Shown: in pieces, positions 1 through 64,000 of the stretch | Numbering within the stretch: position 1 is the first letter of the stretch | Layout of the letters: every line of letters begins with the position of its first letter | DNA from: Microcoleus sp. | GTDB taxonomy: Bacteria > Cyanobacteriota > Cyanobacteriia > Cyanobacteriales > Microcoleaceae | NCBI GenBank assembly: GCA_042408215.1 | Contig: JAYFMW010000029.1 | Span: 1-64,000, forward strand | Reading direction: 5' to 3' | Length of the DNA stretch: 64,000 bases | Made by a program: the position numbers and the translations under genes | Notes under the pieces: generated by a model | Told to the model about the DNA's origin: nothing | The model's database searches: none | Seen by the model: the letters and a program-made list of their open reading frames with translations, nothing else

Positions 1-279
1 AATCTAGAATACGAGCGGGTAAGCAACATATCGCATAACAACGTAGCGTCCGCTGTAGAAACAACCGATTGGACTAACGACGGCTCGTTTCCAGTGTGCA
101 ATTTCACTCAGAATTCCATCAACTTTTTAGACTGGGTAGATATCAGTCAGTTTGTTGCACTTGCTCTAGCAACTGTAGGACTGTTTGTGTTGGTAATTTC
201 TTTATTGCCATCAATCAACCCATTCAATTTATGCCCTGTTCGCATCAACATCAACATTCAATCAGGAACCACAAAATGA
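1..279 (+). CDS. Hypothetical protein, 5'-partial, with C-terminal hydrophobic helix
   Basis: Frame 1 is open from base 1 to TGA 277-279, which overlaps the next ATG (ATGA). Hydrophobic segment FVALALATVGLFVLVISLL. Confidence 0.55.
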   Translation, partial: NLEYERVSNISHNNVASAVETTDWTNDGSFPVCNFTQNSINFLDWVDISQFVALALATVGLFVLVISLLPSINPFNLCPVRININIQSGTTK

Positions 280-785
280 GTTTACAACTACGACTGTTTG
301 GTGGTGGCAATAAAGACAGCCAGCTTGCCACAAGTAACGATGGTGGCCACGCAATCGACAAATCTAAAGTGCTAGCAGCCACTGCACCCGGTGTCATTAC
401 CCCACAAAATCCTGGTAACTTTTCTAGTATCCGTAGCATCCCCGTAGTGCCGGCACCTCGCTATTTTGACCGGGAAGAAGCCGACAGAATCAAGGAATTG
501 GCAAAGGAAAAAACGGACGGTGCAAAGCAGTCTAAGAGAGCCTATGCAGCCCTGATAAAGATTGAAGAAGCCGACAAATCAGTGCATAAAAGTCACCGTA
601 AATATGAAGGTGCAGTGGCTGAGAATGAGTTAGGAAAAAAACGTGCTGATGCTGGTTTGGCTAAAAAGCTGCACGGTTTACGCCCTGGTTACGCCCGTTT
701 AGGACTGGGTATTGACAAAGCTGAAAATGATGCACGGACTCGGATTGATGCAATCAAAAGTAAGTTAATGGGAGGCTCTAACTAA
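276..785 (+). CDS. Hypothetical protein (169 aa, basic, helical C-terminal half)
   Basis: ATG 276 coupled to the upstream stop, with AGGA upstream; stop overlaps next start (TAATG). Confidence 0.7.
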   Translation: MSLQLRLFGGGNKDSQLATSNDGGHAIDKSKVLAATAPGVITPQNPGNFSSIRSIPVVPAPRYFDREEADRIKELAKEKTDGAKQSKRAYAALIKIEEADKSVHKSHRKYEGAVAENELGKKRADAGLAKKLHGLRPGYARLGLGIDKAENDARTRIDAIKSKLMGGSN

Positions 786-1048
786 TGAAAGCGATGTATC
801 TGGCAAATTATTTTGTCGCTGGGTGCATCGCGTCCTCCCTACTGGGATGGACTGCGAGCTTGCATCCGATGGCATTCAAGGCGATTACGTTTTTGGTGGC
901 AACAGTCGCCGTTGTTTGGACTTTATGCTGGCTGCTAGATTTCTCTATTAGTCAACTGCTGAAGGTTTCAGTTAGCGACTTACAAGCAGTTCTGGTTAGC
1001 GGGCTAGCTATGTTACTGATAGGTTTAGGAGTGTTTGTATGCACTTAG
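785..1048 (+). CDS. Small membrane protein (87 aa, about 3 TM helices)
   Basis: GGAGG RBS; almost entirely hydrophobic; overlaps both neighbours. Confidence 0.7.
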   Translation: MKAMYLANYFVAGCIASSLLGWTASLHPMAFKAITFLVATVAVVWTLCWLLDFSISQLLKVSVSDLQAVLVSGLAMLLIGLGVFVCT

Positions 1049-1332
1049 ATTTTGACGAATTATTAGCAGAGTTTATGGAGTTTAAAAAATCAGATTACAG
1101 ATATCTGGTTTCTGTCCGTCGGGATGCAAACACTCTAGAACTCTTTGATGGTGATGGCTCTGAATACCGCATAGAATTTGAGGACTGGTTACAGAGTAAG
1201 GTTTTCGAGGCGATTGAAGACGATTGCGACAGTACAGACTGGGATGCTATCGCGCGTAAGGTTTGTGAGTCACTTGGTGGTGGCTATTACTCACTCAAAG
1301 AGGCGGAAAGTGGGGGGGATTTATGCACCTAA
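1039..1332 (+). CDS. Hypothetical acidic protein (97 aa)
   Basis: AGGAG RBS; overlaps neighbours in the operon. Confidence 0.65.
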   Translation: MHLDFDELLAEFMEFKKSDYRYLVSVRRDANTLELFDGDGSEYRIEFEDWLQSKVFEAIEDDCDSTDWDAIARKVCESLGGGYYSLKEAESGGDLCT

Positions 1333-1868
1333 AAATGTTTGTTTTATCCGGTGCTGCACTGACTTTGTGGCTAACTCCCTTGAGTGCTTTGGATAAGAGA
1401 ATTGGCTGGCATAAAGCCATGCAAGGTGTCAGTCTTGTGCAGGCAATTGCTTGTGCAGTTAAAGCTGGTAATATTGCCTACAGACTGTCTCAACAGGGTG
1501 AGATAGAAGCAATCAAAGAGCGTGCAATTACCGCTGATGTGATTGATGAAATCTCGACATCTGCCTATGTTTCTCAACAGCAACGACAGCAGGAAGCAGA
1601 GCTTATTTTAGCTTCCCCCGATAGTGACACGGAAACTCACCGTAAGACTCTGGAAGCTATGTATACCAGCGACTTACAGGACTGCGCTTCCACTCCCAAC
1701 TCTCCTGATTACCCTGTATATCTGGAAGTTTGTAAGTCCTTAGAAATGGGTAAGTCTACCACTTGGATTATTGAGAACATCCTCAAAATGGGAGGACGTA
1801 AATTCTCAGAAGGCAAGGTGAAATTGCAAGCATTAATCAGTCAGTTTGAGGGGGAAAAGAATGAGTAA
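1323..1868 (+). CDS. Hypothetical protein with N-terminal hydrophobic segments and a small C-terminal helical domain
   Basis: G-rich RBS; 181-aa ORF coupled to neighbours. Confidence 0.7.
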   Translation: MHLKMFVLSGAALTLWLTPLSALDKRIGWHKAMQGVSLVQAIACAVKAGNIAYRLSQQGEIEAIKERAITADVIDEISTSAYVSQQQRQQEAELILASPDSDTETHRKTLEAMYTSDLQDCASTPNSPDYPVYLEVCKSLEMGKSTTWIIENILKMGGRKFSEGKVKLQALISQFEGEKNE

Positions 1869-2070
1869 AGCACCAAATATACAAACCACAACAGCCCTAA
1901 GATTAACTGGCACTAAGTCAGAAATAGGGCTAGTGTCTAGCGATTTTGCGAGACAAAGATTTCTCATGGAAGAACTAACGACAGGTACTACCCACAACGA
2001 GGGGAGGGTCATCAGTATGCTTACTACCTCAACGACTTGCAGTTACCCGGTTTGGAGTCAGCAGTCCTGA
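1861..2070 (+). CDS. Small hypothetical protein (possibly frameshifted/degenerate)
   Basis: ATG overlaps the previous stop region; GAGGGGG RBS. Confidence 0.35.
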   Translation: MSKAPNIQTTTALRLTGTKSEIGLVSSDFARQRFLMEELTTGTTHNEGRVISMLTTSTTCSYPVWSQQS

Positions 2071-2077
2071 ACTACAA

Positions 2078-2370
2078 GGCTGCTGAGGCTGAGTATAAGC
2101 AGTGAACAAGCTGCACAACCCTATAGGGTTGCACAAAACCATGAGTAAACTTTGGGGCTGCTGAGGCTGAGTATAGGCGCTTAGTCGGGGAGTAGTTGCA
2201 ACACGTATGTCCATCTCGGAAACCCTGAGGGTTTCGGGTGGTGCTACAGGGTTGTCGGAGTAAGTAGGTGCATCAGTGGTGCCTAGCGGGTACCACACAG
2301 TGGAAACTCTATGCAGTTTCCTTTAGTAGCGAAAACATAAAAAGCCCTGGGTTCTCTATGTTTTCGCTAA
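2078..2370. repeat. Cluster of direct repeats and palindromes (origin/operator-like)
   Basis: GGCTGCTGAGGCTGAGTATA at 2078 and 2156; palindromes CAACCCTATAGGGTTG (2116-2131) and GAAACCCTGAGGGTTTC (2219-2235); inverted repeat TAGCGAAAACATA...TATGTTTTCGCTA. Confidence 0.6.
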
Positions 2371-2914
2371 ACCTGATAAGCCTTACGTGGCCCTACAAGC
2401 TACCAGAGAAGCCATTGATGCACAAAAAGCGGTAAGATAAACATTATGTTCTGGCAACAAAGATGAAGGCAACCTTTCTATTCAACAACGGGATACGCGA
2501 GATAGTTGTAGAGGACATTCTCGATATAATCGGCTGGCACTTACACGGTATCTGGCAGTGGCTGGCCTACAACCGACTTAAGTATTTCTTTTGGCTGATG
2601 GATTCAAGCGGTAACTTGTTCTTTAACTGCCTCGCGAGTCACAACATCGCTTCATTTTGGGCTTACGTGCGACTGCAATGTCGGCAACAACGCAGCGAAC
2701 AAATACCGATAATTTTGAGTCTCCCCTGTTTCTGCAAGGGGTTGACCGGTAACAGTCTCACTGACAGCGCAGTTGCACCCGCAATCTAAAAATCGCGGGG
2801 CGGTCTCTTCTATGCTCTAAATTTTCCAAAAAGTAAACACCAAAAAACCGCTGTTTTCAATTGAGACCTGAGCTCAGCGGCGTTTTGGATCAATCCCTAC
2901 GGGGAATCATTACC

Positions 2915-5900
2915 ATGAATACTAACTCAAACAACGGTCAATCGTCAAGCACTGCTGAACTTATTTCTGTAACCAAGGCCAACCCTTGCCCCCACTGTGG
3001 CAAACCAGACTGGTGCTATTCTAAAGGTTCAGTAACCGTCTGTAACCGCGAACAGCCCCCCGCCACAGGATGGTATGCGACAAGCAAGTCAGACGTAAAC
3101 GGTAAGCTTTACTACGCATTGACTGCTGAGAAAAAACCAGCAGAGCGTACAGCAAAAAGCAAGTCAGGCAGTCAAAAGCCACAATCAAGGAAGGCAGTAG
3201 TCCAGAAGGCGGTCACGAAAACAATCCCAGCCCCGACTCCTACTGGACTTAAACTCCTGAAACTACCAGCCCCACAACAGGGTCCTGAACCTCAGAAGCC
3301 TAAATTTTTCCCCAAAGATGTACCTGCGGACGCACTACAAATCAACTACAACTACAGCCCCACTCAGGAAGTTTCGCGGTGGCAATGGCTAGACCCAAAA
3401 AGTCCAAAGGGACGCGCCAAAACTTATCGCCAAAATCACATTGACGGCGACGGCAAACAGGTATGGACTAAAGGTGATTTACCGTGGCCCGCCTACCGTC
3501 TTGATGAAGTAGTCGAGACTTTGGCGGGTATACCAGATGATGAACCCGTGGCCGTTCTCATGCTTGAGGGTGAGCCTAACGTAGAACTCGCGCGCTCTCA
3601 CGGCATCGCAGCCTTGACTATGCAGGGTTCTAATTGGAACCATCCAGAGATAAAGGCAACGGTTGACGCACTACAAGCAACTGGTAAGCAAGTCGTGCTC
3701 ATAATTCTGCGAGATAACGATGACACAGGGATTAACAAGGCCTCAGAGGTTGAGTCACTGTGTCGTTGGGCTCAGTCAGTGTGTAGCGGGCCCTATGTTC
3801 AATGCTTAATCATTGACCCAGTTGCCATTTATCCAGATATCCCAGATAAAGGGGATATTCAGGAGATTTTGGAAAATATGGACATTGAAGAGTTTATTCA
3901 ACGACTTGAAGCTGAAATTCACGCCGCTGCAACTGAAGAAATCAATGACAATTCTTTAACTCTTCACCCGCGCACGCAAGAGGATGTAGTACGTTTGTCG
4001 GAGACTAGTAGTGCCAACGACTACATCCCTGACACAGCACCGACTGCACTGCAAAATTTTGTACAAAAAGCAGAGGACGCACTGTTTGGAGATGGTCTTT
4101 GGGTGTCAATTGGTAGCCAACTGTACCACTCTGTCGGCAGTCATTATGAGTTGCAGCCGGAGGGTGAGGTAAAGCGTCGCATCGGTGACTGGCTGAATAC
4201 CTACTCTGAGAAGGTAAAGGGTGTTTGGGTTCACAATCGGGCAAAATCTAACAACGTTGCCGAAGTCTGGAACTGGGTAGTCGCCAGGACCGCGATTGAC
4301 CCCGACAAGATAAATCTTGATGGTTTGAACTGCTCTAACGGTGTGGTAAAGATTAATCCTGACGGTTCTCATTCACTTGTGCCACACAATCCCAGTCAGG
4401 TTTATACCTATGTGGGTGGCAAGTATGACCCCGACATAGACCCCACAGATTGCGATCGCCTTTTGGAATGTCTCGAACCACAGCAACGTGAAATTTTCAT
4501 CAGGACTGCTGCTGCTGCATTAAATCTGAAACTGGTACGGTCAAAGCTTACTGGTAAGGGGGTTAAAGGTTTACTTTGCTTTGGTGATGGGTCTAATGGC
4601 AAGGATACATTGCGGGCTGTTTTGGCTGCTGTTTTTGGACGGGGTATGACTCCTAAGTCACTGTCCGATTTCAAGGCTTACGATGGCGGGCGAAAGTTTA
4701 CGCTAGCGGGTTTAGAGGGCGGTATCTGTAATTGGGCCTCTGAGAATGCCTCAAACGTAAGTCTCGATAACCTCCAAAGCCTCAAGCAGTTTATTACCGG
4801 TGACCCGATTGATATTGAGCGCAAGGGTAAGGACAGTTATGAGTACAAGCCGACAGCTATCTTCCTAGCCAACTGCAACAAGCTACCATCCATCACTGGG
4901 GGGACGGCTGCGATTGATGACCGCTACGGCATTCTCAGTTTCAAAAAAACCTACAAGCGTGGTGCTGTCGCGTCTCAGGGTGAGTTAGAGGCAGACCCGC
5001 GCTTTAAGGATGACGAGAACTTCATCCTTGAACGGATTGCGCCGGCGTTGCTCAATAAAATGTTGGAGCGGTTTCCGTTGCTGTTGGTTGAGGGTATTGA
5101 CTACAAGGCAACTCGTGAGGCGATGCGAGAAGCTCAAGAAGAAAGTCGTCACTTGTGGCAGTTTGCTCGTGAGGTTGGGCTGGAATTTCACCCAGAAGGC
5201 AAGGTCTACATCGGAGACCTTTATAAAATATTGGAGGACTGGTATCAGGAGAACGGGTGGCTGACTATTGATAGCTCAGGCACAAAAATTAAAAAGTCTT
5301 GGGAAGCTGAATCGCCCTATGACTCACCAGTGAAAAAGTCTCAAGACTTGTATTTGCGCTTGAGGGAGTTGTTTCCCAAGATTGAGCGGCGGATTGATAC
5401 TCACGAGCGTTATGGTCACAAATTTATTTTTGGCTTGAAACTTGTAAATTCATCGCAAGCATCGCAAGGTTCTTGTACAGAGCCAGTTTCATCGCAAGGT
5501 TCATCGCAAGTGACTTGCGATGACACTTGCGATGAAACCCTTGTACAGAAACAACCTTGCTATCCTTGCGATGAATCTTCACTTTTTTCAGAATTTTTGC
5601 AATGGTTCTCAAAACAGCCAGAAAACGAGCGTGAGAAAATGGTAAAAATACTAACCCAACCTCAACCGCAACCTCAACCTCAACCGCAACCTCAACCTCA
5701 ACCAGAACAGCCGACACCACCGACACAGCCCAAGACCGTAACCCTCAAAAAAGGTCTGCGAGTCCGCTACGTGGGCGATAACGCCAATTGCTTAGCACAG
5801 TACGGGAAGCTTGACCTTGTGGTTGACGACATTAATAAACATCGTCAGGTTGCTTGTCTGAAGCCCGATGGCAGTTTTACCACATGGCTTAATCCACAAG

Positions 5901-5923
5901 ACTTAAGGGCGATTTCTGACTAG
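2915..5923 (+). CDS. Primase-helicase replication protein (N-terminal Zn finger, TOPRIM-like primase, D5/P4-type SF3 helicase)
   Basis: CPHCGKPDWC Zn motif; MLEGE...DND TOPRIM-like motifs; Walker A GDGSNGKDT; LKQFITGD..IERKGKD SF3 motif. Likely ATG at 2915 (ORF is open from 2861). Confidence 0.9.
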   Translation: MNTNSNNGQSSSTAELISVTKANPCPHCGKPDWCYSKGSVTVCNREQPPATGWYATSKSDVNGKLYYALTAEKKPAERTAKSKSGSQKPQSRKAVVQKAVTKTIPAPTPTGLKLLKLPAPQQGPEPQKPKFFPKDVPADALQINYNYSPTQEVSRWQWLDPKSPKGRAKTYRQNHIDGDGKQVWTKGDLPWPAYRLDEVVETLAGIPDDEPVAVLMLEGEPNVELARSHGIAALTMQGSNWNHPEIKATVDALQATGKQVVLIILRDNDDTGINKASEVESLCRWAQSVCSGPYVQCLIIDPVAIYPDIPDKGDIQEILENMDIEEFIQRLEAEIHAAATEEINDNSLTLHPRTQEDVVRLSETSSANDYIPDTAPTALQNFVQKAEDALFGDGLWVSIGSQLYHSVGSHYELQPEGEVKRRIGDWLNTYSEKVKGVWVHNRAKSNNVAEVWNWVVARTAIDPDKINLDGLNCSNGVVKINPDGSHSLVPHNPSQVYTYVGGKYDPDIDPTDCDRLLECLEPQQREIFIRTAAAALNLKLVRSKLTGKGVKGLLCFGDGSNGKDTLRAVLAAVFGRGMTPKSLSDFKAYDGGRKFTLAGLEGGICNWASENASNVSLDNLQSLKQFITGDPIDIERKGKDSYEYKPTAIFLANCNKLPSITGGTAAIDDRYGILSFKKTYKRGAVASQGELEADPRFKDDENFILERIAPALLNKMLERFPLLLVEGIDYKATREAMREAQEESRHLWQFAREVGLEFHPEGKVYIGDLYKILEDWYQENGWLTIDSSGTKIKKSWEAESPYDSPVKKSQDLYLRLRELFPKIERRIDTHERYGHKFIFGLKLVNSSQASQGSCTEPVSSQGSSQVTCDDTCDETLVQKQPCYPCDESSLFSEFLQWFSKQPENEREKMVKILTQPQPQPQPQPQPQPQPEQPTPPTQPKTVTLKKGLRVRYVGDNANCLAQYGKLDLVVDDINKHRQVACLKPDGSFTTWLNPQDLRAISD
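5451..5573. repeat. Iteron-like dyad within the primase-helicase gene (putative replication origin)
   Basis: CATCGCAAG at 5451, 5460, 5490, 5502; inverse CTTGCGATG at 5514, 5526, 5556 (variant), 5565; symmetric about 5512. Confidence 0.75.
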
Positions 5924-5938
5924 GGAATGATTAAACCC

Positions 5939-5995
5939 TTGACAGCCGTTTATATAAATGGTTATATAAAAGTATCAACCATTTACATAAACGGC
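5939..5995 (+). promoter_or_regulatory. Sigma70-type promoter overlapped by two palindromic operator-like sites
   Basis: TTGACA 5939-5944, then TTATAT/TATATA after 17-18 nt; CCGTTTATATAAATGG (5946) and CCATTTACATAAACGG (5979). Confidence 0.7.
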
Positions 5996-5996
5996 A

Positions 5997-6785
5997 ATGA
6001 GTACAACACGGAATACATCAGGTAAGTTTGTCGTAAAGTCCGAGCATCCCCGCAAAATCAGATCGGTGAACCTCACAGACAAGGCGTGGCAGTGGTTAGC
6101 GGACGTTGCGAGCTGCGCTGGCATTAGTCGCAACGACTACCTAGAAGCGATGGCAGAGGGTTATGTTCCATCTATGGAAACGGTGAGTGTCGAGATTAAA
6201 CCGCTTATGGAAACGGTAGAGCCTGAACCTAGCCCGATTATGGAAGCGGTGAGTGTCGAGTCTAAGCCGATTATGGAAACGGTAGAGCCTGAACCTAGCC
6301 CGATTATGGAAGCGGTGAGTGTCGAGTCTAAGCCGATTATGGAAACGGTAGAGCCTGAACCTAGCCCGATTATGGAAGCGGTGAGTGTCGAGATTAAACC
6401 GCTTATAGAAACGGTAAAATCTGATTATGACGCTTTACTGGAATCAAGCGCTCGCGTCACCAACAACCTTAAGGAAGAAGTGCAAAGACTGCGCTCTCAA
6501 CTGGATGTACAAAAAGCAGACTGGAGTGAATTGCTGGCAGATTTTGAAAACTCCGAGGCAGTACGCACTGACTTAGTATTGCAGGTGCAGATGTTGCAAT
6601 CAGAGTTGGGGGCAATCAGGACCGATCGCCCTGAGATTCAAAAATCTGTTCTGGCAGTCGCAGATTTTCCAGAACCAAGTGACTTACTCAACCAGTTGAG
6701 GACGCGGCGCAAAAAGTCGCGGGCGGACTTGGCGGATATAGAGGTGATTCTAGAGTTGCTTAATCAAGCTGGCAGTTCGTTGTGA
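5997..6785 (+). CDS. Putative ribbon-helix-helix DNA-binding protein with 11-aa repeats and coiled coil
   Basis: KIRSVNLTDKAWQWLADVASCAGISRNDYLEAMA fits the RHH beta-alpha-alpha pattern; ME(T/A)V repeats; heptad-rich C-terminal half. Confidence 0.7.
   Translation: MSTTRNTSGKFVVKSEHPRKIRSVNLTDKAWQWLADVASCAGISRNDYLEAMAEGYVPSMETVSVEIKPLMETVEPEPSPIMEAVSVESKPIMETVEPEPSPIMEAVSVESKPIMETVEPEPSPIMEAVSVEIKPLIETVKSDYDALLESSARVTNNLKEEVQRLRSQLDVQKADWSELLADFENSEAVRTDLVLQVQMLQSELGAIRTDRPEIQKSVLAVADFPEPSDLLNQLRTRRKKSRADLADIEVILELLNQAGSSL
6168..6414 (+). repeat. 33-bp-period (66-bp dimer) tandem repeat within the RHH gene
   Basis: CCRNYTATRGAARCGG motif at 6168, 6201, 6234, 6267, 6300, 6333, 6366, 6399. Confidence 0.9.
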
Positions 6786-6851
6786 GGGAACCATCACTTA
6801 CCGCTGGAACCGAGGTATTTTGCGAGTAAGACCTGACTACTGCCAAAACCG

Positions 6852-6925
6852 TTGATACTCAGTTGATACTCAGTTTGGTCGTTTTCTCGTCAAACTGTAG
6901 TCACTTGATACTCAGTTGATACTCA
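6852..6925. repeat. Two pairs of TTGATACTCA repeats, likely integrase arm-binding sites of the att region
   Basis: Copies at 6852, 6863, 6905 and 6916, about 90-160 bp from the tRNA 3' end. Confidence 0.6.
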
Positions 6926-6957
6926 ATTTGACCCCCGACTCACCGCTATTCTGAGCA

Positions 6958-7002
6958 ATAAAAAACCCCAAACCGTTGATTTACCGTAGGTTTGAGGTAT
7001 TT
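6958..7002 (-). terminator. Hairpin with T-tract downstream of tRNA-Gly
   Basis: AAAAACCCCAAACC...GGTTTGAGGTATTT imperfect inverted repeat; T-run on the minus strand. Confidence 0.45.
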
Positions 7003-7011
7003 AAAGACAGA

Positions 7012-7082
7012 AGCGGGCAGCGGGAATCGAACCCGCATGATTAGCTTGGAAGGCTAAAGTTTTACCACTAAACTATGCCCGC
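7012..7082 (-). tRNA. tRNA-Gly (TCC)
   Basis: Reverse complement GCGGGCATAGTTTAGTGGTAAAACTTTAGCCTTCCAAGCTAATCATGCGGGTTCGATTCCCGCTGCCCGCT folds as a cloverleaf with anticodon TCC. Confidence 0.97.
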
Positions 7083-7311
7083 ACACAATCTCTAACGATA
7101 CGCTAAAGTTCTCAAAATAGCAAGAGTTTTGTCAAAAAATTTTTACAGCCTCCCGAAAGTGGCTGGGGGATGACTCTGGACCACAGTTCCGAGGAAACTA
7201 GCTACCGGGGCTGACAGAACTTTCCAGTCAATTTCCAGTCTCGGAACACTTGTCTCGTCAGAGGTAGGGACAGAGGTAGGGACAATCCGCCGTAGTTGCC
7301 CCCGGATGGCT

Positions 7312-9438
7312 TTACGGGTGAAAATAATCGTAAATTTGCTGTGCCAGGCGTGGCCCTATTCCGGGAACTTCGGTCAATTGTTCGGGAGTAGCTAAGCGCA
7401 GATAGTCGATCGACCGAAAATGTGCTAATAATTGTTTTTGTCGGTGGTGTCCCAATCCCGAAATTTCATCAAGTCGCGATCGCTTCATTCTTTCACTTCT
7501 TCGATCCCGGTGAAAACTCACCGCAAATCTGTGCGCTTCATCCCGCACCCGACGTAATAATTGTACGCCCGGCTGCTCAGAATTAGTTACCAGCGGCAAA
7601 GATTCCCCAGGCAAAAATATCTCTTCTCGCTGCTTGGCTAAACTCACAACGCGCAACTCTTCTAGCAAATTCATCTCCCGCAAAACTGCTACAACTGCTG
7701 AAAGTTGACCTTTGCCGCCGTCGATCATAATTAAGTCTGGTTTGTCAACAATCGGATGAGAAACCGTAGATAAACTGCCCATTTCTGTCTGTTCTCCTAA
7801 ATGTCTAAATTCTTCTTCTTCATTTTCAATTCCTTCTTTCCCATCACCTAAATTACTAAATTCATCTTCCTTCTTCCTTCTATCAGTTAAATCCGTTACA
7901 CAATCCGTTGCCGAACTTCCTTCTTCCTTCACTCCTCGAAATCTGCGACCGATTACTTCTGCTAAACTAGCAAAATCATCAGAATGCCCTGATTTAATTT
8001 CAGGGTTTTTAATCTTGTAGTGACGGTAGTGTTGGTGGGCGGGTAAACCATCAATAAATACGACGCGAGAAGCTACTGCATCAGAACCTTGAATGTGAGA
8101 AATATCATAACCTTCAATGCGGTGCGGAACTTCGGGGAAATCGAGAATTTCTGCTAAATCTTGCATTGCTTGAGAATTGCGATCGCTCAATTTTTGCAGT
8201 CTCGCCAATTCATACTCAGCATTGCGTTCCACCATCTCAATTAACTCTGCCTTAGTTTGCCGCTGCGGTGTCACAATCGCAACTTTTCGCCCCTTGCGAT
8301 TGCTCAACCAATCTGCTAGTATTTCCCCTTCTGGTAACTCATACTGCACTAAAATTTCGCTGGGAATTTCTACGGATTCTACATTTTGATAATGTTCCTC
8401 CAATACCCGTTGCAAAATCGCTCCGGCCTCTACCCCCCCTCGTTCCCCCCCTTGGTAATGGGGGGAGGAAAGAGAAAGTTGAGATAACTCTTCCCCCCCG
8501 GAATGTAGGGGCGGTGCCCCCGTGCCCGCCCTGGGGTGGGGGGGTGTTTCCGCCATAAATCCCAATCTTCCGACTAATTGGCCTGCACGAATTTGGAATA
8601 GTTGAATGCAAGCGTGCTGACTGTCTGCCGCAAGGGCGATCGCATCTCTGGAAACAGTATCATCAGGTAAAGACACTTTTTGACCCGCACTCAAAGACTG
8701 CAAACCCTTAATTTGGTCGCGAATGCGCGCCGCTATTTCAAAGTTTAAATCAGCCGCAGATAGTTCCATTTGCTGCTCCAGCATATCCAGCAATTCCTGA
8801 GTCCTTCCCTGGAAAATCATCGCCACTTTTTGGATAATTGTGCGGTAATCTTCCGCAGACATTAACCCTTGACAAACACCAACACAGCGGCCGATATCGT
8901 AGTTCAAACAAGGACGGTCTTTAAACAAAGGTTGAGGGCGCTGCCGCAGGGGGAAAATCCGCTTAATTAAATGCAGCGTACTCCGCAGCGCCCCTGTATC
9001 CACGTAAGGGCCGTAGTAGCGGTCTTTTGCACTACCGGCGCGGCGTTTGCGGGTAATGAAAATACGCGGGTATTCCTCCGACCAAGTTATGCACAAATAA
9101 GGATATTTTTTATCATCTTTGAGTAGGACATTAAAGTAAGGTTGATGCTGCTTGACAAGGTTTGCTTCTAATGCTAAAGCTTCGGCTTCTGTGTCGGTGG
9201 CGATGAATTCTATTTCGCGCACTTGCTGCACCATCATTGCAATGCGGGGACTGAGATTTTGGCTTTCGCGAAAATAGGAACGGACGCGGTTTCTGAGTCT
9301 TTTTGATTTGCCGATGTAAAGGATGCGATCGCTCTCATCGCGCATTAAATATACACCAGGTACCGCTGGAATTTCTTTGAGGCGACTTTCTAGGCGTTCT
9401 GAGTCTTTAACTAGAGGCAGAGTTTTTGTGGATGGCAT
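7312..9438 (-). CDS. uvrC: Excinuclease ABC subunit C (with two in-frame repeat-derived insertions)
   Basis: GIY-YIG ([21 protein letters not shown]), [28 protein letters not shown], HhH. Confidence 0.97.
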
Positions 9439-9721
9439 ATAAAAATCATACAAGACTTACAAACAGAGACTCAATAAACCAGAAATAGGAGTGAAAATTC
9501 TCGACTCAAACACATAATTTTCGTTCCACCTCCCAATTGCTTCATAGCCGTTGCATCCAAAAAAGTGATTATTGACACAAACACCATCTATTATCTTCTC
9601 TTCTCTTCTCTTCTCTTCTTTCTCTTCCTCTGTGTTTTCTGCGTCCTCTGCGGTTAATAAAAAAATCAATCTCAAATCATACAAACAATAGCTAGATGCA
9701 ACCTCTAATGCAAAAAATATT

Positions 9722-10474
9722 TCATAAAATCTGAGACAAAAATTTGCGCGTGCGTTCTTCTTTTGGATTCCGAAAAAACTCTTCCGGGCCAGCTTCTTCA
9801 ACCAAAACACCGCCATCCATCAACACAATGCGATCGGCAACTTCGCGAGCAAACCCGACTTCATGAGTCACCACTACCATTGTAATTCCAGTTTGAGCCA
9901 AATTTCGCATGACATCTAAAACTTCCCGCACCATTTCGGGATCTAAAGCCGATGTCGGTTCGTCAAACAGCATGATTTTAGGCTGCATGGCTAAAGAACG
10001 TGCAATGGCTACCCGCTGCTGTTGTCCCCCAGAAAGTTGTCCGGGATATTTTTTTGCTTGTGACAAAATTCCCACTCTTTCTAACAGTTGCATTGCTACT
10101 TCTTCAGCTTTTTTCTTTGGCCAACGGCGCACCCACACCGGCGCTAGCATGACGTTTTGCAATACTGATAGATGGGGAAATAGGTTGAATTGCTGAAATA
10201 CCATTCCTACTTCCCGCCGAATTGCTTCGATGTTGCGTAAATCGTGGGAAAGTTCTATTCCGTCGATCGTAATTTTACCTTGTTGGTATTCTTCTAAGGC
10301 GTTAAAGGTGCGAATAAATGTGGATTTACCAGAACCGGATGGGCCCATCACGACAACGACTTCTCCTCGGTTTACGGTCATGCTGACACCTCGCAGTACG
10401 TGAAATTGTCCGTACCATTTGTGGACGTTTTCTGCTAGGATTACTTGTTCTGGGCTTGTTTGCTGAGTTTCCAT
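9722..10474 (-). CDS. Polar amino-acid ABC transporter ATP-binding protein (AapP/BgtA-type)
   Basis: [32 protein letters not shown]. Confidence 0.95.
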
Positions 10475-10490
10475 ATTTTTTTTCTTTTTA

Positions 10491-10660
10491 ACTACTGACT
10501 AATGACTAATGACTACTGACTAATGACTACTGACTAATGACTACTGACTAATGACTAATGACTACTGACTAATGACTACTGACTACTGACTACTGACTAC
10601 TGACTACTGACTAATGACTACTGACTACTGACTACTGACTACTGACTACTGACTACTGAC
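10491..10660. repeat. STRR heptamer tract (ACTACTG/ACTAATG)
   Basis: About 24 tandem heptamers. Confidence 0.95.
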
Positions 10661-10663
10661 TTT

Positions 10664-11863
10664 TTACCGATGACCTACTCCTAAACTTCGCTCTATTTTG
10701 CGGCTTGCTAGGGAGATTGAGTAGCAAAATACCCAATAAATGATGCCGATGAATATGTAAACTTCGGCGTATCTGCCGATGTAGGATGGATTTGCTAAAA
10801 TTGCGCGGGATATGCCTATTAATTCTAACATTCCGAATAGAGAAAGCAGGGATGTATCCATGAATAATCCGATGAATTGACCTCCGATCGCCGGAATTAC
10901 TATTCGCAATGCTTGAGGTAGTACAATTAAGACTGTGAGTAGGGGTGTATTTAGCCCGATCGCCCTTGCTGCTTCTATTTGTCCCCTGGGCACTGCCTGC
11001 AAGCCACCGCGCACGTTTTCAGCCAAGTATGCTGCACTAAATAGAGTCAGTCCAGCAATGGCTCTAATTACTCTATCCAATTTGGGATATTCGGGCGGCA
11101 AGAATAGTTGCAGCATCACTTGACCTAAAAACAAAATGCCAATTAATGGTAAACCGCGAATAATTTCAATGTATAATGTTGATAGCAATTTAACTACTGG
11201 CAAAGAACTTTGTCTACCGAGGGCTAGCAATACTCCCAAAGGAAAGGAAAGCACAATACTAATTACTGCTAAAAACAGGGTCAATACTAAACCGCCCCAA
11301 TCATTTGTCGGCACTTCTGTCAAGCCTAAACCGCCTTTTATTAGCCACAAAATTACTGGGAATGAAAGAGCCCAAACTGCGGGAATCCAGCCCATGATTT
11401 TCGGGTTGATTTGTCTACCGGCAAAATAGCTGGGAGCGGCTATGATAATATTTGCTAACAGGTAAAGGCGAGATGTGAGGTCGATCGGCGAAATTACCGC
11501 ACCCACAACCGCAGCAGCGAGTAAAATCAATAAAGGCGGATTCCAAAGCCTTTCTTGTCGCTGAATATTTCCCCAAGTTAAACCTCCCAGCAAAGTAATT
11601 ATTGCCGTTACTATCCACAGCCGCCAGTAGGATTCACTGGGAAATCTGCCGGCAAAAAATAGTGGCAAGTTGGCTTCTAATACTCGCCATTGAGCTTTTG
11701 TAGTGGCCCAAACGATAATTCCTTTAATCACTTGGAAACTAACAATTAGACAAACTACTGTCAAAATGCTGTTGTACCAGGTACTAAATAGGTTTTTGCG
11801 GGCCCAATTTGCAGGGGTGGGCGATTCGGTGGCTGGGGGCGGAAGTACAGGTATTGTTTCCAT
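10664..11863 (-). CDS. natH: Amino-acid ABC transporter permease (AapM/NatH-type)
   Basis: EIIRGLPLI, AYLAENVRGGLQAVPRGQIEAA, LPQALR; position in operon. Confidence 0.85.
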   Translation of the reverse strand: METIPVLPPPATESPTPANWARKNLFSTWYNSILTVVCLIVSFQVIKGIIVWATTKAQWRVLEANLPLFFAGRFPSESYWRLWIVTAIITLLGGLTWGNIQRQERLWNPPLLILLAAAVVGAVISPIDLTSRLYLLANIIIAAPSYFAGRQINPKIMGWIPAVWALSFPVILWLIKGGLGLTEVPTNDWGGLVLTLFLAVISIVLSFPLGVLLALGRQSSLPVVKLLSTLYIEIIRGLPLIGILFLGQVMLQLFLPPEYPKLDRVIRAIAGLTLFSAAYLAENVRGGLQAVPRGQIEAARAIGLNTPLLTVLIVLPQALRIVIPAIGGQFIGLFMDTSLLSLFGMLELIGISRAILANPSYIGRYAEVYIFIGIIYWVFCYSISLASRKIERSLGVGHR

Positions 11864-11865
11864 AG

Positions 11866-11933
11866 GTTGTTAGTTGTTAGTTATTAGTTATTAGTTATTA
11901 GTTATTAGTTATTAGTTCTTGGTTGTTAGTTAT
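11866..11933. repeat. STRR heptamer tract (TTAGTTA)
   Basis: Tandem heptamers. Confidence 0.9.
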
Positions 11934-11988
11934 TCGCTGTGAGGAGTTACTTAGGATTTATTGGTAATATAAATTCAATTTCAAGTCT

Positions 11989-13149
11989 TTATCTTTCCTT
12001 GATTTGTACAGTTTGATTGTACAAATTCATGAACAGAGAAATTATTAAACTAATGGTTAGATATGTTACCATGATAATTAACATGGCTTCGATCGCCCTT
12101 CCGGTTTGATTCAATGTCGGGGAAGCCACCACAAAGTAAACGTCGGGATAGGCGATCGCAACTGCTAAACTAGAATTCTTAGCTAAGTTCAAATACTGGC
12201 TGGTTAAGGGCGGAATAATTACCCGCAAAGCTTGGGGCAGAATTACCAGCCTCATCATTGTTCCAGATGTCAACCCCAAAGACTTTCCGGCTTCTGATTG
12301 TCCTTTTGGGACTGACTGAATTCCGGCTCGAACAATTTCTGCAATATAACTGCCAGTATACAGGCTGAGGCCTGTCACTAGGGCTGCAAATTCTGGAGTT
12401 AATTTCAATCCTCCTTCCAGTTGCAAATCTGCTGTCAGGCGGGGAAAATCTAAGCGAAAAGGCAGATTTCTGGTAATCATAAAAGCTGAGATTGCGCTGA
12501 GGGCGATCGCACTTAATGCCCAAAACAACTGTCTTCCCGGTTTAGCTTGTTCTATCATAACGCGGGCGCGCCACTGCCACAGCCCAGCCGCCACCAAAAC
12601 TCCGACAGTTAGCAAAATCAACCAAATTTCAAAACCGGGTAATACAGCAAGCCAAGGTAAAGCAATACCACGATTTGTAAAATATACTGGGCCGCTCATC
12701 TGCGGGTTTTCTTCCAGTTTTGGCAGGGAAATGAAAACTGCAAAATACCAGAAAAATAGTTGCAGCAATAACGGCGTATTTCGCAGAACTTCTACATATA
12801 AACCTGCTAAATTTCGCAGCAACCAGTTGTCAGAAAGGCGAGCAATTCCTACCGTAAAACCCGCAATAGTTGCTAGAATTATGCCAATTCCCATCACCCT
12901 AAACGAGTTAATTAAACCGACTATATAAGCTTGTCTATAACTGTTTTCTGGATTGTAAGCAATTACTTTTTCGCCTATATCAAAGGATGCTTGGGAATTC
13001 AGGAAGTCAAATCCAAAGGCGATGCCTAGTTGTGAGTAATTGGCGCTGAGATTGTCCCAGAGAATGGCTGCGACAACTATTACTAAAATTATGGCGATCG
13101 CCTGTCCGGCAATTTTCCAAAAGCGATCGTCCCGCAGCAGTTTCATCAT
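11989..13149 (-). CDS. natG: Amino-acid ABC transporter permease (AapQ/NatG-type)
   Basis: YVEVLRNTPLLLQLFFWY, YIAEIVRAGIQSVPKGQ.EA, NLAKNSSLA. Confidence 0.85.
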   Translation of the reverse strand: MMKLLRDDRFWKIAGQAIAIILVIVVAAILWDNLSANYSQLGIAFGFDFLNSQASFDIGEKVIAYNPENSYRQAYIVGLINSFRVMGIGIILATIAGFTVGIARLSDNWLLRNLAGLYVEVLRNTPLLLQLFFWYFAVFISLPKLEENPQMSGPVYFTNRGIALPWLAVLPGFEIWLILLTVGVLVAAGLWQWRARVMIEQAKPGRQLFWALSAIALSAISAFMITRNLPFRLDFPRLTADLQLEGGLKLTPEFAALVTGLSLYTGSYIAEIVRAGIQSVPKGQSEAGKSLGLTSGTMMRLVILPQALRVIIPPLTSQYLNLAKNSSLAVAIAYPDVYFVVASPTLNQTGRAIEAMLIIMVTYLTISLIISLFMNLYNQTVQIKER

Positions 13150-13281
13150 TGGTTATTAGTCAGTTGGCAGTTGACAGTTGGCAGTTGCGGTGCCCTGAGC
13201 CCTTCGACTACGCTCAGGGTAAACGCAGTCGTTGGGTCAGTTGTCAGTCAACAGTTGTCACTCAACAGTTGTTTTTATAAT

Positions 13282-13405
13282 AACCGATTACCGATTACCG
13301 ATTACCAATTACCGATTACCGATTACCGATTACCGATTACCAATTATCGATTACCAATTATCGATTACCAATAACTAATGACTGCTGACTGCTGACTAAT
13401 GACTA
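13282..13405. repeat. STRR heptamer tracts (TTACCGA/TTACCAA, ACTGCTG)
   Basis: Tandem heptamers. Confidence 0.9.
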
Positions 13406-13412
13406 GCAAAAA

Positions 13413-14495
13413 TTAGCGGAACGGCGGCGAGTACAACAAACCGCCATCTTTCCAGAGTTTGTTTTGACCCCGGTCTAACTTTAGTGTACTTTTGGGGCCA
13501 AGATTACGATCGTACATTTCGCCGTAATTTCCCACTTTTTTAACAATGCGAACGGCGTAATCATTCGGGAGTCCCAAACCTTTACCCAAATCTCCTTCTT
13601 TTCCTAGCAAACGTTTGACGTTCGGGTCTGTACTGCTGGCTACTATTTTGTCTACATTTGTCGAATTAATGCCCAAATCTTCAGCTTCAATCGCTGCGAA
13701 AATAATCCACCTCACCGCGTCCGACCATTTAGCATCGCCGCTTTTCACCGCTGGGGCTAAGGGTTCTTTTGACATCACTTCTGGTAAGATGACATTCTTC
13801 TCTGAATTCGGCAGGGTTGTGCGCTTGGATACGAGTTGCGATCGATCGGCCGTAACTCCCTGACAGCGACCTTCTTGATAGGTAGCAAAGGTAGCATTCA
13901 CATCTTCAAACACGACGGGAGTGTATTTAACTCCTAATTTTCGCATTTGGTCGGATAAGTTTTGTTCGGTACTCGTACCTGTTTGTACGCAGATAGATTT
14001 ACCTGCAAAATCTTTTAAACTTTTAATACCGCTGTCTTTTTTGACCATGATGCTTTGAGAGTCATAAAAAATCACAGGGGAAAATTCTAGTCCGGTGGTA
14101 CTGTCGCGACTCAGAGTGTAGGTAGTATTGCGACTGAGAATGTCGATTTCCCCGGCTTGCAAAACTGTAAATCTTTCTTTTGCGTTGAGATTTCGGTATT
14201 CTACTTTTTCGGGATCGTCAAATAATGCTGAGGCGATCGCCCTGCATACATCCACATCCAATCCTGAGTATTTGCCCTTTTCATCTACAAAGCTAAAACC
14301 CGGTAGTTGGCCGCTGACGCCGCAAATTAGTTTCCCGCGACTTACAATTGTATCTATCCGACTTGGGCCTTGTTGCGATTTGCCTTCGGTAGCAGTTGTT
14401 TGTCCTGTTTGTCCTGTTTGTGCCGATCGATCCCTACAAGCTGTCGGTGCGACCATTAACATAATTGCCAGCAACAGAAATCCCCATTTACGCAT
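13413..14495 (-). CDS. natF: Amino-acid ABC transporter substrate-binding lipoprotein (AapJ/NatF-type)
   Basis: Signal peptide with lipobox-like PTAC; GLDVDVCRAIA, SRNTT.T.SRD, SKEPLAP, GGLLYSPPFR. Confidence 0.9.
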   Translation of the reverse strand: MRKWGFLLLAIMLMVAPTACRDRSAQTGQTGQTTATEGKSQQGPSRIDTIVSRGKLICGVSGQLPGFSFVDEKGKYSGLDVDVCRAIASALFDDPEKVEYRNLNAKERFTVLQAGEIDILSRNTTYTLSRDSTTGLEFSPVIFYDSQSIMVKKDSGIKSLKDFAGKSICVQTGTSTEQNLSDQMRKLGVKYTPVVFEDVNATFATYQEGRCQGVTADRSQLVSKRTTLPNSEKNVILPEVMSKEPLAPAVKSGDAKWSDAVRWIIFAAIEAEDLGINSTNVDKIVASSTDPNVKRLLGKEGDLGKGLGLPNDYAVRIVKKVGNYGEMYDRNLGPKSTLKLDRGQNKLWKDGGLLYSPPFR

Positions 14496-14537
14496 AAATT
14501 TTAGTAGAACGCTTTCCTGACGATCCTACCTTGTCGC

Positions 14538-14583
14538 TGGCGAGAACTGTGGCGAGAACTGTGGCGAGAACTGTGGCGATCGC
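14538..14583. repeat. 12-bp tandem repeat TGGCGAGAACTG x3 ending in a HIP1 site
   Basis: Direct reading. Confidence 0.8.
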
Positions 14584-14729
14584 GCCTCACAACAGATTCC
14601 AGCTTCAGAATCGGCATTTTGCGCCCGGATGTGGCACGGCTACCCCATCGGCAACCCGCTGGTTATTTTTTGTCCGTGAGGAGCGATCGATCTTCGGTGT
14701 AAAATTTATTCGATTTTGATCTAATAGCC

Positions 14730-14957
14730 TCACAATAGCTCTGGCGCTAGGCGCTGCTCAGCTAAATCGCGGATTAAGGAAAGCCTAGACTGGATGTACT
14801 CGTCCAACAAATCTGCTTCTTTGCTATTGAGCGCAGAGTTCATTTTCAACTGTTTCAGCAACCACTGTGCCAGGGTGGCATCATCCAAAGTCACCAACAA
14901 AGTGGCTTGAGTGGTTTCAATTAATGACCAGAGCTGACGTAACATGACTGGAGTCAT
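14730..14957 (-). CDS. Small conserved cyanobacterial hypothetical protein (75 aa)
   Basis: MTPVMLRQLWSLIE...YIQSRLSLIRDLAE; AAGGAG RBS. Confidence 0.75.
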   Translation of the reverse strand: MTPVMLRQLWSLIETTQATLLVTLDDATLAQWLLKQLKMNSALNSKEADLLDEYIQSRLSLIRDLAEQRLAPELL

Positions 14958-15743
14958 CTGAATCTCCTTGAGAGTGAATGCCCATTTAAGGGGCGGGCTA
15001 GGCTCGTGGCTTCGACTTCGCTCACCTACCGGTCTTCGTGTTTTGAGCAGATAGACGAAAAGCACCTTCAGAGCCATCGGCTTAATGATTATTTTATATT
15101 TCACCACAATAACTGAATATAGTAGTGTCAAAGGCTACAACACACAAGATGTTATAAGAGTTCCCAATCTCGTAACATAGAGATAAATATCTTGATAAAA
15201 AATTAAAAATCTTTACACAAAATCGACAGCGGGGGCTGTGAGGCGCTGTTCAGAAGCGCGCTGGATGCCCACTCCACAAGCATAGTCCTGGAGCATAAAC
15301 TCTATCTGTAGGGTGCTTAGGTTGCACCTTACCGCTACCAATAGCCTGTTTTTGTTTCAGCATCTGCGTAGGATGCCCCGGAGCCTCCAAACCAGTTGAA
15401 ATCGAAATAATCAAGATCTGACACACCCTACAAGTTGATTTAACTCAGGAGCAGCCAAAAAAACACCCCCGCTCGATATTTCACTGACTAGGGGCGAACT
15501 GTTGAACCCCCGCCAGAATTATTTCTAATTCAACGATAGTTCTCACCACACTGGTGTGCCGATGTTATTGTTATTGACGATCAAAGTTTTTTCAACATAA
15601 ATTGTAAAATATCTGTGGCTAAAATACAATTTTTTGATATTGCTCCTGCATTCTACCTTTTAAAAAAAAAGTAGTGCTGCGCGGAAGCAAAGGCATACCA
15701 CCAGGCACTTGCTTCGCTCCCGTTGCTGGACCAGACGACGAAA

Positions 15744-16145
15744 CTATCCCATTAAAATCACGGTATCGATGACGTGAATCACGCCGTTATCAGCTTCGAT
15801 ATCGGCAGCGACAACTGTAGCATTTTTTACCTCAAAACCGTCAGAGCAATCAATTTTAATCGGCGAACCTTCCAGGGAAGTAACACAACCAAGTTTTGCC
15901 AAGTCAGCTTTCATAAACTTCCCGGAGACGACGTGAAACATCAGAATCCTCGACAGTTGGGGAACGTTCTGTACTAGAGTGGTGATAGTTCCCGGCGGCA
16001 ATTTGGCAAAAGCGTCGTCATTGGGCGCAAAGACAGTGAAAGGGCCCGGACTTTTGAGCGCGTCTACCAAATTAGCTACTTGTACGGCTGTTACCAGGGT
16101 TTGAAAGGAACCCGCACCTACGGCAATATCAACAATATCAGGCAT
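15744..16145 (-). CDS. Fasciclin (FAS1) domain protein
   Basis: [13 protein letters not shown] and [10 protein letters not shown] motifs. Confidence 0.95.
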
Positions 16146-16317
16146 TAAGTTTTACCTCAGCTCGTAAATTTTCTCTACTAAGTATCGTAAACTGATGTGG
16201 CAAACAATACCTACTGTGTTTGTTAAAAAATTGGTAATGGGGGAATTGGTAAATATTGTGTCCCTACCGATTTTTTGTATTGCACTCAACTCCTGAATCG
16301 CTATAATTGCGAAGCCT

Positions 16318-16785
16318 TTAACGTATTTCTATCATTGAGAGTGGTGGCGTAAGTCCTGCAATCTCAGCAGTATTTTTTAGTGACTCAGTAACAGCAGCAT
16401 TATTTGCTATGGCCGCAGCATTTGTTGTTTCTAAATCTGCTATTTCAGAACTTATATTTTGTCCCTTGTGAATGCTAAAACTGCCGTACAAAATTGAAAT
16501 TTCAAAAATGTCTGTAGTAATCACCGCAGGCTTGTGGTGTTTCGGCTCACCCAAATAAATTCCTAAAAATTCCGCTTCAAGTTCGCTAACTTCATCTTCA
16601 TCCTGTACAGTCCAACTAATCTCGCGACAGTCTTTGAATCCCAGCACATAAGGCAATCTTTCTTCTGGACTGTAAACGCATTCGATTAATACTTCCTTGC
16701 CCCATAAAGATACCTTGACATTTGTGATTAAAGATGTAAGACCACCCAATCCCAGCAAGTTATAGTCATCCTTCCAATCACTCAT
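16318..16785 (-). CDS. Hypothetical acidic protein, candidate immunity protein
   Basis: 155-aa ORF directly downstream of a toxin-CT-like ORF. Confidence 0.6.
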   Translation of the reverse strand: MSDWKDDYNLLGLGGLTSLITNVKVSLWGKEVLIECVYSPEERLPYVLGFKDCREISWTVQDEDEVSELEAEFLGIYLGEPKHHKPAVITTDIFEISILYGSFSIHKGQNISSEIADLETTNAAAIANNAAVTESLKNTAEIAGLTPPLSMIEIR

Positions 16786-16792
16786 TTAATTT

Positions 16793-17140
16793 TTATCCCG
16801 TATTGTGAGTACCTGGAATTAAATTACCCAATTCGGATCGCGTCCGCAATAAATGACCATCTCGATCGAGACGCAAACCTTTGTTGATATTTCTTCCATC
16901 TGATCCATATTTCGGTGCAGGCGCTCTAATCACTTCACCGTTAGGACGGATCATTACTGTTGACCGATCGAGAAATTTATATTTAACATAGCCATCTCTA
17001 GTAGTCTTTACTTCTGCACCCAGTCCGCGCAAAAAGTCATCGACTTCTTGATGAGTCATTCCGGTTAAGTCACCAAACTCCGATGCAATTCCATTTCCTC
17101 CAACTCCCTGACTGGGCACCCAAGTCTCCTCACCAACCAT
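16793..17140 (-). CDS. Hypothetical protein resembling an orphan polymorphic-toxin C-terminal domain
   Basis: 115 aa, Gly/basic-rich, ends THNTG; the stop looks premature by 5 codons. Confidence 0.5.
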   Translation of the reverse strand: MVGEETWVPSQGVGGNGIASEFGDLTGMTHQEVDDFLRGLGAEVKTTRDGYVKYKFLDRSTVMIRPNGEVIRAPAPKYGSDGRNINKGLRLDRDGHLLRTRSELGNLIPGTHNTG

Positions 17141-17256
17141 TGCCTCTTCGAGTTTAACACAGTATTCCCCATTCCCCATTACCAATTCCCGATTCCCCAT
17201 TCCCAAAACAAATAGGGCGCGCAGTGCGCGCCCTACTAGAAATTAGCTAACCATTA

Positions 17257-17697
17257 TTAGCCAATCTGCACTTTAACTGCATGGTTCTTTTCCGATTCAG
17301 CCTTGGGTAAATTCAGGTTCAAAACCCCATTTTTGTACTCAGCTTGTACGCTGTCATTTTGAATGCGTGCCGGTAGGGGAATTACGCGGCGGAAGGAACC
17401 GTAGCGGAACTCAGAACGAGTCATACCTCTTTCTTCAGTCTTAGTTTCCGATCGGCGTTCGCCACTAATAGAAACAGCTTCTGGCATCACTTCTACGTCC
17501 AAATCCTTAGCTTCCAGACCCGGAATCTCTAACTTAAGGTGGATGGCATCAGGAGTTTCATCCATCTCGGCTGCCGGTACAAAAGCAATACCATTAGAAG
17601 TGCGATCGATATGTGGTGTCAAGCTATCAAACCACCGATTCATTTCGCGCTGCAAGGAGTCCATTTCCCGCAAAGGTTCCCAACGAATAAGTGTCAT
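17257..17697 (-). CDS. hspA: Small heat-shock protein Hsp20
   Basis: MTLIRWEP.RE, SEFRYGSFRRVIPLP, AEYKNGVLNL.LPK. Confidence 0.95.
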   Translation of the reverse strand: MTLIRWEPLREMDSLQREMNRWFDSLTPHIDRTSNGIAFVPAAEMDETPDAIHLKLEIPGLEAKDLDVEVMPEAVSISGERRSETKTEERGMTRSEFRYGSFRRVIPLPARIQNDSVQAEYKNGVLNLNLPKAESEKNHAVKVQIG

Positions 17698-17949
17698 AAG
17701 TGTTCCCTCGAATCTCTTGACTTTCCGTCTGGTTGAATCATGTTTTATTCAACCAGTACCAATATATTCAATATCCAGAAACTAGGGGATTCGGTTTTCT
17801 GTAAAAGGATCGATCGCATTTCCGAACATTCGCGATGGATCTCGCTAAATCATCGCAGGTGCGGGGTCAGGCCCCAAGCCGAACCCAGCAATTTGAGATG
17901 TGAGAGGCGATCGAGCATAGACGATCTCAAATCTCAAATCCCAGGTGGG

Positions 17950-18237
17950 TTAACTCCATCGTGAGTGCTGAAAAGAAGCATAGGTATCAAACAAAGCACC
18001 CACCAAACCAAAAGTCGTACCAATCACCAAAAATCCCTGGAGAGGACAGCCACTCCCAAAAGTAGCTAAGAAGTGCAAAATCAGGTCTTCCCCAGAACGA
18101 CCAACCCCTTGGAGAGCCGGCACCATACCGATCAACAAAAAGCTAGTCAATCCAGCGCCGATGAACAATAAGGGGGCGACAAAGCTCAACAGGCCAGCCA
18201 GCAGCACAGAGCGCAGAAAATTGGGAAAAATGCTCAT
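17950..18237 (-). CDS. Small conserved membrane protein
   Basis: Hydrophobic 95-aa ORF with FLATFGSGCP motif. Confidence 0.7.
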   Translation of the reverse strand: MSIFPNFLRSVLLAGLLSFVAPLLFIGAGLTSFLLIGMVPALQGVGRSGEDLILHFLATFGSGCPLQGFLVIGTTFGLVGALFDTYASFQHSRWS

Positions 18238-18384
18238 AATCAGTAAATTCAGCTAAACTGCCGAAAGGCGTACAAGTCAACAAAACCTGTCCTTTTCCAA
18301 GATAGGTAGCGATCGCCCTCAGCGGCCAAATCTGTCAGAAATCTTAAATTTAATCAAAAAAACTTGTTTAAGATTTGTAGATAG

Positions 18385-19227
18385 ATGGGATTTTTTCCAG
18401 TTGTCAAGTTCTTATACAGTCGCAATCCCTTGAGTTCTAGCACTACACCTTCAAGCCTGAGTTTGTGGAGTCAGAGGTTGCTCGCAGCAATTTTATTGGG
18501 CGGCCAAGTCATGCTGCACTTACTCACCCGCAAAATTAACCGTCGCAACACCCTCGACCAAATGGCAGCAGTCGGCCCAGAATCCCTGCTGATTGCTTTG
18601 CTAACTGCGGGTTTTGTCGGCATGGTATTTACCGTTCAGGTAGCAAGAGAGTTTATCAACCTCGGCGCAGGTAATGTCGTCGGCGGCGTTTTAGCCCTGT
18701 CTTTGACTCGCGAACTCGGCCCCGTTTTAACAGCGGTAATTGTCACCGGACGAGTAGGTTCGGCTTTTGCGGCGGAAATCGGCACAATGCAAGTCACAGA
18801 GCAGATAGATGCCCTGCTGATGCTCAGAACAGACCCGATCGACTATCTAGTAATTCCCCGCGTCATTGCTTGCTGCTTGATGCTACCAATTTTAACCATC
18901 TTGTCCCTAGTAACCGGCATCGCCGGCGGACTGCTGATTGCTACGACTATGTACGGTGTCTCTCAAACCGTATTTCTAGAATCAGTCCGCAATTTTCTGA
19001 CTCTGTGGGATATTTGCAGCGCCATAATTAAGGCTTTTGTGTTCGGTGGTTTGATTGCTGCGATCGGCACTAGCTGGGGTTTAACCACCACCGGCGGGGC
19101 AAAAGGCGTCGGCCAATCGACTACAACTGCGGTGGTGACGGCTTTGCTAGCTATTTTTATCTTTAACTTTGTGATGACTTGGCTAATGTTTCAGGGGACG
19201 GGCAGTAGCGTACTCAAAGGCTTGTGA
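18385..19227 (+). CDS. mlaE: MlaE/TGD1-family lipid ABC permease (start may lie further downstream)
   Basis: RELGPVLTA..GRVGSAFAAEIGTM.VTEQIDAL; GGAKGVG. Confidence 0.92.
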   Translation: MGFFPVVKFLYSRNPLSSSTTPSSLSLWSQRLLAAILLGGQVMLHLLTRKINRRNTLDQMAAVGPESLLIALLTAGFVGMVFTVQVAREFINLGAGNVVGGVLALSLTRELGPVLTAVIVTGRVGSAFAAEIGTMQVTEQIDALLMLRTDPIDYLVIPRVIACCLMLPILTILSLVTGIAGGLLIATTMYGVSQTVFLESVRNFLTLWDICSAIIKAFVFGGLIAAIGTSWGLTTTGGAKGVGQSTTTAVVTALLAIFIFNFVMTWLMFQGTGSSVLKGL

Positions 19228-19230
19228 TTG

Positions 19231-19423
19231 TTGGTGTAAACTTAAGACTGAAACCCATAATAAATGTCGCTTGCAGTCGAGTTTCGATCCCCCTAAATCC
19301 CCCTTAAGAAGGGGGACGTTGAGTGCTTCCTGTCCCCCCCTTGTTAAGGGGGGCTAGGGGGGATCGAGTTGCTCATTAGCAGACGGTATACTGATACTAC
19401 TTTTGACGTTAAGTTGACACCAA
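19231..19423. mobile_element. MITE-like element with GC-rich double-hairpin core
   Basis: TIR TTGGTGTAAACTTAA...TTAAGTTGACACCAA; core GATCCCCCTAAATCCCCCTTAAGAAGGGGG...AGGGGGGATC. Confidence 0.7.
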
Positions 19424-19486
19424 TGGCCTTTAAGCTAGGAAACGGTAAAATATAAACTGTTGACAAAATTCGTTTGACTTAAGCCC

Positions 19487-19879
19487 GTGACTACAACTAC
19501 CTCTTCGAACACACCGACAAATACGATCGAACTTGAACCGAGTTATGCGATTCCCATCGTCCTGGTGCTTGCCGCCGTGCCCCTGCTGTTCGTGCAGAAG
19601 TGGGCGAGTTTGCCGATTTCGCTGTTCGGCTTGTTTTTGATGTATCAAGCCGCCACCATCCGGCTGCAATTCACCCCAACCGATTTGGACATTTATCGAT
19701 CGCAAAACTTAATCCGCAAGTTTCCTTACCGAGAATGGCAAAATTGGCGGATCTTTTGGCCACCCGTGCCGATTTTGTTTTACTTCAAAGAAATTAACAG
19801 CATTCACTTTCTGCCGGTTCTATTCGATCGTAAAATGCTACAGACCTGCTTAGAACAGCGTTGTCCCCGTCAAGACTGA
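19487..19879 (+). CDS. DUF3119-family membrane protein
   Basis: FPYREWQNWRIFW.P.PILFYFKEINSIHFLP; conserved cyanobacterial mlaE-plsY context. Confidence 0.85.
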   Translation: MTTTTSSNTPTNTIELEPSYAIPIVLVLAAVPLLFVQKWASLPISLFGLFLMYQAATIRLQFTPTDLDIYRSQNLIRKFPYREWQNWRIFWPPVPILFYFKEINSIHFLPVLFDRKMLQTCLEQRCPRQD

Positions 19880-19938
19880 AAAAGTTGTTAATTTTAAATT
19901 TTTAACTTTTCCGTGCCCCATGCCGAACAAAATTTCCC

Positions 19939-21273
19939 ATGAATTTAGACGAATCTCCAACCCAAAAACCGCAAGCACAACCAGTCGCGCCAACCATTGA
20001 CGGCGAGTCAAATTTGCCTGTGAATCAGGATTTCGACCAACTCCCCTCTGAGACAGAGGATTTGCCAAGCGTTGAGGAACAAGAACCCATTGGCCAAATT
20101 CCGCCAGAAACAGACATCCAGTTAAGCGCGGCAGATTCCGAAATCGCCCAATTCGTTGACGAAGCAGTCGCCGAAGCCCAAATCCCGCCCAATACCTACT
20201 CCGGCACATCGGAGTCCCCCATAGCTCAAATCCCGCATCCGCAAGACTCCCAGCCAACAGCAATAGACGAAATGGTAACAGACATCCAAGAAAATGTTAC
20301 CGAACATTTGGTAGAGCGAGTCCAAGCATTGCAGCAGCAAGAACAAGATTTGACCGAAAAAATTGCCACCCTAGAAGCCGAAAAAGTCAAGGCATTAGAA
20401 GCATTGGGTGAGGCTCAATCCTCGATCGGGCGTTTGGTGCAAGACGGCTTGATTCAATTAGAACAGCGCAAACAAACACTGCAAATCGAAGTAGAAAAAC
20501 TCGAAAGGCGGCGCGATCGAATTCAAAAGGAAATGCGGACAACCTTTGCCGGCGTCTCCCAAGATTTGGCAATTCGAGTCCAAGGTTTCAAAGACTATCT
20601 AGTAGGCAGTTTGCAGGATTTAGCCGCTACCGCCGAACTCTTAGATTTGACACCGCCAGCGCCAGAAACACCAAAGCAAACTGCTGCTGACGAGTCTCAA
20701 TCCTCAGCACCAGTCAATCCCAAATTTGCGGAACAGGGATTTCAAGAACAAGCCAAACAAATTCGCCGCACACTCGACCAATATCGCACTCTCCCAGACT
20801 ACTACGGCCCGCCTTGGCAACTCCGCCGCACCTTTGAACCCATCCACGCCGAACGAGTTTCTAACTGGTTTTTTACCCAAGGAGGAAGGGGTGCTTTGCG
20901 GACTATGGGTTCGCGCTTGCAAAATATCTTGATTACTTCAACAATAGTTTCTGTGCTCAGAAGCGTCTACGGCGGTCGGGTGCGGACTTTGGTACTCGCC
21001 AACAGTCCAGAACGTTTGGGAGAATGGCGCCGGGGTTTGCAGGACTGTTTGGGCATTACTCGCAGCGATTTTGGCCCGGAACGGGGGATTATTATGTTTG
21101 AGTCTGCGGAAGCTTTGGCTCAAAAAGCCGATCGATTAGTGAAAGATGGCAAATTGCCCTTAATTGTGATTGACGAAACAGAGGATTTAATTAGTTTGTC
21201 GATGCTGCAATTTCCCCTGTGGTTGGCCTTTGCTTCTGACCCGCAAACTTTGACTACTGCTAAAGATTTTTAA
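19939..21273 (+). CDS. DUF3086-family coiled-coil protein
   Basis: FAGVSQDLAIRVQGFKDYLVGSLQDL, PDYYGPPWQLRR, ERLGEWRRGLQD. Confidence 0.85.
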   Translation: MNLDESPTQKPQAQPVAPTIDGESNLPVNQDFDQLPSETEDLPSVEEQEPIGQIPPETDIQLSAADSEIAQFVDEAVAEAQIPPNTYSGTSESPIAQIPHPQDSQPTAIDEMVTDIQENVTEHLVERVQALQQQEQDLTEKIATLEAEKVKALEALGEAQSSIGRLVQDGLIQLEQRKQTLQIEVEKLERRRDRIQKEMRTTFAGVSQDLAIRVQGFKDYLVGSLQDLAATAELLDLTPPAPETPKQTAADESQSSAPVNPKFAEQGFQEQAKQIRRTLDQYRTLPDYYGPPWQLRRTFEPIHAERVSNWFFTQGGRGALRTMGSRLQNILITSTIVSVLRSVYGGRVRTLVLANSPERLGEWRRGLQDCLGITRSDFGPERGIIMFESAEALAQKADRLVKDGKLPLIVIDETEDLISLSMLQFPLWLAFASDPQTLTTAKDF

Positions 21274-21425
21274 ATTGGTAATTGGTAATTGGTAATTGGT
21301 AATTGGTAATTGCTAATTAGTCCTGGACGCACGTACTACGATTTTCTGTCATTGCGAACGTAGTGAAGCAATCTCAAACCCTTGATTTAACGTCGAGAGT
21401 GCGTCCAGGATTGTAATTGCTAATT
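21272..21425. repeat. STRR (TAATTGG) tract with an inserted MITE (21319-21412)
   Basis: TIR AGTCCTGGACGCAC...GTGCGTCCAGGATT; REP-like cargo TGTCATTGCGAACGTAGTGAAGCAATCTC; STRR units on both sides. Confidence 0.7.
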
Positions 21426-21475
21426 ATGAGTAAAGGTTGCAAATTTTAAGAGTACAACAAATCTCAAATCAAAAC

Positions 21476-22156
21476 ATGGCTAGCTGGATAATTTTAAATG
21501 GTGCATTGCTAATCGCAGCTTACTTGCTGGGTTCGATTCCTACGGGCTACACGGTGGGGAAATGGCTGCTGGGGATTGACATTCGGGACGTGGGTTCGGG
21601 TTCGACGGGTGCAACTAACGTGCTGAGAACTTTGGGTAAGTGGCCGGCCTTGGGTGTGTTGCTGGTTGATGTGTTGAAGGGGGTAAGTGCGATCGCCCTG
21701 ATTCGTTACATTTATGCGATCGATTTTACCCACCAGCTAGCAACCACCGCAGGTTTAGAAAATACTGCAATTGTCATGCCTTGGATGGCAACTTTAGCAG
21801 GTTTATTTGCTGTTTTAGGCCACAGCAAATCTATCTGGCTGGGGTTTACAGGTGGCAAATCTGTTGCTACAAGTTTGGGAGTTTTACTGGGTTTATATTG
21901 GCCTGCGGGTTTAGGAACTTTGGGAGTTTTTGGCATAGTATTTGCGGTGTCACGAATTGTCTCTTTGAGCTCAATTATGGGTGCAATTAGCGTGGCTGGA
22001 TTGATGTTTGTTTTAAATCAGCCGCTAGCTTATGTATTGTTTGGAATTGCGGGCGGCGTATTTGTAATTGTGCGACATCGCAGCAACATTCAGCGACTGC
22101 TAAACGGGACTGAACCGAGAGTTGGGGAGAAATTGGAAACATCCGCTAGCGATTGA
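21476..22156 (+). CDS. plsY: Glycerol-3-phosphate acyltransferase PlsY
   Basis: YLLGSIP.G, GSGSTGATNVLR, GGKSVAT, RHRSNIQRL. Confidence 0.95.
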   Translation: MASWIILNGALLIAAYLLGSIPTGYTVGKWLLGIDIRDVGSGSTGATNVLRTLGKWPALGVLLVDVLKGVSAIALIRYIYAIDFTHQLATTAGLENTAIVMPWMATLAGLFAVLGHSKSIWLGFTGGKSVATSLGVLLGLYWPAGLGTLGVFGIVFAVSRIVSLSSIMGAISVAGLMFVLNQPLAYVLFGIAGGVFVIVRHRSNIQRLLNGTEPRVGEKLETSASD

Positions 22157-22190
22157 TCGGTAGTATTGTTGTACCGCTGGTTACAGATTT

Positions 22191-22282
22191 AAGACTTACG
22201 CAAGAGAGGAATTTTTACACTATTTGTGGGGGTAAGGTGCGGTGTGCGTCGCCCTACAGATGCCCGTCTGTGCGTAAGTCCT
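22191..22282. mobile_element. MITE of the AGGACTTACGCA...TGCGTAAGTCCT family
   Basis: TIRs present; related copies at 55536-55622 and 58008-58093. Confidence 0.65.
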
Positions 22283-22295
22283 GAGATTACCATTT

Positions 22296-22680
22296 CTATG
22301 TCCAATCTTCGATAAATAAACCCGCTATTTGTCCAAAATCACGACTATTTCGGGTCAACACAACCGCTTGATTCACCAGCGCAACTGAAGCAATTTTCAA
22401 ATCCATTGCGCCTAGTCTTGGATACAAGTTTTTAAGACGCTGAAACTCTTGCACGGCTTCCCCGTCAAAGTCGAGAATCGGGATAATGCAATAATTCATA
22501 AGTTGGCGCTTTAGCTGTTTGTACGCCTCAACTTGCTGTTCGACAGTCTTTGCTTTGGCTGCATAGCTCAACCATCCTCGCATCTGCTCCTCGTAGCTGA
22601 TAATACTCGTCGCTACTTGAGTGGGATTAATGTTTGCTAATCTTTGAAGCAGACGTTGTGCCGCGACTCTGACTTCTCGA
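22296..22680 (-). pseudogene. 5'-truncated PIN/VapC-family toxin gene
   Basis: ATSIISYEEQMRGWL...MDLKIAS.AL...LTRN.RDF...IEDW; the N-terminal LDT motif and start are missing, with an in-frame stop upstream. Confidence 0.75.
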
Positions 22681-22711
22681 TCGTAATTCCTGACTTATCG
22701 GAAAAATGGGT

Positions 22712-23139
22712 TTAAAACCTCGTCCTTCTCGGACGACTTTTTATTAAGATCAATAACAAAACTACCGAATTACTGTGGTTTTTTGTTAACATATTAGTGG
22801 TTTGAAAAGACCCGCCCGAATCAAAGATACTCCGAAATAAATAGCAAGGTTGAAAGTCCTGTGGGGTTGAGATTAGAAACTGGGGAAGCGGATGTAAGGC
22901 AATGGTAAATCCAACCTTTAACGCATTAATTAACAAATTTAACAAAAAGTTTAACTTAGTGAACGAGGTTAATCTTAAGTCGCGGGAGGGCATTCCGAGA
23001 CTTAAAACGGACGTGGAGACAGTGTAAGACTACTTTTTCAGTAGCAACAGTCTGCGAAGCGTCAACCCCATTCAGCGACCATCCTAAAAAGGTGGCGTGG
23101 TGAGGAATCCCCGTCCGTTTACGGCGGGGTGGATGTCAA
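22712..23139 (+). mobile_element. Internally deleted IS200/IS605-family (tnpB) relic
   Basis: LE-type hairpin TCGTCC-TTCTC-GGACGA (22720-22736); RE-type GAATCCCCGTCCGTTTACGGCGGGGTGGATGTCAA; 41-aa mini-ORF 22902-23027 ending REGIPRLKTDVETV. Confidence 0.7.
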
Positions 23140-23975
23140 TTACCCAATTCTTGAGAACGCAAATAAGCTGCTTTCACTGCTTCTATCAGCGCCGATCGAA
23201 AGCCACTACTCTCTAGTTTAGCAATGCCCGCAATAGTTGTGCCGCCGGGACTTGTCACCCGATCTTTCAATTCTGCTGGGTGCATTCCCGTTTCTTGTAA
23301 TAGCTTCGCCGTACCGAATACAGTTTGTAGGGCTAATTGAGAGGCGATCGCCCGTGGCAGTCCAGCACAAACTCCGCCATCTGTCAAGGCCTCGATCAAA
23401 ATCGCAACATAACCAGGCCCGGAACCCGAAAGGCCTGTCACCGCATCCAGCATATTTTCAGGCACTTCTACCACTTCTCCCACAGCCTGAAAGATGCGCT
23501 TTACCAATTCTAAATCCGCCGGTTTAACCAGTTTTCCTGGGGCGATCGCGCTCATGCCCGCCCCCACCGTCGCCGGAGTATTCGGCATCACCCGCAGCAC
23601 CCCCCGCCCCGGAAACGCCGGTTCGAGCTTGCTCAGCGGCACTCCCGCCAAAATTGATACCACCAACGCCTCCGACTTCGGATTAGCGGTTTCTCCATTA
23701 TTTCCCTGTTGGCGATCGGCACCCACAGCCAACTCCAAAGCCACCATCTCAAAAACTTGCGGTTTAATCGCCAAAAACAACACCTCTGTAGCGACAGCAA
23801 CCTCTAGATTGCTTGCTGTTGTTCCAATCCCGTATTTCTCCGTCAAAAATTGGCGGCGTTGGAGTTGTGGATCGCTGACCAATATTTCTGAAGGTAAATA
23901 AACTTTTTGTGCAATTAAGCGGGATAAGAGAGCTTCTCCCATTACCCCACCGCCGATCGTACCAAATTTTATCAT
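23136..23975 (-). CDS. proC: Pyrroline-5-carboxylate reductase
   Basis: IGGGVMG, RVMPNTP, GLSGSGP, VTSPGGTT. Confidence 0.97.
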   Translation of the reverse strand: MIKFGTIGGGVMGEALLSRLIAQKVYLPSEILVSDPQLQRRQFLTEKYGIGTTASNLEVAVATEVLFLAIKPQVFEMVALELAVGADRQQGNNGETANPKSEALVVSILAGVPLSKLEPAFPGRGVLRVMPNTPATVGAGMSAIAPGKLVKPADLELVKRIFQAVGEVVEVPENMLDAVTGLSGSGPGYVAILIEALTDGGVCAGLPRAIASQLALQTVFGTAKLLQETGMHPAELKDRVTSPGGTTIAGIAKLESSGFRSALIEAVKAAYLRSQELGN

Positions 23976-24083
23976 AGTTATTACTTATTAGTTATTTGTG
24001 ATTAGTTATTTGTCAACAGTCAACAGTCAACAGTCAACAGTCATAATGACAATGACTACTGACTACTGACTACAGACTAATAA

Positions 24084-24701
24084 CTACTGAGCCACTTGAG
24101 ATTGCTCTGCTGGCCAGACTGTCGGTGCCGCAGCAGCAGCACGAGGCCGCCCTTGGGCTGGTGGCACTTCATGAACCACACCAGACTGAGTTCTCACTTG
24201 CACGCAGCTAGGCGTAAACAAGAAAATACTTTCGCCAATCCGCTCTTGATGACCGTCAAGGGCATAAGTACCGCCCGCCACAAAGTCCACAGCTCTTTGT
24301 GCTTGGTCAGGGTCCATAATCGTCAGGTTCAAAACCACAGACTTACGTTCCTTCAGCGATCGAATTGCAGCCGGCATCTCCTCAAAAGTGCGCGGCTCCA
24401 TGACTACCACTTCCGAAACTCCGTTCATAGCTCCTGGCATTCCAATCACGTTATTCATAGCTGAGCCTACTCCCCCGGTTGGTGCAACAACATCTGTACC
24501 CGTCGATCCTACTACTGACCGCTCCCGCATTCTGCGATTTTGGCGACGTTCTTCTTCTGTGGCCGCCGCAGCCGCGGGGCTTGGTTCTGGCGGTTGGTAG
24601 GCGTTCTGAAAACGCTCCCCTTCCATTTCGTCATACTCGTAATCGTACTCTGGCTCATTGTTGAAGCCCACAAAATCTCGCAGCTTGGAAAAAATGTTCA
24701 T
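24084..24701 (-). CDS. sepF: Cell division protein SepF
   Basis: EPRTFEEM...VVLNL...[17 protein letters not shown]. Confidence 0.95.
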
Positions 24702-24985
24702 GATTTACGCTCCATCACGACTTGGCAGCCCCGACTATACTCGCGTTGCGGGTCAGTCGCGGGTCGCTGACTACTTTATATTCAACCCAAGTTGTCTTCA
24801 TTAGAAGATGTTATTTACCTATCTGCTATACAAAACTTGGTTAAACTTATCTAAGCTTCACCATTCAACTAGAAGTAATTTCGCTTAGGGTCTGCTTCCT
24901 GCTTCAACCAAGGGAGTCGGCTCGCAACTTGTCCACAGGCGTAAAATCGGGTTCAGCAGCGCCCTATTGTTCAAGGCTATCTTAA

Positions 24986-25651
24986 CTATCTAGAGCCAAA
25001 TAAGGTTTGTCCTAGCCGTATCATAGTAGCACCTGCTTGAATGGCCAAGTGATAATCTCCCGACATTCCCATTGAGAGTTGCTGCATTTGAATGTGCTGC
25101 AAATTTTGCTGATTGATTTTGTCAGCAAGTTCGCGGGTGCTGTTAAAAATTTCTAGGATTTGGGAGTCATCTAATCCTAGAGGAGGTATTGTCATCAAAC
25201 CTTGAATTTTAAGATGCTGACATTCGTCGAGTTCCCGAAGGTCGGCAAGTAGCTCTGGGACGCTCCAGCCATATTTGTCGGGGTCAGGCAAGATTTTGAC
25301 TTGCAGACAGACTTGGGGAGAGCAAGACATTTCCCCCGCCAAGCGCGAGAGTCGAGTCGCTAGTTTGAGGCTGTCGAGAGTGTGAATCCACTGGAATTGC
25401 TCTAAGGCTTTGGCCGCTTTGTTGGCTTGTAAGTGGCCGATTAAGTGCCAGTTGATCTCCGGTAAATCTTGCAGTTGGCTTTGTTTTTCGGCTGCTTCCT
25501 GAATCCGACTCTCGCCAAAATCCCGGACTCCGCAGTTATATGCTTCGCGGACAAATTCTGCTGATACTTGTTTGCTCACGGCAATTAACCGCACTGATGC
25601 GGGCAACTGTTGGCGAATGCTTTCGATCCGAGAGGTAATAGTCATAGGCAT
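24986..25651 (-). CDS. pipY: PLP-binding protein PipY/YggS
   Basis: LIAVSK, FGESRIQE, WHLIGHLQANK, LSMGMSGDY. Confidence 0.95.
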   Translation of the reverse strand: MPMTITSRIESIRQQLPASVRLIAVSKQVSAEFVREAYNCGVRDFGESRIQEAAEKQSQLQDLPEINWHLIGHLQANKAAKALEQFQWIHTLDSLKLATRLSRLAGEMSCSPQVCLQVKILPDPDKYGWSVPELLADLRELDECQHLKIQGLMTIPPLGLDDSQILEIFNSTRELADKINQQNLQHIQMQQLSMGMSGDYHLAIQAGATMIRLGQTLFGSR

Positions 25652-25746
25652 TTGAGGCTGAGAACAGGAGATGGCGAAAATTCCGACAGGAAGGGACAGT
25701 TACCAAGTATCAAATTACCAATTACTGATGACCAATTACCTATTGC

Positions 25747-26016
25747 CTATTGAAAGGTGCGCTTGTGAATTACCTGCAATTGCTCGTACTCTTGGTATTG
25801 GCCGCTGCGACGGAGAGCTCGCAGGCGCATTTCGACCATGAGGCGAGCGTCGGAGCGGCTGATGGGTTCAAATCTCAGACCACCCTGGCCGTTTGTCACC
25901 AAAAAAAATAGGCGCTGGGCGTATAGGGTAGTAAATAATTCCTGGCTGTCTTCAACCTGGGACACCTTGAAGAGGAGGCCAAAATTTGGATGATTAAGGT
26001 AGGTTTCGGTAGTCAT
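25747..26016 (-). CDS. pipX: PII-interacting protein PipX
   Basis: ETYLNHPNFGLL...LFTTLYAQRLFFLV; upstream of pipY. Confidence 0.95.
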   Translation of the reverse strand: MTTETYLNHPNFGLLFKVSQVEDSQELFTTLYAQRLFFLVTNGQGGLRFEPISRSDARLMVEMRLRALRRSGQYQEYEQLQVIHKRTFQ

Positions 26017-26059
26017 TCAGGTTCACAGTCGGTCAATTTTAGATTTTAGATTTTAGATT

Positions 26060-26515
26060 TTAGATTTTAGTTTCGCTGTCGGGCCCGACGGGGGTGGTGG
26101 TCGGCGGGCTGCAAAGGGCGATCGCGGTAGCTGTGCAGTAGTCTCCGTCGTGGCTGAGGCTCAATTGCCATTGGCAATTTCCCCTAGCAGAGGCTAGTGC
26201 TGCTGCTGTTCCGTGCAGTTGCACGTTTGGAACACCGCTGTTGAGACGCTGAACTTCTACGTCTGTATAGCGCAATCCCCGCCATCCCGTGCCTAAAGCT
26301 TTGACAATGGCTTCTTTGGCTGCCCAACGCCCGGCTAGTTGGTTGCAGGAAACTCGATTCATCTTACCTTTAGTGCTGTGCACAGAGTTGATTTGCCCGC
26401 AATCTCTTTGTTCGGCGGGGGTGTAGACTTTTTGGAGAAAGCGATCGCCAAAACGGTCTAATGCGGCTTGAATACGGGGAATGTATACGATATCTGTCCC
26501 TAGATAGATGTTCAA
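26060..26515 (-). CDS. acpS: Holo-ACP synthase (AcpS-type phosphopantetheinyl transferase)
   Basis: GTDIV.I.RI, LAGRWAAKEAIVKALGTG, LSLSHD. Confidence 0.92.
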   Translation of the reverse strand: MNIYLGTDIVYIPRIQAALDRFGDRFLQKVYTPAEQRDCGQINSVHSTKGKMNRVSCNQLAGRWAAKEAIVKALGTGWRGLRYTDVEVQRLNSGVPNVQLHGTAAALASARGNCQWQLSLSHDGDYCTATAIALCSPPTTTPVGPDSETKI

Positions 26516-26619
26516 CGTCTTGGAGATCTAAATATTTATCTTCATTACTTTAGCAGGAGTGTGGAACCAATCAATCCCAATTCTTCAATTCTTCAATCTA
26601 AAATTTCAAATCTAAAATC

Positions 26620-27618
26620 TCAATTGTCCCAACCCCAAACTAAACGGGCGCTCCAGAGGACTATTAACCAGCCGAGGGCTATCCAGTCTCTGATTTTTAA
26701 GTGTAACTGATGCCATTCTACACGGTGTCGATCGGGACTGGTGAAGCCACGAACTTTCATGGCGCTGGCTATTTGTGCCGCTCGCAGGAGCAAGTTTTCT
26801 AACAGTCGCTCGGCGATCGTCAACCAAACTTGGGCGGCGCGCCGAAATCCGAGTTTTTTCCAGTTGATGGCTCTGGTTCTGACCGATCGCACTAAATTTT
26901 GTATTTCTTCCAATACTAGGGGAATGAATCGCAAAGATAAAGTTAATGTTAAGGCTATTTCGGTAACAGGCCAGTTCCAGCGGCGCAGGGGCTGCATTAA
27001 GTTTTCTATAGCAGCGGTGATTTCTTCGCTGGCTGTGGTAAGGAGATAGAGGTTGGTACTGTAAATTACTGTGAAAAATAGGGTACTGACGTTGATAGCT
27101 AAATCTAGGGATTTGCGGGTGATTTTAATCGGGCCTTGCTTGAAGAGAATGTAACTGTAGTTTGTGGGTTGGGGGAGGGAATTTGGGATTTGGGATTTGG
27201 GATTTGGGATTGGGGAGTTAGAGCTTAAATTAAAAGGATTATGATACCAGGGTTTTGCTTGGGCTGGAGCCGGGAGGGTTGCGGGTTGTTGGGAAAAGGC
27301 TAATTCGTCGGCTGGGAGGCGGGGCTGGTGTTCGGATGGGAGTGCGTCGGGGGCGATCGCGCTGAGGCCAAATACTAAAAAGCAGAATAACAGCAACAAT
27401 CCCATTTGCTGTTTCCACACCCGCAGGGGAATTGATGCTGTTAGTGTCAGTATAATTAACATTCCTACTAGCATCAACCGCCAGATGGGATTGGCGAGGA
27501 TTGGCGCAATCAGAAATGTCATTAACCAGGCTAATTTTACCCGCGAGTCGAGGCGGTGGAGCCAGGTTACGGGTTGTTCTAGGTACAATCCGATGGGGAG
27601 CGAGCGCAATAAATCCAT
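26620..27618 (-). CDS. ecfT: ECF transporter transmembrane component T (CbiQ family)
   Basis: LHRLDSRVKL, LSLRFIPLVLEE, AMKVRGF; short in-frame STRR-derived stretch SPIPNPKSQIPNS. Confidence 0.9.
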   Translation of the reverse strand: MDLLRSLPIGLYLEQPVTWLHRLDSRVKLAWLMTFLIAPILANPIWRLMLVGMLIILTLTASIPLRVWKQQMGLLLLFCFLVFGLSAIAPDALPSEHQPRLPADELAFSQQPATLPAPAQAKPWYHNPFNLSSNSPIPNPKSQIPNSLPQPTNYSYILFKQGPIKITRKSLDLAINVSTLFFTVIYSTNLYLLTTASEEITAAIENLMQPLRRWNWPVTEIALTLTLSLRFIPLVLEEIQNLVRSVRTRAINWKKLGFRRAAQVWLTIAERLLENLLLRAAQIASAMKVRGFTSPDRHRVEWHQLHLKIRDWIALGWLIVLWSARLVWGWDN

Positions 27619-27626
27619 CTTGGCTA

Positions 27627-27750
27627 TTTTAGATTTTAGATTTTAGATTTTAGATTGATTGATTGGTGGATTGATTGATTGGTGGATTGATTGATTGGTG
27701 GATTGATTGGTTGATTGGTTGATTGGTTAGTTGGTTGGTTGATTGATTTT
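27627..27750. repeat. STRR (TTTTAGA) followed by GATT/GGTT-rich tandem repeats
   Basis: Direct reading. Confidence 0.85.
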
Positions 27751-28122
27751 TCATTTTCGATTCCCTGTGGGGTTTCTCGCCATTAAGGTTTTGATGGAGG
27801 CAACTGTCATAGCTAAAATTTCATTGGTTTCTGACATGATACTCCTCAAATTAGTGGCATCTACCAATTTAGCTTCAACTATCAGATCCATCCAATAAAG
27901 ACATTCATCTGCTTCTTCTTCCACTATTCTGAGTTTTGCAATTAAGTCTGCTGTGGATCTAGCACGACAAGCTGCTCGATAGTTAGCCCCTACAGAAGTT
28001 CCTGAACGAATTAATTGCTTGCCAATTACGTCGTAAACTGTATTTTTTGGCAGCGAACTTACTAGCTTAATTATTCTCAATGCTAGTTCTTTCGTTCTTT
28101 TTTTAAACTCTTGTTCGTCCAC
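27751..28122 (-). CDS. Four-helix-bundle protein (23S rRNA IVP/Avd-like family)
   Basis: QLIRSGTSVGANYRAACRARS.ADLIAKL.IVEEEADE..YW. Confidence 0.9.
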   Translation of the reverse strand: MDEQEFKKRTKELALRIIKLVSSLPKNTVYDVIGKQLIRSGTSVGANYRAACRARSTADLIAKLRIVEEEADECLYWMDLIVEAKLVDATNLRSIMSETNEILAMTVASIKTLMARNPTGNRK

Positions 28123-28356
28123 CTTGTTGATTTTAGATTTTAGATTTTAGATTGATTTGGAATTGTTCGATTTTTGATTAATTATGGATTCAACTCTCAG
28201 ACATAAAATCAGATTTATCTCTGACATTATACTTTTCAGAACCACAGGCGTCCCGCCTGTTCCACAAAGGAAGAAAAAATCAGAAAATCGCCATCTAATC
28301 ATATCATTAAATTGCGTTTTTTCTTCAATCTAAAATCCAAAATCTCAAGTCTAAAA

Positions 28357-29721
28357 TTACTTGACGCGCAGTGCTCTATTTGTGCTGCTTTGTTCTGATT
28401 CGCGAACTTTTTTGCCTCTCCAAAGTAGCCGCATTGGGGTGCCGGTAAAGCCGAGGTGTTTGCGAAATTGGCTTTCCATGTAGCGGCGGTAATTTTCGGT
28501 AAATCTTTTGGGATCGTTGACAAATAGGGCGATGGTTGGTGGCTGCGATCGCACCTGAGTACCGTAATAGATTTTGCCTTGTTTTCCTTGGCGGGTGACT
28601 GGGGCGGAGTGCCAGCTTGTGGCTTCTTCTATGACTTCGTTAATTACGGCGGTTGTGACGCGGCGTTTGTGTTCGCTGTCGGCTTTGTCGATTAATTCAA
28701 TGGTTTTTTCAACTCGCTGTCCTGTCATGGCGCTGACAAATATCATTTCTGCCCAATCGAGGAAATAAAGTCGAGATCTAACTTCTTTTTCGTATTCGTA
28801 GATGGTATCGGATTCTTTGTCTTCTACTGCGTCCCATTTGTTGACGACTATGATGCAGGCTCGTCCTTCTTGGCTGATGCGATCGGCTAATTTTTGGTCT
28901 TGATCGGTAACGCCGTCAATTGCATCTATTACTAACAGCACTACGTCGGCGCGGCGGATGGCTTTGAAAGCGCGGTTGATTCCGAAAAATTCTGCACCGT
29001 ATTCGACGTTTTTCTTTTTGCGAATTCCGGCTGTGTCGATGAGGCGGTAGGTGTTATCGCCTCGCTGGACTATGGTGTCGATTGCGTCGCGAGTTGTCCC
29101 GGAAATTGGGCTGACTATGGCGCGATTTTCTCCGAGAAATGCGTTTAATAAGCTGGATTTGCCGACGTTGGGACGCCCGATAATTGCTACTTTAATTTCT
29201 TCTACTTCGGGTAATGCTTCAGTGGGAAGGTAAGTAATTAATTTGTCGAGCAATTCGCCGGTGCCGTTACCGTGAATGCCGGAAATTGGGTAAGGTTCTC
29301 CTAATCCTAATTGCCAAAAATCTGCTGCTTGGGTAAGTCCTGTATTTTCCGATTCGCATTTGTTGACGGCTAGAATGATTGGGACTTTTTGTAGTCTGAG
29401 CCAAGATGCGATCGATTCGTCGCCACCGGTGAGTCCGATTTGTCCGTCTACTACGAAAATGGCTGCGCTGGCTTCTGCGAGGGCGGCCAGTGCTTGTTCG
29501 CGAATTAGGGGCAGAAATTCGGTGTCGTCGTCGAATACTAAGCCGCCGGTGTCTACGACTTGATATTCGCGATCGGCCCAGTATGCTGGTCGGTATGTGC
29601 GATCGCGCGTGATTCCCGGTTCGTCGTGGACGATCGCATCTTGGCAATTGGCTAGGCGGTTGACGATCGTCGATTTGCCGACATTGGGGCGTCCAATAAT
29701 AGCAACAATAGGTAGAGGCAT
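28357..29721 (-). CDS. der: Ribosome biogenesis GTPase Der/EngA
   Basis: Two GRPNVGKS G-domains, DTGG/DTAG, KH-like C-terminus. Confidence 0.97.
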
Positions 29722-29824
29722 AAATGTGGCAGCAATGAGGCTGCTTTGTAATTTTGAGCTTTGACCTTTCATTATAGGGTGAATGTGGCCCAGATGGAAA
29801 ATGAGATTAAGTAGGCAGAGCCTA

Positions 29825-29977
29825 GGGCGTGTTTTCAAAGTCTTAGATCCCCCCCAGCCCCCCTTAAAAAGGGGGGAGAAAGAGTCTCTTTCGTCAACCC
29901 CTACTCACACCCTACTCCCTTTTTAAGGGGGATGCGAGGGGGATCGGGATCTGAGGTCGCAGTTTGAAAACACGCCC
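29825..29977. mobile_element. MITE with 15-bp perfect TIR and TA duplication, nested in a REP-like palindrome
   Basis: GGGCGTGTTTTCAAA...TTTGAAAACACGCCC flanked by TA; flanks GCAGAGCC|GGCTCTGC; same GC core as 19231 and 39292. Confidence 0.8.
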
Positions 29978-30077
29978 TAGGGCTCTGCATTACCAGGCTC
30001 TGCCTGGTAACGAGAAACATCCGTTAAATCCGTTACAGAATCCGTTGCCGAACTTCCTTATTCTCTAAAATTGCTAA

Positions 30078-31286
30078 ATGGAACGACTTATTTCTGCATT
30101 GGGTTTAGCTGTTTTTGTTGGTTTGTCCTACGCCTTTTCTGTCGATAGGCGCGCTGTTAAGTGGCCACCCATATTGTGGGGAATTGCATTACAGCTAATT
30201 TTTGCTATTTTGATTCTCAAAACTGCTCCTGGTTTGGCGGTGTTTAAGTTTTTGGGAGATTTGGTCACGCAGTTTCTCAATTTTTCTGATGCCGGGGCTA
30301 AGTTCGTATTTGGAGACAATTTTGCCGAACACTTTATCGCTTTTAAAGTGCTGCCGACTATCATCTTTTTCTCTTCGTTTATCACCCTACTTTATCACTA
30401 CGGCATTTTGCAGCGAGTGGTGCAGGTGGTGGCTTGGGGTATGATGAAAACCATGAAGACTTCGGGCGCAGAAACTCTTTCTTGCGCTGCGAATATCTTT
30501 GTCGGACAAACGGAAGCTCCTCTGTTAATTAAACCCTATTTGGCGACGATGACGCTCTCGGAACTTCATGCTGTGATGACGGGGGGTTTTGCGACAATTG
30601 CGGGCGGAGTTATGGCCGCTTATATTTCTTTTGGAGTGCCGGCTGAACATTTAATTGCGGCGTCTGTGATGTCTGCACCAGCAGCTTTGGCTATTTCTAA
30701 ATTGCTTTACCCGGAAACTGAAAAGTCCCTAACGGCTGGAAACATTGAAGTGAAGGTGGAACAGGTTTATGCTAATGCGGTGGATGCGGCGGCTTCCGGT
30801 GCTAGTGACGGGTTGAAGTTGGCGGCTAATGTGGGGGCGATGCTGATTGCTTTTTTGGGTTTGTTGGCTTTTTTTAATGCACTTTTGGGCTGGTTTGGAG
30901 GGCTGATTAATTTGCCTCAGTTGTCGCTGGAATGGATTTGTTCTTATTTGATGGCTCCGGTTGCTTGGCTGATGGGAGTGCCTTGGGCGGACTGCGGAAA
31001 GGTGGGGGTTGTTTTGGGCAAAAAAACGATTTTGAATGAGTTTATTGCTTATTTGGATTTGATGGAATTGGTGAAACAACAGGCGATTTCTGAACGCTCG
31101 CAAATTATCTCGACTTATGCTTTGTGCGGGTTTTCTAATATTGGTTCGATCGGGATTCAGATTGGGGGAATTGGCGCGATGGCTCCTCTTCGCCAGGGGG
31201 ATTTGGCGAGGTTGGGCGTGAGGGCGATGATTGCGGGCTCTTTGGCTTGTTTTATGACTGCTTGCATTGCGGGGATGTTGCTTTAA
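30078..31286 (+). CDS. nupC: Concentrative nucleoside transporter (CNT/NupC family)
   Basis: ANIFVGQTEAP, GFATIAGG, NEFIAY, CGFSNIGSIGI. Confidence 0.93.
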   Translation: MERLISALGLAVFVGLSYAFSVDRRAVKWPPILWGIALQLIFAILILKTAPGLAVFKFLGDLVTQFLNFSDAGAKFVFGDNFAEHFIAFKVLPTIIFFSSFITLLYHYGILQRVVQVVAWGMMKTMKTSGAETLSCAANIFVGQTEAPLLIKPYLATMTLSELHAVMTGGFATIAGGVMAAYISFGVPAEHLIAASVMSAPAALAISKLLYPETEKSLTAGNIEVKVEQVYANAVDAAASGASDGLKLAANVGAMLIAFLGLLAFFNALLGWFGGLINLPQLSLEWICSYLMAPVAWLMGVPWADCGKVGVVLGKKTILNEFIAYLDLMELVKQQAISERSQIISTYALCGFSNIGSIGIQIGGIGAMAPLRQGDLARLGVRAMIAGSLACFMTACIAGMLL

Positions 31287-31480
31287 AGTTTTGAGTTTTT
31301 AGTTAAGGAGTTAGGTACTCCGTGGACACCAGACAGTAAATGTTATTAAATATTAGCACTTACGATCGACTCTACTTGTAGGGTGCACAGTGTGGCACCT
31401 TACTAGATTAACGAGCATCAAAACTACTGCCAGCCATCAACATCACTGCCGCTGATTTGCTCCTGATGTGAGTAGAGTTC

Positions 31481-31663
31481 TCACGATTCCACAGTCAGCT
31501 CGACAGACGAAGGTACTGCAACCTGGGGAAGTTTCTGGGTTTGAACCGGGCCTAGGAGCGATCGAAAAACGTAAGTTTTAGGTAATTTTGTGGAGGTGCT
31601 GGCTCCGGTAAATATTTGGAGCGATAAAGTTAAGGCCGCCGCTAACAACAGTTTTTCAAACAT
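31481..31663 (-). CDS. Small putative secreted protein (60 aa)
   Basis: AGGAG RBS; signal-peptide-like N-terminus. Confidence 0.55.
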   Translation of the reverse strand: MFEKLLLAAALTLSLQIFTGASTSTKLPKTYVFRSLLGPVQTQKLPQVAVPSSVELTVES

Positions 31664-31935
31664 AGCACTGTCTCCTATACAAGATGCTCCAAGGCATTTC
31701 TCCTCTTACAATTACAAGATACCAGCATCCTATCTGGCGTGCTGCGATCGCGCGAGCACATATCAGTGATACACATCACGAATTGCTCTGCATCTCAATT
31801 GTCTGTTCCAACCTGAACCGCAACCCCATCCCGCTTCTGTTTCAAAAATTCTCCCTGAGAAAGAAGCCGTTGAGTCTCTCTGAAAGGTAGAATTATCGCG
31901 TAGAGGTTATTTGACTCAGCGGAGGTACCGACAAT

Positions 31936-33501
31936 ATGCTTGCATACATTCTGGCGTTGGCAGTCGGTCTGGGCAGCTTTAGTATTTACATGGCGGCTTT
32001 CTTTTTTCCAGAGGTTCACCGCAAAAGTGATTTTGTGTGGAGCGGGGTAGGACTTTTTTATGGGTTAATTTTATGGGCTTGTGCGGGGCGAATTACTGGT
32101 GCTCTCCTGCTGGGTCAAATCGCGGGCGTCGCTCTGTTGGGCTGGTTAGCCTGGGAAACTCTGAGTTTGCGCCGACAAGTGACACCAATTGCTCAGCAAA
32201 CGCCGATTCCTGATTTGGCCCTCTTTGATAACACCATGAAGGCTGTGGCTGGTGGGTCACTTCCGGGCTGGTTTGGCCAGAAAAAAGACACCGCGGCGAC
32301 AAAACCTAAGTTTGTCAGAGCCCAGAAACCGAAAACTGAAGTTGTTCCCCCACCTGTTCCAGATAGGAGTGAACTCAAGGTAGAGGAACAGCCGACGACG
32401 CCCCCAGTAGTTGAATTTATTTCCGAAAGTTCGATCGCACCCACTCCCGAAATTGCTCACGCTCCTGAGTTCCCAATTCCCGACTCAATCACACCCACAA
32501 CTCAGCCAATACCGGTATGGTCGATCGAAACACCCGTTGCTGACACAACGCCAGCCCCTGTAGAATCAGCGCTACCGCACGAAACTCCGTTACCGCTAGA
32601 AATTTCAGAAATGGTCGCCGGAGCCAATGTCGAGCCAGCAGAGGCTCAGCCAGAGGCTAAATTGCAGCAACAATTGGATGAATTCGACGACGAAATAGCA
32701 GCAGAGTTGGTAGCCCCAGCGAGAGAGTCGCAGGCTGCTGTTTCCTCAACTCCCGCTTCCCCAACTCCCGCCAAAGTCTCTAAAAAATCCGCAGGTTTCG
32801 GCAGTCTATTCGACAACATCAAAAATAGTCTCGGTGGTTTTTTAGGCAGAGGTTCCGATAAAAGCAAGTCTGCTGCAACTCCCCAGACGCTAACACCGAA
32901 AGTTCCTCCAACTAAGATCGAGCCAGTAGCTGAAATACCCACAATTTCTGCACCGAATATTGACCAGATTCTCGAATCAGAATTAGCTGCTGTGGCTGTC
33001 GAAGCTACAGCAGAAACTAGCACTGCTGTTGAGGAAAGTCCAGGAGTGCCATTGGAATCCGATATCGAGACGGCAGAGTTGATGGCCACAGAAAGCGCCA
33101 GTTCTCCCGAAATAGGCGATCGGGCGATCGCACCCTCTGAAACTGAAGCCCAGACAAGCCCAGAAACTCAGGTTGCTGAAGACACAGAAGCCTCCGATAT
33201 ACCATTCGCAAAAGTCCCTAGTTCATCTCTAGAAAAGACAGTGGTAGAAGTGGTTTCAGTAACGGCTGTGAAGATTCACGAATCCGGGGATGCGATCGAC
33301 AGTTCCCCCAAACTGGAGGTAGAGGCAATTTCAATAGAGGTGATCTCGATCGAACCCACAGGCGACACACTATCTCAAAACGCAGAAAAACCTGAATTGA
33401 GTTCTCCAAATCCCCCAGATTCCGATCTTGTCAAAACGGCCACACCTGCTGTTGAATCTCAGTCTGAGCATATTTCCAGCCAACAGCCACCGACGGCATA
33501 A
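31936..33501 (+). CDS. ycf66: Ycf66-family protein with long acidic/Pro-rich disordered tail
   Basis: MLAYILALAVG...AFFFPEVHRKSD..WSGVGLFY N-terminus; GGAGG RBS. Confidence 0.85.
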   Translation: MLAYILALAVGLGSFSIYMAAFFFPEVHRKSDFVWSGVGLFYGLILWACAGRITGALLLGQIAGVALLGWLAWETLSLRRQVTPIAQQTPIPDLALFDNTMKAVAGGSLPGWFGQKKDTAATKPKFVRAQKPKTEVVPPPVPDRSELKVEEQPTTPPVVEFISESSIAPTPEIAHAPEFPIPDSITPTTQPIPVWSIETPVADTTPAPVESALPHETPLPLEISEMVAGANVEPAEAQPEAKLQQQLDEFDDEIAAELVAPARESQAAVSSTPASPTPAKVSKKSAGFGSLFDNIKNSLGGFLGRGSDKSKSAATPQTLTPKVPPTKIEPVAEIPTISAPNIDQILESELAAVAVEATAETSTAVEESPGVPLESDIETAELMATESASSPEIGDRAIAPSETEAQTSPETQVAEDTEASDIPFAKVPSSSLEKTVVEVVSVTAVKIHESGDAIDSSPKLEVEAISIEVISIEPTGDTLSQNAEKPELSSPNPPDSDLVKTATPAVESQSEHISSQQPPTA

Positions 33502-33648
33502 AACACAAAACAAAAGGTAGAAATCAGAATTTTTTTGATTCTGCTTTCTACCTTCTACCTTCTACCTTCTACCTTCTGCCTTCTACCTTCGGAATTCGCG
33601 TTAGAATGGCAAAAATAATCACAAGTTTGTAGGTTAAATCAATAATAT

Positions 33649-35115
33649 ATGAAAGCAATTATGGTCGTGGGAACAACCTCTCACGCAGGAAAATCTTTAC
33701 TCGTTTCAGCTTTGTGTCGCATCTTTTCTCGGCGGGGCTGGCGAGTCGCCCCGTTTAAAGGTCAGAATATGGCACTGAATTCCTATGTCACTGCTGGTGG
33801 CGGAGAGATTGGCTACGCTCAAGCAGTTCAAGCTTGGGCCGCGGGCGTGGCTCCTTGGGTGGAAATGAATCCCATTTTGCTCAAGCCGCAAGGAGATATG
33901 ACTTCTCAATTAATTATCAAAGGCAGAGCCGTAGCCAATGTGCGAGCTGCTCAATATTACGAGCAGTATTTTGATATCGGCTGGCAAGCTATTAAGGAAT
34001 CTTTAGGATTTCTGAGTCAAGAATTTGACATGATTGTGTGCGAAGGAGCCGGCAGCCCTGCGGAGATTAATCTCAAGCACCGCGATTTAACAAATATGCG
34101 GGTAGCTAAATATTTGAATGCGAGGACTGTGCTAGTAGTGGATATCGATCGCGGCGGAGCTTTTGCTCACATTATCGGTACTTTGGAATTGCTCGAACCA
34201 GAGGAACGAGCCTTAATTAAAGGGTTTATTATTAATAAGTTTCGAGGTCAGAAATCGATCTTAGATCCAGGACTGACTTGGCTAGAAGAACGTACAGGCA
34301 TTCCGGTAGTTGGGGTGATTCCTTGGATAGACGAAGTGTTTCCGGCAGAAGATTCTCTCGATTTGCTCGATCGGCGTTCTCCAAATTCTCACACAGACCT
34401 GAATATTTCAGTCATCCGTTTGCCCCGAATTTCTAATTTTACCGACTTTGACCCGCTGGAGTCGGAAACTACTGTCACGGTCAAATATGTCAGCCCCAAA
34501 GACCAGTTAGGGCATCCAGATGCGGTAATTTTACCAGGCTCCAAAACGACAATTTCTGATTTGCAGGTGCTCCGACAAACCGGTATGGCAGAAGCGATTA
34601 AAAAATATTTAACTGCTGGCGGTACGGTGATGGGAGTTTGTGGCGGGTTTCAGATGCTGGGAGAAAGTATAGTCGATCGAGAAGGTCTTGAGGGAGAACA
34701 GGGAGAATTTCAAGGGTTGGGATTGTTACCTTTGAAAACTGCGATCGCCCCTCATAAAATTGCCCGCCAACGTACCGTAACTTCTAGCTATCCTCAACCG
34801 GGTTTACCAGTTTCCGGTTACGAAATTCACCAAGGAAGAACGCAAATGTTAGCATCAAATTTGACTGAACCACTGTTTGACGATCCTACTTTGGGAATGG
34901 TCAATAATTCCCAATCCATTTGGGGTACTTACTTGCACGGTGTTTTTGATAACGGAGCTTGGCGACGATCTTGGTTAAATCACTTGCGGCAGCAGCGAGG
35001 ATTGCGGGCCCTACCTACAGGAATTCCTAATTATAGGGAACATCGAGAAGCTCTTTTAGACGCTCTGGCTGATACCGTTGAAAAGCATTTAGATATCAAA
35101 CAGATTTTAGGGTAG
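33649..35115 (+). CDS. cobQ: Cobyric acid synthase
   Basis: GTTSHAGKS, PFKGQNM, EGAGSPAEINL, GVCGGFQMLG, GTYLHG. Confidence 0.97.
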   Translation: MKAIMVVGTTSHAGKSLLVSALCRIFSRRGWRVAPFKGQNMALNSYVTAGGGEIGYAQAVQAWAAGVAPWVEMNPILLKPQGDMTSQLIIKGRAVANVRAAQYYEQYFDIGWQAIKESLGFLSQEFDMIVCEGAGSPAEINLKHRDLTNMRVAKYLNARTVLVVDIDRGGAFAHIIGTLELLEPEERALIKGFIINKFRGQKSILDPGLTWLEERTGIPVVGVIPWIDEVFPAEDSLDLLDRRSPNSHTDLNISVIRLPRISNFTDFDPLESETTVTVKYVSPKDQLGHPDAVILPGSKTTISDLQVLRQTGMAEAIKKYLTAGGTVMGVCGGFQMLGESIVDREGLEGEQGEFQGLGLLPLKTAIAPHKIARQRTVTSSYPQPGLPVSGYEIHQGRTQMLASNLTEPLFDDPTLGMVNNSQSIWGTYLHGVFDNGAWRRSWLNHLRQQRGLRALPTGIPNYREHREALLDALADTVEKHLDIKQILG

Positions 35116-35169
35116 TTATTAGTCATTAGTCAGCAGTCATTAGTCATTAGTAGCTTAGGTGAAGTTTGA

Positions 35170-35406
35170 ATGACAAAAATTTGTTTTTTACCAGAAAATG
35201 TAACAGTTGAAGCTGAACCGGGAGAGCTTTTGCTGGATGTAGCTAAACGTGCAGGAGTTTCTATTCCTACCGGCTGTCTCATGGGTTCTTGTCACGCTTG
35301 CGAAGTGGAACTGGAAGACGGAGAGATAATTTGTGCTTGTATTTCCGGTGTACCTTCGGGAAAAGAGCAAGTAACAATTAATCTTTATGTTGACCCGATT
35401 TGGTAA
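35170..35406 (+). CDS. Small 2Fe-2S ferredoxin-like protein
   Basis: IPTGCLMGSCHACEV...CAC. Confidence 0.9.
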   Translation: MTKICFLPENVTVEAEPGELLLDVAKRAGVSIPTGCLMGSCHACEVELEDGEIICACISGVPSGKEQVTINLYVDPIW

Positions 35407-35754
35407 TTAGTCATTAGTCATTGGTCATTGGTCATTGGTCATTGGTAATTAGTCATTGGTCATTAGTCATTGGTCATTGGTCATTGGTCATTGGTCATTA
35501 GTCATTGGTCATTGGTCATTGGTCATTGGTCATTGGTCATTGGTCATTGGTCATTGGTCATTGGTCATTGGTCATTGGTCATTAGTCATTGGTCATTAGT
35601 CATTGGTCATTAGTCATTGGTCATTAGTCATTGGTCATTAGTCATTGGTCATTAGTCATTGGTCATTAGTCATTGGTCATTAGTCATTAGTCATTGGTCA
35701 TTAGTCATTAGTCATTGGTAATTGGTCATTGGTCATTGGTCATTAGTCATTGGT
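35405..35754. repeat. Long STRR heptamer tract (CATTGGT/CATTAGT)
   Basis: About 50 tandem heptamers. Confidence 0.95.
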
Positions 35755-35849
35755 CTATTTGTTGTTTGTAACACTCTACCAATTCCCGATGCTTCTAGGC
35801 CCGATGCCCTATTCCCAATGCCCCATGCCCCATTCCCCATTCCCAATCT

Positions 35850-37191
35850 TTAATTCTTTTGCCATTCTTTCTGTTTTTTGCGAGCCGATTGCAGCCATTT
35901 TTGCGCTTCTGGATAAACAGTTGTTCCTGGTTTAACTGATTCTAATTGGTTGATAATTTCCTGCAATAGTCCTAGGGCGTAACCAGGATTTTGACTGGTA
36001 GAATTTAGGTGAGTTTGGAAGTTTGCAAACAAGCTTTTAGCCTGATTGAAAGCTTCAACTGACTCTTTTTCGGCTTTCAGTCGAATCTGTGTAGTGCCTA
36101 AATTATTTTGATATTCAGCTAGTTTTGTTTGAGCGTTGAGATAGCCCGGATTATCAAAGGGAATTTGGCTGAGTCGTTCAATAGATTCTTGCCACAAATC
36201 TGCTATTTTTTGCCAACTTTCTGCTGAATGCGGAGGTTTCTGAGAGGCTACAGCGGCAGTTAAGGCAAATTCTTTAGCAGCTTCAATTAAGTTGTCCGCA
36301 CGCACCGAACCGGTGGCGACGCCGCCCATTGCTTGAAAGTCTCTTTCTGCTGCTTGGAGTTTTTTCCTAGCAGTTTCTCCGGCTAGGGTTTCTGGGGGAA
36401 TTTGATTGAGTTGGTCGATCGCACTTTGCCAATTTATGCTAGCTTTTTGTCTATCTGCCGCATTTTTTGCTTGCTGATACTGCTGTTTCGCAGCTGGTGA
36501 GGGTTTCTTCGACTTGAGTTAACTGAGTAAAAGCATTTTTTTGCTGGAAAATCTGGGCATCCATGCGCCCGATACTTTTGCGGGCTGCTTGAAATTCATC
36601 TACTGTAAAGCGCCAAGTACAGCCAAAAAAAGAGCAGTAGGTTTGTGGATAATAACCTAAAAACCAAACCGGCAAAGCGTCGAGGTGTTTTTGCGCTTGT
36701 TTTGCTTTGGTTTCGCCCAAGTCGAAATCCGCCGCAGCCGTGGCTTTATTGATTAATTGATCGGATTGTTCTACCAGGGCGATCGCCAGCCGGTAATTTT
36801 GATCCATACTGATAAAACTGGGCAACAATAATATCGGCATTGTCTTCGCAACTGGCCAGCGAATCATCGGAAATGGCAGGTTTAGCAGCCAAATTATCCC
36901 CGCCCCAGCCCCCAAAAAACCCCCAACCCAGAGAATTTTGCTGAACAATCCGGGCGGGCGGTTGGCTTTAACGGCATCTTTGAGAGCTTTTTCGCTGAAG
37001 TTGGGAAATTCATCTTTGAAAGTAGCGCGGATTTCTTCTATTGAGGCGAAAGTGCCATTTTGCGATCGCATTTTCTCCAGCCGCTTGAGTACCATACTCC
37101 GGTACACATTACCAGCTAAGCCATCAGCCGCAGCACACTTTTCAACTTCGGCCCGCAAAATTTCAAAAGCTCGATCGGTAAGACACCCCAT
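35850..37191 (-). pseudogene. Helical-repeat membrane-anchored hypothetical protein split by a +1 frameshift near 36496
   Basis: Removing one G at 36496-36497 joins ORF 36451-37200 to ORF 35850-36329 through an open frame (TAAKQQYQQAKNAADRQKASINWQ...). Confidence 0.75.
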
Positions 37192-37231
37192 AAAACTCAC
37201 CTATGCCCTTTTAATTATTTTACACTACGAC

Positions 37232-38042
37232 AGAAACTCAAGAAACAAGAAACTGGGTTTTTATCCAGATTATCTGCTGTCACGCGTCTTCTCTGAAAAA
37301 ACCCGGTTTCTGGCCACGCATCACAACTCAAGAAACTCAAGAAACCGGGTTTTTTGCAGTTTTTGGGTGGTGGAACGACATTCTCGGAAAAACCCGGTTT
37401 CTGGCCACGCATCACAACTCAAGAAACTCAAGAAACCGGGTTTTTTGCAGTTTTTGGGTGTGTAATTATATTTTCGGAAAAAACCCGGTTTCTGGCCACG
37501 CATCACAACTCAAGAAACTCAAGAAACCGGGTTTTTTGCTGTTTTTGGGTGGTGGAACGACATTCTCGGAAAAACCCGGTTTCTGGCCACGCATCACAAC
37601 TCAAGAAACTCAAGAAACCGGGTTTTTTGCTGTTTTTGGGTGGTGGAACGACATTCTCGGAAAAACCCGGTTTCTGGCCACGCATCACAACTCAAGAAAC
37701 TCAAGAAACCGGGTTTTTTGCTGTTTTTGGGTGGTGGAACGACATTCTCGGAAAAACCCGGTTTCTGGCCACGCATCACAACTCAAGAAACTCAAGAAAC
37801 CGGGTTTTTTGCTGTTTTTGGGTGGTGGAACGACATTCTCGGAAAAACCCGGTTTCTGGCCACGCATCACAACCAAGAAACTCAAGAAACCGGGTTTTTT
37901 GCTGTTTTTAGGCGGTGTAATTATATTTTCGGAAAAAACCAGGTTTCTGGCCACGCATACAACCAAAGAAACTAAAGAAACCGGGTTTTTTGCTGTTTTT
38001 GGGCGGTGTAAAGATCTTCTCGGAAAAAACCCGGTTTCTGGG
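37232..38042. repeat. Tandem array of about 9 copies of a ~91-bp REP-like hairpin unit
   Basis: AGAAACCGGGTTTTT...AAAAACCCGGTTTCT inverted repeats with linker GGCCACGCATCACAACTCAAGAAACTCA; solo copy near 54627-54693. Confidence 0.92.
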
Positions 38043-38828
38043 CTACAAATACCGAGTTAATTGTACTCGATACCGTTCTTTTTTGGTAACAGCTACTTCT
38101 CCAATTTCCAATCTTCCCTTACCGCTAACAGCGATTAAATCTCCCGACTTGACATTATAACTAGCTTGAGTGATGTCTTTCCAGTTAACTCGCACATCGC
38201 CACTATCAATTAAATCTACCATTTTGCTGCGAGACATGGCGAATCCAGCAGATGCGACAGCATCCAATCTCATCGAGGCTTCAACTGTTGTCAATTCTTT
38301 CTTTTTCGGTTCTCTAATTTTGAGCTCAGTCAACTCAATGCGCCGAGTTTTCACGGGAACCGATCGCACCTGCTGTAAACTCATCTCCAAATACTCTACC
38401 ATCTCAGGCATGACAATGGCTTGGGCCCCGCGTTCGCCCAAAACAATCACATCGCCGGTTTTTTCCCGGACAATTCCCGTACCCAACATCGCCCCCAAAA
38501 AATCGCGGTGACTGGCTGTATCAAACAGGAAATTGCCAGCGATTTCTATCGCAGCAATATTAACACTAGCAGAGTCGATCGCAATTTCCGAGCGGGCGAT
38601 CGCAATTCTTTGTCTTTCAGCTTGCGGATAGCCGCCCCAAGCCACCAACTCCACATCACTCAAACGATTAAATACAACCTTAGCTTCCGCTAATTCAGGA
38701 GGCGACATAAAATCAGTCTGAGTAACTTCCCAATTTTTAATTGCTTGTTCAGCGCAATCAATCACTCGCGCCACGCATTCGCGATTTTCGATACCTTTTA
38801 ACAGTTCTTCTCTTTGCAAACTTGCCAT
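38043..38828 (-). CDS. YlmH/Sll1252-family (photosystem II-associated S4 domain) RNA-binding protein
   Basis: GGYPQAERQR, HRDFLGA, S4 motif SMRLDAVASAGF.MSRSK. Confidence 0.92.
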   Translation of the reverse strand: MASLQREELLKGIENRECVARVIDCAEQAIKNWEVTQTDFMSPPELAEAKVVFNRLSDVELVAWGGYPQAERQRIAIARSEIAIDSASVNIAAIEIAGNFLFDTASHRDFLGAMLGTGIVREKTGDVIVLGERGAQAIVMPEMVEYLEMSLQQVRSVPVKTRRIELTELKIREPKKKELTTVEASMRLDAVASAGFAMSRSKMVDLIDSGDVRVNWKDITQASYNVKSGDLIAVSGKGRLEIGEVAVTKKERYRVQLTRYL

Positions 38829-38840
38829 AATTAAATCAAC

Positions 38841-39608
38841 CTACAAAATATCACTTAAATCCAAAACAAAACCGGGTAATACATCTTCACCTGACAAAGT
38901 TGCAGGGGAAGATAAAATTTCCACATCTGAACCTTGACGGGAGATTTCAACTTGTCTATTTTTGCGATCGAGCAACCATCCCAACTTCGCTCCATTTTTG
39001 ATGTACACTTTCATTTTAGCGCGCAATTTTTCTAATGAATCGCTAGCCGATTCCCTACGGGATAGCTTCGCTTCACGCAATTCCACTACAAAATCAGGAC
39101 AAATCGGTGCAAATTTCTCTTTTTGTTCAGGAGTTAAAGCATCCCACCTATCGCGCCGCACCCAAGCAGCATCGGGAGAAATATCTGAACCATCGGGCAG
39201 TTTAAATCCACTAGAAGAGTCGAAAACAACTCCTAAATTGTTTTGACTACTCCAAGCTGTAAGTTGAAAGTTTAGGCCTGAATTGCAATTATACCAATTT
39301 TTTATGAAGCTGCATAGAATTCGATCCCCCCTAACCCCCCTTCTTAAGGGGGGGACAAGAGTCCAATCAAAGTCAACCCCTACTCCCCTTATTAAGGGGG
39401 ATTTAGGGGGATCGGAATATGTGCAACGACCCATTAAATTGGTATTACCCGTTTCGCTACCCGTAGGTGGCATGATAATTAATTCTCCATTAGCAGTACG
39501 TTCAAATTTTAAATCCCGGTTTTCTTGACACAACTGAAAAAACTGCTCGTCAGTTAATTCGAGCGTTAATTCTAGTGGAGAATTCAGGGGGATAGTTGAT
39601 GATTCCAT
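38841..39608 (-). CDS. Uma2 (DUF820) family endonuclease-like protein with two in-frame element insertions
   Basis: FERTANGELIIMPP, FDSSSGFKLP, SPDAAWV, CPDFVVEL, LSGEDVLPGF. Confidence 0.85.
   Translation of the reverse strand: MESSTIPLNSPLELTLELTDEQFFQLCQENRDLKFERTANGELIIMPPTGSETGNTNLMGRCTYSDPPKSPLIRGVGVDFDWTLVPPLRRGVRGDRILCSFIKNWYNCNSGLNFQLTAWSSQNNLGVVFDSSSGFKLPDGSDISPDAAWVRRDRWDALTPEQKEKFAPICPDFVVELREAKLSRRESASDSLEKLRAKMKVYIKNGAKLGWLLDRKNRQVEISRQGSDVEILSSPATLSGEDVLPGFVLDLSDIL
39292..39444. mobile_element. 153-bp MITE with TTA target duplication, in frame in the Uma2 gene
   Basis: TIR TACCAATTT...AAATTGGTA; TTA at 39289-39291 and 39445-39447. Confidence 0.85.
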
Positions 39609-39801
39609 AACTCTCTCCAAAGATTACACGATTCGGGCAAAATATCCTGGGGATGGTGAAGTAAGTCTGTCTAAAATTAAAGGCTTTTAACATTAATTGT
39701 CGCCGACTTGCTTCACCCCTACATTTCTGAAAAAGCTTGAGATCCTTTGTTAGAGATGTCTAATGACTGCTGACTAATGACTGCTGACTAATGACTAATA
39801 A

Positions 39802-40308
39802 CTAAGTCTCTGTATAACCTTGCATATTTTCCGGTTCAAACTGCCGCAAAATATTAGCAGCCTTTCCAGTCAAATCATCAGTACCCTTCACCGCAATCAA
39901 AAACTTACCTGCATTCAAACGGTTGCGGTAGGGTAAAGCGTCGCCACTACCAAAAGCCATGCCGCCGGCTCCTCCAACAAAAACACTGCCCATCGCACCG
40001 GCGATCGCACCTAGTACGCCACCGATCGCGTGATCGCCAATTTCTCCCGCCCAAGCAAAAGTCTTCAACTCAGTAATCAGACTGAAAGTACAACCAGCAA
40101 TAAACCCAAAGGGCACGAGCCAAATAGCCATGAGTTTAGCTTGTTTCTTCGCTTGCTGGTTGGGGTCGATTAAGCCAAATTCATCAGCAGTTTTGTAGCC
40201 GCGGCCCAAAATGCTGACTTGTTTCATCGGTAAGCCTTCTTTTTCTAGAGCACAGTAAGCTGCTTCGGCTTGCATTCGATCGGGCAGTACGGCAATAAGA
40301 TAATTCAT
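39802..40308 (-). CDS. Conserved cyanobacterial membrane protein (general-stress-protein-like)
   Basis: MNYLIAVLPDR..AEAAY..LE, LPYRNRLNAGK; glycine-rich TM pair. Confidence 0.75.
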   Translation of the reverse strand: MNYLIAVLPDRMQAEAAYCALEKEGLPMKQVSILGRGYKTADEFGLIDPNQQAKKQAKLMAIWLVPFGFIAGCTFSLITELKTFAWAGEIGDHAIGGVLGAIAGAMGSVFVGGAGGMAFGSGDALPYRNRLNAGKFLIAVKGTDDLTGKAANILRQFEPENMQGYTET

Positions 40309-40591
40309 TAAACACAATTCCTGATAGTTCAGCTAAGATAGCTAAAATGTATTATAACCCGAAAAGACTTACTAGCTAAGCAGTTCGGGGATTTGAAGGC
40401 GGTTTGAGAGTGAGATCGACCCGAAACCTAAAATCTTTCCAGCAAAAAACTGCCGATCAAGACAGAATGCAGATACAATTCAAACTGCACAAAGGCAAGC
40501 TTAAGCTGAGCTGTAATATCCGGCTCCAAGTCTAAGCCTCAACTTTGATCGCGCTCAGCCTATTGTTACTGATTCCACTCAATTGCTTGCT

Positions 40592-42175
40592 ATGCCTAAA
40601 GTTCTAGTATCCGATCCGATCGACCAAGCCGGAATTGACATCCTCTCCCAAGTCGCCCAAGTTGATGTCAACACAGGACTGTCAGCAGCAGAACTGGTAC
40701 GAATTATTCCAGATTACGACGCTTTAATGATCCGTTCTGGCACCCAAGTTACCAAAGAAATCATTGAAGCCGGGAATTCACTCAAAATCATCGGCCGCGC
40801 CGGCGTCGGCGTAGACAATGTAGATGTACCCGCCGCCACTCGTAAAGGAATTGTAGTCGTCAATTCCCCCGAAGGTAACACGATCGCCGCCGCCGAACAC
40901 GCGATCGCCATGATGCTCTCGATGTCCCGCCACATTCCAGAAGCCAACGCATCTGTCAAAAGTGGTAAATGGGAACGCAATCGCTTCCTCGGCGTAGAAG
41001 TTTACAAAAAAACCCTCGGCATCGTCGGTTTGGGCAAAATCGGCTCCCACTTCGCCACCGCAGCCAAAGCAATGGGCATGAAGCTGCTGGCCTACGATCC
41101 ATTCATTTCCGCCGAAAGAGCCGAACAGTTGGGCTGTCGCTTAGTAGAACTCGAATTGCTGATGCGCGAATCCGACTACATCACCCTGCACATTCCCAAA
41201 ACCCCGGAAACCCTGCACCTAATTAACGCTGAGGTGCTGTCGAAGATGAAGCCTACGGCCCGCATCATTAACTGTGCCAGAGGTGGCATCATCGACGAAG
41301 CAGCCCTGGCAGATGCGATAAAATCAGGCAAGATCGCCGGCGCAGCTTTGGACGTTTACGAACACGAGCCGCTCGAAGCCGATTCCCCCCTGCGGACTGT
41401 TGGCCAAAACATCGTGCTGACACCACACTTGGGAGCATCGACAGCCGAAGCTCAGGTGAATGTGGCGATCGACGTTGCTGAACAAATTCGCGATGTACTG
41501 TTGGGATTGCCGGCGCGATCGGCTGTCAACATACCAGGAATTTTCCCAGACTCGATCGAAAAACTCAAACCCTACCTGCAACTCGCCGAAACCCTCGGCA
41601 ACCTCGTCAGCCAGCTAGCCGGCGGCCGAGTCGATTACCTCAACGTCCAACTCCAAGGTGAATTAGCAAATAATCAAAGCCAGCCCGTAGTCGTCGCCGC
41701 CCTCAAAGGCTTGCTCTTCCAAGCCCTGCGAGAGCGCGTTAACTACGTCAACGCCAGCATCGAAGCCAAAGAACGCGGAATTCGCGTCGTCGAAACCAGA
41801 GACGCCTCTATTCGCGACTACACCGGCTCTCTGCACCTGATGGCCAAGGGAACCCTCGGCGAACACACCGTCACCGGTGCTGTACTCGGCGAAAACGAAA
41901 TTCGGATTACCAGCGTTGACGAATTCCCAGTCAACGTTTCCCCCACTCACCATATGTTATTTACCTTGCACCGCGATATGCCGGGAATAATTGGCAAAAT
42001 TGGTTCCCAGTTGGGCAGTTTTAATGTCAATATTGCCAGTATGCAGGTGGGCCGTAAAATCGTGCGTGGTGATGCGGTGATGGTTCTGAGTCTCGACGAC
42101 CCTCTACCAGAGGGGATTTTGGCTGAAATCATCAAAGTTCCGGGGATTCGGGATGCTTACACGGTAAATCTTTGA
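40592..42175 (+). CDS. serA: D-3-phosphoglycerate dehydrogenase
   Basis: GRAGVGVDNVD, GLGKIG, INCARGG, TPHLGASTAEAQ, C-terminal ACT domain. Confidence 0.97.
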   Translation: MPKVLVSDPIDQAGIDILSQVAQVDVNTGLSAAELVRIIPDYDALMIRSGTQVTKEIIEAGNSLKIIGRAGVGVDNVDVPAATRKGIVVVNSPEGNTIAAAEHAIAMMLSMSRHIPEANASVKSGKWERNRFLGVEVYKKTLGIVGLGKIGSHFATAAKAMGMKLLAYDPFISAERAEQLGCRLVELELLMRESDYITLHIPKTPETLHLINAEVLSKMKPTARIINCARGGIIDEAALADAIKSGKIAGAALDVYEHEPLEADSPLRTVGQNIVLTPHLGASTAEAQVNVAIDVAEQIRDVLLGLPARSAVNIPGIFPDSIEKLKPYLQLAETLGNLVSQLAGGRVDYLNVQLQGELANNQSQPVVVAALKGLLFQALRERVNYVNASIEAKERGIRVVETRDASIRDYTGSLHLMAKGTLGEHTVTGAVLGENEIRITSVDEFPVNVSPTHHMLFTLHRDMPGIIGKIGSQLGSFNVNIASMQVGRKIVRGDAVMVLSLDDPLPEGILAEIIKVPGIRDAYTVNL

Positions 42176-42345
42176 AGTATTTTGGATTTGAGATCTTAAA
42201 TGCCAGGACTGATAATTGGTAATGGGCAATTGTTAATGGGTAATTAGCAAGACAACTGGGAATTTTTCCATGAGTCAATCCTCATTGCCAAGTCCCAGTC
42301 TCTCTCCCCCAATCTACACTCTAAAATCTCAAATCTAAAATCGTT

Positions 42346-43236
42346 ATGGCACATAGCTGGTGGGAAATTCGAGTTCTTTGCGATCCGGCGTTGGAAGATA
42401 TCATCTTCTGGCGTCTGGAAATGTTCGGCTGTCAGGGAAGTGTCAGTCAGATGAAAAGCAATTCTTGTTTGATGTCGGCTTACCTCCCGGAAGAAAAAGC
42501 CCAATTGTTGGATTTGGCCGCCCTGTCGCTGTGGCTGCGCCAAGATGCCCTGTGCGCGGGTTTACCTTTACCAGCTATGCAGTGGGATTTGATTGAGGAA
42601 GAGGATTGGGGCAGCACTTGGAAGCAGCATTGGCAGCCTCAAGAAATTGGCGATCGCTTTTTAGTTTATCCGGCTTGGCTACCAGTACCAAGTAATTCCG
42701 ATCGCCTCATTTTGCGTTTAGATCCCGGTATAGCTTTCGGTACCGGTGCTCACGCTACTACTCAACTTTGTCTGGAGTCGCTGGAAATGCGGATCGGTTT
42801 TGATGACAAAGAGTGTGTAGTTGCCGATATTGGCTGCGGATCGGGTATTTTGTCGATCGGCGCTGTGTTATTGGGCGCCACAAAAGTTTATGCTCTGGAT
42901 ACAGACCCTTTGGCAGTGCGATCGACCATTAGCAACAGACAACTCAACCGCGTTAACCCGCAGCAGTTGGTTACAGAACTCGGCAGTGTCGATCGGCTGA
43001 AAGAAATGGTAGACGAGCCTTTAGACGGTTTCATCTGCAACATTTTAGCAGAAGTAATCATTGATTTAATCCCGCAGTTCACTTCAATTAGCAAACCCAC
43101 GACTTGGGCCGTGCTCAGCGGCATTTTGCTCGAACAAGCCAAGCCAATTGCTGATACTCTCGAACAGCACGGTTGGATTGTGGCTACTCTGTGGAAGCGC
43201 CAAGATTGGTGTTGTTTTAATATTCGGCGAAGTTAA
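42346..43236 (+). CDS. prmA: Ribosomal protein L11 methyltransferase
   Basis: [32 protein letters not shown]. Confidence 0.95.
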
Positions 43237-43574
43237 CAATCCGAGATTTTCGATACATATATTAGTAATAGAGTTCGTCAGTTGCGATGATTTTCGATGC
43301 GTATCGAATCGCCACAAACTGACGCACCTTACAAGTTAGTAGGGTGAGTCAGTTGCGATAATTTTTAATGCGTATCGAATTGCTACAAACTGACGCACCT
43401 TACAAGGAAAAATATAAACAACTAATAATAAAGATGAAAATTATGATTAGCCTAAATCATTGGTGTAATAGTAATGCTTGCTAGATCGGCTTTTGAGATA
43501 TTTTTGCCTTGCACAACTCATTGTAAAAGTGACAGTGCTAATATGAAAGCATAAACAGCTTGCATAAGAAAGCT

Positions 43575-44063
43575 ATGGACGTTGAAGAACTATATAGACG
43601 TTACGCGACGGGAGAGAGAGATTTCCCTGGAGTTGATTTAAGTCATGCTAACTTAAACGTTGCTGACGTAGGTGATATCAGAGACCTTCCACCTGGTCAA
43701 AATGAGTTGAGTGGTATCAATCTCAGCGGTGCGAACTTGACTAGAGCCGAGTTGAGTTTTGTTAATCTCAGCGGTGCTAACTTGAGTAGTGCTAACCTAG
43801 AGTTTGCCATCCTATTGGGTACTATATTGACTGGTGCTAATTTGAGGGATGCTATCCTAGATTATGCCGAACTGGGAGGAAAACTGATTGATGCAGACTT
43901 GAGAGAAGCCAGCCTGTTTTGTACGATATTGAATTGTACTAACCTAACCAGAGCCAACTTGATGGGGGCAACATTTCAAGTCAGTGCAAAGGGTCGTTTG
44001 ATTTTTAGTGATACCATCATGCCAGATGGGACTATTAATAATGAAGATGAAAATTATGAGTAG
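43575..44063 (+). CDS. Pentapeptide-repeat protein (copy 1)
   Basis: EELYRRYA.GERDF N-cap, A(N/D)LXX repeats, TIMPDGTI C-cap. Confidence 0.92.
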   Translation: MDVEELYRRYATGERDFPGVDLSHANLNVADVGDIRDLPPGQNELSGINLSGANLTRAELSFVNLSGANLSSANLEFAILLGTILTGANLRDAILDYAELGGKLIDADLREASLFCTILNCTNLTRANLMGATFQVSAKGRLIFSDTIMPDGTINNEDENYE

Positions 44064-44177
44064 CCTAAATTATTTGTGTAATAACGTGTAATAGTAATGG
44101 TTGCTGAATCAGCTTTTTAGATATTTTTTCATTGCACAACTCATTTAGGTTTACCAGAGTTCAATTTTATTAAAAAT

Positions 44178-44216
44178 TAATAGCGTGGAAAGCTGACTTG
44201 GCTTTCCACGCTATTT
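44178..44216. terminator. Bidirectional intrinsic terminator-like hairpin
   Basis: AATAGCGTGGAAAGC...GCTTTCCACGCTATT; paralogous hairpin at 45029-45066. Confidence 0.7.
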
Positions 44217-44426
44217 TGTTTAAATTCTAGACCATCAACCTTCTGATTCGATTATTTCCTCTATCTCGTCGGGAATATTTGAAAAAAAAGTCAAGCTCAG
44301 TCAATTCCTCAACTTGGTTAACAGTCAGCTTCCATGTTTGCCAATTTCTCCAAGCAGCTTTGTATTGATAAAAAGTAAAAGTGACAGTGCTATTATGAAA
44401 TTATAAACAGCTTGAACAAGAAAGCT

Positions 44427-44915
44427 ATGGACGTTGAAGAACTATATAGACGTTACGCGGCGGGAGAGAGGGATTTCTCTGGAGTTGATTTAAGAGGAGC
44501 TGACTTAAACGTTGCTAACGTGACATACATCGAAGACCTCCAACCAGGTCAGAATGAGTTGAGTGGTATCAATCTCAGCGGTGCTAACTTGACTAGAGCC
44601 GATTTGAGTTATGTTAATCTCAGCGGTGCTAACTTGAGCAGTGCTAACCTAGAGTTTGCTACCCTATCGCTGACTATATTGACTGGTGCCAATTTGAGGG
44701 ATGCTATCCTAGATTACGCTCAACTCTTAGGCGACCTAATTGATGTTGACTTGAGAGAAGCCAGCCTGTTTTGTACGCTATTGAATTGTACCAACCTGAC
44801 CAGAGCCAACTTGATGGGGGCAACATTTCAAGTCAGTCCAAAGGGGCGTTTGATTTTTAGTGATACCATCATGCCAGATGGTACTATTAATAATGAAGAT
44901 GAAGTTTATGAATAG
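44427..44915 (+). CDS. Pentapeptide-repeat protein (copy 2)
   Basis: 22 aa differences from copy 1 over 162 aa. Confidence 0.92.
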   Translation: MDVEELYRRYAAGERDFSGVDLRGADLNVANVTYIEDLQPGQNELSGINLSGANLTRADLSYVNLSGANLSSANLEFATLSLTILTGANLRDAILDYAQLLGDLIDVDLREASLFCTLLNCTNLTRANLMGATFQVSPKGRLIFSDTIMPDGTINNEDEVYE

Positions 44916-45090
44916 CCTAAATTATTTTTATAAGTGTGTAATAGTAATGCTGGCTGGCTCGGCTTTTCAGATATTTTGCTATGACAAAACTCCTTTATGT
45001 TCGCTATAGTTCAATTTCATTAAAAGTCAATAGCCTGGTAAGCCAAGCAAGCTTTCCAGGCTAATTTCTTTGCTGTCTAGACCATGAGCC

Positions 45091-48000
45091 TTATGATTCG
45101 ATTATTTCCTCAATCTCGTCGGGAATATTTGAGAAAAAGTCAAGCTCAGTCAACTCCTCGATTTGGTTAACAGTCAGCTTCCATGTTTGCCAATTTCTCC
45201 AAGCAGCTTTGTTTGGTATTTCTGGAAGATTTAACCCCAACAAAGCATTGAATGGGTGAGGAACTGGTAGCGCAAAATCTCCATTATTACCTACCGATCC
45301 ATTTGGATTAGTTGGTACGTGAGCGGGTTCAACCTCGTTAGGTGTCAAAATGCCGTAAGTTGCAGCGTTAGCAATTGTGACATTAGCAGGATTTAGTCCT
45401 GGCTGCTCTAAGTCCAGCACAACCTTCCAACTCCAACCAGGAATATTGATTCCTTTGTTAGTAAGAATTTGGGGGTTTGTTAATGTGCTAGGCTTCGAGT
45501 TATGACTGAAACGCTGCGGATTAGGATTGGTGCCATAACCCCCAGCAACAACATAAAGCTCTTTTGGGGTCTCAGTAATTGGATCTGTCTCAGTAATCTG
45601 TTTAAGAAAACCGTCGAAACTTGTCCATGCTGGACTATCAGGGATTTCTCCTCGGAAATCATTGTTATTATCAAAATGCTGTGGAACTACATTTGTCAAC
45701 AGAAAAGTAGCTATGTTGTCTTTTTCGCTATTGGTTCGGTGAGACGAAGGTAGCAGATGCCCCTTTGAGTAATCACTGCCACGGTAGTCTTTATCTACGA
45801 TACGACCCCAGCTTTCAGGAATGCTTTTATCTTCAATAAAGTCGATTTTTGAGCGAGGAGTGTTACCCAACCACTTTTGATTCATTTGCCAACTTACCCA
45901 TTTAGGAGTTTTACTGCTGTCATCATAAGCAGTGGCAAACTGTGCTTTCTCTAGCAAATAGTTATTGCTATCTGCAACGTCAAGGTCAGTTGTGTTCCTG
46001 GCATCTGAGGGATTTCCAAACAGTAGATGTTGACTTTTGAAGAATACATTATCTAAGTAAACTGTACCGCCACCAACAACTTCAAACTTGAGAGTTGCTA
46101 CTTTACCGCGCAAATTGTCAGGCACCTCAACTTGGAAAGTCTCAAACCCTTTAATTCCATAATCAATCTTTTGGGTGTCTGCTAAATAAGCACCTGGTGT
46201 ACGATTTGCGCGCGTCAAATTGATGGATGATGAAACGCCTAAAGGACTTCCATCTGCTGCTGACAAAGTGACCAAAACACTTCTGCCTCGTTTCAGTTCT
46301 GCTTCGGGAACATGGAGGTCAAAGCGTAAATTTCCCCACTCAGGCACAACAAAACGGTTGTGGGTAATACTTTTCCCTGATTCTAGCTTCAGAGCATAAT
46401 TTGGTTGAGTTCGATCGACCCCAATCCTATCCAGTTCCGCGCGCCAAGCCGGAGCCTGTGTTGCAGATAGCTGATTCACATCAACGAGATTGCTTGTAGA
46501 CACGCTCGGTGACGTTTCGCCATTATGAAAAGACCAACCAGGAATCGCATTAGAAAAAAGAGTCCGATTACCACCCTGCGGATTAAAAACAGCATCAAAA
46601 TTGCCGTTAAACAGAGTAGGAACCGCAGCATCTCCCCGCATCCTGGCATCATAAGTATTGTCAAAATCAACCGGGATACGCTCTACATTCGTTTGGGGAC
46701 GCAACTCCGAACCGCCACCTAAAACCGAATAAAACCACCCCGTACCAATTCCCTCCCAAGGAGCAGCATCAACACCATGCTCAAAACGCTCTTCCGGCGT
46801 ATACCAAGGTGTAACCCGAGCAGAATTGTTCGCAATATTGCTAAATGAAAAGTCCTTATCGAACAAAGGTTCGCGATACCCATCGCCGCGTCGGCGGAAA
46901 ATAGGATTAGCATCTAAGTTTTCATCGAACGGGAAGTTAGTTGGAAACAAATCTGATGTCCCCCCATACCAGCTCAAAACACGTCCGTGTACAGCTCCCC
47001 TTCCAGCAATACCAACAGTAGGATCGGTTTCTTTTGTAAACCCAGTACGACTGTTGTCATAATCTGGGTTATTTTTATTAGTTCCCAGAAAAACCGACAA
47101 ATCCGGTTCTCCTAACAGCGGAGCATTAGAATCGGGATTTTCTGACCTCCAACCTTCTCGCGGAAATTTAAGTCCGGGGGCTGTTTTCCCATTTTCTGTA
47201 GACGGAAGATTGGGAATATCCCGACCCGCCGGCGAAACCGTACCGCTTAATAAATTCGGTACTGTCTGATAGTAATTATCCGCAAAAGTGACATTTTTCC
47301 AAACCTGAACCTTCGGTTCGCGGAAATCCCCGAAATTATTTGTCACCACATTTAGCCCCGGTTGATCGAAATCGTGGGGGTCTAAAGTTGTCATCTGAAG
47401 GTCGCGAATATCAGAGTTTTCTTTTCCACCAGCTTCAGGAAAATAAGTCCCCAAACGCTGAATAATTTCGCTGTTAACAACTGTTCCCCGACTGAAGCCA
47501 ATAAAATGCAGCGGTGAATTGAAAATTGCTCCTTGTTTTGCCGTGTTATTTTCATCAATGAACAGTTGGTCTAATTGCACGAGAGAAGTAAAAAAAGCAT
47601 CGGCAACTGCTTCGCTAAAACCTGAATCAGGAGCTGATGATTCATTATTGTTAGACCAATCATTTAGCAACACTAACGGTTGATTTTTGTCAAGGTATGG
47701 AGCTATATAACTCTTCAACTTGGTGAGATAGCTAGGGTCGTCTTTTGGACTCAAACCTGCTGGGAAATCTCCGGCAACCACTCCATATTTGTTGACAGGA
47801 ACCCAATAACCAGTAGCGAGGTCGTACCTCATCATCAAACCGTTGTCCTCAGCACCTGCATTGGCAATACTATTGCCCAGTTGGTAAAACTCTGAAGGAA
47901 TCCCAGGGTTATTAAAAAATGGAGGACTAAAGGGAGGTTTGAAGCCATGAGTCAGCACAGTTACGCTGGGGAAGGTATCTCCACCGTTGAGAGCTGGCTG

Positions 48001-50665
48001 TAGTGGCGTCCAGAAATCGCCAAAATCTATATTTCGGCTGCCATTTTTATTCCAAGCTTCAACTGCCCAATTGTACTCCTGACCCGCTGTCAAAGTGAGG
48101 TTTTCAGGCAGCGTGAAACTGGTATTTGTACCCTCGATAAATGTTTTACCGCCATCCAAAGTCCACTTCCCAATGCCGTCATCACCTCTTTGCCAAGTTG
48201 CTGTCAGAATTCGGTTGGGGTTGAAGTCGTTCTCTTGGCTGTGGTAAAAAGATGTATTCCAAGGTTTTGTCAATAAATCCAACTGTTGTGGTTTGCTCAA
48301 TCCTTGATTGAAAAGAAATTCGTTCCCATTCGGGTCTGGTAAATCGACAACTTGATCCCACGGTAGCAGTCCTTCACCTTCATCGAATACGCTGAGGAAC
48401 AGGTTAACTTCTTCTACATTTTTACTAGGCAATTCGTCAAATTCCCATTCAAAAGTAGGAGTCAAGTCTTCTGTATCCTCACCCGGCCCAGTTAAATCCA
48501 ACCAATCCAGCGGTGTCGCCACCAAACCGCGAGAGTTAGTCGCAGCAACGGGAGCTCGCTTGCTACCAGGTGTCACGCCGTAAGTATACTGGTTGTTTGC
48601 ATCAATCAGAATCTGGAAGTCAGCAGCAACACTAACCGCTGGGTTAATATTATCGATGGGTACTGTGGAAAGGTCAGCAACCGTAGCATTTCGTGCTGTA
48701 GTGCTGTCAAACAAAGGCAGCCCGACACCCCGACCTTTAGCATCAATTTGAAATTGACCGGGGTTGGTCACAGTTCTAATGAATTCCTGAGTGTCAAAGA
48801 CATACACTTTGCCATTCGCACCGCTCAAATTCGGATAGGAAGCATAGAGGTACTTGCTATCGCCCGAAAGCACTAAATCAGTAGTCAATCCGTCGGGAAT
48901 TGGTCTAGTTGCTGCTACTAATTGCGGATTCGTCAGCGGGTCTTTGATAATGCCGATATTGCTACCGGCCCGCGGGTCTCCATCCACGCTGGGCAATTCC
49001 TGACCGAAAAATTTCGCGTCCGCATTGCGACCCACAACAAAGGCATAACTAGCATCCGGTAAAACTGTTACCGAAACTCCCTCATTCACATCAAAGTAAT
49101 CAAAAGTTGAACCCAGTCCTAAATTTGCATAACGAGTAGTAGCAGCAAAACTTACCGGATTATTATTGGTAATATCCAGTACCCCAAATCCTTTACTATC
49201 TTTGCCGCTGTTTGTAAACGTCATCTTCAGCGGATCGACCGTAGCAGCTAATCCTTCTACGCCTTCATCGGCTGTTATATTTCCGATTAATTGATTCCAC
49301 TTTTTAGGGTTCTGACTTGGGTCGCGGGGTCGGTCTTTGGGGTCAATATTCACAACGTAAATCTGGCTGTTTATCCCATTGGGCGCGGTAACAAATAGCT
49401 TCTTTCCGTCACTGCTAATTGCCATCTGTCGCAAACCGCTAGGTGCTGCACCAACTGTAATAGTTTGGGTAACTTGGTGATACTTGGACGAGAATGGGTT
49501 GATATCGAGAACGTAGATGGAATTGCCGCCAGTTTTCCCGTCAGCAATGTAAGCGTATTGGTCGCGGGAATCTATTACTATTGAACGTGGCGCTGCACCG
49601 CTAGGTAAGTCGATCGGATTTATGCCAGCTATATCCGGTTTGGTGTCTACTTGCTGGCGGGTGATCGGATCGACCAAAGCCACTCTACCGGAAGCTTCTA
49701 GAGGTACGTACACGCGAGAACCGTCGCTAGTTACAGTCAAATCTCTGGCTCTATCTAGTCGATCGTCCGTACCTACAGTAATGTTACCAATTAGCAAGTC
49801 GCTGCTGCTCGTTGTCGCCACAACAGATTTGGGATTGGAAGCGTTGAGGACAGCGATTCTATCGGCCGTCCACTGCGCTGCAAACACGTTTTCTGTAGTG
49901 TTTTCAACCCGGTAGGAATTGCTGTTTTTGAGAACTTCTTTTGCTGGTTCTGCCGGATTTGAACTGACTTTTTCGTTTTGTTTGCGACCCAGGACAATCC
50001 GGGAATCGCCCAAGGGTATGGTGTCGGGAACTCTGACAGCTACTTCAAATTGATTGTTTGCTAATTTGCGACTGAGGTTAGTTAATATTGTGCCTTCGTA
50101 GGTTTTGCCACCAACATAAAATTTTACCACTAAATCGCTGAATTGGCTACCTTTGGTGTCGCCAAAGTTGTCTGCTAAAACGTTGCTTCCGGTGAGAAAC
50201 AAAACTGGTAGATTATTTTCAAAAGGTTGATTATTTGCGTCTTTTAATTTTATTTCTGCACTTTCAATGATGGGAGTATTTTGGGGATTGGCGGCAGTTG
50301 AAGCGAGTTGAGATGCGCGTCTTTCCGCAAAAATACCCTCTTTACCGAAGTAGTCGATTTGTCTTTCGTTTGCAGGTTCGCCAGTGAGAGAATCGAGTTC
50401 AGGCGATTTTTTTACGGGGGGGGGTAAAACTGAAATCCTTTAAATTCGGGCTAAAATTGATGAATTTGGAGGAGATTGCGGTGTCTTCGGGGTTATTGTT
50501 AAAACTGTCTGGAAGTCCGGGGAGTGCTGGTGCTGGGCTAGGGTTGATAAGGGCTTGAGGATTGAGTGAGTTTGCGGTATTTAGGTCGAATTCTGGTATT
50601 AAGGTCGTTTCGCCAATAGGGAATGGCTCTTGACTGTTGAAGGGCGATTGATTGGAAAATTTCAT
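45091..50665 (-). CDS. Giant multidomain protein (YVTN-like beta-propeller, lipase-like alpha/beta hydrolase, C-terminal DNA/RNA non-specific endonuclease), frameshifted at a G9 tract (50416-50424)
   Basis: Propeller blades (DG+RVYV, DGKKLFV); VLTHGF and HFIGFSRG; LLFGNPS...WVSWQ...SKGHLLPS...TFLLTNVVPQ...IEELTELDFFSN. A G8 tract would fuse 50665-50399 with 50202-45091 (about 1857 aa). Confidence 0.85.
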
Positions 50666-50970
50666 AAGATGCGAACAAGCGATACAGTAACTTGTTGTGA
50701 TTCTTAGTATCTCACCATAGGAAAATTGTTTTTGTCAAGCTGTTGAGGCAGAAATGTAGATTTTTGTTATAAAAATTTACATTGTGTTAGAGATGACTGG
50801 TACGATCGCCCTCAATTAGGCAAAAACAATCTCGATCGTCCCGTAATATCGTTTCTAATTAAATCGGAATGATTTAACCGCAGAGAGCGCAGAGGGCACA
50901 GAGAGAGAATAGAGAGATGAATACAGGACGATGCTACCGGATTCGATCTAAGAGAGCAATTGCAGCATAA

Positions 50971-51555
50971 TTAAGAACGATAAACTAAAGAACGAACGTA
51001 AAAAGACACAGATCCAATTAAATAAAAACAATTCACCAAAATCAACAATATCTTACCAATAGAAGAGTGAACAAAACCAAAAATGCGGAAAGTTGACAGC
51101 AACACTAACAACATTTCCACCACAGAAACAATTGACCCGTAATGCTTCCTATCCCAATAAGAAATCGGACTGATAAAACGGTAATTGCTGAACGGAAAAA
51201 AGTGCCTGTGAGCATCATCATTATGCACCGGCAAATCTCCTAGAGAGTGCAGAATCATGCTCAAAAACAGAATTTGGATGCTTTCCCAGCCAAAGTAATC
51301 AGCAATTACCCAGCCGATCGCCGCCAGAGGGATAGAATGAAACAGAGCCACAATATTCTGGACAAAAGGCTCATAATATGCTTCTGACCAAATTGTAGCT
51401 TCCGGCAAGCGAGCAATGTATTTCGCCCAAAAGTAAAATAAAAATATTGGAATATCCGGCAAGATTCCGCCGATCGCCATAATTAGATTAGCTTGCGGCA
51501 ATTGCCGTTTGCCGAGAATTGCCAGATTGATAATCGCGTGGCTGGGAGTATTCAT
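50971..51555 (-). CDS. Membrane-bound metal-dependent hydrolase-like protein
   Basis: MNTPSH, GGILPD, FHS, LH..GDLPVHNDDAH.HF motifs. Confidence 0.7.
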   Translation of the reverse strand: MNTPSHAIINLAILGKRQLPQANLIMAIGGILPDIPIFLFYFWAKYIARLPEATIWSEAYYEPFVQNIVALFHSIPLAAIGWVIADYFGWESIQILFLSMILHSLGDLPVHNDDAHRHFFPFSNYRFISPISYWDRKHYGSIVSVVEMLLVLLSTFRIFGFVHSSIGKILLILVNCFYLIGSVSFYVRSLVYRS

Positions 51556-51678
51556 GATTGACGGTTAAATCTGTTGGGAGGGTGAAGCATTTGGAGATAA
51601 AACACTCTTGTTTTCAACATAAACTGTCGCCCAAATGCTTCACCCCTACACTCATTGTGATACTCTCTTACTACGAAC

Positions 51679-51996
51679 CTACAAGAAAGGTTGCAGTCGA
51701 TCGATCAACTGCGCCGCTTGCACCACTCCCTCAATGCGATCGACCTCAGCGCCATTTTTGAACAACACCAAAGTCGGCAAAGCAGAAATGTGATACTGTG
51801 AAGCCAACTGTTCGTACTTATCCGTGTCAATTTTGACAACCATCAGCTTTTCCTTCGTTTGGCCGCTCACTTGCTCCAAAATCGGCACCATCATCTGACA
51901 AGGCCCGCACCAAGTAGCATAAAAATCTACCAACACCGGCAAGTCGGAGCTCGATAGTAACTCCTCAAAACTGCTGAACTGTTTTTGAACTGCCAT
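51679..51996 (-). CDS. Thioredoxin
   Basis: PVLVDFYATWCGPC, ALPTLVLFK. Confidence 0.95.
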   Translation of the reverse strand: MAVQKQFSSFEELLSSSDLPVLVDFYATWCGPCQMMVPILEQVSGQTKEKLMVVKIDTDKYEQLASQYHISALPTLVLFKNGAEVDRIEGVVQAAQLIDRLQPFL

Positions 51997-52034
51997 AGGA
52001 CAAAATAATTTTTTGGGTTCTGGCTCGATTTTAG

Positions 52035-52835
<801 letters not shown>

Positions 52836-52903
52836 GATTTGGGGTTTTTTTTAGCCGCAGATGCACGCGGATTAACGCGGATATCTGCGGTTTAATTGTC
52901 TAT

Positions 52904-53131
52904 TTAATTGTCTAGGGCGATCGCTATATTTTCTAGCACTTTCCAAGCCTGATGTTCCTAGTCAGGAAAATCATCGTTCGACTCAGAAGAGCCTTAATTT
53001 TGTACTCAGCCACCGGGCACTACCGCCACAGATGTGTGGGGAATGCGGGCACTCAGGGAAGCTTCGAGAATTAAATCGTCTTCGTCTATCTCGATCGTGC
53101 GATCGCCCAGCAGATAGTAAATGTGTGGCAT
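52904..53131 (-). pseudogene. Degraded remnant of a 2Fe-2S-domain protein
   Basis: MPHIYYL...ILEASL...IPHT, then a frameshifted CGGSAR resembling the IPHxxxCGGxARC ferredoxin motif; remainder deleted. Confidence 0.45.
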
Positions 53132-53342
53132 CTGTGACGTCTCCAACCTAAATGGCGCGAGCAATCTCGCCCAAATCTGTACTTTTATTTAGAAAATGAC
53201 ATTATTCTTAATGGTTAGGCAATGTTGTGCGGTGTAAACCTTGCTTAGCAAGAGTTTCAGCTTTTTGTGCCTCTAAAAACCCGTGGATTTTCTTGGGATA
53301 GAATAGCAGCATCTTTGACAACATACTAAAACCTGTATAAAC

Positions 53343-54476
53343 ATGAGTTCATCAACAGCCCTACAAAACATCGAAAAGCACATCCCCATCGTGGGAAATG
53401 TGCATACCAAAAGTCCGATCGCCTACGGAGCAACCCGCCTCGCAGTCAGTACAGTTAACGCCCTGCAAATGGCAGCAGCAGAGTCTTACATCAACGGATT
53501 AGAAGTCCCAGATTCAGTATTGCGATCGCTTTTTGATACCTGTATGCCCCTCTTTTTCAAGTATTTTCCCTCTCTGCTTGCACCCTACGAATGGGTACTA
53601 ACAGAAACAGATCATACCGCCGAAGGGCCACGGGATTTAATGAAGATTCAGTACGACTTACCTCAAGCAATGCTGAATCCGATGTTAGGCGATGGAAAAC
53701 TCATTTATCCTAAATACAGCATGGGGTTGTGGGAAAAAGGAGCCGCCAACCTTGAACAATCGCAAATCCAAATGATTGATGATGTGATTGACAAGCTAGA
53801 GATTCAAGATGGCGACAATATTTTAGACTTTGGTTGCGGTTGGGGTTGCGTTCCCAATTACATTCTTTCCAAATTCCCCAATGTCAAGTTTACCGGAATT
53901 AACTTGAGCCACCACCAATGCGAATATATGCGTCACAAGATGCAAGACCCCGAAAGTTACCTTAGTTCAGGTCGATTTACTCTCTACGAAGGAGATTTGA
54001 ACGACGCCCAATTTGAGACGAAATTTGATAAGATTTTGTCGATAGGAGTTTTTTGTCATGTAGGTAATTTAACAAAAGCTTTCCAAAAGCTCGCATCTTT
54101 CTTGAAGGATCAAGGCAGAGTTTTCATTCACATCATCACAGTTCGCACTCCCAACAATATATCCAGCGTTTTCACCCACAAATACATTTTTCCCCACGGC
54201 CGTTTCTGGAAATACGATGCAGTTCCCAGCTACAAGAAAGACCTCAAAACCATTGAAAAATGGTATCTCAATGGCTCCAATTACTCCAAAACCTTTGCTA
54301 GCTGGCTGCAAAACTTTGACGATTCTCAGGCGATAGTCAAAGATTTAGACTACGGCATCGACTATGCCAAATTCCGCCGAATCTGGCGGTTTTATCTGAT
54401 TTGGTTTGTTGCTAATTTCGCGAGTTGTGACGGCGAATATAACGGCAACGGCCAATTTTTAATGGCTCGTGCCTAA
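53343..54476 (+). CDS. SAM-dependent methyltransferase (cyclopropane-fatty-acid synthase/CMAS-like family)
   Basis: QYDLP, YSMGLW, ILDFGCGWG, FDKILSIG, KYIFP.G, NYSKT. Confidence 0.85.
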   Translation: MSSSTALQNIEKHIPIVGNVHTKSPIAYGATRLAVSTVNALQMAAAESYINGLEVPDSVLRSLFDTCMPLFFKYFPSLLAPYEWVLTETDHTAEGPRDLMKIQYDLPQAMLNPMLGDGKLIYPKYSMGLWEKGAANLEQSQIQMIDDVIDKLEIQDGDNILDFGCGWGCVPNYILSKFPNVKFTGINLSHHQCEYMRHKMQDPESYLSSGRFTLYEGDLNDAQFETKFDKILSIGVFCHVGNLTKAFQKLASFLKDQGRVFIHIITVRTPNNISSVFTHKYIFPHGRFWKYDAVPSYKKDLKTIEKWYLNGSNYSKTFASWLQNFDDSQAIVKDLDYGIDYAKFRRIWRFYLIWFVANFASCDGEYNGNGQFLMARA

Positions 54477-54721
54477 TCGCTATAGCATCAGCATCTAGTT
54501 GGATAACTTACGCAGAACACTTCAAGGTAGGGTGCATGACAGCAATAAATATTCGAGCCACCGCGAAGTAATTATTGGCTGTCACGCACCTTACTTAAAC
54601 CCTACTAGGATTTACGCACGGGTGTCTAGAAACCGGGTTTTTAGCCAAAATATTGGCCCAAAACCCTCAATCTCCGTTAAAAACCCGGTTTCTTTAGCGC
54701 AACTAGACTCAAGAAAAACCG

Positions 54722-55438
54722 TCATAGCCTAGTATAAGAACCGTCTAAGCCTACGTATCCAATCCATGTCTCCCCATCGAGACCATATACGGGGCCAGTA
54801 TTGAATGTGTTGTATGAATCAAACCTATGTTTATTATTCAAACGTTGGTCCCCTTTGTTGATGCTGTTTTTCATTTCTTCCAACTTTGCTCGATTTCTCT
54901 CAATCTGTGCCGTATATTGATTCTGGCGATCGATCGGGTTCAGTTGGGCATCAGTCGTGTTGGGATTCACGATCGTAGAAACATCCTGTCCACTGGACTC
55001 CGTGAGGGGTAGCGTCGATTGTGAATTCATCAGCATACCTGTTAAAGGATCTTTAAAAAGCGAACCCAGCCAGCTTTTGGTATCGGCAACAAACCCATCG
55101 ATTTGATTCAGAAAACTGTCTACCTCTGGATCGCCAGTTTGATGCCCTACCCCAACGTTGCCGGCAGTTGGAGTATTCGGGCTAGGAAAGTTGCCAGCTG
55201 GCGCAGTTACACTGGTGCCAGCCCCCGGCAAAATCCCCCAAGCCTCAGACAAAAGACTATACACCTCATCGAGATAGGTGTTTGCATTGTTTGCATTCGA
55301 GGCAGGAGTTGCACCCGCAATTGTCCCGTAACTATATGGCGAATAAAGGTCAGATAGCAAAGCAGTTGTCATTAAAGGGTTATAATCTAACCCCGCAGAA
55401 GGGTAACTGTTTGTGGTAAAATCTTGAAAGCCCAACAT
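54722..55438 (-). CDS. Hypothetical low-complexity protein (238 aa)
   Basis: AGGAGG RBS; long ORF; KDPLTG motif. Confidence 0.65.
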   Translation of the reverse strand: MLGFQDFTTNSYPSAGLDYNPLMTTALLSDLYSPYSYGTIAGATPASNANNANTYLDEVYSLLSEAWGILPGAGTSVTAPAGNFPSPNTPTAGNVGVGHQTGDPEVDSFLNQIDGFVADTKSWLGSLFKDPLTGMLMNSQSTLPLTESSGQDVSTIVNPNTTDAQLNPIDRQNQYTAQIERNRAKLEEMKNSINKGDQRLNNKHRFDSYNTFNTGPVYGLDGETWIGYVGLDGSYTRL

Positions 55439-55535
55439 AATTTTGCCTCCTAATATTGGCTGTTGCCAGAGAAAAGGTTTGCATTCCCAATAATTGCGCT
55501 TTTCAATTGAGTGAGATGCACTTGCTTTTTCAGTC

Positions 55536-55622
55536 AGGACTTACGCAAATTATTGGAAAACAAAAGGCTGCGATTACTTCATTGTCGATCGCAATGACAG
55601 AATTCGGTAGTGCGTAAGTTCT
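55536..55622. mobile_element. MITE of the AGGACTTACGCA family
   Basis: AGGACTTACGCA...TGCGTAAGTTCT. Confidence 0.6.
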
Positions 55623-55670
55623 ACAAGTAAGCTAGGGGAAGTGAAATCGCTTAATTCGTCGCTGATAGTC

Positions 55671-56209
55671 TCAGGCTATAGTTTGTCTCGCCCTCAAATC
55701 ATTGACAGTCAGGTTGAAATTACTACTCCGTTCAAGATTGAAACTGTAAAAATCATCCCGATCGAAAGACCCCACAAAATCGCCAAAGATGCGATCTTCT
55801 GTAAGAGTGTCGATATTCCGCGCTTCAGTTAGCGTGTTCCCCCTATTGTCGGATGGCAAATAGTCGGGACGGGTTGCCGAAAAACTCAGCCTGTAGCTCC
55901 CGGATTTTGTTCCAGATAGAGTTCCGTGTCAAATAGCGGACTGGGGTTGCGTCCTTCGAGTTGACCGAATTCTATGAAATGTCCGATCGCCGTGAATTGA
56001 CCAGCCATCACTGCCGCTTGAACATCTGGATTCTCTTTGAGGTAATAGTCTGTATCAAATAAAGGTGTTGGGTCGCGTTCTGCAAATTGACCAGATTGCC
56101 GAAAGCGATCGAATGGACTTTGGATATTCCCCAAGATTAAACCTTAAGTTACATCTGGGTTATTTTCGATGTAAAAATTGGGATTGAAGAAAGTCTGTAG
56201 TTCCAGCAT
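55671..56209 (-). pseudogene. Degraded S-layer-like/PPC-domain protein gene
   Basis: Repeated FD..YYL..NPDV..A...HF..FGQ.EGRNP motifs and DFVG..D.DDFY.F.L; in-frame TAA near 56145 plus further disruptions. Confidence 0.7.
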
Positions 56210-56534
56210 AATCTCGCACAAACAAATAAGTATTTATATTTAAATGCTACACTCGTTTTATAAATAACTCGAACTCGTAATCTTTTTTTACAACCCATTA
56301 AGTAGTCACTTATCAAAACATTTTCTACTGTAAATAACCAATAAAAAAAATTATGTTTTCTTGAATTATTGAAAGTTTTATTGAGAATTGTAACGCTACT
56401 TAAGTAGCTCCACCTAAAAATTCGAGCTGCTGCAAGGTAATTATTGGCTGTTACAGACCCTACTTAAACTGTCCTGCAAAAAATGCTTCGCTCCGCTATT
56501 GCTAGGGGTAAGGTGCAACCTAAGCACCCGAAAT

Positions 56535-56621
56535 AGTCCTGGACGCACGGTTGGTCAAAAACCCGCTTTCTTGAGTCTAATAGCGTAAGTCCTGGGAAAG
56601 ATCGAGTGTGCGTCCAGGACT
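56535..56621. mobile_element. MITE of the AGTCCTGGACGCAC family
   Basis: AGTCCTGGACGCAC...GTGCGTCCAGGACT; same TIR as 21319-21412. Confidence 0.65.
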
Positions 56622-56844
56622 GTTCAACTTAAAGGTAGGGTGCGTGACCACCAGCAATCTTGGTTCTCCTGACTTTTCGGCGATCGTAAAAATAAAAATT
56701 CCCGTGGTGCGGGCTGGAGAACCCGCCTGAGCGAGACGCTCACACTACCGTTTCCACCACAAATCCAGGAGAGCCGAAATCTTTGAGCCGCAGTGAGGTA
56801 ATTAATGGCTGTCACGCACCTTACTTAAACTAGAACTTGTGCAT

Positions 56845-57975
56845 CTATTTTTGAAGAAAAGGGCAATTCACGGCCATTGTACCAGAGGAATCAGTAAAGG
56901 TAACTTCATCCTTATAATGCCGCGGTGTTTCCATCAGCAACCGCCAAGCTTCTCCAGCATCTATTAAATTCATGCGTCCGGGATAATGAATTTTTAACAA
57001 CTCTTGCACCATCGGATAATAGTCTGAGTTGATGCTGGGGAAAATATGATGCTCTGTGTGGTAAGAAAAATGTAAGTGCAGCAGGTCAAATATTTTAGGA
57101 ACCCGCAATGACATACTATTAATCAGCGGGTCATTGATGCTGGTCATCCGGCAACCCATGTGATTGGTGTAGATGTAAAACATTGCGCCCGCATGACCAA
57201 TTGCGATCGGCAAAAAGTAGGCCAGAGCAACTTTTAGCGGATTAAATTCTAGGTAGAATAAGATGCTCAGATGAATTCCTAAGATTCCCAAACACTCAAA
57301 GGCGATCGTCAATCTATCTTTAGGACTAACTGTAAAGGCAGCCGGCACGTAATCAACAGATTTATCATTGAATAACAACACCGAGGATACGTTGCGGAAA
57401 TTGTGTACAAACCACGATCCAGCCATCCCTACAATTAACCACACCGGGTTGACTTCAACCGACGGTACAAACAGATTTTGAATCCATTTTCCCCAGGTAT
57501 CTGGCTGCTGGTACAGGTAATTGCGATCGGGATCTGCTAGGGAATTTGTGTTATTGTGGTGTACGAGGTTGTGCAGGGATTTCCACTGAGTAGGTGGCAT
57601 AAACAGCATACTTAATCCCAAAAAGGCGATCGGATAAGTCAGTCGCGACTTTTTCAGAACGCTACCGTGCATCAGGTCGTGGGAGCTAAATAGCAAAACT
57701 ATGATACTATTGCCCATGATGACGGCTAGAGGTAAGTAAAGCCATAAAAGATAGACAGGCCATCGATCGAGATTAGCAGCAATCCCCCATCCTAACAATA
57801 AAATCCCCAGATTGATCGGCAGTATCACTAACTTGCTTGAATTGGGTTGAAAGGCATCTGATGGCAGAAGTGGACGCAATTTCTTAGCGTATACCGATTG
57901 GTGAATTAGCGTTTCTTCGCCTAAAGTCGGCGTGGCAGTCTCGTCTAGAGTAGAGAGTGTTTTTTCGGATTTCAT
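56845..57975 (-). CDS. Membrane fatty-acid desaturase family protein
   Basis: His boxes HDLMH, HNLVHH, HTEHH. Confidence 0.9.
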   Translation of the reverse strand: MKSEKTLSTLDETATPTLGEETLIHQSVYAKKLRPLLPSDAFQPNSSKLVILPINLGILLLGWGIAANLDRWPVYLLWLYLPLAVIMGNSIIVLLFSSHDLMHGSVLKKSRLTYPIAFLGLSMLFMPPTQWKSLHNLVHHNNTNSLADPDRNYLYQQPDTWGKWIQNLFVPSVEVNPVWLIVGMAGSWFVHNFRNVSSVLLFNDKSVDYVPAAFTVSPKDRLTIAFECLGILGIHLSILFYLEFNPLKVALAYFLPIAIGHAGAMFYIYTNHMGCRMTSINDPLINSMSLRVPKIFDLLHLHFSYHTEHHIFPSINSDYYPMVQELLKIHYPGRMNLIDAGEAWRLLMETPRHYKDEVTFTDSSGTMAVNCPFLQK

Positions 57976-58007
57976 GTTGTCGCTAACAGTATTCTCATCT
58001 GAATTAT

Positions 58008-58093
58008 AGGACTTACGCGGTGCAAATTTTATATATTTGTGGGCTAAGGTGCGCTGTGCATCCCCCTACAGATAGATTTTTTGCGTAATTCCC
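58008..58093. mobile_element. MITE of the AGGACTTACGC family (degenerate)
   Basis: TIR remnants; same internal cargo as 22191-22282. Confidence 0.55.
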
Positions 58094-58276
58094 GACTCAA
58101 TAACTTGCTAATTTTAATCAGAGCCGGTTTTGAACGAGTTTAATATTTAGGAAAAATCAGTCATTAGTTAGTAGTGCTTATTTGCTTGTTGATGCTTGAA
58201 AAAATCACTAATAATGACTAATTAAATTCTGGACAAAATCTCACCATCTATCAGTAATAGCGTCAAAGCTGCCTGA

Positions 58277-58618
58277 TTATTGATAAGGATCTTGGCCTCG
58301 AAGCTGGCGCAGAGAATTCACACACAAGGGGCAATCGCACCCAAACGCAGCAACAGCAGCATCACTTTCTTCTTCAGTCATCGGAAATTCCAAAGTTGGC
58401 TGTGTATAGGCCACTTGAACAGTTTCTTTTACTTTGGTGAATCCTCCCCCATTGGAGCGCACGCAGCGCAAATGGGAACAAACCTGCCCTACCGTCGGTG
58501 CAGGGTTGCTGAGGTTTGGTTGGGACATCTCAGCAGCCTTGGCAGTATGGACACTCAGTAGTATTGAACTGAATATGCTGGGACTGGCAAGCAATGCAAG
58601 TGCAATTTTTTTGTTCAT
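58277..58618 (-). CDS. Secreted hypothetical protein with C-terminal FGCDCxxC motif
   Basis: Signal peptide ending AKA; EESDAAVAAFGCDCPLCVNSLRQLRG. Confidence 0.75.
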   Translation of the reverse strand: MNKKIALALLASPSIFSSILLSVHTAKAAEMSQPNLSNPAPTVGQVCSHLRCVRSNGGGFTKVKETVQVAYTQPTLEFPMTEEESDAAVAAFGCDCPLCVNSLRQLRGQDPYQ

Positions 58619-58741
58619 CTTTAATACCGCTGTACAAACCTAATATCATATCCCATAAAGAGACTTTTGTAAAAAAATATTAAAAACTTAAGTCCTACCA
58701 ATAACAAATAACCCATAACAAATAACCCATAACAAGTAACA

Positions 58742-60010
58742 TTAAAAAAGTCCGTTTCCCTGAACAATTTCTTTAATTGTAGTCAACGTATCTAAACCAA
58801 TTAATCCTCGACGATAACCTTTTTGATTAGACATTCCCAAAAATATCGCATCTCCCCGATTTTGATAGCGCCAAAACCGAGGGGAGGCATTAATAAAAGT
58901 AGAGGCACTGTTGACATCCAGAGCAAATTGGCGACTTTCTAGGTAAGATTCTGTGGCGATGCTGTCAGCGTGGCCGCTGCTGTAGCGATTGATCCAGCCG
59001 ATCGCAATCCCTAAACTATCGACCACTTTAAATGCTATGGTTTTGTTCAAATACGGTTGAGTCCACTCAGAGGTTTCAGCTAACTGCAATTCGGGAAAAT
59101 CTGCGACGAGCTCGGCGTCTCCCCTAATTTGAAAGCCTTTTTCTTTTAAACTGTTCCACAGCCTCACTAAGGAAGAAGGCTTTTGGTTGCGATCGATCAG
59201 CACTTTCTCGATCGCATTCACCGGATCGGGCACGCTTTGATGGCTGTCCAAAATCATCCACCTCGCCATCTCCAAACTACCAGTAGGCGACCAATAAAGG
59301 TAACAATTTCCCATTGCCGATCGCAACACCGGTACTGTACACTGTCGCACCACCTGCTGCACCAAACTCGGCCTGCCGTAGGGAATAATTAAATTGAGAT
59401 ATTCGTCTTGAGTGACTAAATCGCGGATCGAAGCGCCTCGATCGGGCGGCAGTACCTGCAAACATCCAGACGGCAAACCAACCTCATCGATCGCCGACGA
59501 CAAAGCTTCCCCGATTACCGCATTAGTTTGCCAGCTTTCGCTACCGCCTTTGAGAATCAAGCTGTTAGCACTTTTGAGACACAAACCCGCCGCGATCGCC
59601 CCCAACTCGGGAAACGCCTCGTAAATTAGGGCGATCGCCCCCAGCGGTAGAGACTGACAGTATACTTGACACCGATCGACCTGATAAGAAGCATTAATCA
59701 CCCTGCCGATCGGATCTGGCATTTCTCCCAATCGCTGAAGAATTTGCACCGTTGTCTTGATCCTTTCTGGCGTCAGCTTTAGCCAATCCACAATCAATTC
59801 GGGAATCGCCATATCCCGACTCGCTTCCAGATCCAGAGTATTTGCTTCTAAAATTTCATTTTGTCGGCGTTTCAGCGCCAGAGCCATCGCCTGCAAAGCA
59901 GCAGCGCGATCCGTACTCTTTGTCCCCGCCAGCTCCAAAGAAGCAAGATTTGCGCGGCGGGCGACATTTGCAGAATCCGAGTCAAGGCTAGAATCGTCAA
60001 TTATCATCAT
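58742..60010 (-). CDS. proA: Gamma-glutamyl phosphate reductase homolog (divergent ProA2 type)
   Basis: ILEANTLDL, PDPIG, PLG.I..IYE, LKGGSE, GNCYLY, GHADSI.TE, NASPRF. Confidence 0.88.
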   Translation of the reverse strand: MMIIDDSSLDSDSANVARRANLASLELAGTKSTDRAAALQAMALALKRRQNEILEANTLDLEASRDMAIPELIVDWLKLTPERIKTTVQILQRLGEMPDPIGRVINASYQVDRCQVYCQSLPLGAIALIYEAFPELGAIAAGLCLKSANSLILKGGSESWQTNAVIGEALSSAIDEVGLPSGCLQVLPPDRGASIRDLVTQDEYLNLIIPYGRPSLVQQVVRQCTVPVLRSAMGNCYLYWSPTGSLEMARWMILDSHQSVPDPVNAIEKVLIDRNQKPSSLVRLWNSLKEKGFQIRGDAELVADFPELQLAETSEWTQPYLNKTIAFKVVDSLGIAIGWINRYSSGHADSIATESYLESRQFALDVNSASTFINASPRFWRYQNRGDAIFLGMSNQKGYRRGLIGLDTLTTIKEIVQGNGLF

Positions 60011-60014
60011 TTAG

Positions 60015-60419
60015 CTAACGCCTGTAAGCTAGCCATACCATCAGAGCCGGCAGCATTGCTAGCAGCAAGGCTAGCATTGCCCACAGAATAATATTCGGGC
60101 CTGGTGAGAGCAGGGCCAGCGGCAACCAAATCATTAGCGGCACCAAAATCATGCCGAGAGTCAAGGGCAAATAGTCCGCCCTCCAACCTCGATTCGCTCT
60201 GTTCCACTGTTGACCTGTCCACCGCCAAGCCTGCTTGTAAGGATAGTTTGTGGATAGTTGCTCGATGACGTGTCCGCTTTCGTCCAATACAAATATTTGC
60301 TGACAGCGATTGCAGCCAAAGGCTTCTGTCAGTACGATCGGTACGAGGCGACCCCGACGTCGGCAAGGGCAGGGGTAATCACCGTTTAAGTCGATCTTTG
60401 GAGCTTTTTGAGATGGCAC
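60015..60419 (-). CDS. Conserved Zn-ribbon membrane protein (start uncertain)
   Basis: YPCPCRRRG.L.PI.LTEAFGC..C; two C-terminal TM helices. Confidence 0.75.
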   Translation of the reverse strand: MPSQKAPKIDLNGDYPCPCRRRGRLVPIVLTEAFGCNRCQQIFVLDESGHVIEQLSTNYPYKQAWRWTGQQWNRANRGWRADYLPLTLGMILVPLMIWLPLALLSPGPNIILWAMLALLLAMLPALMVWLAYRR

Positions 60420-61116
60420 GGGATATCCGATAACAAAAGCGTTTTTACAAAAATAATCTTTAAGATATCCTTCAATCTTACATCTTGCACCTCTGTCAGC
60501 AACAGGCTTTCCGGCCTGTTCCACCAAGAGTGAATTTTATAGTGGAACAGGCATCCTGCCTATTCTTGAGCATAATGCAAGATATCAGTTCGATCGAACT
60601 TGTCAACTCGCCGCTTCTAAAAATCTACAGAAATCTGTAGGTCAAACTTAGCGGTTTATGTTTAGCCCTTAGCAAGTGCTATAAGCTTCCCGATTGCTCA
60701 GGTTGGCCTGCTCTTCCCAGTTAGAGACTGCCTTGATTTAGCAGAGGACTTAAAATATTTGGTTTTTTGATGATTAGTTTGTGCCAAGTGTGTTGCTGTG
60801 GTTTTCACACCAAGTAAGCTTTAACAACCCGCACTAATCAAGCGTTTCTCAAGTTTATCACGATTGTTGTGAAAGTCGTCAAGATCTGAAAAAATCTAGA
60901 TAATTCTAGATTTTTAGGCTGCTGTTTTAAACCCCTAAGCAGGCTTTCAACTGCCTGTTCCGAGCCTTCGCTCTATCGGCACTATGTTGTCGAAGAGTGA
61001 GTTGCGAGTTCCGTCATTAATTTTACCATAAACTGAGGTATTATCACCAAATGTTGGCGACATAGCACAGATTTTTTTGGGCTTTGTCAGATTAACTAAA
61101 TTACTTAATCTTTAAA

Positions 61117-61188
61117 AGCGGGTGACGCGATTCGAACGCGCGACATTCACCTTGGCAAGGTGACGCTCTACCACTGAGCCACACCCGC
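61117..61188 (-). tRNA. tRNA-Gly (GCC)
   Basis: Reverse complement GCGGGTGTGGCTCAGTGGTAGAGCGTCACCTTGCCAAGGTGAATGTCGCGCGTTCGAATCGCGTCACCCGCT; anticodon GCC. Confidence 0.97.
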
Positions 61189-61404
61189 ATTTCCTGCGGT
61201 CTTAACTATAATGCCTTAACTATCTGATTTTGTCAAGTCTTTTTCATAAATTTTTTTCAGAAACTCAGCCCAGGGCGATCGGGCCACTACCCATCTCACG
61301 TTTTCGGAGCCGGATTATTAACTAAATCAGTAATTGCCATAGTTTTGACAGCCAGCAGCCGACAACGGAGCTACAATCAGACTGGAATTTGGGGGAACAC
61401 TGAT

Positions 61405-61545
61405 ATGTCAGACTTAAATCGCGGAATCATGAAGTTCAAGGGAGCTGACAGCCCCATCGCGATCGCCATTTCAGCGATCGTGATTGCGGGCGGGATCGGC
61501 TTTCTGATCTGGTGGGCACTACAATCAGCCTACGCCTTAAGCTAA
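61405..61545 (+). CDS. Small conserved cyanobacterial membrane protein (46 aa)
   Basis: MSDLNRGIMKFKGADSP + one TM helix + WALQSAY; GGGGG RBS. Confidence 0.75.
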   Translation: MSDLNRGIMKFKGADSPIAIAISAIVIAGGIGFLIWWALQSAYALS

Positions 61546-62111
61546 CTTTCGCTAACAAACTGCGCTGAGGGCGGGTTGATCTCACTGATCTGTGTGCCCG
61601 CCGACATACTGGAAAAACCCGCTCCACTAACTAATGACAGATGACGTGAACAAACCTGACAGTCAAGGTCGTACCGTTAGACGGTAGGCTTCTTATTTCC
61701 TTTTTTGCTCATGCTTTTTATAGTGAGGTAGTTCCACCCCCACTTACTAATATTATAGGACAGGAAGGCAAGATCATCCCGAAATACAATTGTCGGGAGC
61801 CGTACCTCCGACCGACGCTTCTGGACATCCCTGCGGTAATTTATTCGGGGGTACTCCGTGCAAGCACTCCGATAAATCCCCCTCTAAATACACCGAGGGA
61901 CTTCCCGGCTGTTAGTTAATCTGACTTACCACTGAAAATTGCCATAAATCCCTCGGATGAGTCCTAGGAACGATCAAAGATTACTACCCGATCAACTACT
62001 TTTGTAGTGCATTTGTCAACAAGGCGCGCAGAGAGCCTAGTTTTGGATGCAAGGGTTAGCGCACAGTCAATGATTTGCTTATTTTTGCTAATGTATGCTA
62101 CTATTGGCTGC

Positions 62112-62687
62112 ATGGCATACGTCCCACTCAGAAAAGCAGTCGAATTTCTGGGATTGCATCCACATACCTTGAGAAAATATGCAGACGAAGGGAAAATCAA
62201 AAGCATCAAAAACGAAGCAGGGCAACGACTCTACGATGTCGAGTCTTACCAGCGCGGTGCAACTAGAGCTACCTTTGTTTGCTACTGTCGCGTCAGTTCT
62301 CCCAAGCAGCGAGACGACCTTGCTAGACAAGTTGACTTCATGCGACAGCAATACCCCGACGCCGAAATCACCCAAGATATCGGGTCGGGACTCAACTTTA
62401 AGCGAAAAGGATTGCAAGCCTTACTGGTCAGATTTATGCGCGGCGAACAGCTCACGATTGTTGTTGCCTGTCGCGACAGATTGTGCAGGTTCGGATTTGA
62501 ATTATTCGAGTTCATGGCCGGGCAGAACGGTGGACAAATCTTGGTTCTTGACCGAACTGTTCACTGCCCAGAAACCGAACTCACGAGCGATCTTCTTGCC
62601 ATCCTTCACGTCTTCGGTCGCAGAATGCACGGACTCAGAAGTTACAGCAAGAAGATCAAGGAAGATCCGGCTATTCCTAAATCCTGA
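62112..62687 (+). CDS. tnpA: IS607 transposase (MerR-like HTH + serine recombinase)
   Basis: LGLHPHTLRKYADEGKI HTH; YCRVSS..Q..DL.RQ; DIGSGLN.KRKGL; RDRL.RFG. Confidence 0.95.
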   Translation: MAYVPLRKAVEFLGLHPHTLRKYADEGKIKSIKNEAGQRLYDVESYQRGATRATFVCYCRVSSPKQRDDLARQVDFMRQQYPDAEITQDIGSGLNFKRKGLQALLVRFMRGEQLTIVVACRDRLCRFGFELFEFMAGQNGGQILVLDRTVHCPETELTSDLLAILHVFGRRMHGLRSYSKKIKEDPAIPKS

Positions 62688-63771
62688 GCAAAAAGCGTTA
62701 ATTAAGCAGTGGTTTGGAGTGAGTCGTTTTGTTTACAACACAACGATCAAATATCTCCAAGAACCAGACACAAAAGCTAGCTGGATGACAATCAAAACTG
62801 GAATACTCAACAGCTTGCCAGAATGGGCAAAACCTGTACCTTTCCAAATCAAATCGATTGCCATTAAAGATGCTTGCTCAACTGTGAAAGCAGCTAAACA
62901 GGGCTTCAAAAAAGACAGCCAAATCCGTAAATGTAAATTTCGCAGCAGGAAAGACACCAAGCAGTCTATCTATGCGCCGAAGTCGGCTATAAAAGATTGT
63001 GGTGTCTACCATTCAATTTTGGGCAAGTGTCAGGTAACAGAATCTTTGCCTAGAAATTTCAGTGATGGTAGGTTGACTCTCGCTTATGGCAAGTATTACC
63101 TAGTTGTTTCTGAAGAAGTGCAACAAGTTAAGACTGATAAACAAGGTCGGCTGGTTGCCTTAGATCCCGGTGTCCGCACGTTCATGACATTTTTCTCTGA
63201 AGATTCTTACGGCTGGTTAGGAAAAGATTCTAATTTGCACATCCAGAAACTGTGTTTCCGGTTGGATAAACTGGTATCAAAATCTTCTAAAGCTCCTAGT
63301 CGGCAGAAAAGAAGATTCAAGAAAGCAGCCAGTCGGCTTCGTTGCAAAATAAAGAATTTGGTCAAAGAATTACATCACAAAACAGCTAAGTTTTTAGTTG
63401 ATAATTTTGATGTGATTCTGCTACCAACTTTTGAAAGCTCCCAAATGGTGTCTAAGTCGCGCCGTAAGTTGAGAAACAAAACGGTGCGACAAATGTTGAC
63501 ATTGAGTCATTACGAGTTTAAGACTTTCTTGAAGTGGAAAGCTTGGGAAAGTTCAAAACTCGTAATTGATTGCAACGAAGCTTACACTTCAAAAACAGTT
63601 TCATGGACTGGCGAAATTGTCCAAAAACTAGGTGGCGCTAGGACTATTAAGTCGGCAGCCACTGGATTCAAGATGGATCGGGATCTAAATGGTGCTCGTG
63701 GGATTTTCACGGGCGAGGCATTGGTTGACACGCCTTTGTTGAGAGATTCTCTTAACTTATACGTTTGTTAG
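62179..63771 (+). CDS. tnpB: TnpB RNA-guided endonuclease, Fanzor-like clade (true start uncertain; ORF overlaps tnpA)
   Basis: WFGVSRFVYN HTH; RuvC ALDPGVRTF, ILLPTFE, NEAYTSKT, DRDLNGARGI. Confidence 0.9.
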   Translation: MQTKGKSKASKTKQGNDSTMSSLTSAVQLELPLFATVASVLPSSETTLLDKLTSCDSNTPTPKSPKISGRDSTLSEKDCKPYWSDLCAANSSRLLLPVATDCAGSDLNYSSSWPGRTVDKSWFLTELFTAQKPNSRAIFLPSFTSSVAECTDSEVTARRSRKIRLFLNPEQKALIKQWFGVSRFVYNTTIKYLQEPDTKASWMTIKTGILNSLPEWAKPVPFQIKSIAIKDACSTVKAAKQGFKKDSQIRKCKFRSRKDTKQSIYAPKSAIKDCGVYHSILGKCQVTESLPRNFSDGRLTLAYGKYYLVVSEEVQQVKTDKQGRLVALDPGVRTFMTFFSEDSYGWLGKDSNLHIQKLCFRLDKLVSKSSKAPSRQKRRFKKAASRLRCKIKNLVKELHHKTAKFLVDNFDVILLPTFESSQMVSKSRRKLRNKTVRQMLTLSHYEFKTFLKWKAWESSKLVIDCNEAYTSKTVSWTGEIVQKLGGARTIKSAATGFKMDRDLNGARGIFTGEALVDTPLLRDSLNLYVC

Positions 63772-64000
63772 CGTTTGTTAGCAAAAAAGTGTCGGTTGTA
63801 TCTCAACAGAAATTTATGGCAAGCTTTCGGGACATCTTAAAATACTACAGTCGCTACTGGAAAACTTCAGTTTTCAGCATAGGCGCATCCAGCGTTTTGG
63901 GACTAGCTGATTTGCTTGCGCCCTAGGCGATCGGTCAAATATTAAACCTATTGTCGGGTCAAACTACAGATATTCTGTTACCCAAAAACTCATAGCAGCG

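Follow-up and report, generated by a model that had tools for sequence, protein, structure and literature searches.

The window analysed here, a stretch of 64,000 nucleotides of Microcoleus sp. DNA at the start of contig C29, contains a small plasmid-like genetic element that is integrated in the chromosome at a tRNA-Gly gene (Table 1). Within this element, a 16-bp palindrome of the form CCRTTT-N4-AAAYGG is found twice upstream of and eight times inside a gene for a predicted ribbon-helix-helix (RHH), linker and coiled-coil protein.

Table 1. Features of the palindrome gene and its host element (window coordinates)
Feature	Position	Strand	Remark
Small-gene block c1, c2, c4, c3, conserved in these elements	1..1868	+	no Pfam family
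Primase/helicase replication gene, 1020 aa	2861..5923	+	DUF5906; P4-family primase C-terminal domain below cut-off
Four 9-mers and three inverted copies in primase gene 3' end	5451..5573	.	
TTGACA, putative -35 hexamer	5939..5944	+	one base before palindrome copy 1
Upstream palindrome copy 1, CCGTTTATATAAATGG	5946..5961	.	in putative promoter spacer
Upstream palindrome copy 2, CCATTTACATAAACGG	5979..5994	.	2 nt before start codon
262-aa gene	5997..6785	+	arm and predicted RHH, repeat linker, coiled coil, C-terminal helical hairpin
N-terminal arm (RxxxGKF) and predicted RHH	6006..6161	+	strand centred on S23
Eight intragenic palindrome copies, 33-bp spacing	6168..6414	.	encode predicted-disordered 11-aa repeat linker
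Predicted long helix/coiled coil, residues 137-210	6405..6626	+	AF2 pLDDT >90 over most
C-terminal two-helix domain, basic RRKKS loop	6675..6779	+	common to unrelated DNA-binding domains
Attachment-site duplication	6961..7054	.	overlaps 3' half of tRNA-Gly(TCC)
tRNA-Gly(TCC), integration target	7012..7082	-	same site used in L063

The two upstream copies, imperfect palindromes lying 33 bp apart at 5946 and 5979, had been pointed out in a previous sequence-only reading and were found again, as were the eight 16-mers repeated every 33 bp within the open reading frame (starts at 6168, 6201, 6234, 6267, 6300, 6333, 6366 and 6399). All eight lie in frame 0 of the gene and encode the peptide P[SLI][MI]E[TA]V. 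At 3-6 of the 16 positions the coding copies deviate from those in the promoter, but the CCR...AAAYGG frame is kept, with ATAT or ACAT at the centre of the promoter copies versus ATGG or ATAG in the coding copies. TRF describes the array as a 66-bp unit repeated 3.7 times with 94% matches. A weight-matrix scan placed all ten sites of the window within the top 12 of 7,361,866 genome positions, the matrix having been derived from other loci (141 non-coding copies, with one close relative in the training set). Hardly any further copies of the motif exist in the rest of the genome, and most loci of at least 3 kb have neither copies outside the gene nor a detectable regulon on the element; with sites mostly confined to the gene's own locus, there is no obvious regulon.

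The position of the second upstream copy, just before the start codon, is the same in homologs, and 40 of 46 of them have a TTGACA-like hexamer at most 9 nt from the last upstream copy but one. The same reading had the palindromes flank a -10 box. The TTGACA is real, but a sigma-70 scan returned neither a promoter nor a canonical -10 on the + strand, so that this part of the description was an assumption. A common 33-bp phasing of promoter and array, equated with three helical turns, had also been suggested. The spacing is indeed shared, but the promoter pair and the array are separated by 189 bp and stand in different registers. In homologs, the 107 intragenic spacings comprise 64 of 33 bp, 33 of 78 bp and 4 of 66 bp, upstream spacings are mostly 31-36 bp, the distance from the last promoter copy to the first coding copy is 189-195 bp in most cases, and other linker-repeat families advance in steps of 9-21 bp. 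Given the 78-bp gaps and the lack of register between promoter and array, conserved helical phasing was rejected. An assembled RNA-library contig spans part of the gene and one assembled sequencing-run contig lacks one 33-bp unit of the array, neither of which is evidence of expression.

In the AlphaFold2 model of the protein, helices at residues 28-40 and 45-53 are followed by a linker of low confidence that spans the repeats, then by the long helix 137-210 and two C-terminal helices. The coiled coil noticed earlier is supported by the predicted long helix, in which hydrophobic residues occupy 67% of the a/d positions. The RHH-like N-terminus is likewise supported by the predicted helices and by a dimer model, but no significant Pfam or PDB match to the RHH region was found. 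The model of two copies of residues 4-55 scored 0.52 compared to 0.02 for the best control, passing a threshold that was cleared by 20 of 30 proteins with solved pair structures and by 1 of 23 with solved single-chain structures, a pass that was probably helped by resemblance to solved RHH dimers. Contact agreement between runs was at least 97% and pLDDT at least 75. The modelled antiparallel ribbon is centred on S23, V24 and L26 pack on the helices, and I21, S23 and N25 are exposed on the ribbon face pointing away from them. The window protein is thus predicted to adopt the fold of the RHH superfamily, i.e. a strand followed by two helices that dimerizes through an antiparallel ribbon. Database likeness is weak: RHH_4 was matched in 4 of 31 family members (best E 0.0057), a Foldseek search with the window protein gave E values of 3.3-7.6, with NikA (2ba3, E 5.5) and ParG (1p94, E 7.6) among the neighbours, and a weak likeness to the replication-regulatory RHH repressors PF10723 and NF010256 was seen. 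The C-terminal domain, modelled as two helices, has no PDB sequence match, no significant Pfam family and no Atlas match. The arm-plus-RHH module was also observed in other settings, namely fused to the C-terminus of chromosomal proteins of about 300 aa (L146-L160), several of which have a 16-bp RTGTATATACATGG-type palindrome just past the stop codon, and at the head of long PAS-containing proteins (L045, L050).

The element itself belongs to a recurring type with the gene order c1-c2-c4-c3-primase-(tyrosine recombinase)-palindrome gene, which occurs either as small circles with a primase/helicase gene or integrated at a tRNA gene. Of 24 other mapped loci (at least 3.5 kb), 18 have a primase-family ORF or a fragment of one, and four are contigs of 7-9 kb with terminal overlap and no ParA among the listed ORFs. 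In the window, about 230 bp separate the palindrome gene from tRNA-Gly(TCC). The attachment site's 94 nt recur on contig C24 (97.9%), where an integrase-like gene, assigned by eye, lies alongside; window positions 1-1853 match C24 at 99.1% identity. Because of this identity and the duplication, C24 is probably the left part of the element or a sister copy. Repeats of an 11-bp unit, TTGATACTCAG, occur at 6841-6930 between gene and attachment site and again beyond the duplicated site on C24, possibly as integrase arm sites. The direct and inverted 9-mers at the 3' end of the primase gene are likely replication-origin iterons. Similar short repeats, 7-10 per gene, direct and inverted and specific to each element, were observed in the 3' part of the primase/helicase gene in L054, L055, L057, L063, L064, L065, L067, L088 and L116; they are likely intragenic origin iterons and represent a second case of coding DNA built from repeats.

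Gene c1 is preceded by a TTGACA of its own and by a conserved leader that is free of the palindrome. This leader, in which a TTGACA-like hexamer is followed by a structured-looking stretch bounded by GGAAG...CTTCC, recurs in L054, L067, L074, L076 and L109 (downstream of the gene) and on C24 at about 2050-2250; it had no Rfam match at gathering score, nor did the 12 element loci scanned with Rfam. Five loci (L065, L084, L088, L100, L116) contain a long inverted repeat with arms of about 20 bp, some 100-250 nt upstream of the gene, between two palindrome clusters and often just after a small tyrosine recombinase, which might be a resolution site or hairpin. Downstream of the gene, L088 and L089 carry Zot-like, Rep_trans and TraX genes, which suggests that a filamentous-phage-like module has joined the element. 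A search of viral contigs yielded no relative. A tandem array at window positions 37289-38041 (8.3 copies of a 91-bp unit, 94% matches) is unrelated to the palindrome gene.

The impression that no ParA is encoded nearby holds for C29, on which no ParA-family (AAA_31) match was found (18 matches lie elsewhere in the genome), but not for all relatives. A ParA-type protein was 1 of 30 neighbour proteins scanned (L052), and on pCC7120epsilon, which belongs to a standard laboratory strain, the homolog is immediately followed by parA-parB, so this is not always a stand-alone system.

Whether a repeat of this kind is maintained as peptide or as DNA can be read from codon usage. From 84 loci, 81 genes were retrieved, of which 56 remained after dereplication at 95%, and these contain 139 motifs picked by their peptide pattern alone. 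Within the motif, Pro is encoded by CCR in 139/139 cases (background 114/215, 53%), Thr by ACG in 109/110 (67/409, 16%), Leu by CTT in 56/56 (203/1056), Phe by TTT in 64/64 (65/89) and Glu by GAA in 125/128 (616/1072), counts that are not independent events since the homologous genes share ancestry. Conserved RHH codons of the same genes are scrambled, the major codon accounting for 767 of 1256, and among the control residues T27 is ACG in 12/52 and P18 is CCR in 4/49. The substitutions tolerated in the motif (T/M, F/L/I, V/A) are those preserving the palindrome. In a positional test with 36 genes, third positions had a mean pairwise identity of 0.84 within motifs, compared with 0.58 for spacers and 0.54 for the RHH region. 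Codon usage and third-position identity among homologs thus show that what is conserved in the 11-residue repeat is a motif in the DNA, in agreement with the proposal that more than the peptide is conserved.

Homologs have 1-5 non-coding copies of the motif upstream, some of them inverted. The two kinds of copies differ slightly: coding copies relax position 4, which is T in 52% compared to 97% upstream, and the asymmetric, coding-compatible centre ATGG is found in 92 of 142 upstream copies. Most intact genes (30 of 39) have three coding copies. The eight of the window are the maximum among these 39 and represent a recent expansion, and close relatives of the window gene have five or nine. Folding of the array RNA was no better than that of shuffled sequences (z = -0.56), and RNA structure as the conserved property was dropped.

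A second line of evidence comes from the residue at position 25 of the predicted DNA-binding strand. Genes with Asn at this position carry motif A in 46/46 linkers and in their promoters, and never motif B. Genes with Arg, which come from plasmids and genomes of Nostocales and other cyanobacteria, carry palindrome B, CCRWGTAWTACWYGG, in 17/30 linkers and never motif A. Motif B typically occurs twice upstream and in addition at +174/+207/+240, where it reads P[CS][IN]T[RW], or at the stop codon, as in L131, L143 and L154, whose third site is there and not in the linker. Its Thr codon is ACA in 33/34 cases (background 60/246), as opposed to ACG in the Asn group. Among 143 further representatives, 12 of which were not classed as Asn or Arg strand, the A peptide was present in 19 of 25 Asn-strand proteins and the B peptide in none, and B was present in 25 of 106 Arg-strand proteins and A in none; in five Arg proteins the peptide V[IL]H[GE], seen at the protein level only, corresponds to motif B in another reading frame. 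The array is dispensable in the Arg branch, since a linker copy is missing in 13/30 genes and 81/106 representatives. As had been anticipated, the strand residue co-varies with both the palindrome in the promoter and the repeat inside the gene, and the A/B switch is a single evolutionary contrast among homologs related by descent. A third, CCRTGTATATACAYGG-like class of palindromes was observed in the promoters of L132, L145, L214, L229 and L231, whose products have an Arg, Gln or Met strand, a different C-terminal domain and no linker copies.

The window gene belongs to a far broader modular design. Its C-terminal domain was detected in 12 of 301 sampled genomes, all from the host's family, attached to several other N-terminal domains, and a primase gene immediately precedes many of these genes. 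In several other DNA-binding domains, most of which occupy the same slot and are joined to this C-terminal domain, the linker likewise contains repeats of the respective promoter motif. Classes picked by eye include GTTAC with VT repeats (12 genes, pOSC7112.05 among them; means of 4.9 promoter and 5.3 linker copies), GTTGC with VA repeats (four genes; 4.0 and 7.2), GTAGAC (nine genes; 4.4 and 6.2), GTAAGAC (two genes) and CTAGAC (one gene), and further types were seen. In a blind k-mer comparison of promoters and linkers from 10 hand-picked representatives, with D2 left out as its start was not found, the own linker was the best match for 8/10 (k=6, 7) or 7/10 (k=5), with a permutation p <1e-5. 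The failures at k=6 and 7 were one other representative and the window's own gene, the latter owing to the unlike centres of its promoter and coding copies.

In many relatives, GKL[SRTK]A and a stop codon come just after a G GGA AAA/G site, which is taken here to be a slippery site, and the C-terminal domain continues in the -1 frame (L009, L011, L013-L018, L021, L022, L027, L162, L183 and, in the genome under study, C27:7738-8330). This arrangement suggests a programmed frameshift that would give rise to short and long forms of the protein. Headless remnants of the C-terminal domain are scattered over contigs C4, C10, C24, C27 and C28 of the same genome, one of them beside the duplicated attachment site on C24, and look like traces of earlier elements.

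Several known systems share parts of this design, KfrA, StbA/pSK1 Par and lambda O being the closest. KfrA of RA3, RK2 and R751 is described as repressing its own synthesis via a repeated operator over the -35/-10 region and as requiring operator binding for stability (PMC7783346). The window protein resembles plasmid-borne KfrA in having an N-terminal DNA-binding head and a coiled-coil tail, but KfrA has a helix-turn-helix (HTH) head, a single promoter operator locus and the partners KfrC and KorB/IncC (PMC7783346). The window family has predicted RHH or swapped heads, most sites in the coding linker and no such partners in sight, the helix of the window protein (137-210) is shorter and preceded by a disordered linker, and searches for the KfrA family in Pfam and NCBIfam gave no match for the window family. 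StbA of R388 and Par of pSK1 are reported as single-protein segregation systems without an NTPase and with sites in their own promoter; StbA is an HTH protein whose C-terminal part is needed for function and whose stbS site, located upstream of the operon, is made up of 9-bp direct repeats in two groups of five (10.1101/2022.04.29.490116). Centromere-like repeats at the own promoter are a common trait, two in the window and 1-5 in homologs, but compared to StbA the sites in the window are 16-bp palindromes and largely intragenic, the head is predicted to be RHH and not HTH, and a segregation role is only proposed.

The iterons of phage lambda encode the linker of the O protein. O is reported to be a dimeric replication initiator that binds partly symmetric repeats inside its own gene, next to an AT-rich region and with no promoter copies described (PMC5043065, PMC3017604). 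The window repeats are also placed inside their own gene, whereas a distinct primase/helicase, whose gene has different repeats, is taken to replicate the element, and an AT-rich unwinding region is absent across and after the array (GC 0.44-0.53 in 100-nt bins). The family departs from each of the KfrA, StbA/pSK1 Par and lambda O groups in at least one tested feature. CopG, CopB/RepA2, ParG and NikA share the predicted beta-ribbon dimer, with NikA and ParG as weak structural neighbours and no significant match in sequence or fold, and relative to such plasmid RHH repressors and centromere-binding proteins the window protein adds the RxxxGKF arm, the repeat linker, the coiled coil and a lineage-specific C-terminal domain. 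Type Ib/II partition combines an RHH centromere-binding protein with an NTPase; the window gene has no adjacent ParA, and its relatives usually have no ParA/ParM partner. A full-text literature search returned no paper on this family or design, a result that leaves absence unproven given the thin coverage of subscription papers.

Dual coding, a locus-specific motif, co-variation of motif and domain, and the element context are established at the level of sequence. Since palindrome and DNA-binding domain are swapped together in relatives, the protein likely binds its own gene. The predicted RHH dimer would, with high probability, recognize its own palindrome at the two upstream and eight linker sites; strand residue 25 (Asn or Arg) would set the palindrome centre and the conserved RxxxGKF arm would read the shared outer CCR...YGG. 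Bound at the upstream sites, the window protein probably represses its own promoter, and autoregulation fits because the sites adjoin TTGACA and the start codon. The protein may further coat the intragenic array, and the coiled-coil/C-terminal module would then likely act in cis on the element and aid its inheritance. A stability role of the loaded complex, similar to that of KfrA or StbA, is a best guess held with slightly less than balanced confidence, and the reading as a whole (self-bound DNA motif, autorepression, array coating and an inheritance aid in cis), which is the best explanation at hand, is evenly poised.

The case for a centromere or partition role is circumstantial and draws on small ParA-less circles, the KfrA-like architecture and a C-terminal domain kept across swapped binding domains, a conservation that points to an effector loaded in cis. 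Moreover, with the sites mostly confined to the gene and c1 equipped with its own motif-free hexamer, self-repression alone would leave the protein jobless. Counter-evidence to stand-alone partition is provided by the ParA near L052, the parA-parB pair by the pCC7120epsilon homolog, the unphased spacing and the integrated state of the window copy.

It is conceivable, although rather unlikely, that the system serves regulation only. The coding copies would then be auxiliary operators that tighten autorepression by looping, roadblock or titration and damp transcription into co-oriented downstream genes or the attachment site, with a helical tail that only oligomerises. Sites overlapping TTGACA and the start, circular forms that place c1-c2-c4-c3 after the gene on the same strand, the stop-codon sites of L131, L143 and L154, as expected for looping, and the weak likeness to PF10723 and NF010256 are in line with this idea. 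The own TTGACA and palindrome-free leader of c1, however, leave mostly the gene itself as target of repression, and the conserved C-terminal domain, which in many relatives follows a slippery site in the -1 frame, hints at an effector role of its own. An accessory function in replication or resolution, in which the loaded array, adjacent to the iterons of the primase gene, controls copy number, pairs plasmids or acts as architectural partner of the neighbouring tyrosine resolvase, is improbable. It would account for the position of the gene directly after a primase gene or a small tyrosine recombinase, and for extra copies upstream of the recombinase (L065, L088) and flanking the long inverted repeat (L065, L084, L088, L100, L116), and intragenic sites acting in replication have a precedent in lambda O (PMC5043065). 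Yet the primase gene has a different iteron array of its own, no AT-rich stretch follows the palindrome array (GC 0.44-0.53), and most loci have no copies outside the gene.

Very improbable is an origin of the repeats in which the own protein does not bind them, be it by recent duplication or conversion of a promoter element, as the site of another factor or as RNA structure. The 66-bp expansion in the window is recent, to judge from its 94% matches, and the ATGG centre of the upstream copies could reflect copying between sites. Against this speak motif positions that stay fixed while third positions of spacers and RHH drift, a motif that tracks the adjacent binding domain across families and is nearly absent elsewhere in the genome, and an array RNA that folds like shuffled sequence.

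The preferred reading, binding of the protein to the sites in its own gene, can tentatively be extended to a one-gene inheritance cassette, a generalization that is possible but doubtful. Such a cassette would consist of an exchangeable DNA-binding domain, a linker made of its own sites, so that the gene is centromere and operator at once, and a conserved C-terminal effector, often reached via -1 frameshifting, and might cover cyanobacterial plasmids and integrated elements alike. If so, a swap of domain plus linker would change specificity (incompatibility) in one step, and the number of sites would be tuned by repeat expansion.

The family provides a natural bacterial example of dual coding, in which the sequence of a linker is dictated by the likely binding site of the very protein, with many specificity classes. 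It offers ready-made domain-site pairs for recognition studies, such as the single Asn/Arg strand switch with its changed palindrome, and is a possible source of orthogonal repressor-operator parts for cyanobacteria. Should the stability role prove true, it would explain the persistence of small ParA-less cyanobacterial plasmids, and the little-understood class of single-protein segregation would gain a system open to testing.

Follow-up and report, generated by a model that had tools for sequence, protein, structure and literature searches.

Cyanobacteria encode dozens of pentapeptide-repeat proteins (PRPs), and the functions of almost all of them are unassigned. MfpA, Qnr, McbG, AlbG and the cyanobacterial HetL act on gyrase or HetR. 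They share with the PRPs discussed here the right-handed beta-helix and, according to our proposal, protection by protein binding, but their targets are not toxin nucleases.

The nuclease described below resembles NucA of Anabaena PCC 7120, whose dedicated cytoplasmic inhibitor is NuiA (PDB 2O3B, 1ZM8), in its fold and in its catalytic His and Asn. NucA stands alone, with a length of about 250–300 amino acids, whereas here the nuclease is a polymorphic domain on a carrier of 1,400–10,000 amino acids (a chassis of about 1,500 in the window), and its partner is a PRP.

In polymorphic toxin systems, a conserved N-terminal part carries recombined C-terminal toxins and the immunity genes are adjacent (Zhang et al. 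2012, PMC3482391). According to the text of that survey, such systems also have stand-alone tip cassettes, polyimmunity arrays, and NucA-type and ADP-ribosyltransferase tips, as here. The immunity proteins that it assigns to Tox-NucA are SUKH, Imm36 or Imm-NTF2, however, whereas the candidate here is a PRP, and the word "pentapeptide" is absent from the 300,000 characters of its text that were covered; conversely, none of the trafficking domains listed in that text was found here. The method described there counted genes that are on the same strand or head to head, so that it could have missed tail-to-tail and nested partners.

Two sources place PRPs beside nucleases: GH-E His-Me nucleases have neighbouring YjbI-like PRP genes, which are not proposed as immunity in the text consulted (PMC5714182), and in Stenotrophomonas Tse6/Tsi6a a gene with a pentapeptide-repeat annotation encodes the putative immunity protein (bioRxiv 10.64898/2026.07.13.738213). 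These nucleases belong to other families, in T6SS, T7SS or Rhs contexts, and the consulted parts of both texts report neither type pairing, nor antisense nesting, nor cyanobacteria. A literature search that covered mostly papers outside subscription, and text from the body of PMC3482391 and of the preprint, returned no prior report of the system or of a PRP antidote for a NucA-like nuclease. The function that we propose would give a large PRP subfamily a concrete role that is cheap to test, since about 20 cognate pairs exist in nature, and it points to protein-toxin strain competition in Microcoleus mats.

Layout and reading frame of the Microcoleus locus

In the window (the whole stretch of 64,000 nucleotides that was analysed), a big gene on the minus strand faces PRP genes on the plus strand. 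The big gene begins with an 88-codon part (50399–50665), a low-complexity leader without Pfam or NCBIfam match. It is followed by a conserved part of the chassis, with an Ig-like domain, a YVTN-type beta-propeller and a second beta-sandwich (48007–50271; model pLDDT 85, Foldseek match to 1l0q with E 5e-16), then by an alpha/beta-hydrolase domain (46700–47982), by a beta-sandwich that resembles a carbohydrate-binding module (46036–46632; matches of the structure model with Z 8–11), and by a NucA-like sugar-non-specific endonuclease tip of 314 amino acids (45091–46035). With a model of the middle region, Foldseek matched the carbohydrate-binding part alone, residues 316–461 having a pLDDT below 50.

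The tip matches Endonuclease_NS (PF01223, E 1e-33), and the closest solved structure is that of Anabaena NucA (E 7e-70). The catalytic His is present in 52 of 52 nucleases and the metal-binding Asn in 48 of 52; both are intact in the window (His93 and Asn124), where the motif is SKGH, not DRGH, and an Asp occupies the position where Glu is usual, two departures that weigh against the toxin reading. The sequence-only reading had called the hydrolase a lipase. The GxSxG motif (GFSRG) and a predicted Ser170–Asp207–His338 triad are indeed there, but the protein has no lipase family match in Pfam or NCBIfam and the nucleophilic Ser is replaced by Gly in 12 of 56 homologues. The model of this domain, which is partly of low confidence, aligns with 3lp5 over 191 residues (Z 8.9, rmsd 4.4).

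PRP2 (44412–44915, 167 amino acids), the first gene downstream of the nuclease, is its predicted cognate inhibitor, based on type pairing; the two genes are tail to tail, 176 nt apart. PRP1 (43560–44063, 167 amino acids; Pfam Pentapeptide, E 1e-21), an immunity-like paralogue, is 86% identical to PRP2 and of the same type, type 16 (dN 0.08, dS 0.26). Repeat analysis (repeat D5) and translation recover an 11-codon 3' remnant of a third PRP gene (43418–43450, plus strand). At the 3' end of PRP1 lies a remnant of the cognate nuclease gene (44235–44364, minus strand), of the same type as the window nuclease and frameshifted at A8: the repeat unit, of about 850 bp, extends into the nuclease gene and takes in its last 42 or so codons. 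The arrangement is thus as first read from the sequence, which had counted two paralogues and a remnant, a tail-to-tail junction, and a duplication that includes the last 40 or so nuclease codons. A consensus scan places a terminator-like hairpin, which has T tails on both strands, in the gap that separates PRP1 from the nuclease remnant (44179–44215), and a second copy of it between the convergent genes (45019–45063).

HIP1 sites, which had been reported as missing, number 0 in 43420–50665 against 5.0 expected; 23 of 1002 stretches of equal size across the genome are also free of HIP1. A promoter scan gave 10 sites against 6.2 ± 2.3 expected, an uninformative excess. The reported absence of a NuiA-like inhibitor agrees with a search for NuiA (PF07924) that found none in genome G000, where its built-in control was silent, and that was positive in three of five other genomes.

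The nuclease, the propeller and the GxSxG motif of the giant gene are as first described, but its supposedly intact ORF of about 1857 amino acids is split: the 88-codon ORF is +1 out of frame with respect to a 1768-codon open frame (50397–45091), at a C9-GT-A7 tract (50407–50424, minus strand). Besides this frameshift, the sequence-only reading had overlooked two things discussed below: tips other than nucleases, and PRP genes that are nested antisense. An assembly error was considered and rejected, the tract being crossed without gap by contigs from three of four runs (X2, X4 and X6, from three studies; the best-matching run may be the source sample). The longest X1 piece among those listed stops at 50366, short of the tract.

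The C-run differs in length between relatives, from 6 to 9 among 25 alleles, which suggests an on/off switch. Fourteen of these alleles are +1 and only two are −1, and C8 alleles are in frame. We lean slightly towards a reversible switch, with the window allele in the off state. As for the window copy itself, it is also quite possible that phase variation is not involved, and that the gene is a recent pseudogene or is expressed by programmed +1 slippage or from a start further inside: the skew to +1 alleles could fit +1 recoding, four of the fourteen have no C-run of 6 or more, and the three studies have the same C9 allele with no variant, in contigs, which drop rare variants. On the other hand, 11 of the 14 +1 alleles retain at least 1700 open codons, no RNA structure that would stimulate frameshifting was found at the tract (z 0.52), and the chassis evolves with dN/dS 0.16–0.26 and without stops (five frameshifted alleles and one in-frame allele). 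The last observation excludes a shared old inactivation, and an old shared pseudogene was accordingly rejected.

Nuclease tips and their PRP partners

Sequence comparisons show that the Microcoleus-type family is built on a conserved propeller/hydrolase/carbohydrate-binding chassis, and that the exchange of C-terminal tips always takes place at the same boundary (near 46300 in the window). In three alleles with other tips, at the same prmA site, identity drops from 84–97% to 25–46% at about residue 1300. The non-nuclease tips on this chassis include an ADP-ribosyltransferase, CHAP, a glycosidase and others.

The sequence-only reading had proposed a gene-neighbourhood survey, and the linkage turns out to be conserved: in 28 genomes, the first gene downstream of a NucA-like tip is a PRP gene in 71 of 72 cases. 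Another set, which comprises 77 named loci and overlaps with the first, has a PRP neighbour at 76 of 79 nuclease ends, and Microcoleus anatoxicus is among the organisms that have such loci. A PRP is in this position neither at seven stand-alone NucA-like genes (those of genome G065 adjoin NuiA) nor at 16 non-nuclease tips of the same chassis. These other tips have their own partners: OGFr_N for ART-PolyVal, WG repeats for GHL10, LRR for PG-binding plus CHAP, and TPR or lipoprotein-like arrays for unnamed tips. The C5 tip, which adjoins such a lipoprotein-like array, may resemble colicin M, a likeness that neither Pfam nor NCBIfam supports. The 71 neighbours are convergent in 62 cases and co-oriented in nine; that most PRPs are convergent, and not co-transcribed, counts against a toxin–immunity system.

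Across 68 pairs, 19 nuclease types correspond nearly one to one to 20 PRP types. The window pair, nuclease type 5 with PRP type 16, recurs in nine of nine cases, and of the 14 nuclease types with more than one member, 12 have a single PRP type. The median PRP identity is 74% within types and 27% between types, and the nearest nuclease from another genome has the same PRP type in 58 of 63 cases, the related genomes in these samples not being independent. Since neighbouring genes travel together, neither the type pairing nor the Mantel value (rho 0.27) is an independent proof of interaction.

Extra PRPs are of a cognate type in 35 of 46 cases, the other 11 matching no sampled type; 23 of these 35 lack a matching nuclease among the loci examined from the same genome. 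Toxin stubs adjoining extra PRPs are of the matching type in 12 of 18 cases and do not match in six. The prmA site, in 40 selected genomes, is empty in 28, holds only PRPs in four and a PRP with toxin debris in one, and is uninformative in seven; the PRPs are intact at one of the two toxin-free sites examined and split at the other. PRP arrays mix several types, promoter-distal tip cassettes occur on C7, and both orphan tip cassettes and immunity-like arrays are present, as in polymorphic toxin systems. These comparisons show that extra PRPs and 3' stubs of the nuclease gene accumulate, and that orphan PRPs outlast the toxin.

The nested antisense form

Other cyanobacteria have the nuclease in the interior of proteins of 5–10 kaa, and the PRP gene lies antisense, codon for codon, within the open frame of the giant gene. 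The antisense PRP is present, in the same phase, in all 17 loci whose frame continues more than 140 codons beyond the nuclease, while none of 68 free PRPs has an open antisense frame opposite to it. Three giants without nuclease also lack the PRP insert. The strains with nested loci include Tolypothrix tenuis PCC 7101, Calothrix PCC 7716 and Xenococcus PCC 7305, all in culture, so that a long, recurring and fully overlapping bacterial coding pair is open to direct study. The nested giants have a conserved linker, xLLA[DS].

PKD/Calx-beta domains follow the nuclease in the nested giants, several of which have one RHS repeat and DUF6531; one giant adjoins PPIase, C39-ABC and HlyD genes. With their internal nuclease and PKD/Calx-beta domains, these giants look like surface adhesin-enzymes and not like C-terminal toxins, which speaks against a toxin.

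We tentatively put forward a widespread conflict system in which the antidote gene would be inseparable from the giant nuclease gene, being encoded antisense to it, codon for codon. Microcoleus and its relatives would have cut the protein after the nuclease, and the freed antidote would have become a strain-typing arsenal of about 20 variants, each read by the hypervariable PRP face as an antibody-like scaffold, with production switched by the slippery C-run. Measured against the nuclease frame, 60 convergent PRPs are distributed over the three phases as 28, 18 and 14, which hints only weakly that they were once nested.

Possible function of the PRP

The locus is probably a single unit of a polymorphic toxin system in which the PRP would confer cognate immunity. 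This interpretation, which had been suggested from the sequence, agrees with the conserved linkage, the pairing by type, the swapped tips, the arrays of orphans and the 3' fragments of toxin genes. The large chassis bears a swappable NucA-type tip that would be exported and act against neighbouring strains, while the propeller, Ig and carbohydrate-binding parts of the chassis would bind the target surface. In the window protein, neither Pfam nor NCBIfam finds a known trafficking or processing domain, and the analysis detected neither a signal peptide nor a translocation domain or a processing peptidase; in G000, the orthologue of the C39-ABC exporter is not linked to the locus. These results weigh against the toxin interpretation. 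The facing PRP gene would encode the inhibitor of the tip, binding it 1:1 in the cytoplasm, over the DNA groove, through its variable beta-helix face, and PRP1 and other orphans would cover related tips from competitors. That the PRP inhibits the nuclease is very probable; that recognition is type-specific, instead of generic mimicry, seems likely.

One face of the PRP beta-helix has dN 0.32, against 0.06–0.09 on the other faces, with dS 0.41–0.61; its dN/dS, of about 0.7, is raised but not above 1. Variation of this kind fits specific recognition better than generic DNA mimicry. It is rather unlikely that the PRPs are generic mimics, of the MfpA or Qnr kind, which block any NucA-type nuclease, the types resulting from the drift of linked cassettes, an idea which is compatible with toxin and immunity. 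Gyrase-protecting PRPs do belong to the same fold family and all 17 PRP types scored have a negative net charge, which is compatible with mimicry, but most nuclease domains are acidic overall too, the variable face carries mostly uncharged residues, and arrays mix types. The Qnr, MfpA and HetL family models score far below their cut-offs against these PRPs (17–24 bits, with cut-offs of 240–500, for Qnr and MfpA), and the ESM Atlas returned generic PRP clusters alone for PRP2. A generic mimic would not need about 20 types, and DNA mimicry, which the sequence-only reading had proposed, finds no support as the principal mechanism.

Also unlikely is that a surface or secreted enzyme digests extracellular DNA of the mat, as a source of nutrients or to remodel the biofilm, the PRP guarding the cytoplasm of the producer without any attack. 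NuiA is a constitutive cytosolic guard according to the part of PMC13522737 consulted, and the closeness to NucA, the lack of a detected NuiA in G000, the adhesin-like giants and the lack of a detected entry domain all fit; for the nested giants, self-protection may still be the original role. It leaves unexplained, however, the 19 types, the orphan PRPs of foreign type, the PRPs kept after toxin loss, the promoter-distal cassettes of C7, and the existence of ADP-ribosyltransferase and cell-wall-hydrolase tips that have partners of their own.

Last, it is very improbable that the PRP is a passenger, either a repetitive linker read on the opposite strand or an unrelated co-transferred gene, even though the antisense translation of the nested segment is itself 5-periodic, PRPs are abundant in cyanobacteria (over 100 tblastn matches in G000) and close linkage alone yields co-variation, since purifying selection acts on free PRPs once the giant frame has closed, the PRP is present only together with the nuclease, an SD-like motif accompanies 8 of 14 nested PRPs, and the partner is kept in the nine loci where the orientation flips.

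The cassette and its frame-shifted nuclease gene

The source genome (G000) is that of a HIP1-rich cyanobacterium whose named relatives, Microcoleus and Tychonema, are 79–92% identical. The cassette is flanked by prmA (42346–43236) and a 194-aa gene (50971–51555); this stretch contains no HIP1 site vs 5.0 expected, in agreement with the sequence-only reading, and three paralogous loci are also depleted. After prmA come an 11-codon 3' remnant of a pentapeptide-repeat protein (PRP) gene, PRP1 (43560–44063), a hairpin, a stub with about 42 codons from the 3' end of a nuclease gene, PRP2 (44412–44915), a second copy of the hairpin and, on the minus strand, the big nuclease gene. The two PRP paralogues, the third 3' remnant and the repeat unit with about 40 terminal nuclease codons had been noticed before and are all located here. 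The single gene of about 1857 aa had to be given up: at a C9-GT-A7 tract (50407–50424), a +1 shift separates an 88-codon leader from a 1768-codon open frame. Two 70-nt repeats directly follow prmA at the cassette edge (43266–43406), and a longer repeat array lies at 37354–38060 (about 37.4–38.0 kb).

The propeller, GxSxG hydrolase and NucA-like endonuclease attributed to the big protein were all recognised. Its conserved N-terminal part (the chassis) starts with an Ig-like domain, a YVTN-type propeller and a beta-sandwich (structure model, pLDDT 85), followed by an alpha/beta hydrolase with GFSRG, whose Ser is replaced by Gly in 12 of 56 homologues, and a CBM-like sandwich (structure model, pLDDT 60). 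The exchangeable C-terminal domain (the tip) is, in the window, an Endonuclease_NS domain closest to Anabaena NucA. Among 52 aligned nuclease tips, the catalytic His is kept in all and an Asn, metal-binding as read from the NucA alignment, in 48. The His of the DRGH motif acts as general base, according to PMC3025545.

The identical gap-free tract is found in contigs from three of four sequencing runs. Start and tract are both present in 25 alleles (ten further loci, lacking the start or a downstream match, were left uncounted), of which 14 are shifted by +1, nine are in phase, three of these with an earlier stop, and two are shifted by −1. Pure C-runs of 6, 7, 8 and 9 occur, C8 being in frame. 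At least 1700 open codons are kept in 11 of the 14 +1 alleles, and the chassis dN/dS is 0.16–0.26 (five shifted alleles and one in-frame allele). Reversible slipped-strand switching at the C-run is the best fit; alternatively, protein may be made from the shifted alleles by +1 recoding or from an internal start. Long-form genes (about 3000 aa) likewise frequently carry breaks in the low-complexity N-terminal region, with the remainder open (L033:12708-14004, L043:11427-14396).

Pairing and exchange of tips

The survey of nuclease homologues proposed in the sequence-only reading reveals a conserved linkage: it covered 28 genomes with 72 nuclease ends (excluding three ends that run off the locus and three split or edge-cut rows, two of them restored from overlapping loci), and for 71 of these ends the first downstream gene is a PRP. 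None of seven stand-alone NucA-like genes, tallied apart, has an adjacent PRP, and two of them, both in genome G065, adjoin NuiA genes. The 68 complete pairs fall into 19 nuclease types (last 170 aa, 58% cut-off) and 20 PRP types (50%). A single PRP type accompanies 12 of 14 non-singleton nuclease types, and the window type keeps its own in 9/9 pairs (eight genomes). Such pairing shows a stable cassette and not binding, because neighbouring genes are passed on as a unit and the genomes, being related, are not independent samples.

Homologues are present in 17 of 24 sampled genomes of the genus, and G000 carries three further loci (contigs C7, C8 and C5); that on C7 has one 3194-aa gene, one 2291-aa gene and cassettes of 521–1181 aa, with PRPs after each. 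Alleles at the prmA site match the window at 84–97% identity over 1300 residues, beyond which three of five drop to 25–46% and are still nucleases. Other tips on the same propeller are ART-PolyVal, GHL10, PG-binding+CHAP or unnamed, followed by OGFr_N, WG-repeat, LRR, TPR or lipoprotein-like genes; a PRP is the first downstream gene of none of 16 non-nuclease tips.

An OGFr_N gene occurs after ART-PolyVal tips (L043:5229-11458 on G000:C8, L029, L122), directly in two of five loci and, in a third, behind an orphan ART cassette; OGFr_N is a candidate for an immunity role. At L044:1369-17996 (G000:C5), three tandem chassis genes, each with a different tip, precede three WG-repeat paralogues, four lipoprotein-like paralogues and one 290-aa gene; two of the tips and the 290-aa partner gave no family match. 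The leader ORF of the C5-type gene (L044:798-1175) holds RRPRKTFILERIITPS, which resembles the LEPRxLL-type N-terminal motif; NCBIfam gave no match for it. In L158, the upstream region includes genes for an M50 peptidase and a PEP-CTERM protein.

The nested antisense form

Outside the genus, the nuclease module was found in six genomes of a 401-genome phylum sample, within CARDB/Ig/PKD/Calx-beta giants of 5,000–10,000 aa. In 5/5 modules read (one truncated by a contig end), an antisense PRP gene lies inside the open frame of the giant just past the nuclease, always in one phase. Nested PRPs contain no stop-making codons vs 33 expected, and none of 68 free PRPs has an open antisense frame. In a set of 77 named loci, which overlaps the sets above so that counts are not summed, 79 nuclease ends with downstream room comprise 17 nested, 52 convergent, seven co-oriented and three PRP-less cases. 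The nested ones come from Rivularia, Richelia, Tolypothrix, Calothrix, Nostoc, Myxosarcina, Xenococcus, Waterburya, Phormidesmis and Plectonema, and from four records that bear no cyanobacterial genus name, one of them labelled Bacteroidota. Of 14 nested PRPs extracted, eight have an SD-like motif.

Among 150 cluster representatives, 18 proteins have at least 150 residues past a complete nuclease, and 15 of them show the N-terminal part of the PRP in antisense (score of at least 8 of 10; 354 control windows peak at 7); this image is clearly absent from P0089, and the insert is absent from three giants without nuclease. In one giant ORF (G182:C83; L210, L211) there are two nuclease domains, and a separate nested antisense PRP accompanies each of them. 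Nuclease and antisense segment are recurrently joined by a stretch with a short xLL/MA[DS] motif (L215, L212, L210, L211 and nested loci among L249–L299), and an HExxH metallopeptidase-like domain follows; either could be a processing site.

Proposed function and orphan PRPs

Judging from gene arrangement, the locus is probably a polymorphic toxin system with cognate PRP immunity. Most likely, the chassis would display or deliver the nuclease tip, the PRP would be a cytoplasmic, type-specific inhibitor of that tip, and the arrays would serve as immunity banks against tips of other strains. The family has the genomic features of polymorphic toxin systems, as set out in PMC3482391. The window pair would work like NucA/NuiA without belonging to that pair. 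PRP-annotated genes neighbour other nuclease toxins (PMC5714182, section 24, and bioRxiv 10.64898/2026.07.13.738213, section 5), and the effector TseG itself contains pentapeptide repeats (PMC10933656). Literature searches of main texts yielded no account of this family, of the nested gene or of PRPs that confer immunity to Endonuclease_NS.

The main rival, in which the PRP affords self-protection for a DNA-scavenging surface enzyme, may apply to the nested giants. With regard to export and cell entry, one giant adjoins PPIase, C39-ABC and HlyD genes, and G000 has an orthologue of this C39-ABC protein (54%), unlinked to the locus, but the C-terminal part of the giants is missing from the Microcoleus form.

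As to the arrays, a cognate type could be assigned to 35 of 46 extra PRPs, and for 23 of these 35 the matching nuclease is absent from the examined loci of the genome. Nuclease stubs beside extra PRPs match the PRP's type in 12 of 18 cases. The prmA site of 40 further genomes, picked for long contigs and no prior sign of the big gene there, is empty in 28, holds only PRPs in four and a PRP with toxin debris in one, and is uninformative in seven; two of the PRP-only sites were read, and the PRPs are intact at the first and split at the other. In 12 window-type PRPs, dN is 0.06–0.09 on three beta-helix faces and 0.32 on the fourth, the faces being set by repeat register and not by a structure model. 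A 200-aa gene recurs within the PRP arrays of the prmA site (L121:5651-6253, L022:13345-13947, L306) and is possibly a further orphan immunity gene.
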